Shown: one piece after another, positions 1 to 11,246 of the stretch
How the letters are laid out: every line of letters starts with the position of its first letter
Position numbering within the stretch: position 1 is the first letter of the stretch
Source of the DNA: a virus
Lineage: Duplodnaviria > Heunggongvirae > Uroviricota > Caudoviricetes
Virus record (IMG/VR): IMGVR_UViG_2645727640_000017
Direction: 5' to 3' (one strand)
Length of the DNA: 11,246 bases
Program-made: the position numbers and the translations under genes
The notes under the pieces: model-generated
What the model saw: only the letters and a program-made list of their open reading frames with translations
Told to the model about the DNA's origin: nothing
Database searches by the model: none

Positions 1-569
1 GACGCAGACAAAAAAATCTGGTTACGCTGGTAAGGTTGCGCCACATCGTCACGCAGCGCCATCAGCAGTGCTTCCTGTGCAAAATACCAGGTCGCTCCAA
101 TCTGTCGGGATTTCAGGATCATCCTGTTACGTATCCCGGCTTCCCTGCAAAGTGTCAGGGAGTCAAACCAGCCCCGCTGATGCCACTCCAGCCTGCTGAT
201 GATTTTTTCCCGCAGTGCGGCAATCTGTTCCGGCGTGAAATGATTTTTGAGTTTTTTCGCCCGGCTTTTCTTTCCTGTGGCCGTCGCATCCGGCTGGCCA
301 TCATGCAGTTTTTTAAGCTGCCGGGTCAGCAGGTCTATTTCCTTGAAGTCACCACCTGTTTTATTCTGTTTTTCAGTAAGCTGGATGAGGCGCGCATCGA
401 TGGACTGCGTGACACGCTGCACGGGTGGCGTTTCATCCCACTGGTCGCGTTTTTTCCACGCATAAATCGTGTTCGGGTTTATTCCCATCAGACGTGATAT
501 TTCTGCGGGCGGATAACCCTGCCAGTAAAGTTGCCGCGCACGCTGGCGCACAAAAGCGTCCTGAATCAT
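1..569 (-). CDS. P: Terminase large (ATPase) subunit, P2 gpP-like; N-terminal ~189 codons only, gene continues past the window start
   Basis: Minus-strand frame is open from ATG (complement of 567-569) to the window edge; it is absent from the supplied track because it has no in-window stop. My translation starts MIQDAFVRQRARQLYWQGYPPAEISRLMGINPNTIYAWKKRDQWDE and contains ILKSRQIGATWYFAQEALL, which I recognise as the N-terminal region of P2-family terminase ATPase subunits. It is divergent from the scaffold gene as in P2. A GGGGGAG motif lies just upstream of the start on the minus strand. Confidence 0.8.
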   Translation of the reverse strand, partial: MIQDAFVRQRARQLYWQGYPPAEISRLMGINPNTIYAWKKRDQWDETPPVQRVTQSIDARLIQLTEKQNKTGGDFKEIDLLTRQLKKLHDGQPDATATGKKSRAKKLKNHFTPEQIAALREKIISRLEWHQRGWFDSLTLCREAGIRNRMILKSRQIGATWYFAQEALLMALRDDVAQPYQRNQIFLSA

Positions 570-724
570 TGCTCCCCCTGAGTAATTACAGGAAGATTAC
601 CCGCGCGCGAAACCGTTCTCCTTAACCCCCTGTTCTGGCCGTTTTCTTACAACAAAAGCCCTTTGTATCAGCCTGTTACGCTTTGCCATCATGACTGAAG
701 AACCAGTCAGAGGGGCAAAAAACT
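570..724. promoter_or_regulatory. Divergent intergenic control region between gpP and gpO; expected site of the back-to-back late promoters (P2 P_P/P_O equivalents)
   Basis: 155-bp non-coding gap between two divergently oriented genes. Contains an imperfect dyad TGT(631-633)...ACA(649-651) with a 15-nt spacer; I did not find an exact Ogr-type TGT-N12-ACA. GAGGGG at 710-715 is the likely ribosome binding site for gpO. The promoter call is by position and synteny only. Confidence 0.35.
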
Positions 725-1561
725 ATGACTAATGAAAAAAAGACATCCCGCAAAAAGTTTCGCGTGGCTGTCTCCGGTGTGACGGCAGACGGGCGCGAAA
801 TAAACGGCGACATGCTGAAAGCTGCCGCCACCAGTTATAACCCGTCCGTTTATGGTGCACGTGTGAATATTGAGCACATCCTGTCACCACTCCCCGGTAG
901 CGAGTTTTCCGCTATGGGCGATGTTGTGGGGTTGAGCACCGAAGACATAACCGATGGCCCGCTGGCAGGTCGCACGGCACTGTATGCCGAAATTGAGCCG
1001 ACCGCTCGCATGATGTCCCTGCTTAACGATGGTAAAAAAATTTACTCCAGTATTGAGCTGGAACCACAGTCAACCATCACGGGAGGCCCTTACCTGCGCG
1101 GGCTGGCAATGACCGACACCCCCGCCAGCCTGGGCACGGAACGTCTGGCCTTTGCGGCACAACAACGTATGCAACTGATGACATTCAACTGTCAGCAGGG
1201 AGACGTGGCGATGTTCACCGCCGCTATGGAGTCAGAACTTATCGAACTCACCGAACAACGTCAGGAAGAAGGCACCCAGTGGTTTAACCGCGTTATGGGG
1301 ATTATTGGCCGTGGCCGCAAAGCGGATGACGCCAGTTTCTCCCGTATTCAGGAAGCGGTGGAAGGTGTCGCAACGTCACAGGCCGACATTATCGACCGTT
1401 TTAATGCGCTAGAAACCCGCCATCAGCAGGACAGCCAGAAAATCACTTCGCTGACCACAGAGCTGACAACACTGAAGGAAAAGCTGCGCACGCAGGACGG
1501 CGATCCGCAGAACCGGTTCACCGCAACGGGCGCAGCCTCCGACCAGCTGGCTGACTTCTGA
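725..1561 (+). CDS. O: Capsid scaffolding protein, P2 gpO-like
   Basis: 278-aa ORF with ATG at 725 preceded by GAGGGG. It sits first after the divergent region and immediately upstream of the major capsid gene. The N-terminal region and the internal LAMTDTPASLGTE motif resemble P2 gpO as I recall it. Confidence 0.88.
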   Translation: MTNEKKTSRKKFRVAVSGVTADGREINGDMLKAAATSYNPSVYGARVNIEHILSPLPGSEFSAMGDVVGLSTEDITDGPLAGRTALYAEIEPTARMMSLLNDGKKIYSSIELEPQSTITGGPYLRGLAMTDTPASLGTERLAFAAQQRMQLMTFNCQQGDVAMFTAAMESELIELTEQRQEEGTQWFNRVMGIIGRGRKADDASFSRIQEAVEGVATSQADIIDRFNALETRHQQDSQKITSLTTELTTLKEKLRTQDGDPQNRFTATGAASDQLADF

Positions 1562-1584
1562 TAAGACAAAGGAGCAAATTTTTT

Positions 1585-2637
1585 ATGAATCTGGTGATGT
1601 CAGATAATGCCCGTAACAAGCTGGGCTGCTACATGACGCGACAGGCGTCGATTAACAATATCCCGGTTTCTGGACTGGTATCGCGATTTACCGTGGAACC
1701 CGCGGTGCAGCAGCGTTTTGAAAACGCCTCAAAGGATAGCACCGAACTTACAAAAAAAATTAACGTGATCGGTGTGACCGACCAGAAAGGCGAAAAAGTC
1801 CTCATGGACACCACCGGGCCGATTGCGCGCACAAATACCAGTTATGACGGCACAGATCGCCGCAACCCGATTAACGCTGTCGACCTGAAGTCCCGTCAGT
1901 ACCAGTGTGAGCAGGTGAACTACGACACGTTTATTTCGTATCCGCAGCTTGATGCCTGGGCGGCGCACAATGACTTCCAGACCCGCATCAGCGCACAGAT
2001 TGCCCGACAGGTGGCGCTTGACCGCATCATGATCGGCTTTAACGGCACGTCACACGCGGAAAAATCCAACTTCAGCACCAACAAGCTGCTTCAGGACGTT
2101 AACGTGGGGTGGCTGGAGCACATCAGAACCAATGCCAGCGCGCGCGTAATGAATGACGTGACGCTGACCTCCCGCAACATGGACAACACCGTGGCGCACG
2201 CGGGTAAGTATGCGAACGCTGATGCACTGGTACAGGACGCACGCTCATCCCTGCTGGATGAATGGCACAAGGAAGCTGACGACCTCGTGGTGATTATGGG
2301 GCGCAACCTGTTTAACTCGCTGCGTCTGCCCGTGCTGAACAGCATCAGCGGCCAGAATCCCAATGCGGAATTACTTGCCGGGCAGCTCATCCTGTCATCG
2401 CGCACCATTGGCGGGCTGGGCGTGTTCCTTGCGCCGTTCTTCCCGGATGCAACGATGCTGATCACCTCGTTCAACAACCTGTCGATTTACTGGCAGAAAG
2501 GTTCAATGCGTCGTCTGATGAAAGACGAACCGGAATACAACCGCATCGCCACCTACCAGTCCATCAATGACGCTTATGTCGTTGAAGACTATGGCAAGTG
2601 CGCGATGGTCACTGGCCTGAAGTTCGCCGACAGCTAA
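1585..2637 (+). CDS. N: Major capsid protein, P2 gpN-like
   Basis: 350-aa ORF with GGAG at 1571-1574 ten nt upstream of ATG 1585. Conserved blocks typical of P2-family major capsid proteins (FTVEPAVQQ, VGWL, LITSFNNLSIYWQ, YVVEDYG) and the expected position after the scaffold gene. Confidence 0.92.
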   Translation: MNLVMSDNARNKLGCYMTRQASINNIPVSGLVSRFTVEPAVQQRFENASKDSTELTKKINVIGVTDQKGEKVLMDTTGPIARTNTSYDGTDRRNPINAVDLKSRQYQCEQVNYDTFISYPQLDAWAAHNDFQTRISAQIARQVALDRIMIGFNGTSHAEKSNFSTNKLLQDVNVGWLEHIRTNASARVMNDVTLTSRNMDNTVAHAGKYANADALVQDARSSLLDEWHKEADDLVVIMGRNLFNSLRLPVLNSISGQNPNAELLAGQLILSSRTIGGLGVFLAPFFPDATMLITSFNNLSIYWQKGSMRRLMKDEPEYNRIATYQSINDAYVVEDYGKCAMVTGLKFADS

Positions 2638-2646
2638 TCAACTCAC

Positions 2647-2665
2647 GGCGGGCATCATGCCCGCC
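2647..2665 (+). other. Perfect GC-rich hairpin in the N-M intergenic gap (8-bp stem GGCGGGCA/TGCCCGCC, 3-nt loop), no downstream U-tract
   Basis: Read directly: ggcgggca-tca-tgcccgcc at 2647-2665, ten nt after the gpN stop and six nt before the GGAGAG ribosome binding site of gpM. Confidence 0.5.
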
Positions 2666-2682
2666 TGTAACGGAGAGAAAAA

Positions 2683-3483
2683 ATGATTACTCCTGCACAA
2701 CAACACTGGCAGAACGTGATGGCACAGCGCGCAGGCCGGGCGAATGAAGGCGTGGACCACGCCGCGCGTACCGCGCATGAAGAGGTGCTGTATCGTCTGC
2801 GTCTGGCACAGGCCCGGCTTAAGGGCGTACAGGCCAGAAGCGCGAAAGCCGCCATCAAAAAAGAGTTGTTGCCGGATTTTTCCGGCTGGATTGAGGGAAC
2901 GCTGGAGGCTGACGGCGGGCAGCAGGATGAAGTGATTGCCACGCTGATGGTGTGGGCAATTGACTGCGGCGATCTTCCGCTGGCGTTGCGTATTGGTGCG
3001 TATGTGGTCCGTCATAACCTCATTATGCCGGATAACTTTGGCCGTACTGCTGCCACAGTGCTGACCGAAGAAATCTGCAACCCGGTACTGACGCAGGCCG
3101 GGACGGATGCCGACGCGGATTTGTCCGCCTTTATCGAACCACTGGATACCCTCCGGGAGATTGTCACCGACCAGGACATGCCGGACGAAGTGCGCGCCAA
3201 ATTATGCAAGGCGTGCGCCTTTGCCCGCCGTGGCCTGAGTGATGCGGACAGCATGGCCCTGTCACTGAAGCTGCTGCGCGAAGCAATGCACCTGAACCCG
3301 AATGCAGGTGTGAAACGCGAGATTGCAACCCTTTCCCGCGCCCTGAAAAAAGCCGATTCCGCAGCCGAACCAGAAGACGCCAGCGCACAGCAGGCGCAGG
3401 ACGAAAGCAGCAAAAGTAAAAAGACAACGCGGAAGCCTGCAACACGAAAAACCACCGCGACGCAGAAGGCGAAGCGCGGTTAA
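2683..3483 (+). CDS. M: Terminase small (endonuclease) subunit, P2 gpM-like
   Basis: 266-aa ORF with GGAGAG five nt upstream of ATG 2683. KKELLP, MPDEVRAKL and AGVKREI blocks and the basic K/R-rich C-terminal tail match the P2 gpM family. Position after N is as in P2. Confidence 0.86.
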   Translation: MITPAQQHWQNVMAQRAGRANEGVDHAARTAHEEVLYRLRLAQARLKGVQARSAKAAIKKELLPDFSGWIEGTLEADGGQQDEVIATLMVWAIDCGDLPLALRIGAYVVRHNLIMPDNFGRTAATVLTEEICNPVLTQAGTDADADLSAFIEPLDTLREIVTDQDMPDEVRAKLCKACAFARRGLSDADSMALSLKLLREAMHLNPNAGVKREIATLSRALKKADSAAEPEDASAQQAQDESSKSKKTTRKPATRKTTATQKAKRG

Positions 3484-3499
3484 CGACTGACCCCGTCAG

Positions 3500-3570
3500 C
3501 GGGCGGCGTGCGCGGTGTTCCGGTTTGACTCCGTGACCGTTTACACCGCGCACCCACCGCCCGATTTTTT
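3500..3570 (+). terminator. Candidate intrinsic terminator/attenuator: long interrupted GC-rich inverted repeat followed by T6, between gpM and gpL
   Basis: Left arm CGGGCGGCGTGCGCGGTGT (3500-3518) pairs with right arm ACACCGCGCACCCACCGCCCG (3543-3563) as 11 bp plus 7 bp perfect pairs with a small internal loop. The 24-nt apical region contains its own CGGT/ACCG mini-stem. This is followed by A then TTTTTT (3565-3570), then AGGAG (3572-3576) and the gpL start. Confidence 0.4.
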
Positions 3571-3584
3571 CAGGAGTGAACCCC

Positions 3585-4079
3585 ATGAGTATGGTTGCCA
3601 GAACCAACCCCGGACCCGCAGAGGACGACATCACCGATACCGATGATGGTGATATCCGTATTTCAGCGGGTGCATTCTGGCCGGATATTGTGCTGCGTGA
3701 GCTGCGTCTGGCGGTACGACTGCCGGGCCGTGTGACCACCTCCCGCCTGCTGCATACCGCCACTGGGGCCGTGGCACACGTTACCCGCGAGCTGGAAGCA
3801 TGGCAGCAGGAACAGCAGGCGGCTGGCCATCAGACGCTGGCCGATGTTCCGGCACCCGTAATTAACGGAGAAAGCGTCAATCTCTGGCACTGGCGCAATG
3901 CTGTTTATACCGCCACACGCGCCCTGATTCTGGAGCGTTACCGCGATGCAGACACAACGGACAAGGGCGACCGCCGGGCGGACGCACTGGATATACAGAC
4001 ATCGGATTTGTGGCGCGATGTGAGCTGGGCCATCTCTGACATTCTGCGCCGCCCGCGAATCTTTGCGGAGTTGTGCTGA
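3585..4079 (+). CDS. L: Head completion/stabilisation protein, P2 gpL-like
   Basis: The track ORF 3576..4079 begins at a GTG that overlaps the ribosome binding site; I chose ATG 3585, eight nt after AGGAG. The LADVPA..INGESV..WRD motifs resemble P2 gpL. The stop TGA (4077-4079) overlaps the gpX start. Confidence 0.85.
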   Translation: MSMVARTNPGPAEDDITDTDDGDIRISAGAFWPDIVLRELRLAVRLPGRVTTSRLLHTATGAVAHVTRELEAWQQEQQAAGHQTLADVPAPVINGESVNLWHWRNAVYTATRALILERYRDADTTDKGDRRADALDIQTSDLWRDVSWAISDILRRPRIFAELC

Positions 4080-4279
4080 TGAAGGTGAAGGCACTGGAAG
4101 GCGACACCGTGGATTCGCTCTGTTTCCGGTACTACGGCACGACGCAGGGCGTCACCGAAAAGGTGCTGGATGCCAACCCCGGGCTCTGTCAGCAGGTATT
4201 TCTGGACGCCGGGCAGGAAGTGGAGATGCCGGAGCCGGAGAAGAAGAAACGAGAAATGATTCAGTTGTGGGGGGAATAG
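4079..4279 (+). CDS. X: Small tail protein, P2 gpX-like (LysM-like fold family)
   Basis: 66-aa ORF from ATG 4079 (tgATG overlap with the gpL stop). The GDTVDSLCFRYYG...VLDANPGL pattern matches gpX-family proteins, and it sits between L and the holin as in P2. Confidence 0.82.
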   Translation: MKVKALEGDTVDSLCFRYYGTTQGVTEKVLDANPGLCQQVFLDAGQEVEMPEPEKKKREMIQLWGE

Positions 4280-4281
4280 CA

Positions 4282-4605
4282 GTGAGCACCATTCAAACAG
4301 GGATTACAGAGCAGGTTATTGCATGGCTCTTTGACCACCTGCCAACGGTGTATGCAGTAGGCGCGGCGGTCAGCATTTCCGCGCTGATGAGTCTTTATGA
4401 CGGACGAACACTGGTTCAGACCGTAACGGGATCGCTGGCGTGCGGCGTTCTTGCCATGGCCGTGGCCGGGTCGTTGCGCTTCTTCGGGTTTCCTGAAGAT
4501 GCCGTGACGTTTATCGGCGCATCAATCGGTTTTATGGGCGCAGAGAAAGCACGCGACAAGGTTATTGCGGCCTTTAATCGCAGGGTGAAGGAGAAGGACG
4601 AATGA
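4282..4605 (+). CDS. Holin (three predicted transmembrane segments, highly charged C-terminus)
   Basis: The track ORF 4063..4605 overlaps gpL/gpX in another frame, so I trimmed it to the in-frame GTG 4282, six nt after a GGGGGGA run. An alternative GTG lies at 4267. Hydrophobic stretches VIAWLFDHLPTVYAVGAAVSISALMSLY, TGSLACGVLAMAVAGSL and FIGASIGFMGA are followed by EKARDKVIAAFNRRVKEKDE. It occupies the position of P2 gene Y. Confidence 0.68.
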   Translation: MSTIQTGITEQVIAWLFDHLPTVYAVGAAVSISALMSLYDGRTLVQTVTGSLACGVLAMAVAGSLRFFGFPEDAVTFIGASIGFMGAEKARDKVIAAFNRRVKEKDE

Positions 4606-4994
4606 GCAACACATTTAAATTCAGCAGCCGGAGCGAAAAGAATTTGCAGGGCGTAAATCCTGAGCTGGTGAAAGTGACCCGACGGGCACTGGAAATTTCG
4701 GAAGTGGATTTTGGTATCACCGAAGGGTTGCGCAGCCGTTACCGCCAGAAGCAACTTGTGGCCACGGGTAAGAGCCAGACCATGAACAGCCGCCACCTTA
4801 CGGGGCATGCCGTGGATGTTGTGGCTTATATCGGCAGCCAGGTGTCATGGGAATGGCCGCTGTACGAAAAAATCGCAGCAGCATTCAGACAGGCCAGCCG
4901 GGAACTGAATATTCCGGTGGAATGGGGCGGCGACTGGAAGACCCTGAAAGACGGACCGCATTTTCAGTTACCGCACGGAGTTTATCCGGCATGA
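4602..4994 (+). CDS. Endolysin, Zn-dependent peptidase M15 family (L-alanyl-D-glutamate endopeptidase, T5-endolysin-like)
   Basis: 130-aa ORF with AAGGAG (4588-4593) eight nt upstream of ATG 4602, and an ATGA overlap with the holin stop. Candidate Zn-ligand pattern SRHLTGHAVD ... DGPHFQ and overall resemblance to the small T5-type endolysin. No signal peptide. Confidence 0.82.
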   Translation: MSNTFKFSSRSEKNLQGVNPELVKVTRRALEISEVDFGITEGLRSRYRQKQLVATGKSQTMNSRHLTGHAVDVVAYIGSQVSWEWPLYEKIAAAFRQASRELNIPVEWGGDWKTLKDGPHFQLPHGVYPA

Positions 4995-5398
4995 AGCTCT
5001 GGCCCACGCTGGGCGTCGCTTTCCTTCTGATTGCCGCATGGGGAACATCCATGCGTCTGTCGTGGTCGCTTGGCCGGGAGAACGCCAGAAACGAAGTGCA
5101 GGCCAGCACCCTGAAAAGCACCGTCGACACCCTGAATATCATCAGCACCGGGGTACAGGATATGCAGCAGGTGCTGGCGCAACTCCGCGTGGAAAATCAA
5201 CAGAGAAATCAGGACGGAGAGGCCAGACGTGAACAGCTACGCAACGATATTGCAAAAGATGAATGCGCCCACGCTTTGCCTGACGCTCGTTTTACTGACA
5301 GGTTGCGCAGGCACGCAGAACGCGCCACGGCCAGCGCCGTCAGTCCGGCTTATACCGCAGACGCTGACCATACCGGTAACGCCTCCCCCCTTCCCTGA
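4991..5398 (+). CDS. lysB: i-spanin (Rz-like), P2 LysB equivalent
   Basis: ATG 4991 overlaps the endolysin stop (ATGA). N-terminal transmembrane segment LWPTLGVAFLLIAAWGTSM followed by a charged, Q/R/E-rich predicted coiled-coil region. The track ORF 4847..5398 is an upstream extension in the same frame that overlaps the endolysin. Confidence 0.78.
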   Translation: MKLWPTLGVAFLLIAAWGTSMRLSWSLGRENARNEVQASTLKSTVDTLNIISTGVQDMQQVLAQLRVENQQRNQDGEARREQLRNDIAKDECAHALPDARFTDRLRRHAERATASAVSPAYTADADHTGNASPLP

Positions 5399-5549
5399 TA
5401 CTCCCACATGGGGAAATCTCGGTATATGGGGCGACCGCCTTCTGGATGCACTGGAAACCTGTAACGCGGATAAACGGGCCATTGAATTACTGGAACAGCG
5501 CAGGCTGCAACGACTGAACAACGAGGATAACAACCATGCTGAAAACTGA
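5229..5549 (+). CDS. lysC: o-spanin lipoprotein (Rz1-like), P2 LysC equivalent; starts inside lysB in another frame and extends past it
   Basis: GTG 5229 lies six nt after GGAGAGG (5216-5222); an alternative ATG is at 5259. Lipobox LLTGC in MNSYATILQKMNAPTLCLTLVLLTGC, followed by a proline-rich mature region (PRPAPSVRLIPQTLTIPVTPPPFPDTP). Overlaps the 3' half of lysB and 14 nt of gpR. Confidence 0.68.
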   Translation: MNSYATILQKMNAPTLCLTLVLLTGCAGTQNAPRPAPSVRLIPQTLTIPVTPPPFPDTPTWGNLGIWGDRLLDALETCNADKRAIELLEQRRLQRLNNEDNNHAEN

Positions 5550-6003
5550 TTCCCTGCGTGAAGCCATGACCCGTTCATGCCGATGGTGTCAGGCCAACCC
5601 GGAAAAATTCACCATTTTCGTGGAGAGCGGCAATATTGAAACGACCGGAGAAACGCCCTCGTTTGTTTACCACTATCAGATGGTGATGTTTGTCATGGAT
5701 TACGCCGGAGAGCTGGACGACCTCACGCTGCCGCTGCTGGCGTGGTTATCCGAAAATCAGCCACAGTTGCTGCTCAATCCGAAGCGTAATCAGGACATCA
5801 AATTTTCTGCCGTTATCAATGACGATGACAGCGCCGATCTCCTGTTTACGCTCCCCCTGCAGGAACGCGTTCGCATCACGCGCAGCAGTCAGGGTACACC
5901 GCAGGCAGAACACCTGCCGGAGCCAAAACCCCGCCTGCCCTCTTCCGAAGGCGACTGGTCGCATGTATTCCAGGATGTGACGTGGAGTGAAAGCGATGGA
6001 TAA
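5536..6003 (+). CDS. R: Tail completion protein, P2 gpR-like
   Basis: 155-aa ORF. MLKTDSLREAMT...FVESGNIE...LPLLAWLSENQPQLL matches the gpR family as I recall it. Position after the lysis genes is as in P2. Confidence 0.86.
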   Translation: MLKTDSLREAMTRSCRWCQANPEKFTIFVESGNIETTGETPSFVYHYQMVMFVMDYAGELDDLTLPLLAWLSENQPQLLLNPKRNQDIKFSAVINDDDSADLLFTLPLQERVRITRSSQGTPQAEHLPEPKPRLPSSEGDWSHVFQDVTWSESDG

Positions 6004-6631
6004 GGCATTCATCCGCGTGGATGAAACCTTTGAGGCCATCCGCGACAGCCTGAATCAGCAGGCCATCAATAACATCGCCAGAAAGCTGGCACAGGATTTA
6101 CGTCGCGCCCAGCAGGCACGTATCCGGTCACAGAAAGCGCCGGACGGGACCGCATGGACACCACGCAGACGCCGCGTAACCCGGATACAGGAGCGCATTC
6201 GCTTTATCTGGAATAACGAAGCACGCACGCTGAAAAACTGGCATCACGACACGGGGAAATACGGGCGAACCATCACCGGGTGGGATGAGGATAAAAACAA
6301 TATCCGCACGTTTTACCGGGATGACATCGACCGTTTTCTGGAAATACGCACCCGGCGCATCAACCAGGACAGCACAAAGCGCGTCCCCATGTTCGTAAAA
6401 CTGCGCACCGCCCGCCACCTGAAAGCCCGTGCAGATGCTTCCGGTGTGACGGTGGGTTACAGCGGCGTGGCCGCACGTATTGCACGCGTTCATCAGTTCG
6501 GTGAGCGCGATCAGGTTGCGCCGGGCATTTTCACCGATTACCCGGTACGTGAGCTGTTGGGCATCAGTCAGGCAGATGAACGCCTGATTTATAACACGGT
6601 GCTGGGCCGGATTGCGGAGGCTGTACGGTGA
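5996..6631 (+). CDS. S: Tail completion / virion morphogenesis protein, P2 gpS family
   Basis: ATG 5996 lies eight nt after GGAG (5984-5987) and overlaps the gpR stop; the track starts at the upstream GTG 5987. The stop overlaps the gpV start (GTGA). Assigned from conserved position between R and V and family-like sequence (QKAPDGTAWTPRRR...ARVHQFGERD). Confidence 0.8.
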   Translation: MDKAFIRVDETFEAIRDSLNQQAINNIARKLAQDLRRAQQARIRSQKAPDGTAWTPRRRRVTRIQERIRFIWNNEARTLKNWHHDTGKYGRTITGWDEDKNNIRTFYRDDIDRFLEIRTRRINQDSTKRVPMFVKLRTARHLKARADASGVTVGYSGVAARIARVHQFGERDQVAPGIFTDYPVRELLGISQADERLIYNTVLGRIAEAVR

Positions 6632-7209
6632 GCGCAGAACTCATGCGACTGCTGAGCAACATCATCCGCACCGGGATCATCTCTGAAGTTGATGAGAAAT
6701 CCTGGTGCGTGCGCGTTCGCAGCGGCGAACTGGAAACAGGCTGGTTGCGCTGGAACACCACGCGCGCGGGAGCCTTCAATGTGTGGCTGCCGCCATCACC
6801 CGGCGAACAGGTGGTAATTGCCTGCATTGGCGGCAACCCGGAAACCGCCATGATAATTGGCAGCCTGTGGAGTGATACCAATCCGGCCCCCGGCAAAAGC
6901 CTGAAAGAAATCGTGGTCAGCGCGCCGGATGGCGCGGTGTTCCGCTACGACGCGGACGCAGGCGCACTGAGCGCCAGCGGCATGAAAACAGCCAGCCTGC
7001 AGGCATCCGTCAGCGTGACACTGGACACGCCCGTCGTGGAATGCACAAACCTTCTGAGAACGGCGACGCTTGACGTCACAAAAGGGGGAAAGATGAGCGG
7101 CAATATCACGCACAGCGGCGGCAATTTCACCTCAAACGGCATCACAGTGCATACGCATAAGCACGGTGGCGTTAAAGGTGGCAGCGATTCGACAGGAGGC
7201 CCGCAGTGA
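6628..7209 (+). CDS. V: Baseplate spike/assembly protein, P2 gpV-like
   Basis: GTG 6628 lies seven nt after GGAGG (6616-6620); an alternative ATG is at 6643. IRTGII...WLRW..RAG...GEQV...KHGGVKGGSDSTGGP blocks match gpV-family spike proteins. Confidence 0.9.
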   Translation: MSAELMRLLSNIIRTGIISEVDEKSWCVRVRSGELETGWLRWNTTRAGAFNVWLPPSPGEQVVIACIGGNPETAMIIGSLWSDTNPAPGKSLKEIVVSAPDGAVFRYDADAGALSASGMKTASLQASVSVTLDTPVVECTNLLRTATLDVTKGGKMSGNITHSGGNFTSNGITVHTHKHGGVKGGSDSTGGPQ

Positions 7210-7556
7210 CAACCCGCTACACAGGAATGAACCCGGACGGGACGGGAAACCTGAACGATATGGAGCACCTGAAACAGTCAGTCAGGGATATCCTGACCAC
7301 CCCGCTGGCAAGCCGGGTTATGCGACGGGAATATGGCAGCCTTTTGCCTGATTTGATTGACGAACCCATGAATAACACCACGCGTCTGCAATGCATGAGT
7401 GCTGCCGTGATTGCACTGACACGATGGGAACCCCGCATTGCCCTGGACGCCATCGACGTTGTCTGGAAGGCAGGAGGCCGCGCCGGGGTGACGCTGTCGG
7501 GCACTGTCATGCAGACCATGCAGAATGTTGAATTAACCATCACGCTGAGGGAGTAA
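7206..7556 (+). CDS. W: Baseplate wedge protein, P2 gpW-like (gp25/lysozyme-like fold family)
   Basis: GTG start overlaps the gpV stop (GTGA). The N-terminus MTTRYTGMN and the SRVMRREYGSLLPDLID block match P2 gpW as I recall it. Confidence 0.9.
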   Translation: MTTRYTGMNPDGTGNLNDMEHLKQSVRDILTTPLASRVMRREYGSLLPDLIDEPMNNTTRLQCMSAAVIALTRWEPRIALDAIDVVWKAGGRAGVTLSGTVMQTMQNVELTITLRE

Positions 7557-7559
7557 ATC

Positions 7560-8456
7560 ATGCCCGCCGTTGACCTTTCCCAGTTACCGGAACCCGCCAT
7601 CATCGCGGAGCCTGACTTTGAAGCAATTCTGGCTGACACAAAAGCCATGATGATTGCGTCCTATCCCGCCGAACAGCGTGAAGCCGTTTCCGCCGCGCTG
7701 GAGCTGGAATCGGAACCCCTTAACGTTATCGCCCAGACAACAGCGTTTCGTGAAATGCTGTTACGCCAGCGGGTCAATGAGGGTGCACGCGCCTGCATGT
7801 TAAGCCACAGCGCCGGGACAGACCTGGACAACCTCGCGGGCAATATGAACACAAAGCGCCTGGTTATCACTCCGGCAACGGATACCACCGACGCGGTGAT
7901 GGAGAGCGACACCTCGCTGAGACTGCGGGCGCAGCGGGCGTACGACGGCCTGAGTGTTGCTGGCCCGTCAGGTGCATACGAGTATTTTGCCCGCAGCGCC
8001 AGCGGTCTGGTGCGTGATGCGCGGGCTATCAGTCCGTCTCCGGCCAATGTGACGGTTTCCATCCTGTCCACTGAAGGCGACGGCACAGCAACGGAGGCGT
8101 TGCTTAATACCGTTCGCGCCGTTCTGAATGCAGAGGATACCCGCCCGGTGGCCGACCGCCTGACGGTACAGAGCGCCAGAATCGTGACATGGCGGCTGAA
8201 TGCAAAACTGTACTTTTACCCCGGTCCGGAATCCGAACCTATTCTGGCCGCGGCGGAATCGTCGTTCAGGAAGTGGCTGGCTGAGCAGGGGCTTATCGGT
8301 CAGGACGTGGCGCTGTCAGCCATTGCTGCCGCACTGCATGTGCACGGTGTGCAACGCGTGGAGATAATCGAACCCACACAGAATATGGCCATCAGCGACA
8401 TACAGGCGGCGCGCTGTGAGTCATTCACCATCAGCGAAGGTGGGCGCAATGAGTAA
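7560..8456 (+). CDS. J: Baseplate protein, P2 gpJ-like
   Basis: 298-aa ORF with GGGAG seven nt upstream of ATG 7560. MPAVDLSQLPEP...RPVADRLTVQSA...LHVHGVQRVE blocks match gpJ. Confidence 0.9.
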   Translation: MPAVDLSQLPEPAIIAEPDFEAILADTKAMMIASYPAEQREAVSAALELESEPLNVIAQTTAFREMLLRQRVNEGARACMLSHSAGTDLDNLAGNMNTKRLVITPATDTTDAVMESDTSLRLRAQRAYDGLSVAGPSGAYEYFARSASGLVRDARAISPSPANVTVSILSTEGDGTATEALLNTVRAVLNAEDTRPVADRLTVQSARIVTWRLNAKLYFYPGPESEPILAAAESSFRKWLAEQGLIGQDVALSAIAAALHVHGVQRVEIIEPTQNMAISDIQAARCESFTISEGGRNE

Positions 8457-8979
8457 TTCGTTGTTACCACCATCAGCCAGCAATTTCATGCGTTGTGCCG
8501 AAGCCGTCGGAACACGCATTACAGACATTCCGGTAGACCTCAACACGCTGTGGTCGCCGGACACCTGCCCGGTGCATCTGCTGCCTTATCTCGCCTGGGC
8601 GTTTTCCGTTGACCGCTGGGATCGCAACTGGCCGGAAGAGACAAAGCGACAGGTGATTCGTGATGCATGGCTGATACACCGACACAAAGGGACCATCAGC
8701 GCACTGCGCCGGGCCATTGAGCCGCTGGGATACCTCATTCGTGTGTCTGAGTGGTGGGAGTTCGACGGAGAACCGGGAACATTTACCGTTGAAGTGGGCA
8801 CGCTGGACAGTGGCGTGACGGAGGAAATGTATCTGGAAATGGAGCGGTTGATTGCTGATGCCCGCCCGGCCAGCCGCCACATGACAGGGCTGAATATCAT
8901 TCAGGAAATTCCGGGAGATATTTTCGCGGCGGCAGCAACTTACGACGGTGAAGTCATTACCATTTATCCGGACGATTAA
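8449..8979 (+). CDS. I: Baseplate protein, P2 gpI-like
   Basis: ATG 8449 overlaps the gpJ stop (ATGAGTAA); the track ORF begins at 8416 inside gpJ. LWSPDTCPVHLLPYLAWAFSVDRWD and EMERLIADARPASRH blocks match gpI. Confidence 0.88.
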   Translation: MSNSLLPPSASNFMRCAEAVGTRITDIPVDLNTLWSPDTCPVHLLPYLAWAFSVDRWDRNWPEETKRQVIRDAWLIHRHKGTISALRRAIEPLGYLIRVSEWWEFDGEPGTFTVEVGTLDSGVTEEMYLEMERLIADARPASRHMTGLNIIQEIPGDIFAAAATYDGEVITIYPDD

Positions 8980-8981
8980 GC

Positions 8982-11084
8982 ATGAGTACCACAACACGAA
9001 AATTTAAAACCGTTATCACCGATACGGGTGCAAAAAAATTAGCTCAGGCAGCCGCGCCAGATGGTAAGCCTGTCCGCCTGACTCATATGGCCGTGGGCGA
9101 CGGTGGCGGCACGTTGCCCACACCAGACAGTAAGCAGACCCGTCTGGTGCATGAGGTGTGGCGACACACTGTTAATCGCGTCATCCTGGACGCAACACAT
9201 CAGAACCGCATTATTGCGGAGCTGGTTATTCCTCCTGAAACGGGCGGATTCTGGATCCGGGAAATTGGTGTATTTGATGAGCACGGCGATTTGATCGCGG
9301 TGGGCAATACTGCGGAAAGTTACAAGCCAGCCGTTGCCGAAGGATCCGGACGTGCACAAACATTTCGCACCATTCTGACCGTATCCAGCACTGCCACCGT
9401 GGCGCTTACCGTGGATAACACCATGGTGATGGCCTCAGTGGATTACGTGGATGACAAACTGAAAGAGCATGAACAGTCACGACGTCACCCGGATGCCTCT
9501 CTGACCGCAAAAGGCTTTGTTCAACTCAGTAGCGCCACTAACAGCGATTCTGAAACGCTGGCTGCAACGCTGAAAGCGGTTAAGGCCGCGTATGACCTGG
9601 CTAACGGAAAATATACCGCTCAGGACGCCACGACGGCACAAAAAGGGATAGTTCAGCTCAGTAGTGCCACCAACAGCACGTCTGAAACACTGGCCGCGAC
9701 ATCGAAAGCGGTTAAGGCGGTAATGGATGAAACGAACAAGAAAGCCCCATTAAACAGCCCGGCACTGACCGGAACGCCAACAACACCAACTGCACAACAG
9801 GGAACGAATAATACCCAAATCGCAAGCACGGCTTTCGTTATGGCCGCGATTGCCGCACTTGTAGACTCTTCACCTGACGCACTGAACACGCTGAACGAGC
9901 TGGCGGCGGCGCTGGGAAACGACCCGAATTTTGCGACCACCATGACTAACGCGCTTGCGGGTAAGCAACCGAAAGATGCCACCCTGACGGCGCTGGCCGG
10001 GCTTGCTACTGCGGCAGACAGGTTTCCGTATTTTACGGGGAATGATGTCGCCAGCCTGGCAACTCTGACAAAAGTAGGGCGGGATATTCTTGCGAAATCG
10101 ACCGTTGCCGCTGTTATCGAATACCTCGGTTTACAGGAAACGGTAAATCAGGCTTCTGGAGCATTACAAAAAAACCAGAACGGCGCGGATATTCCGGGAA
10201 AAGATACCTTCACCAAAAATATTGGGGCCTGCCGCGCATATGGCGCATGGCTGGATATTGGTGGCGATAATCAGGTCTGGACAACCGCGCAATTTATTTC
10301 GTGGCTGGAGAGTCAGGGAGCATTTAACCATCCTTACTGGATGTGCAAAGGCTCATGGGCTTATGCAAATAATAAGGTCATTACAGATACAGGTTGCGGA
10401 GATATTGGTCTTGCAGGTGCTGTGGTGGAAGTTATTGGCACTCGCGGCGCAATGACCATACGCGTTACCACGCCGAGTACGTCCAGCGGCAGCGGAATTA
10501 CTAACGCTCAATTCACTTATATTAATCATGGTGATGCTTATGCTCCTGGCTGGCGACGGGACTACAACACGAAAAATCAACAACCTGCATTTGCTTTAGG
10601 GCAAACAGGACGCAGGGTCGCAAATGATAAAGCTGTTGGCTGGAACTGGAATAGCGGTGTTTATGATGCAGATATCAGTGGTGCATCGACATTAATCCTC
10701 CACTTCAATATGAATGCGGGGAGTTGCCCTGCCGTACAGTTCCGCGTGAATTACAGGAATGGCGGTATTTTTTATCGTTCAGCGCGTGATGGTTATGGAT
10801 TTGAAGCTGACTGGTCAGAGTTTTACACCACAACCCGCAAACCCTCTGCGGGGGATGTTGGTGCATATACTCAGGCAGAATGTAACTCAAGGTTTATTAC
10901 AGGTATTCGCCTTGGCGGTCTGTCATCTGTTCAGACATGGAATGGTCCCGGCTGGTCTGACAGGTCAGGTTATGTCGTTACGGGTTCAGTTAACGGAAAC
11001 CGTGATGCATTAATTGATACAACTCAGGCAAGGCCAATTCAGTATTGCATTAATGGAACGTGGTATAACGCGGGGAGTATTTAA
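8982..11084 (+). CDS. H: Tail fibre protein, P2 gpH-like; conserved N-terminal ~390 aa joined to a compositionally distinct C-terminal receptor-binding region
   Basis: 700-aa ORF. The N-terminal half ([11 protein letters not shown]...MAVGDGGG...IAELVIPPE..., [38 protein letters not shown]) matches P2 gpH. The final 300 or so residues are Gly/Asn/Trp-rich and visibly lower in GC, ending in the INGTWYN-type tip. Confidence 0.9.
9510..9722 (+). repeat. Two copies of an 81-bp in-frame imperfect direct repeat inside gpH (9510-9590 and 9642-9722), encoding KG(F/I)[21 protein letters not shown]
   Basis: Codon-by-codon comparison of the two 27-codon blocks gives 63 of 81 identical nt (about 78%); the copies are 132 bp apart. 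Confidence 0.75.
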
Positions 11085-11086
11085 TC

Positions 11087-11180
11087 ATGATGCACTTAAA
11101 AAACATTACTGCTGGCAACCCTAAAACAAAAGAGCAATACCAGCTAACGAAACAATTTAACATCAAATGGCTTTATACAG
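11087..11180 (+). pseudogene. tfa: Tail fibre assembly (chaperone) gene, 5' fragment of about 31 codons, interrupted by IS5
   Basis: ATGATG at 11087 two nt after the gpH stop. Encodes [31 protein letters not shown], which matches the N-terminus of the Tfa/P2-G chaperone family. After nt 11180 the frame reads into IS5 terminal sequence and stops at TGA 11216-11218. Confidence 0.75.
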
Positions 11181-11246
11181 GGAAGGTGCGAATAAGCGGG
11201 GAAATACTTCTCGGCTGACTCAGTCATTTCATTTCTTCATGTTTGA
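11181..11246 (-). mobile_element. IS5 terminus (16-bp terminal inverted repeat GGAAGGTGCGAATAAG plus 50 bp of internal sequence); element continues beyond the window, transposase expected on the - strand
   Basis: ggaaggtgcgaataagcggggaaatacttctcggctgactcagtcatttcatttcttcatgtttga matches the IS5 end sequence as I remember it from E. coli, with at most one mismatch. It begins exactly where the tfa reading frame loses family similarity. Confidence 0.78.

Follow-up and report, generated by a model that had tools for sequence, protein, structure and literature searches.

The GC-rich hairpin between genes M and L of the prophage analysed here is its copy of a strongly conserved two-hairpin element, which has been found at the M-L junction of nearly all P2-like phages that we have examined and which is undescribed in the RNA family library and the genome annotations that we have checked. 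The window, i.e., the whole stretch of 11,246 nucleotides under analysis, represents a P88-like (Xuanwuvirus, Peduoviridae) prophage. We propose that the M-L element acts within the late polycistronic mRNA, as an RNA element that splits the O operon into two expression domains and functions as a leaky terminator in this lineage, a reading to which we assign a probability of roughly one half.

Gene Context and Predicted Fold of the M-L Element

A Pfam search of the window has revealed the gene order gpO, gpN, gpM, gpL, and gpX around the hairpin, which is located on the coding strand (plus strand, as are all coordinates below) between gpM (PF05944) upstream and gpL (PF05926) downstream. The original prediction had regarded the M-L gap as the longest intergenic stretch among the late genes, which is true inside the operon, whereas the divergent P/O promoter region (about 572-724) exceeds it in length; what looks like a further gap at 5399-5535 is taken up by an overlapping ORF (5229-5549) that is lysC-like by analogy with P2 lysC. 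The co-transcription of O-N-M-L that had been assumed from P2 is borne out by the curated P2 record, where O..S are given as one transcription unit.

At its 5′ boundary, the gpM stop codon TAA (3481-3483) is followed by CGA (together 3481-3486), the local form of a conserved (A)CCGA that precedes the first hairpin. This hairpin (H1, 3487-3499), which lies 5′ of the main hairpin and had not been part of the original prediction, is small and consists in the minimum free energy fold of a 5-bp stem with a C-rich 3-nt loop (CTGAC-CCC-GTCAG). The main hairpin (H2, 3500-3563) is predicted to fold as a 64-nt compound structure of a 7-bp stem, a 1x3 internal loop, an 11-bp stem, and an apical hairpin. 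Accordingly, the GC-rich interrupted inverted repeat that had been described with arms at 3500-3518 and 3543-3563 has been confirmed and resolves into 7 bp plus 11 bp, both arm pairs being recovered as well by a repeat search of the window. The GC-rich outer stem is formed by CGGGCGG (3500-3506) and CCGCCCG (3557-3563), in which the last two G of the 5′ strand and the first two C of the 3′ strand are invariant in the family, and it closes the hairpin directly upstream of the putative release site. Between the two stems, the unpaired C3507, invariant in the family, stands opposite the unpaired CCA at 3554-3556, which is conserved in the family. The inner stem pairs GTGCGCGGTGT (3508-3518) with ACACCGCGCAC (3543-3553), the 3′ strand being assigned from the fold, the repeat search, and covariation, and the variable apical part (3519-3542) is folded into a small hairpin, CGGTT/GACCG, with the loop TGACTCCGT. 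The ACUCC within this loop is complementary to the Shine-Dalgarno sequence of L; as a family feature, an anti-Shine-Dalgarno loop has been rejected, with CUCC-type tetramers in 34 of 87 apical regions vs. 23.5 ± 3.9 in shuffled ones and an enrichment that is clade-specific.

The stem is followed by A3564, six T (3565-3570), and a C, which constitute a lineage-specific U-tract (3564-3571) as judged from the sequence and the P88-clade comparison, and then by the gpL Shine-Dalgarno sequence AGGAG (3572-3576) and the start codon ATG (3585-3587; together 3572-3587, from sequence and Pfam), the very order of A, TTTTTT, and ribosome binding site that had been predicted. The ribosome binding site starts 8 nt past the H2 stem, and the distances from the stop codon to the start of H2 and from the end of H2 to the L start amount to 19 nt and 21 nt, respectively. 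The equivalent of ATG 3585 is the annotated L start in P88; a listed GTG start at 3576 falls within the Shine-Dalgarno sequence. Regarding the folding energy, which had been suggested as a check, the structure has been found to be far from chance: 3495-3575 folds at −43.5 kcal/mol compared to −26.9 ± 3.1 kcal/mol for shuffled sequences (z = −5.4, 0/200 shuffles as stable), and 3484-3584 folds at −49.1 kcal/mol (z = −4.9).

Conservation and Covariation Among P2-Like Phages

At the M-L junction of related phages, the inverted repeat has proven to be far more strongly conserved than the original prediction had anticipated. A total of 92 M-L junctions, with gamma-, beta-, and alphaproteobacteria as hosts, have been retrieved through proteins only, and they share a gap of about 100 nt and its architecture, which comprises a small hairpin with a C-rich loop and a long covarying hairpin with an unvarying internal loop (..GG|C ... 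(C/U)CA|CC..). The same two-hairpin fold occurs in P2, 186, PSP3, Fels-2, SEN5, phiCTX, RSA1, PHL101, YenM42.18, and others. In an unbiased set of relatives, gathered by capsid-protein alignment, 79 of 80 loci, with M and L about 100 nt apart, carry the motif. In HP1, M and L overlap, and no such element has been found anywhere in the genome.

The pairing itself is strongly supported by covariation. In the alignment A5, which consists of 76 distinct sequences retrieved through proteins, 91.6% of the cells are paired and 13 of 15 pairs show compensatory changes, with a covariation score of 0.739 compared to 0.160 after shuffling (0/500 shuffles as high) and to at most 0.12 when the pairing is slid. 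The pairs of the H2 outer stem covary (e.g., CG 49, GC 24, AU 2, and UA 1 at one position), and the two pairs adjoining the internal loop are G-C in 76/76 sequences. Compensatory changes have been seen at all eight pairs tested in the inner stem across the family, and the E. coli CM2 relative carries GC/CG swaps at two inner-stem pairs. The unpaired 5′ C of the loop is a C in all 76 sequences of A5 and in 87/88 when the parse left the loop unconstrained, in which case its 3′ side reads CCA in 78 and TCA in 5 of the 88; the loop positions C30 and A31 are invariant in A5. The apical region of H2 is clade-specific. The H1 position is occupied in nearly all family members by a hairpin of 3-5 bp with a C-rich loop, the stem of which varies by clade (GTCG/CGAC, GCG/CGC, GTGC/GCAC, GCGT/ACGC, TTGC/GCAA, and others), and its 5′ flank reads TAACCGA, CAACCGA, or ACACCGA in most of them. 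The median distance from the stop codon to the start of H2 is 23 nt. A pseudoknot of the H1 loop or the CCGAG flank has been dismissed after a by-eye check, with CCGAG/CUCGG complementarity found only in the phiCTX clade. A tRNA-like or RNase P reading of the CCA is likewise not supported: the first pair of the inner stem covaries (AU 33, GC 27, UA 12, CG 4), so that the CCA follows a paired base without a discriminator, and no consistent RCCA is present after the outer stem.

The constancy of the loop raises the question of whether it constitutes a protein-binding operator, in which a phage protein (e.g., gpM or gpL) or a host protein would bind the C/CCA loop and set the translation of L, with the downstream genes affected through coupling and the hairpin as a scaffold that presents the loop. 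Such an operator would account for the invariance of the loop and of the two clamping G-C pairs amid covarying surroundings, for the fixed distance between the hairpin base and the L start codon (median 19 nt, interquartile range 17-22 nt, 75 loci), and for the single copy per genome adjoining the morphogenesis genes. We nevertheless consider it unlikely, as the ORF that follows the motif in two loci (L271 and L275) is not L, and as the loop persists in different hosts and phage genera, the gpL proteins of which are only 32-49% identical.

Copy Number, Distribution, and Annotation

The covariance model R1 has matched the whole M-L element at 3480..3563 with 47.6 bits (E = 2.5e-8) as the sole match on either strand of the 11.2 kb, a match that is partly given by construction, since this window is among the 56 diverse family members from which R1 has been built. 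R1 has matched once, and only once, in the window and in each of the genomes of P88, P2, and phiCTX; in 740 kb of relatives, every contig has likewise given a single match, and no second copies have been found. Matches to the DNA pattern are located between gpM and gpL on the coding strand in 79 of 80 cases; the off-context match (L118) lies within an ORF, scores only 17.6 bits, and has been treated as chance. The element of this prophage has been found in 1081 of 5426 complete E. coli genomes, with O157 and O55 strains among its carriers. A repeated chromosomal element of the REP/BIME type has been rejected, since the element occupies one place per prophage and occurs 1-3 times per genome, always in the same context.

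A scan of the window against Rfam 15 has yielded mir-2071 on the minus strand as the sole match, at 22 bits compared to a gathering score of 100 and thus a hairpin artefact, and scans of ten diverse relatives have yielded nothing in the M-L gap; neither these relatives nor the window match any family at E ≤ 1, and a known RNA family has accordingly been rejected. The records of P2, phiCTX, and P88 annotate no feature in the M-L gap, and the curated P2 record places an attenuator and terminators elsewhere in the operon. In the literature that we have searched, neither a description of the element nor transcript data on this phage or its relatives have been found; the original sequence papers on P2, 186, and phiCTX may already mention a stem-loop there.

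Terminator Properties and the U-Tract

The original prediction had interpreted the hairpin as an intrinsic-terminator-like element, and indeed its structure, the position in the late operon, and the U-run are real, but the features that the family conserves are not those that define a terminator. T6 or T7 follows H2 in 77/77 loci of the P88 clade, and a leaky terminator is, as far as can be judged from the sequence, a reasonable reading in the P88-like lineage. In the family, at least five T within 8 nt after the stem are present in only 11 of 81 distinct members (about 14%), and P2, 186, phiCTX, and RSA1 are without a usable U-tract after the hairpin. Consequently, the reading as a simple terminator is only partly right. 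The terminator discriminant of d'Aubenton-Carafa, which has been computed with modern energies and the threshold of which is thus approximate, amounts to d = −7 here, borderline because the hairpin is large and compound, and to a clearly negative −41 for P2. As to the proposed check by terminator software, a simple terminator scan has remained silent at the site because the loop exceeds 8 nt. Terminators are expected to be compact hairpins with a short stem and a loop of 3-8 nt at operon ends, whereas 24 nt separate the inner arms of this 64-nt structure and the L ribosome binding site is 8 nt away, the terminator of the O..S unit of P2 being located after S.

The tail after H2 is T-enriched and G-free throughout the family (33% vs. 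16% T, p = 2e-8), with a G-free A-C-U-(U/A)-rich linker as its consensus; the U-run has been observed on the sense side of H2 only, and sense-side U-tracts beside the element have arisen in several lineages. The second hairpin, the compensatory stem changes, and the invariant C/CCA loop are all conserved, and none of them is needed by a generic terminator. Judged by the comparison of sequences, a processing or stability element, which the original prediction had named as its other option, would fit the family-wide data better than a terminator.

Proposed Function

Under the preferred reading of two expression domains, the upstream domain would be the O-N-M message for scaffold, capsid, and terminase, which would end in or be shielded by a very stable 3′ hairpin, and the downstream domain would comprise L, X, the lysis genes, and the tail genes, with its first ribosome binding site about 8 nt past the hairpin base. 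In the P88-like lineage, A and U6-7 stand behind the hairpin, so that a fraction of the RNA polymerases should be released there as at a leaky intrinsic terminator or attenuator, and the remaining ones would read through into L and the downstream late genes. Read-through appears to be required, since O..S form one unit in P2 and the genes of P88 continue without a gap into the tail genes; moreover, the gap is without promoter-like sequence, and the gene order offers no other place for a promoter of the downstream late genes. A sigma-70-type scan, which is blind to Ogr-dependent late promoters, has found no promoter-like sequence in the M-L gap or on the plus strand of the whole window. In most relatives, which carry no U-tract, the hairpin may act post-transcriptionally only, as a barrier to 3′ exonucleases, as a processing site, or as a fixed 5′ context for the translation of L. 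The invariant 1x3 loop, with its C opposite C/U-C-A and two invariant G-C clamps, would be read by a specific conserved partner, either a protein or a ribonuclease.

Alternatively, the hairpin could be an efficient intrinsic terminator that ends the O-N-M unit, with L and the downstream genes expressed from their own promoter. A GC-rich hairpin followed by A and T6 is consistent with it, and the PHL101 record annotates a predicted terminator together with a promoter in the M-L gap, but the 8 nt between the hairpin and the L ribosome binding site leave no room for a promoter, the plus strand of the window has given no promoter-like site in the scan (with the Ogr-dependent type undetectable by it), the curated P2 annotation treats O..S as one unit, most family members are without a U-tract, and the discriminant is borderline or negative. 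Efficient termination is thus very improbable.

Several counterpoints to a partition of the operon should be mentioned. The small terminase M is not abundant, and a boundary after M rather than after N is an unobvious site for a dosage step. The invariant loop is unexplained by a plain stabiliser or terminator, and HP1 manages without the element. One may tentatively postulate a broader possibility, which we hold to be clearly short of probable, namely a hitherto unrecognised, family-wide structured nucleic-acid element whose C/CCA loop is read by a specific partner and which would be more than a passive terminator or stabiliser. Under such a reading, the element could be an RNA by which RNA polymerase is reprogrammed or Rho is blocked over the remainder of the late operon, an RNA cofactor or operator to which a head or packaging protein binds, or the long-missing site at which P2-type rolling-circle replication initiates the complementary strand.

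The first of these would correspond to a put-like processive antiterminator or anti-Rho RNA that acts on RNA polymerase and lets it reach the end of the lengthy late operon, which spans about 6 kb in P2 and apparently >10 kb in P88-like phages. The two adjacent hairpins with conserved unpaired bases resemble the put RNAs of HK022, which are known to be two-stem structures, and the element occupies the only ~100-nt untranslated stretch of the operon. The P2 late operon is known from P2 genetics for its Rho-dependent polarity, and the element has been kept in hosts that have no more in common than core machinery, e.g., RNA polymerase. Its position about 2.8 kb downstream of the O promoter region is, however, not promoter-proximal, its own U-tract stands directly behind it in this lineage, neither Rfam nor other comparison has shown similarity to known antiterminator RNAs, and HP1 is without it, so that we consider antitermination quite unlikely.

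Strand and Nature of the Folded Molecule

Fixed helix positions contain 19 G.U and 15 A.C oppositions, i.e., no clear excess of G.U, and on average a slightly better fold is predicted for the antisense strand. Consequently, the folding strand and the RNA identity are not settled by these data. A preference for the sense strand has been withdrawn, as the parser behind the first count (31 G.U vs. 7 A.C) had accepted G.U as paired and had thereby biased the result. We infer that the folded molecule is RNA.

Folded as single-stranded DNA, the element reaches −28.3 kcal/mol (z = −5.6). It could accordingly be a structure on the strand displaced in gpA-initiated rolling-circle replication, where it would start the complementary strand via primosome or helicase loading. 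This stable DNA fold, stems that are about 95% Watson-Crick without an excess of G.U over A.C, and the single copy per genome are all in agreement with such a role, as is the P2 record, which puts the ori nick on the plus strand, the strand of the late genes, and names gpB as needed for lagging-strand synthesis. But the element is confined to a transcribed intercistronic gap, few nt from a stop codon and about 19 nt before a start codon, and in the locus L273, where an extra ORF has been inserted upstream, it still starts right after a stop codon. The sense-side U-tracts that evolved beside it in several lineages also speak against DNA, HP1 replicates in the same way without the element genome-wide, and many of the sampled prophages may be decaying, which alone would be enough for equal G.U and A.C. 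A role as single-stranded DNA is therefore regarded as rather improbable.

Significance

Among temperate phages, P2 and 186 are textbook examples, and few prophages are as common in Enterobacteria as the P2-like ones. Even so, the middle of their main late operon harbours a strongly covarying element, present in a single copy and with an invariant internal loop, which is absent from Rfam and from the curated P2 record. If the element determines how much head protein is made relative to lysis and tail proteins, it would be part of lysis timing and assembly balance; should it recruit a specific factor or play a role in replication, a new mechanism would be added to a well-studied system. For practical use, P2-like head modules can be recognised by it as a compact marker that does not depend on sequence, and its natural compensatory variants are at hand for experiments.

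Comparison With Known Systems

T7-like phages possess intercistronic RNase III processing hairpins (R1.1 and others). Like the M-L element, these are located between cistrons, with the next start codon a few tens of nt away, and consist of a helix of ~20 bp with an asymmetric internal loop; processing leaves a protective 3′ hairpin on the upstream message, as it would by analogy here. T7 has many such sites per genome, whereas the M-L element occurs once and its stems are extremely GC-rich; the likeness is one of anatomy only. In the prohead RNA of phi29, a CCA bulge is needed for DNA packaging, and both systems share a three-base CCA bulge in a helix and an RNA tied to head or packaging genes. 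The phi29 RNA is, however, a separate multi-helix RNA of ~120-174 nt that rings the portal, whereas the CCA of the M-L element faces an unpaired C in a simple mRNA hairpin; P2 packaging has been reconstituted with purified proteins, and the resemblance is probably coincidental. With the put RNA of HK022, the element has two hairpins in common, but the location of put just downstream of its promoter is not matched (about 2.8 kb here).

Among the terminators of P2 itself, tQ and the ogr terminator resemble the M-L element in that a T-run succeeds a GC-rich stem on the sense strand. In P2, the terminators form short hairpins at operon ends with T6 right after the stem, whereas the M-L element is 64 nt long, lies within the operon, and reaches d = −7. 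A conserved covarying structure beside a prophage head gene with no known function is also represented by Mu-gpT-DE and other orphan motifs (Rfam; Weinberg et al., 2017, PMC5737381), from which the M-L element differs in phage family, neighbouring genes, and architecture.

Under the single-stranded-DNA reading, the M-L element would be comparable to the hairpin sites that phiX174 and G4 carry in their F-G intergenic region. In phiX174, transcription continues past the weak intergenic terminators TJ, TF, and TG, which leaves the upstream genes more strongly expressed than the downstream ones, and older work cited in the same study ties these terminators to mRNA stability (bioRxiv 10.1101/2020.03.05.979765). 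Like the M-L element, TJ, TF, TG, and TH are hairpins that occupy the short gaps by which the morphogenetic genes of a single phage operon are separated. They are ordinary, small, present several times per genome, and to our knowledge without a conserved internal loop, whereas the M-L element is a single-copy, compound structure with an invariant 1x3 loop and in most phages without a U-tract.

Architecture of the M-L Element

Between the small-terminase gene M and the head-completion gene L of P2-like phages lies an element of about 80 nt, present in single copy, deeply conserved and with strong covariation, for which no prior description has been found. The window spans the late region of a prophage resembling P88 (genus Xuanwuvirus, family Peduoviridae), and over the 701 nt around the element identity with phage P88 and its relatives is 96-98%. 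Pfam matches place gpO at 725-1561, gpN at 1585-2637, gpM at 2683-3483 (TAA at 3481-3483), gpL at 3585-4079, starting with ATG, and gpX at 4073-4279. Within the gap, a small predicted hairpin, H1 (CTGAC-CCC-GTCAG, 3487-3499), precedes the long hairpin H2, in which an outer stem of 7 bp (3500-3506 with 3557-3563) and an inner stem of 11 bp (3508-3518 with 3543-3553) flank an internal loop formed by the unpaired C3507 and CCA at 3554-3556. A small apical hairpin spans 3521-3539, and H2 is followed by A3564, T6 (3565-3570), the L Shine-Dalgarno sequence AGGAG (3572-3576) and the start codon at 3585. The interrupted inverted repeat that the original prediction had read in this gap is borne out, its arms pairing in the 7-bp and 11-bp stems ahead of A and T6, and its folding energy has proved strong, with −43.5 kcal/mol predicted for 3495-3575 vs −26.9 ± 3.1 kcal/mol in shuffled sequences (z = −5.4; 0/200 as stable).

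The same anatomy has been observed across the family. From the 5′ side of the coding strand, the stop codon and (A)CCGA lead into an H1 of 3-5 bp whose loop is rich in C (CCC, CCCC, ACCC, CACGC and others), and a C-rich linker of 0-6 nt stands between H1 and H2 (median 61 nt). The outer stem of H2 has 6-7 bp, and its 5′ strand closes with GG. Next come one unpaired C, the inner stem (4-14 bp) and a variable apical part, and on the 3′ side an unpaired CCA (TCA in 5 cases) adjoins the return strand of the outer stem, which starts with CC. A tail of about 7 nt, free of G and rich in A/C/U, then leads to the L Shine-Dalgarno sequence and start codon. Over 75 loci, H2 begins a median of 23 nt past the stop codon and ends a median of 19 nt (IQR 17-22) ahead of the L start; at one locus (L256) the M stop lies 117 nt from H2.

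The apical part varies between clades. Its terminal loop in the window, TGACTCCGT (3526-3534), contains ACUCC, complementary to GGAGU of the L Shine-Dalgarno region (3572-3577) 40 nt downstream. CUCC, CCUC or UCCU tetramers occur in 34 of 87 family apical regions vs 23.5 ± 3.9 in shuffles, but since the enrichment peaks in the phiCTX/Xanthomonas clade, and P2, 186 and Fels-2 have no such tetramers, a general anti-Shine-Dalgarno loop has been dropped as a family feature. The phiCTX/Stenotrophomonas/Xanthomonas clade has an extra conserved internal loop in upper H2, UGAUC vs GUGAC, around a CU-rich terminal loop (about 6990-7040 in phiCTX, L297; related loci L234, L237, L241, L266 and L276), which may be a second recognition feature particular to this clade.

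Covariation of the Long Hairpin

Pairing has been scored in a gap-free H2-core alignment of 76 distinct, protein-retrieved sequences, whose register maximised pairs around the CCA anchor and thereby somewhat favours pairing. Standard pairs fill 91.6% of its cells vs 60.8% after column shuffling, compensatory changes are seen at 13 of the 15 pairs, and 334 cells are changed on both sides vs 94 ± 8 in shuffles. The covariation score of 0.739 (0.160 shuffled) is reached in 0/500 shuffles and falls to 0.12 or less with partners slid by 1-3 columns. With the three bases of the 3′ loop left unconstrained, the best register still returns CCA in 78/88 and TCA in 5/88 sequences, with C as the 5′ bulge in 87/88; the slid controls and this parse argue that the signal is not a product of register choice. 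The two outer pairs adjoining the loop are G-C in 76/76, and the inner adjoining pair takes all four Watson-Crick forms (AU 33, GC 27, UA 12, CG 4), for which reason a tRNA-like or RNase P substrate has been dropped. Pseudoknots have been dropped as well, CCGAG/CUCGG complementarity being seen by eye in the phiCTX clade alone. H1 stems are clade-specific in an apparently compensatory way (GTCG/CGAC, GCG/CGC, GTGC/GCAC, GCGT/ACGC, CTGAC/GTCAG, TTGC/GCAA, CGCC/GGCG).

Distribution and Copy Number

All classical P2-like phages fetched (P2, 186, PSP3, Fels-2, SEN5, phiCTX, RSA1, PHL101, 500465-1 and ST512phi13.6) have an M-L gap of 92-111 nt with the same fold throughout, and in YenM42.18 a longer gap of 233 nt carries the same motif adjoining L. 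In order to avoid selection on the RNA itself, 80 loci were retrieved from bacterial assemblies, one genome per species, by alignment of the capsid protein gpN; their hosts include Enterobacterales, Halomonas, Stenotrophomonas, Acinetobacter, Aeromonas, Burkholderiales and one Sphingobium. M and L were both detected in 79/80, spaced by about 100 nt in nearly all, and these 79 gaps contain CCACC (76) or TCACC (3). Conservation at the M-L junction, which the original prediction had named as a check, has been found. Conversely, the DNA pattern of the most conserved version, GGCGGCACG N20-50 CGTCCACCGCC, gave at least 120 matches in viral contigs, and 79 of 80 fetched matches lie between gpM and gpL homologues on the coding strand. 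The remaining one, in a GC-rich contig, falls within an ORF and reaches no more than 17.6 bits against the covariance model, and is therefore taken as chance. Inserted ORFs separate the element from L in a Rhodoferax MAG (L271) and in Sphingobium (L275); in Aeromonas tecta (L273) an ORF has entered between M and the element, its stop codon directly 5′ of CCGAG.

Of 5426 complete E. coli genomes, 1081 carry the 92-nt gap; each prophage has it once, with no dispersed-repeat copies among them. A covariance model built on 56 diverse members gave a single match in the window (3480-3563, 47.6 bits), one per complete genome in P88, P2 (5901-5982) and phiCTX, with no further match of E < 2 in these four sequences, and one per contig across 740 kb of P2-like viral contigs. 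No match was obtained in the HP1 or K139 genomes, and therefore the element is a feature of the P2/186/phiCTX-type majority and not of the HP1/K139 branch. M and L overlap in HP1 (L298, 15750-17040), where the gap is absent; the 106-nt gap of K139 (L299, 18285-18390) has a similar tail, ACCTATTTAGAGAG, and a different hairpin that is not significant vs shuffles. Both phages have tail genes after L instead of X and the lysis genes.

Neither the window nor the M-L gap of any of ten diverse relatives matches a family in Rfam 15; a weak mir-2071 hit on the minus strand (3502-3558; 22 bits vs a gathering score of 100, E = 0.31) was rejected as a long-hairpin artefact. The P2, phiCTX and P88 records annotate no feature in the M-L gap, and only the PHL101 record has a predicted terminator and promoter there. 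A full-text literature search returned no description, an early stem-loop remark being possible in the original P2, 186 and phiCTX sequence papers.

RNA or DNA as the Folded Molecule

Fixed helix positions comprise 942 Watson-Crick, 19 G.U, 15 A.C and 12 other cells, the antisense strand is on average predicted to fold slightly better than the sense strand, probably because it is the G-rich one, and the element is predicted to fold stably as single-stranded DNA. These properties are compatible with either strand and with RNA or DNA. A single-strand initiation site on the strand displaced in gpA-driven rolling-circle replication would draw on this DNA fold and on the ori nick, which the P2 record puts on the late-gene strand. 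It is nevertheless an unlikely explanation, as the element is confined to the transcribed intercistronic gap, starts a few nucleotides past a stop codon even with an extra ORF upstream (L273), ends about 19 nt before the start codon and has acquired sense-side U-tracts in several lineages. This genomic context favours RNA as the folded molecule.

Termination as a Possible Added Property

The terminator reading of the original prediction finds partial support in the P88 lineage and no support as a family function. T6 or T7 after H2 is kept in 77/77 close relatives (T6 in most P88-clade loci, T7 in 16/77), and hairpin and U-tract would here resemble a leaky intrinsic terminator. Any termination would need to be leaky, because the L ribosome binding site starts 8 nt past the stem and a scan limited to sigma-70-type sites found no promoter-like sequence on the + strand of the whole window. 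Other features speak against termination as the family function. The hairpin, much bigger than a usual terminator, is missed by a consensus scan and has a borderline d = −7 in the classical discriminant. Among 81 distinct family members, 11 have at least five T in the first 8 bases past the stem and 5 a run of at least five, and the P2 tail GACTTTTC scores d = −41; going by such tails, the elements of P2, 186, PSP3, phiCTX and RSA1 would not be expected to terminate. What has maintained the element therefore cannot be termination, which in the P88 lineage looks like an added property. A plain end-of-operon terminator is the least probable of the alternatives weighed. The family-wide G-free tail, with 33% T vs 16% in flanking genes (p = 2 × 10−8), would also fit an unstructured, S1-friendly leader for L. 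A divergent E. coli CM2 prophage has 9-10 T (L081, 3079-3088) in place of part of the outer-stem 3′ strand.

In the curated P2 RefSeq record a single unit covers the O operon (O, N, M, L, X, Y, K, lysA, lysB, R, S), and a putative attenuator is marked within lysC and a terminator past S. This putative attenuator (L296, 8399-8417) is a hairpin without T-run (GCTGGCACGCTGTGCCAGC), and therefore the operon may have more than one internal control point. The apparent 137-nt gap at 5399-5535 of the window, between a lysB-like gene (ending at 5398) and an R-like tail gene (starting at 5536), is spanned by an ORF (5229-5549) that is unannotated in P88 and matches the position of P2 lysC, an Rz1-like gene. 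The S-like and V-like genes of P88-like phages overlap (P88, L295, 19576-20789, corresponding to about 5996-7209 of the window), and, unlike in P2, orf30 and intergenic space for a separate V promoter are lacking. Late transcription could thus extend from O as far as the tail fibre genes, in which case the M-L hairpin would need to be read through all the more.

Proposed Function

We consider it about an even bet (probability roughly 0.5) that, as an RNA structure within the late mRNA, the element acts in cis to partition the operon. The upstream O-N-M message would be ended in, or protected by, the very stable hairpin, and the downstream L-X-lysis-tail message would have its first ribosome binding site in a fixed structural context; in the lineage of the window the hairpin would additionally release part of the polymerases as a leaky terminator. 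Such partitioning leaves the invariant C/CCA loop unexplained. This invariance implies a specific, putative partner. A protein-binding translational operator is the foremost alternative, if a rather improbable one, and a put-like antitermination or anti-Rho RNA is more doubtful still. Partitioning by the hairpin, if true, would make sense of capsid and lysis genes on a common promoter, and it would follow the same logic as the weak read-through intergenic terminators of phiX174.

Follow-up and report, generated by a model that had tools for sequence, protein, structure and literature searches.

A P88-type lysis cassette with an M15-family endolysin and no lysA in a P2-like Escherichia coli prophage

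Layout of the cassette and its occurrence in E. coli

The window analysed here, a stretch of 11,246 nucleotides from the IMG/VR virus record IMGVR_UViG_2645727640_000017 (Caudoviricetes), has its lysis cassette at positions 4282-5549: four tightly packed late genes with the tail genes X and R on either side (Table 1). The coordinates and layout that a first-pass annotation of this DNA had given for the cassette, including two ATGA overlaps, are borne out by the positions of the open reading frames (4282-4605, 4602-4994 and 4991-5398): the holin and M15 endolysin genes share nucleotides 4602-4605, and the M15 endolysin and i-spanin genes share nucleotides 4991-4994. The o-spanin gene begins within the i-spanin gene in the +1 frame and its stop, at 5549, lies 14 nucleotides into gene R; its start is ambiguous (GTG at 5229 or ATG at 5259), and the o-spanin sequence, MNAPTLCLTLVLLTGC, was read directly from the window. 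RefSeq (phage P88) and PGAP (E. coli prophages) annotate the same gene boundaries.

Table 1. Genes of the lysis cassette and its flanks (positions in the window)
Feature	Position	Strand	Remarks
Tail protein X, upstream flank of the lysis slot	4079..4279	+	Pfam Phage_tail_X E 9e-21; 48% identity to P2 X
Holin, putative class I-type, lambda S family	4282..4605	+	107 aa, GTG start
M15_C / LAS zinc metallopeptidase endolysin, soluble (predicted)	4602..4994	+	130 aa
i-spanin, Rz / LysB-like	4991..5398	+	135 aa, N-terminal membrane anchor
o-spanin, Rz1 / LysC-type lipoprotein	5229 or 5259..5549	+	lipobox LLTGC
Tail completion protein R, downstream flank	5536..6003	+	Pfam P2_Phage_GpR E 1.3e-39; 36% identity to P2 R

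A consensus scan of positions 3400-6800 returned no promoter-like site (mean of shuffled sequences 1.6) and three terminator-like sites, not above the number in shuffled sequence (mean 4.0, sd 2.2); the site at 4369-4388 on the plus strand falls inside the holin gene. Rfam gave no matches across the whole window.

Positions 1-9718 are collinear with positions 13583-23298 of P88 at 95.3% identity over 9.7 kb. Nucleotide identity of the region 4073-5549 to Xuanwuvirus phages is 97.7-98.6%, and that of the cassette to P88 is 97.7%. P88 and the Xuanwuvirus members 503458, 520873, 500465-2, P884B11, Chuche and PhiR44_2 have the same gene boundaries as the window, differ from it within the cassette by point differences alone and are annotated with a holin/anti-holin, an endolysin (Peptidase M15) and a DUF2570/Rz-like spanin. 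Differences to P88 outside the cassette include an invertible tail-fibre segment, which is flipped here, and an IS5 element in the tail-fibre assembly gene, which may have left the prophage unable to finish a productive lytic cycle; P88 itself is a viable, inducible and plaque-forming phage. At a query coverage of at least 80%, the cassette is found in 1008 of 5426 complete E. coli genomes. The unusualness that the first-pass annotation had implied is not supported: Xuanwuvirus phages normally carry this cassette and have it annotated, nothing about it is new, and it is common in E. coli genomes and labelled accordingly in public records.

Holin, spanins and the absence of lysA

The product of the first gene matches Pfam Phage_holin_3_1 (PF05106; E 1.1e-19, 71.1 bits at a gathering cut-off of 23.8) and phrog_126, 'holin/anti-holin' (E 1.7e-35), the PHROG that also contains lambda S; its score against NCBIfam TIGR01594 (holin_lambda), 54.5 bits, is 0.5 bit short of the equivalog cut-off of 55.05. 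Kyte-Doolittle maxima near residues 30, 57 and 80 parallel the lambda S profile, the third being only weakly hydrophobic. The purine-rich stretch GGGGGGAA at 4270-4277, upstream of the GTG at 4282, is read as the putative Shine-Dalgarno site of the gene. BLAST similarity to P2 Y is absent. Judged by its sequence, the holin is a member of the lambda S family and non-orthologous to P2 Y (phrog_175). This difference in holin family had been overlooked in the first-pass annotation.

The i-spanin matches the Rz-like spanins of phrog_214 (E 5.4e-41) and, weakly, phrog_89, the family of P2 LysB; its hydrophobic segment comprises residues 3-21 and PGAP names it 'DUF2570 domain-containing protein'. The o-spanin matches Pfam LysC (E 9.4e-14, 51.5 bits at a cut-off of 27) as well as phrog_3001 and phrog_456, the latter being the P2 LysC family, and shares its stop with a protein annotated by PGAP as 'Rz1-like lysis system protein LysC'. 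No NCBIfam model was found for the spanins or the M15 protein. Among the lysis proteins, the spanins alone are distant homologues of P2 proteins.

That lysA is missing and has no room in the cassette is borne out by both the searches and the layout. A tblastn search with P2 LysA over all six frames of the window gave no match (best E 0.59, outside the cassette), and neither did a search of the whole P88 genome (best E 0.53); an overlapping homologue in another frame, which had been named as a possible objection, is therefore absent from the six frames. The stop of the endolysin gene overlaps the start of the i-spanin gene and leaves no gap for lysA, and in a six-frame hydropathy scan of positions 4200-5650 the holin was the sole frame with multiple putative transmembrane domains. 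The same scan showed a few short hydrophobic antisense stretches, inside chance ORFs. The lysA gene is confined to P2 proper.

An unrecognised LysA analogue, encoded either by an alternative start of the holin or by a small overlapping ORF, would be in keeping with the generally low conservation of antiholins, with the PHROG name 'holin/anti-holin' and with the holin frame, which stays open upstream to an in-frame GTG at 4267. We consider it unlikely: initiation at this GTG would add five uncharged residues (VGGIA), without the positive charge that Lys2 provides in lambda S107, and no hydrophobic ORF other than the holin is present on the coding strand. The N-terminus of the holin reads V/M-S-T-I-Q-T-G; the Met-Lys-Met motif of a dual start was sought there and is absent, though a Yersinia relative (L066) has one, and where the homologues from Enterobacter and Dryocola have Met residues near the N-terminus, the window holin has Ile. 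The change of holin family bears more on lysis timing, which may be regulated differently as the first-pass annotation had proposed, than the loss of lysA does.

The M15 endolysin

The product of 4602-4994 matches the peptidase model Pfam Peptidase_M15_4 (PF13539) above threshold (E 8e-12, 46 bits at a cut-off of 25) and the endolysin family phrog_465 (E 1.8e-76). Its PDB matches are ChiX (5opz, E 1.3e-47), LysECD7 (8q2g, E 1.4e-45) and the T5 endolysin (2mxz, E 3.5e-23), with identities of 61% over the full length to both ChiX and LysECD7 and of 42% to a T5-type endolysin. The gene hence encodes an M15 zinc peptidase rather than a lysozyme of the P2 K type, just as the first-pass annotation had it, and the predicted His/Asp/His pattern of zinc ligands is present as H65-x6-D72 ... 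H120, aligned to H68, D75 and H123 of ChiX. The catalytic Asp (D117) and the substrate Arg (R44) align to ChiX D120 and R47, and the conserved active-site Trp is W112 (W109 in RB49, W114 in T5). The hydropathy scan found no hydrophobic N-terminus and the enzyme therefore has no signal or SAR domain. PGAP names the gene 'M15 family metallopeptidase' in E. coli genomes; by tblastn ranking, the protein is also about 62% identical to endolysins of coliphages of about 164 kb, for example kaaroe and KFS-EC, and its phage homologues widely carry the annotation L-alanyl-D-glutamate peptidase.

From the identity to the characterised enzymes, we infer that the specificity is that of an L-Ala-D-Glu endopeptidase. 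ChiX has L-Ala-D-Glu activity on E. coli sacculi, with GlcNAc-MurNAc-L-Ala as product, and a D120A knock-out is published. Cleavage of peptide rather than glycan, as previously proposed, thus stands at the level of the M15 peptidase family, but the bond that was named does not: by analogy with ChiX, the enzyme would cut L-Ala-D-Glu within the stem peptide, which detaches the cross-bridge from the glycan, and not the D-Ala-mDAP cross-link. The Pfam description of PF13539 as 'D-alanyl-D-alanine carboxypeptidase' and a zinc-ligand pattern that is common to all LAS enzymes would also fit a VanY/VanX-like DD-carboxypeptidase or DD-endopeptidase acting on D-Ala-D-Ala or on the D-Ala-mDAP cross-link; such an activity is very unlikely, given the full-length identity to LysECD7 and to ChiX, which is biochemically proven to yield GlcNAc-MurNAc-L-Ala, the similar identity to the kaaroe and KFS-EC endolysins, the L-alanyl-D-glutamate peptidase label of the phage homologues and an identity of just 16% between VanX and ChiX.

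The designation 'T5-like' holds for the family, but the nearest characterised relatives are ChiX and LysECD7. EndoT5 (PDB 2mxz/8p3a) shares the M15_C family and the H-x6-D motif with the window protein. EndoT5 has a Ca2+-binding loop that includes G118 and H121, and its catalytic Asp is D130. Between the conserved Trp and the catalytic Asp lie 4 residues in the window protein (W112, D117) versus 15 in T5 (W114, D130), and judging from this spacing the window protein appears to lack the Ca2+-regulatory loop of T5. Automatic alignment equated H120 of the window protein with T5 H121; this was rejected, as published work assigns H121 to the Ca2+ loop and names D130 as the catalytic residue, and HMMER and MAFFT appear to mis-register the T5 C-terminus because of the loop. 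The enzymes of the LysECD7 (8q2g) / EndoRB49 type are closer: like the window protein they have about 130 aa and a single globular M15_C domain, at 61-62% identity, and by a 3-residue offset from the LysECD7 chain numbering H65, H120 and W112 would correspond to H62, H117 and W109 of EndoRB49. EndoRB49 has no Ca2+ regulation. The genes for these enzymes lie in large phages of about 164 kb, in genomic contexts other than that of the window cassette.

Interpretation and comparison with known lysis systems

We regard the region, with a probability of about 90%, as a lysis cassette of the canonical three-step kind, carried by an E. coli prophage of the P88 type (Xuanwuvirus, Peduoviridae). The cassette sits between X and R in the late head/tail operon, with no promoter or terminator of its own, and its genes would be translationally coupled through the ATGA overlaps. 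The sequence data show the family assignments, the catalytic residues, the gene layout, the lack of lysA and the frequency among E. coli genomes. Modelling hole formation, bond specificity and timing on lambda S, ChiX, LysECD7 and EndoRB49, we propose that the holin would build up in the inner membrane and then trigger to form large holes, and that the LysB/LysC-type spanin pair would next disrupt the outer membrane. Compared with P2, non-orthologous proteins replace both the holin and the endolysin, the separate antiholin gene lysA is missing and the spanins are divergent homologues.

The closest solved homologue of the endolysin, ChiX of Serratia marcescens (5opz), has the same zinc ligands, catalytic Asp and Arg, and the order of the ChiWXYZ operon is that of the window: a lambda-S-family holin (ChiW, compared by description), an M15 endopeptidase and two spanins. 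The ChiWXYZ operon belongs to a chitin-utilisation locus without phage genes and serves chitinase release, whereas the window cassette belongs to the virion operon of a prophage. We dismiss as highly improbable that the cassette is a non-lytic or subpopulation secretion device in the style of the ChiWXYZ type 10 secretion system, despite the architecture (holin-3/lambda S holin, M15 L-Ala-D-Glu endopeptidase and two spanins), the similarity to ChiX and the single translational start that ChiW likewise has, since its genes lie within a P2-type late operon flanked by the head and tail genes L, X, R and S, the virion module is otherwise complete and 95% identical to that of a plaque-forming phage, and ChiWXYZ is defined by having no phage genes nearby and by being linked to a chitinase cargo. 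A scan of the genome collection with the M15 protein did not retrieve chiWXYZ of Serratia. For the phage lysis cassette, two further ideas may be considered, which together we rate as rather unlikely: lysis timing in P88-type prophages might follow an unrecognised mechanism, because a lysA-type antiholin gene and a lambda-type dual-start motif are both lacking, or ChiWXYZ-type secretion systems might have been domesticated from a phage-borne sister lineage that the cassette represents. Such a domestication is conceivable because the two systems have endopeptidases of 61% identity, a common architecture and a single-start holin.

The finding has little importance beyond correct annotation. M15 endolysins are already under development as antibacterial enzymes (LysECD7, EndoT5, LysPH); the prophage version, carried by roughly every fifth complete E. 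coli genome, is thus a readily available natural variant, not a discovery. The cassette is furthermore a clean instance of a known pattern of P2-like phages: virion genes are conserved, and the lysis genes found between X and R are exchanged in modular fashion.

In P2, the module Y-K-lysA-lysB-lysC occupies the same slot of the late operon between X and R. The window has homologues of P2 L, X, R and S (25-48% identity), whereas BLAST found no match between the window and P2 Y, K, LysA or LysB. The cassette is indeed unlike that of canonical P2, as had been noted: Y, K and LysA are unmatched and the families differ, the holin being of the lambda S type (phrog_126) instead of Y (phrog_175), the endolysin an M15 peptidase (phrog_465) instead of the lysozyme K (phrog_90), and lysA (phrog_162) being present in P2 and absent from the window. 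Common to both are 'overlapped' spanins: lysC begins within lysB, in its +1 frame, and extends into R. The two LysC proteins share a Pfam family, and between the LysB-type proteins there are reciprocal weak PHROG matches.

The order L-X-holin-M15-spanin-R-S is also found in P2-like prophages of Enterobacter soli, Dryocola and Citrobacter sp., and replacement of the lysis module in P2-like phages is documented in the literature. The Burkholderia phage ST79, likewise P2-like, has a holin, lysB and lysC together with an M15 zinc-peptidase endolysin that has already been described and assayed; the ST79 enzyme, of about 18 kDa, is from another M15 subfamily (Peptidase_M15_3/M15A) than the window protein.

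Gene order of the late region and comparison with P2

The window comes from a P2-like prophage and represents its late (virion) region. Across 4282-5549 the reading-frame layout is exactly the one described in the first-pass annotation, with all ORFs and both ATGA overlaps present, and the same cassette ORF boundaries are found in RefSeq (phage P88) and in PGAP annotations of E. coli chromosomes.

Genes of the late region and of the lysis cassette
Feature	Position	Details
Terminase large subunit, N-terminus	about 1-570	minus strand; offset from annotation
Scaffold	725-1561	
Major capsid	1585-2637	
Small terminase	2683-3483	
Head completion L	to 4079	
Tail protein X	4079-4279	
Holin	4282-4605	107 aa; GTG start
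M15 endolysin	4602-4994	130 aa; ATGA overlap with holin ORF
i-spanin	4991-5398	135 aa; ATGA overlap with M15 ORF
o-spanin	stop at 5549	+1 frame; stop 14 nt inside R
Tail gene R	5536-6003	
Tail gene S	5987-6631	
Baseplate and tail-fibre genes	after S	

When every protein of the P2 region was compared with the window, L, X, R and S were found to be homologous (25-48% identity); P2 Y, K, LysA and LysB had no BLAST match among window proteins or frames and LysC was marginal. Family assignments differ for the holin (Phage_holin_3_2/phrog_175 for P2 Y, phrog_126 for the window), the endolysin (phrog_90 for K, phrog_465 for the M15 protein) and the i-spanin (phrog_89 for LysB, phrog_214 for the window, with weak matches in both directions), whereas Pfam LysC and phrog_456 are common to P2 LysC and the window o-spanin. 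P2 LysA (phrog_162) has no counterpart: a hydropathy scan of the cassette found no hidden LysA-like multi-TMD frame, consistent with the absence of lysA proposed earlier, and the whole P88 genome has no LysA counterpart either. The cassette therefore departs from P2 further than first noted: holin and endolysin are non-orthologous replacements of Y and K, lysA is missing, and only the spanins are divergent P2 homologues, with the overlapped architecture described in the literature for the P2 pair kept.

The S-like virion morphogenesis protein has 214 aa (150 aa in P2); the added residues are mid-protein and the Pfam Phage_tail_S match falls in two separate stretches.

Endolysin, holin and spanins

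The predicted M15 endolysin scores 46 bits with Pfam Peptidase_M15_4, where the cut-off is 25 bits, and matches the phrog_465 'endolysin' family with an E-value of 1.8e-76, bearing out the proposed family. Its best matches among all PDB sequences are the Serratia marcescens protein ChiX (5opz, E 1.3e-47), the M15C protein 23ri and LysECD7 (8q2g, E 1.4e-45), followed by the T5 endolysin (E 3.5e-23); ChiX and LysECD7 each share 61% identity with it, a T5-type endolysin 42%. ChiX, the closest solved relative, has been shown biochemically to release GlcNAc-MurNAc-L-Ala from E. coli sacculi; it binds zinc through His68, Asp75 and His123, requires Asp120, and has an Arg (Arg47) that has been linked to substrate binding. 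The aligned window residues are H65, D72 and H120, the expected Zn-ligand His/Asp/His pattern, as well as D117 and R44. Cleavage of peptide cross-links, as the first-pass annotation has it, is acceptable as a loose description and is also the wording of the ChiX paper, but the bond cleaved would be L-Ala-D-Glu in the stem peptide.

The conserved active-site Trp is kept (W112 here, W109 in EndoRB49, W114 in EndoT5). EndoT5 has a Ca2+-binding regulatory loop that includes G118 and H121, and its catalytic Asp is D130; because 15 residues separate Trp and catalytic Asp in T5, the C-terminus of which is apparently mis-registered by HMMER and MAFFT, and 4 separate them in the window protein, we infer a short, Ca2+-independent enzyme of the ChiX/RB49/ECD7 type. 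Hydropathy analysis found no hydrophobic N-terminal segment, so the enzyme is soluble and cytoplasmic and depends on a hole-forming holin.

Citrobacter phage Shae_phiSM (Xuanwuvirus) has, at 2511-3125, a 181-aa GH108 + PG_binding_3 endolysin in the exact slot of window 4583-4986, with flanks 97% identical to the window up to 4582 (last 8 holin codons) and from 4987 (i-spanin start): a clean swap of a single endolysin gene between near-identical phages.

The holin matches Pfam Phage_holin_3_1 (lambda S family, E 1.1e-19), shares its PHROG with lambda S and has three hydropathy maxima parallel to those of lambda S. No lambda-type dual start was found at its N-terminus (V/M-STIQTG): the sole upstream in-frame start adds the uncharged VGGIA, while a Yersinia homologue begins M-K-M. 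In Erwiniaceae bacterium CAU 1747 (3755-4177 of locus L075), a lambda-S-like holin N-terminus (MKMPEK...) continues in the same frame into the last 58 residues of an M15 endolysin, which looks like a cassette decayed by deletion.

The i-spanin is Rz-like (E 5e-41 to its PHROG) with an N-terminal hydrophobic anchor. The o-spanin matches Pfam LysC (51.5 bits, cut-off 27 bits) and has the lipobox LLTGC. Its start is ambiguous. A GGAG lies 9 nt before GTG 5229, a start that would give the signal n-region a Lys; no obvious Shine-Dalgarno sequence precedes ATG 5259, and the PGAP start in one genome is later than both.

Distribution of the cassette and variable tail-fibre end

The segment 4073-5549 (1477 bp) is 97.7-98.6% identical to P88, 503458, 520873, 500465-2, Xuanwuvirus P884B11, Chuche and PhiR44_2, and is present at at least 80% query coverage in 1008 of 5426 complete E. 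coli genomes. P88-type phage records annotate holin, endolysin (Peptidase M15) and spanin; PGAP labels are 'phage holin family protein', 'M15 family metallopeptidase', 'DUF2570 domain-containing protein' and 'LysC'. The M15 protein has homologues in 1314 of 50,697 phage records, usually named endolysin or L-alanyl-D-glutamate peptidase. P2 LysA has homologues in only 79, mostly P2-type (Peduovirus) by organism name among the matches listed, with four distant matches below 60% identity and no Xuanwuvirus among the best 40 of the 79. The order L-X-holin-M15-spanins-R-S is common to related P2-like prophages of Enterobacter soli, Dryocola and Citrobacter. According to published work, P2-like phages frequently differ from P2 in endolysin, holin and antiholin and sometimes have entire lambda-like lysis modules. 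One P2-like phage of Burkholderia, with holin, lysB, lysC and M15 endolysin, has been assayed. The first-pass observation is confirmed and its interpretation essentially correct; the cassette is the ordinary, already annotated one of a prophage genus that is very common in E. coli.

A 2.9-kb contig labelled 'MAG: Clostridiales bacterium' (SFIM01000060.1) has L, X, holin and M15 genes whose products are 97-99% identical to those of the window; it is almost certainly part of an E. coli prophage that was binned wrongly.

The last 66 bases of the window (11181-11246, junction about 11180/11181) are an IS5 terminus (GGAAGGTGCGAATAAG...), a 66-mer with 8175 occurrences across 1731 E. coli genomes; in one of them it adjoins a gene annotated 'IS5 family transposase' and disrupts fimZ. 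Since the tail-fibre assembly gene (start 11087) is interrupted after about 31 codons and cut to a 43-aa ORF, this prophage copy may be defective for tail-fibre assembly. Window 10114-11180, which encodes the C-terminal portion of the tail fibre and the beginning of the assembly protein, matches P88 26922-25856 in inverted orientation (95.9% identity) and P88 encodes a DNA invertase beside this segment; the window therefore carries the invertible host-range segment the other way round from the P88 reference. In a prophage of E. coli Z1323HEC0462, the closest relative among complete genomes, the gene following the tail fibre (12865-13477 of locus L005) is annotated 'macro domain-containing protein' in place of a tail-fibre assembly protein, another variable cargo position in the prophage family.

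Lysis route and relation to ChiWXYZ

A scan of 3400-6800 found no promoter-like site and three terminator-like sites, not above shuffled sequence (mean 4.0), and the window has no Rfam match; as the genes also overlap by 1-17 nt, expression would follow the late operon with translational coupling. Lysis most likely takes the canonical holin-endolysin-spanin pathway. P88 is inducible and plaque-forming, and a cassette without lysA is therefore enough for lysis. Timing regulated differently from P2, as suggested in the first-pass annotation, is plausible; of the differences from P2, the switch to another holin family is more relevant here.

The cassette has the same architecture as the Serratia type 10 secretion operon ChiWXYZ, which consists of a single-start holin-3/lambda S family holin, an M15 L-Ala-D-Glu endopeptidase and two spanins. 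Because it is located within a virion operon, the cassette is a lysis module and not a secretion system; a common origin of the two is possible.

Follow-up and report, generated by a model that had tools for sequence, protein, structure and literature searches.

The question raised by this locus is what has been joined in the tail-fibre gene H of a P2-family prophage whose 3′ end departs from the upstream genes in both similarity and base composition, and by which mechanism the joint was made. The window, that is, the whole stretch of DNA analysed, is an entire draft contig of 11,246 bp (JHRS01000269.1, assembly GCA_001265595.1) and contains late genes of the prophage. Its gene order begins with a partial gene of the terminase large subunit, followed by P2-type O (scaffold), N (major capsid), M (small terminase), L and X, as assigned by Pfam domains. 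Next come holin, endolysin, LysC, R, S, V, W, J and I, and then H and the start of tfa. The genes upstream of H carry Baseplate_J and Tail_P2_I domains. A search with Rfam at gathering thresholds revealed no RNA family within the window.

The phage records nearest to the window are P88-like, Xuanwuvirus (Peduoviridae), with a DNA identity of about 95%, and not P2. Positions 1-10152, the backbone, show 95-97% nucleotide identity to P88 and its relatives (520873 and the AH21F008 prophage). By this similarity, the prophage backbone is to be classed as P88-like (Xuanwuvirus, P2 family) rather than as P2 itself. An earlier note, made from the letters of the sequence, had taken P2 gpH as its reference; H is about 80% identical to that of P2, but the closer assignment of the backbone is P88-like at 95%. 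The features of the 3′ part of the window are the following.

8982-11084, plus strand: gene H, 700 aa
8982-10113, plus strand: constant part of H (Hc), with the N-terminal domain for baseplate attachment and a shaft containing two fibre repeats of 44 aa
10114-10139, no strand assigned: gix-type site of the Gin/Cin/Pin family of serine invertases, 26 bp, TTATCGAATACC-TC-GGTTTACAGGAA
10140-11084, plus strand: variable part of H, Mu S′-type distal fibre and receptor-binding domain, 314 aa and the stop codon
11087-11180, plus strand: 5′ fragment of tfa, a chaperone gene of the Mu U′ / P7 Ua type, 31 codons
11181-11246, no strand assigned: terminal 66 nt of IS5 with the inverted repeat GGAAGGTGCGAATAAG..., inside which the contig ends

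The product of H combines a tail-collar N-terminal domain with fibre repeats, and the gene follows J and I, as is characteristic of the tail fibres of the P2 family. In Hc, the Pfam search identified PF12571 (residues 6-152, E 2.9e-53) and, twice, PF03406. The H genes of P88 and AH21F008 have three 132-nt repeat units, whereas H of the window has two. At the nucleotide level, Hc is 94% identical to the expressed H of P88, and this match ends at 10152. The similarity to P2 H amounts to 80% over 8939-10147, and the DNA alignment stops at 10147, in agreement with the earlier suggestion that similarity to P2 gpH ends at about 10150.

Behind this point, the variable part of H is fused in frame to Hc across the gix-type site. 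Residues 387-700 of H align without gaps to residues 175-488 of Mu S′ (PDB 8JU3), with 298 of the 314 residues identical (E 3.8e-208), and 300 of 314 are identical to the product of the silent inverted arm of P88. The structure 8JU3 is that of the Mu gp52 fibre, described together with its recognition of the lipopolysaccharide core (PMC11821841). The separate search of the C-terminal part of H, which had been recommended beforehand, thus led to the receptor-binding part of a known fibre and bore out the view that the 3′ end of the gene is the host-range determinant. At the nucleotide level, 10114-11180 is 94.9% identical to the S′v-U′ arm of Mu, G(-). The match in Mu begins exactly at the annotated boundary of the G segment beside gin and takes in the C-terminal end of S′ as well as the beginning of U′. 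In Mu, inversion of G selects S/U or S′/U′ and hence the host range (PMC10434027).

Eight residues of the variable part (G421, D425, N430, D474, G476, S504, R544 and A676) are absent from Mu, P88 and P7 alike. Diversifying selection on this part was considered and ruled out by dN/dS values of 0.13-0.18 against Mu and P88. A gp37_C domain at residues 544-633 of H was rejected as well, its score of 20.8 bits being under the cut-off of 22.5 bits. The receptor-binding tip is rich in Asn, Gly, Ser, Thr and Tyr.

The joint itself coincides with a gix-type site. The sequence at 10114-10139, TTATCGAATACCTCGGTTTACAGGAA, matches the sequence shared by both gix sites of Mu, TTATCCAAAACCTCGGTTTACAGGAA, at 24 of 26 positions. 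In its architecture, two imperfect half-sites of 12 bp stand in inverted orientation on either side of a 2-bp core, and the crossover core would lie at 10126-10127. The site is in frame inside the H open reading frame, where it encodes ..IEYLGLQE.., and it is the single gix-type match in the window; 200 dinucleotide-preserving shuffles gave none. The breakpoint of the mosaic proposed earlier is therefore a shared cassette joint, as had been supposed, but it is a site-specific recombination site at 10114-10139, and the mechanism had been missed. An end-to-end alignment of the C-terminal region with canonical P2 H had been put forward in the earlier note as the observation that would speak against a mosaic. 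This comparison does not discriminate, because canonical P2 H itself shares the breakpoint, a relic gix-like site and the drop in GC content.

The left sites of P88 (16244-16269 in record L004) and of the E. coli AH21F008 prophage (5212-5237 in record L011) have exactly the sequence of the site in the window. In both of these, an inverted partner lies about 3 kb downstream, directly before a DNA invertase/recombinase gene. An inverted second site is present in P88, 520873, AH21F008 and Mu, and the layout of 520873 is as in P88. In the window, no inverted counterpart of the site came up when 8900-11246 was searched for repeats, and the contig ends inside IS5.

The comparison with P88 relates the window to a complete segment of this kind. 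Positions 10114-11180 match P88 at 19340-18274 of L004, on the minus strand, with 95.9% identity; in P88, the S′v-U′ DNA forms the distal arm of the invertible segment, where it is oriented the other way round and lies beside a Gin-like invertase. The 112 nt of the left flank in the window agree with the left site of P88 at 107 of 112 positions and with its distal site at 35 of 112. The 112 nt of the right flank agree with the distal site, taken as the reverse complement, at 109 of 112 positions and with the proximal one at 51 of 112. Such flank matches are what recombination within the site should leave as its reciprocal product, and at this position the window and P88 are exact inversion isomers.

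Further relatives give the same picture. The AH21F008 prophage, from a complete genome, has the orientation of the window together with the full segment, the recombinase gene and an intact U′. Its flanks are collinear with those of P88 (96-97%), while the interior, 5208-7320, is inverted (93%). Both orientations thus exist among near-identical elements, with the window and AH21F008 on one side and P88 on the other, and the exchange occurs exactly at the site. In the silent orientation a stop codon stands ahead of the site (II*NLGLQE), which indicates that a variable end is expressed only when it is joined to Hc. Mu G and gin run collinear, at about 90% nucleotide identity, with the segment of P88 and the 5′ part of the adjoining invertase gene, and the P88 invertase has 86% amino acid identity to Gin and 74% to Cin of P7. 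The window holds one set of fibre end and chaperone, fused in frame (10140-11180), and the other set would lie beyond IS5; the relatives carry both sets.

It is thus very probable that the region represents the arm, proximal to the promoter, of an invertible Mu-G-type segment which determines host range and is carried by a P88-like prophage. In Gin/Cin/Pin systems, a serine invertase acting with Fis, with the enhancer located inside the invertase gene, flips the segment. Here, the initial 1.13 kb of H, responsible for baseplate attachment and the shaft, and the late promoter lie outside the segment, and the 26-bp site is followed by an alternative fibre 3′ end with its own chaperone gene. In the intact relatives, where the inverted second site adjoins the gene of a Gin-like serine invertase, recombination would flip about 3 kb and join Hc to one of two ends, S-type or S′-type, each with its own chaperone. 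Such a flip would change which lipopolysaccharide core the virion binds. The state captured in the window, with Hc fused to the S′-type receptor-binding domain, is the equivalent of Mu G(-). Inversion has been measured in P2-like prophages of EPEC (PMC4272514).

The second half of the arm is interrupted. The tfa fragment starts 2 nt past the stop codon of H, and its 31 amino acids agree in every position with the N-terminal 31 residues of Mu U′ and P7 Ua; the Pfam search with these 31 residues gave no match. Intact homologues of U′ are 534 nt long. Instead of a complete chaperone of about 175 aa, the window encodes 31 codons that continue into IS5 as a fusion reading frame of 43 aa. The gene is a fragment because IS5 interrupts it after codon 31. 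All 66 nt at the end of the contig are identical to E. coli IS5 ends, with 100% identity in the five records listed and matches in 1731 genomes. In one of the E. coli loci, L006, such an end adjoins a gene annotated as “IS5-like element IS5 family transposase”. Coordinate 11180 is the exact junction with the IS5 end; the transposase gene and the second end of the element fall outside the contig.

Since IS5 cuts the chaperone gene, this arm probably cannot make a working fibre: without the chaperone, the S′-type fibre would not be expected to fold, and virions produced in this orientation would lack working fibres. Loss of U′ would thereby abolish S′-type fibres, and folding of the fibre in this orientation is very improbable. 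The opposite orientation, if it is still present, would be unaffected by IS5. As a consequence of the IS5 truncation and the end of the contig, the second site and the invertase are not visible for this strain. On balance, it is more likely than not that the strain keeps both of them, and the segment may still flip.

The only serious rival is a frozen or partly deleted remnant: the S′v-U′ module would be permanently joined to Hc, much like the S-type module of P2, and there would be no switching in this strain. Such a state could have been reached by general recombination at the conserved gix-like patch or by a later loss of the remaining segment and of the invertase, for example through an IS5-mediated deletion. 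P2 provides a precedent, its H having a relic site and a low-GC S-type end with neither an invertase nor an inverted partner. A lambdoid prophage with the same module retains only a 219-nt recombinase remnant, and a single site is seen in the window. The 4 nt flanking IS5 point in the same direction: they read ACAG and so deviate from YTAR, the target preferred by IS5, whereas the flanks of the IS5 copy in L006, TTAA and TTAG, fit it. Owing to this non-canonical flank, the junction may stem from an IS5-associated deletion or from recombination between IS copies that removed part of the segment.

Against fixation speak the closest relatives, at 95-97% nucleotide identity, all of which have a complete segment and a full-length invertase gene. 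Besides, the site of the window is that of the functional-looking left sites of these relatives and not the relic of P2, and the junction is exactly the reciprocal product that inversion is expected to give. A frozen state is accordingly unlikely, though it deserves consideration, and an arm of an invertible segment is the preferred reading.

The change in base composition was examined by computing the profile. GC content is 56.4% over 1-10140 and 46.5% over 10141-11180 (46.6% at 10150-11180). Among 1031-nt windows taken upstream, the values range from 52.2 to 61.0% (mean 56.7, sd 2.1), and 10150-11180 lies below every one of them. The best single change point, by the likelihood ratio over 1-11180, falls at 10060-10113. 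Inside H, the part at 8982-10140 has 54.0% and the variable part, 10141-11084, has 47.8%. The tfa fragment, 11087-11180, has 34.0%, a value taken from a sample of 94 nt and in part a small-sample effect, the full-length homologue in P88 having about 42.5%. The estimates made earlier by eye were close: the fall from the mid-50s near 10150 was confirmed, as was the value in the mid-30s for the short tfa fragment, while “mid-40s” is slightly generous for the 3′ part of H (47.8%). The proposed check of GC and codon usage likewise gave a profile that is not flat, with GC3 down to 0.41.

This drop might be attributed to the amino acid or structural constraints of a receptor-binding domain, without a separate origin of the DNA. 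The richness of such tips in Asn, Gly, Ser, Thr and Tyr would agree with this, as would the concomitant fall of GC1 from 0.59 to 0.50 in the variable part of H. It is, however, a very improbable explanation. GC3 falls most, being 0.41 in the variable part of H against 0.54 in its constant part and 0.60-0.71 in the other late genes, and GC2 rises; a drop in GC3 with no drop in GC2 indicates that the shift affects synonymous sites and not only the amino acid content. The chaperone gene, encoding a different fold, is equally low in GC, and the same DNA is found at 95% identity in unrelated phage backbones. The change in GC is mutational or historical and is no by-product of amino acid content. 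Similar values are met in the invertible segments of P88 (45.2%), 520873 (43.5%) and Mu (G, 45.2%), against 52-57% in the adjoining late genes. In P2, the constant part of H has 56.2%, the variable part 43.7% and G 43.8%, with 55-56% upstream. The cause of the drop is very probably that the whole invertible module, at about 44-45% GC, circulates as a unit and keeps its own composition in any backbone.

An assembly artefact, in which a P2-like H was joined to the G segment of a co-resident Mu- or P1-like element through the shared site, could draw on the draft contig ending in a repeat and on the approximately 39 bp of shared sequence around the site, but it is hardly credible given the same arrangement in the complete genome AH21F008 and in about 122 complete E. 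coli genomes, the same contig structure in a second assembly, the module residues found in none of Mu, P88 and P7, and a repeat of 26-39 bp, which is shorter than usual reads. Specifically, about 122 of the 5426 complete E. coli genomes hold 9900-11180 contiguously, as counted at a coverage of at least 80% of 9900-11246. The junction of tfa and IS5 also recurs in the second assembly (GCA_001506145.1), again at a contig end, and so is no one-off assembly error. An exact 40-nt search for this junction in the contigs of species-representative genomes gave no matches, and it is absent from the 5426 complete E. coli genomes, where the best matches stop at 11180-11186.

The arm of an invertible segment recognised here belongs to a module that is widely distributed. 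Positions 10141-11180 have a nucleotide identity of 95-96% to Mu, D108, P7, RCS47 and P88 and of 87% to P1. At 87-96% DNA identity, the S′v-U′ module occurs in the Mu-like phages Mu, D108, SfMu and Yersinia vB_YpM_39, in the P1-like phages P7, RCS47, JL22, D6 and P1, and in P88. In the lambdoid prophage mentioned above, the module is fused to the N-terminal domain of a side tail fibre and accompanied by an inverted second arm, besides the recombinase remnant. The earlier proposal that a fibre end and its chaperone are swapped as a cassette between unrelated phages is well supported by this occurrence in Mu-, P1- and P2-like and lambdoid elements. It is the textbook case of such exchange: the title of a 1992 work by Haggard-Ljungquist et al. 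asserts horizontal transfer of these tail-fibre genes among unrelated phages.

The closest known counterpart is the G(-) arm of the Mu G segment, which is like the window in gene order, in the position of the in-frame site and in its low GC content (45%). The constant part is Sc in Mu and a P2-family H, with PF12571 and fibre repeats, in the window; 16 amino acids differ in S′, and U′ of the window is cut by IS5. The P88 record has the segment in the other orientation, with an S-type end expressed and U′ intact. The forward arm of 520873 shares with the window only the distal part, 10625-11180, at 88%.

In the C segment of P1 and P7 (Cin/cix), the same module of distal fibre and chaperone (96.6% nucleotide identity in P7 and 86.8% in P1) is likewise located inside an invertible segment beside a serine invertase. 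The variable part, in contrast, is longer, its crossover site being about 640 nt upstream of the position seen here, and the homology to the window begins at 10158, with no site at that point. P2 H/G is like the window in the N-terminal two-thirds of H and in the abrupt drop in GC. Its relic gix-like site, TTATCGAATATCTCGGTTTACAGGAA, occupies the same codon positions and has one change in the left half-site. P2 differs in having an S-type end, similar to Mu G(+), and neither an invertase nor an inverted partner site. Because the variable end of P2 is of the Mu S type, H of P2 and H of the window differ as Mu S and S′ do.

The system is thus already known: very probably, it is the proximal arm of an invertible tail-fibre segment of the Mu G type in a P88-like prophage, an arm that IS5 has disabled. 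It may tentatively be suggested that, if the switch works, it toggles between a functional S-type fibre and none, i.e., between infectivity on and off, and that the eight unique residues could mark an altered receptor specificity; both would be small variations on the known system. The finding raises no new question, and its main value lies in annotation. For the 3′ third of H, a label as mosaic tail fibre alone falls short: it should name the S′-type variable end of an invertible segment of the Gin type and mark 10114-10139 as a gix-type site. As a structure of the predicted host-range determinant has been solved (Mu S′, 8JU3), receptor predictions are transferable from Mu G(-). In draft assemblies, such segments will appear in one orientation or the other and be broken at the insertion sequence, and comparisons of tail-fibre alleles between P2-like prophages must allow for inversion isomers.

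The variable part of the tail-fibre gene H, the S'-type segment (S'v), was compared with its counterparts in phages Mu, P88 and P7, and the shaft repeats of the same gene were delimited as follows.

Window 9509-9718: 132-nt repeat unit of H in two copies, encoding the 44-aa Phage_fiber_2 repeat.
Window 10140-11081: variable part of H, residues 387-700.

The S'v segments of Mu and P88 are only 2 aa apart. The window S'v departs from the two of them at 14 positions; at six of these (within residues 545-579) it agrees with P7. The remaining eight residues, G421, D425, N430, D474, G476, S504, R544 and A676, are present in none of the three phages. The dN/dS ratio of the variable part is 0.13-0.18, which therefore indicates neither decay nor strong positive selection. 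A weak Pfam match to gp37_C, the T4 long tail-fibre tip (20.8 bits, below the cut-off of 22.5), was also found at window 10611-10880, corresponding to H residues 544-633.

The expressed arm of phage 520873 (L001 16508-17063) is 88% identical in nucleotide sequence to window 10625-11180, but this likeness is confined to the distal ~165 aa and to the start of the chaperone gene, whereas the stretch from the site to the beginning of the homology is unrelated. As judged from these alignments, a second mosaic joint is present inside the variable part of H. The receptor-binding tip is thus a sub-module in its own right.

The two 132-nt shaft units of the window H are 81% identical to each other. The H genes of P88 and of the P2-like prophage of E. 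coli AH21F008 contain three such units and encode 744 aa, as opposed to two units and 700 aa in the window. The difference is a polymorphism in shaft length, or else possibly the result of a repeat collapsed in the draft assembly.

IS5 prefers YTAR targets. At window 11177-11196, the IS5 end that interrupts the chaperone gene U' is bordered by the 4 nt ACAG, which do not form a YTAR-type target, and the intact U' sequence lacks a YTAR at the corresponding position. The junction may therefore stem from a deletion associated with IS5 or from IS-IS recombination and not from a simple insertion. At its start the contig already breaks off within the terminase large subunit gene (window 1-569, minus strand), so that each of its ends falls within a gene. 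The 30.7-kb contig of the sister assembly, which has the same U'-IS5 junction, extends further on the terminase side.

The P88 record (L004 16244-19982) contains a complete Gin-like switch, including a silent S'-type arm. The published description of P88 discusses hypervariable regions of the tail fibre (PMC5285337), and neither "invertase" nor "inversion" occurs in its main text. Gene H of phage P2 carries a gix-like sequence (L003 8858-8883) at the same codon positions as the window site; its left half-site has a single change. P2 has neither an invertase nor a partner site. The GC content of the P2 H 3' end (43.7%) and of P2 G (43.8%) is likewise low.

The same site and S'v-U' module occur in a lambdoid prophage of E. 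coli L1_E925 near potAB (L010 3216-8620), where the module is joined to the N-terminal domain of a side tail fibre. The second arm is inverted there and the recombinase ORF is just 219 nt long; this arrangement is probably a switch whose invertase was lost.

Follow-up and report, generated by a model that had tools for sequence, protein, structure and literature searches.

A tail-fibre-assembly gene (tfa) of a P88-like E. coli prophage is truncated by the end of an IS5 element inside an invertible segment, and its chaperone product is very probably dead in the orientation shown. The window, that is, the whole stretch of 11,246 bp that was analysed, is the complete draft contig JHRS01000269.1 of the E. 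coli assembly GCA_001265595.1. Alignments on both sides of the junction show that IS5 cuts tfa after 94 nt, and that the gene has lost most of its fibre-binding N-terminal domain together with the whole conserved C-terminal trimerisation domain.

Gene content and gene order, as read from the sequence, show JHRS01000269.1 to be the late-gene region of a P88-like prophage of the P2 family (Peduoviridae). A partial large terminase gene (1-569, minus strand), cut by the left contig edge, is followed by genes for scaffold, P2-type major capsid, small terminase, head completion, tail X, holin and M15 endolysin. Next come a DUF2570 gene (4991-5398), overlapped by a LysC (Rz1-like) gene, and then R, S, V, W, J, I and the tail fibre gene, so that both the set and the order are those of P2-type late genes (O, N, M, L, X, lysis, R, S, V, W, J, I, H, G). 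Apart from the terminase, partial at the edge, the displayed late genes up to the fibre are intact, each with the expected P2-type Pfam family. The tail fibre gene itself (8982..11084, plus strand in the list of open reading frames) is P2 H-like, encodes 700 aa and carries the Phage_tail_fib and Phage_fiber_2 families. Fibres of 700 aa are also found in the related prophages L010, L074 and L076, and an exact look-up of the fibre protein returned the source contig only. Among named phages, Escherichia phage 520873, Xuanwuvirus P884B11 and phage P88 (Peduoviridae) come closest; the late-gene order is shared with them, but their nucleotide identity is about 95%, not exact, over 91-96% of window positions 1-11180. 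The P2-family assignment made in the preliminary description is thus borne out both by the Pfam families and by P88 and Xuanwuvirus being the closest phages. Among complete genomes, the closest prophage is that of strain 720632 (NZ_CP025842.1, L010), at 98.4%.

The left contig break falls within the large terminase gene, and the same region runs on to 30.7 kb in another contig, JHTM01000075.1. This break hints that the genome has a further P2-like prophage, or some other repeat, which might give tail functions in trans. In the P88-like prophages L010 (23858-29180) and L070 (13494-20336), the U, tape measure, E, tube and sheath genes are not on the same strand as the fibre genes but on the other one, and gene D comes after them on the forward strand. 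In P2, these tail genes all run in one direction.

The tfa start codon (ATG, 11087-11089) lies 9 nt past a GGGGAG ribosome-binding site and 3 nt past the fibre stop (11084), i.e. directly downstream of its own fibre gene, as expected for Tfa. The 5' fragment of tfa (11087..11180, plus strand) comprises 31 codons and 1 nt out of 177 codons. It is identical (94/94 nt, 31/31 aa) to the annotated intact gene encoding the 177-aa protein WP_000972170.1, and full-length homologues of the fragment (177 aa) carry the Caudo_TAP domain (PF02413). The match to the Tfa family over about 31 codons, reported earlier from the letters alone, has thus held up against PF02413 proteins. The comparison with related prophages that had been called for was run as well: the near-identical prophage L076 carries a full 177-aa tfa, with which the window shares 94/94 nt. 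Similarity to intact tfa stops exactly after G11180, where the intact allele continues with AGGATGGG and the window with GGAAGGTG. Read across the junction, intact relatives have ...TTTATACAG AGGATGGGAAAAAC, and the window has ...TTTATACAG GGAAGGTGCGAATAAGC.

Beyond this point, the translated frame continues as a Tfa–IS5 fusion of 43 codons (11087..11218, plus strand), which is called as a gene and in which 31 residues of Tfa are followed by 12 encoded by the IS and then by a TGA stop at 11216-11218. A complete Tfa domain, with its N-terminal fibre-binding and conserved C-terminal parts, is absent, the frame departing after residue 31 of 177. The likeness to P2 gpG, Mu Tfa (U/U') and lambda Tfa (Caudo_TAP) lies in the N-terminal 31 residues and in the position after the fibre gene. 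Compared with these Caudo_TAP proteins, the window keeps 17% of the gene and holds a pseudogene fragment, not a functional member of the family. Another truncated-Tfa candidate (P0097, 146 aa, 'EDGKNW...') was rejected because it belongs to a different tfa allele, cut short by the contig edge in unrelated assemblies.

Gene callers list the 43-aa fusion at 11087..11218 on two NCBI contigs only, JHRS01000269.1 and JHTM01000075.1. The latter belongs to an independent assembly (GCA_001506145.1); it has the identical junction and stops 97 nt into IS5. Such an identical junction in two assemblies indicates that it is real and inherited, and no assembly chimera. An assembly artefact or a chance reading frame is indeed extremely unlikely: the contig does end in a multi-copy repeat, where mis-joins may occur, but 20 positions in 10 kb distinguish the two prophages that share the junction, and the letters on its two sides match an annotated intact tfa (94/94 nt), in its conserved place after the fibre gene, and IS5 (66/66 nt). 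These matches also rule out the possibility, raised in the preliminary description, that the tfa start could be a chance open reading frame; the start is genuine. Of the 20 differences, the small-terminase gene accounts for thirteen and the S/V region for six (window 2751-3285, 6416-6877). Clustered in this way, they look like recombination patches and not like clock-like divergence.

The rest of the window, from 11181 to 11246, is the terminal 66 nt of IS5 (minus strand). It is identical (66/66) to the ends of two 1195-bp elements (L004 and L005), both annotated by PGAP as 'IS5-like element IS5 family transposase', which excludes an element other than IS5. The terminal inverted repeat GGAAGGTGCGAAYAAG stands at the element end, positions 11181-11196 reading GGAAGGTGCGAATAAG, and the alignment to IS5 thereby confirms the inverted repeat first recognised by eye from 11181 onwards. 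Of the two reference copies, which come from complete genomes, one lies beside a truncated fimZ and the other between traJ and traM; both are flanked by TTAA on this side. Their transposase CDS runs on the opposite strand, its end 146 nt away from this terminus, so that the IS5 end seen in the window is the side near the transposase 3' end. The transposase of the interrupting element would hence be found past the right edge of the window, on the minus strand and antiparallel to tfa.

This IS5 end is a minority variant with an A at IS position 26 (11206), where most copies have a T. An exact 66-nt match was found in 64 of 2085 E. coli records, the remainder showing 95-99% identity; the exact-match records listed include strains 99-3165, F5656C1, 2011EL-1370-2 and FMU073332. 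With usual disruptions by IS5 (IS5 family, IS5 group; 1195 bp) in E. coli, the present case shares the terminal repeat and the 66/66 identity, but it differs from them in its flank, which is ACAG and not YTAR, in the minority A26 variant and in a contig that reaches 66 nt into the element. In many of the 56 IMG/VR matches to this IS5 end, IS5 likewise sits inside a prophage gene. Short-read assemblies break in the multi-copy IS5, which is why the window stops there; its right edge is not the prophage end.

The four base pairs flanking the IS5 end (ACAG, 11177..11180) had been remarked from the outset as unlike the YTAR target, from which they are two positions off. The weight of this deviation was assessed by a flank survey of every IMG/VR contig with this IS5 end. 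YTAR was found at 48 of 55 distinct flanks. Among the 24 IS5 copies with both ends present, 17 have perfect duplications, all of them YTAR (17/17), and the flanks of the other seven are unmatched; non-YTAR flanks are confined to surveyed copies whose two flanks mismatch. Intact tfa offers six canonical YTAR sites, four of which (11096, 11121, 11144 and 11157) lie unused in the 74 nt directly upstream of the junction. A strong YTAR preference also emerged from the 220 duplications reconstructed in a mutation-accumulation study (PMC5009759), and IS5 hits were abolished when YTAR was taken out of a target gene (PMC10359306). Since all 17 perfect duplications are YTAR, the survey argues against a plain insertion at ACAG. 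The early doubt about a simple insertion was therefore well founded.

The truncated gene belongs to a larger switchable unit. A gix/cix-like invertase crossover site is found within the fibre gene at 10113..10143, with its core at 10124-10140. The 17-mer CCTCGGTTTACAGGAAA occurs once in the window, at 10124-10140, where 0.01 occurrences are expected by chance. The site marks the boundary between the constant and variable parts of the fibre, at about codon 381, and it resembles the Mu gix site (TTCCTGTAAACCGAGGTTTTGGATAA). It corresponds to the left arm of the inverted repeat, containing CCTCGGTTTACAGGAAA, that in relatives brackets a segment of about 3 kb, with arms at 2267-2311 and 5303-5347 in L001, and the same arrangement in L071 and L073. 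The part of this segment present in the window (10124..11246) includes the variable fibre tip, the tfa 5' fragment and the IS5 end, the cassette being flipped in relatives. In L069, L071 and L073, window positions 1-10150/10195 align forward and 10114-11186 align in reverse, as a silent cassette with tfa intact; the repeat region corresponds to 10114-10195 of the window. Both orientations thus occur, by comparison between genomes and not within one culture. Past tfa, the relatives have a second chaperone gene (tfa') and a second fibre tip, both inverted, as well as a serine recombinase (Resolvase and HTH_7 families), and the second, inverted crossover site with an adjacent serine invertase is present in L001, L010, L067, L069, L071 and L073.

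The flipped cassette of L069, L071 and L073, compared with the window at sequence level, shows that a Gin/Cin-type segment alternates between two host-range cassettes, one of which consists of the fibre tip (the last 320 codons or so) and tfa; IS5 sits within that segment. The arrangement is that of the Mu G, P1 C and e14 P segments (Gin, Cin and Pin), which also have a crossover site in the fibre gene, inverted tip–chaperone cassettes and a serine invertase. The difference is that the segment described here resides in a P88-like Peduoviridae prophage and has IS5 inside it. Whether an intact copy might lie beyond the IS, as asked in the preliminary description, was the right question, relatives having indeed a second chaperone gene, tfa', just beyond.

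Several other observations concern this cassette. Its G+C content is 43%, compared with 55% for the window. Window positions 10850-11186 are about 98% identical to cassettes on E. coli plasmids of about 48 kb and about 95 kb, which are presumably phage-plasmids, and the host-range cassette appears to be shared by prophages and plasmid-borne elements. In L074, the inverted alternative fibre gene holds, at 14844-15391, a 548-nt inverted copy of window 9648-10195. This repeat far exceeds the roughly 80-nt one of the other relatives, so that in L074 the segment could be inverted by homologous recombination as well.

Two sibling alleles of the same prophage lineage bear on the junction, one of them at 99.3% and the other at 98.4% identity to the window. 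L076 (JHSO01000057.1, GCA_001266005.1) shows 1 mismatch in 2732 nt from gene I to tfa nt 94 and, being near-identical with tfa intact, serves as the empty-site allele. At 13691-13772, its contig ends in the same IS5 variant (A26), with the same terminus and orientation, inserted at a canonical TTAG target in tfa', the inverted partner gene, roughly 11 codons from its start. The insertion lies downstream of the window break point, the distance from tfa nt 95 to the L076 IS end being 962 nt, and the window and L076 match exactly over 68 nt (AG and the 66 nt of IS5). The 172-aa tfa'–IS5 fusion of L076 was not returned as an exact protein by the homology search. The other sibling is the prophage of strain 720632, where the same tfa is interrupted by IS600 after codon 55 (L010 20087-21887), an independent hit. 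Both siblings are thus distinguished from the window by the position of the insertion (tfa' at about codon 11 in a TTAG; tfa at codon 55), and one of them by the element itself.

The junction was looked for widely. Neither the window junction, whose best matches end at window 11186, nor the sibling tfa'::IS5 junction is present in 5,426 complete E. coli genomes. Pattern scans of IMG/VR, of GTDB species representatives and of JGI metagenomes found neither the left junction nor a junction between the IS5 right end and the tfa remainder. The exact 127-aa tfa remainder (from Met51, L076-type; P0155) was found on a single 1113-bp NCBI contig, where it has no protein accession, a feature common to this remainder and to the 43-aa fusion ORF. 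Contig-edge partials usually have a 'partial' accession and an arbitrary first residue, as in the other Tfa partials seen. Predicted right-junction ORFs starting from a TTG in the IS5 end, starting from Leu49, or lacking a duplication were not in the protein collection. A 127-aa Tfa starting from Met51, with strain-720632-type sequence, is also encoded on a 165-kb contig of E. coli MP021552.8 (EMX38063.1, P0122); from its sequence, this is a further N-terminally truncated Tfa allele.

How the junction arose can be approached from the sibling insertion 962 nt away. The reading preferred here, at somewhat better than even chances, is that the IS5 end of the window belongs to a second IS5 copy, which would have moved from the tfa' copy, over about 1 kb, to the non-canonical ACAG. 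IS5 is known for such local hopping, 19 new insertions having been found within 1 kb of an old copy where 1.5 were expected (PMC5009759). The tfa remainder would then lie on a fragment of about 1.1 kb with an IS5 copy on either side, and neither chaperone would work. The predicted order is an IS5 end (GGGACTTGTTCGCACCTTCC), a duplicate of 0-4 bp (ACAG), AGGATGGGAAAAACTGG, the tfa stop, the 3' part of tfa', GGTGTTTTAG and GGAAGGTGCG. With 962 nt, 4 nt and two IS overhangs of 66-97 nt, the expected inter-IS fragment would measure 1098-1160 bp. The 1113-bp contig with the exact tfa remainder indirectly favours this second-copy route over a deletion, because its size fits an inter-IS fragment and because its Met51 remainder lacks an accession just like the fusion ORF. 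Counting against the second copy, the remainder is recorded on one contig although the left junction is common to two assemblies.

A deletion of 962 nt adjacent to IS5, in an L076-like ancestor whose tfa was intact and whose tfa' had IS5 at TTAG, is a possible but clearly less probable origin. It would have run from tfa nt 95 to the IS5 end, creating the ACAG|IS5 junction, with only one IS5 copy left; most of tfa' would have been lost along with the tfa remainder, and the other IS5 flank would read TTAGCATTACCAGC (the tfa' 5' end), the prediction being an IS5 end, TTAG and then CATTACCAGCTTTTATG. Such an event would explain the non-YTAR flank without any non-canonical transposition, in line with the survey, where these flanks occur only at IS5 copies with unmatched flanks, and with the frequency of IS5-associated deletions (PMC5009759). 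It also accounts for L076 having the same IS5 variant, end and orientation, with 1 nt different in 2732 over the H–tfa region, and for the AG directly before the IS end at both junctions, a 2-nt microhomology. However, a microhomology of 2 nt is weak, a transposase-mediated adjacent deletion should still choose a YTAR target, and the exact tfa remainder on the 1113-bp contig, which fits an inter-IS fragment, would not exist in a genome having undergone the deletion. A larger rearrangement is improbable: the IS5 at 11181 would join an unrelated part of the chromosome, through an inversion, a translocation or a large deletion involving IS5 copies that lie far apart, and the prophage would be split or deprived of its tail sheath/tube half. 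The non-YTAR flank, the absence of the junction from complete genomes, the unmatched flanks of 7 of the 24 complete IS5 copies surveyed and the common occurrence of IS5–IS5 recombination (PMC5009759) would agree with it, but recombination of two IS5 copies makes no new non-YTAR flank, the sibling IS5 962 nt away provides a simpler local explanation, and the 1113-bp contig points to a local structure.

According to PMC9608196, which summarises work on Mu Tfa, the variable N-terminal domain binds the fibre and the conserved C-terminal helical domain drives trimer assembly; the predicted 31-residue stub, judged against this scheme, has neither. In the orientation shown, the fibre tip would be made without a working matching chaperone, and its receptor specificity would be lost. 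Infectivity could be rescued only by a flip to the other tip, given an intact tfa', a second crossover site and an invertase. The sibling IS5 in tfa' implies that tfa' is not safe either.

Disruption of prophage genes by IS elements is commonplace; this is a known kind of event, part of ordinary prophage decay, and all components come from well-known families. The finding is thus mainly an annotation point, namely a tfa pseudogene interrupted by IS5 within an invertible host-range segment, and one more case of insertion sequences eroding the infectivity genes of a prophage. The non-YTAR IS5 end, together with a canonical sibling 962 nt off, makes it a natural example of what is either a local hop or an adjacent deletion. 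The repeated IS hits in two chaperone genes of one prophage lineage are of a second, minor interest: three IS alleles occur in these two genes, the other displayed late genes being intact. With these three alleles (tfa::IS5 at ACAG, tfa'::IS5 at TTAG and tfa::IS600) present in a dozen or so closely related prophages, it could be that the invertible cassette's chaperone genes are a preferred or selected IS target in P88-like prophages, or that the YTAR rule of IS5 is relaxed in very short hops. This proposal is unlikely to be right, and since the sampling was centred on the tfa locus, the clustering of IS hits there is no proper test of it. If true, a preferred target could mean that the host has been selected for an inducible, non-infectious, fibre-defective prophage.
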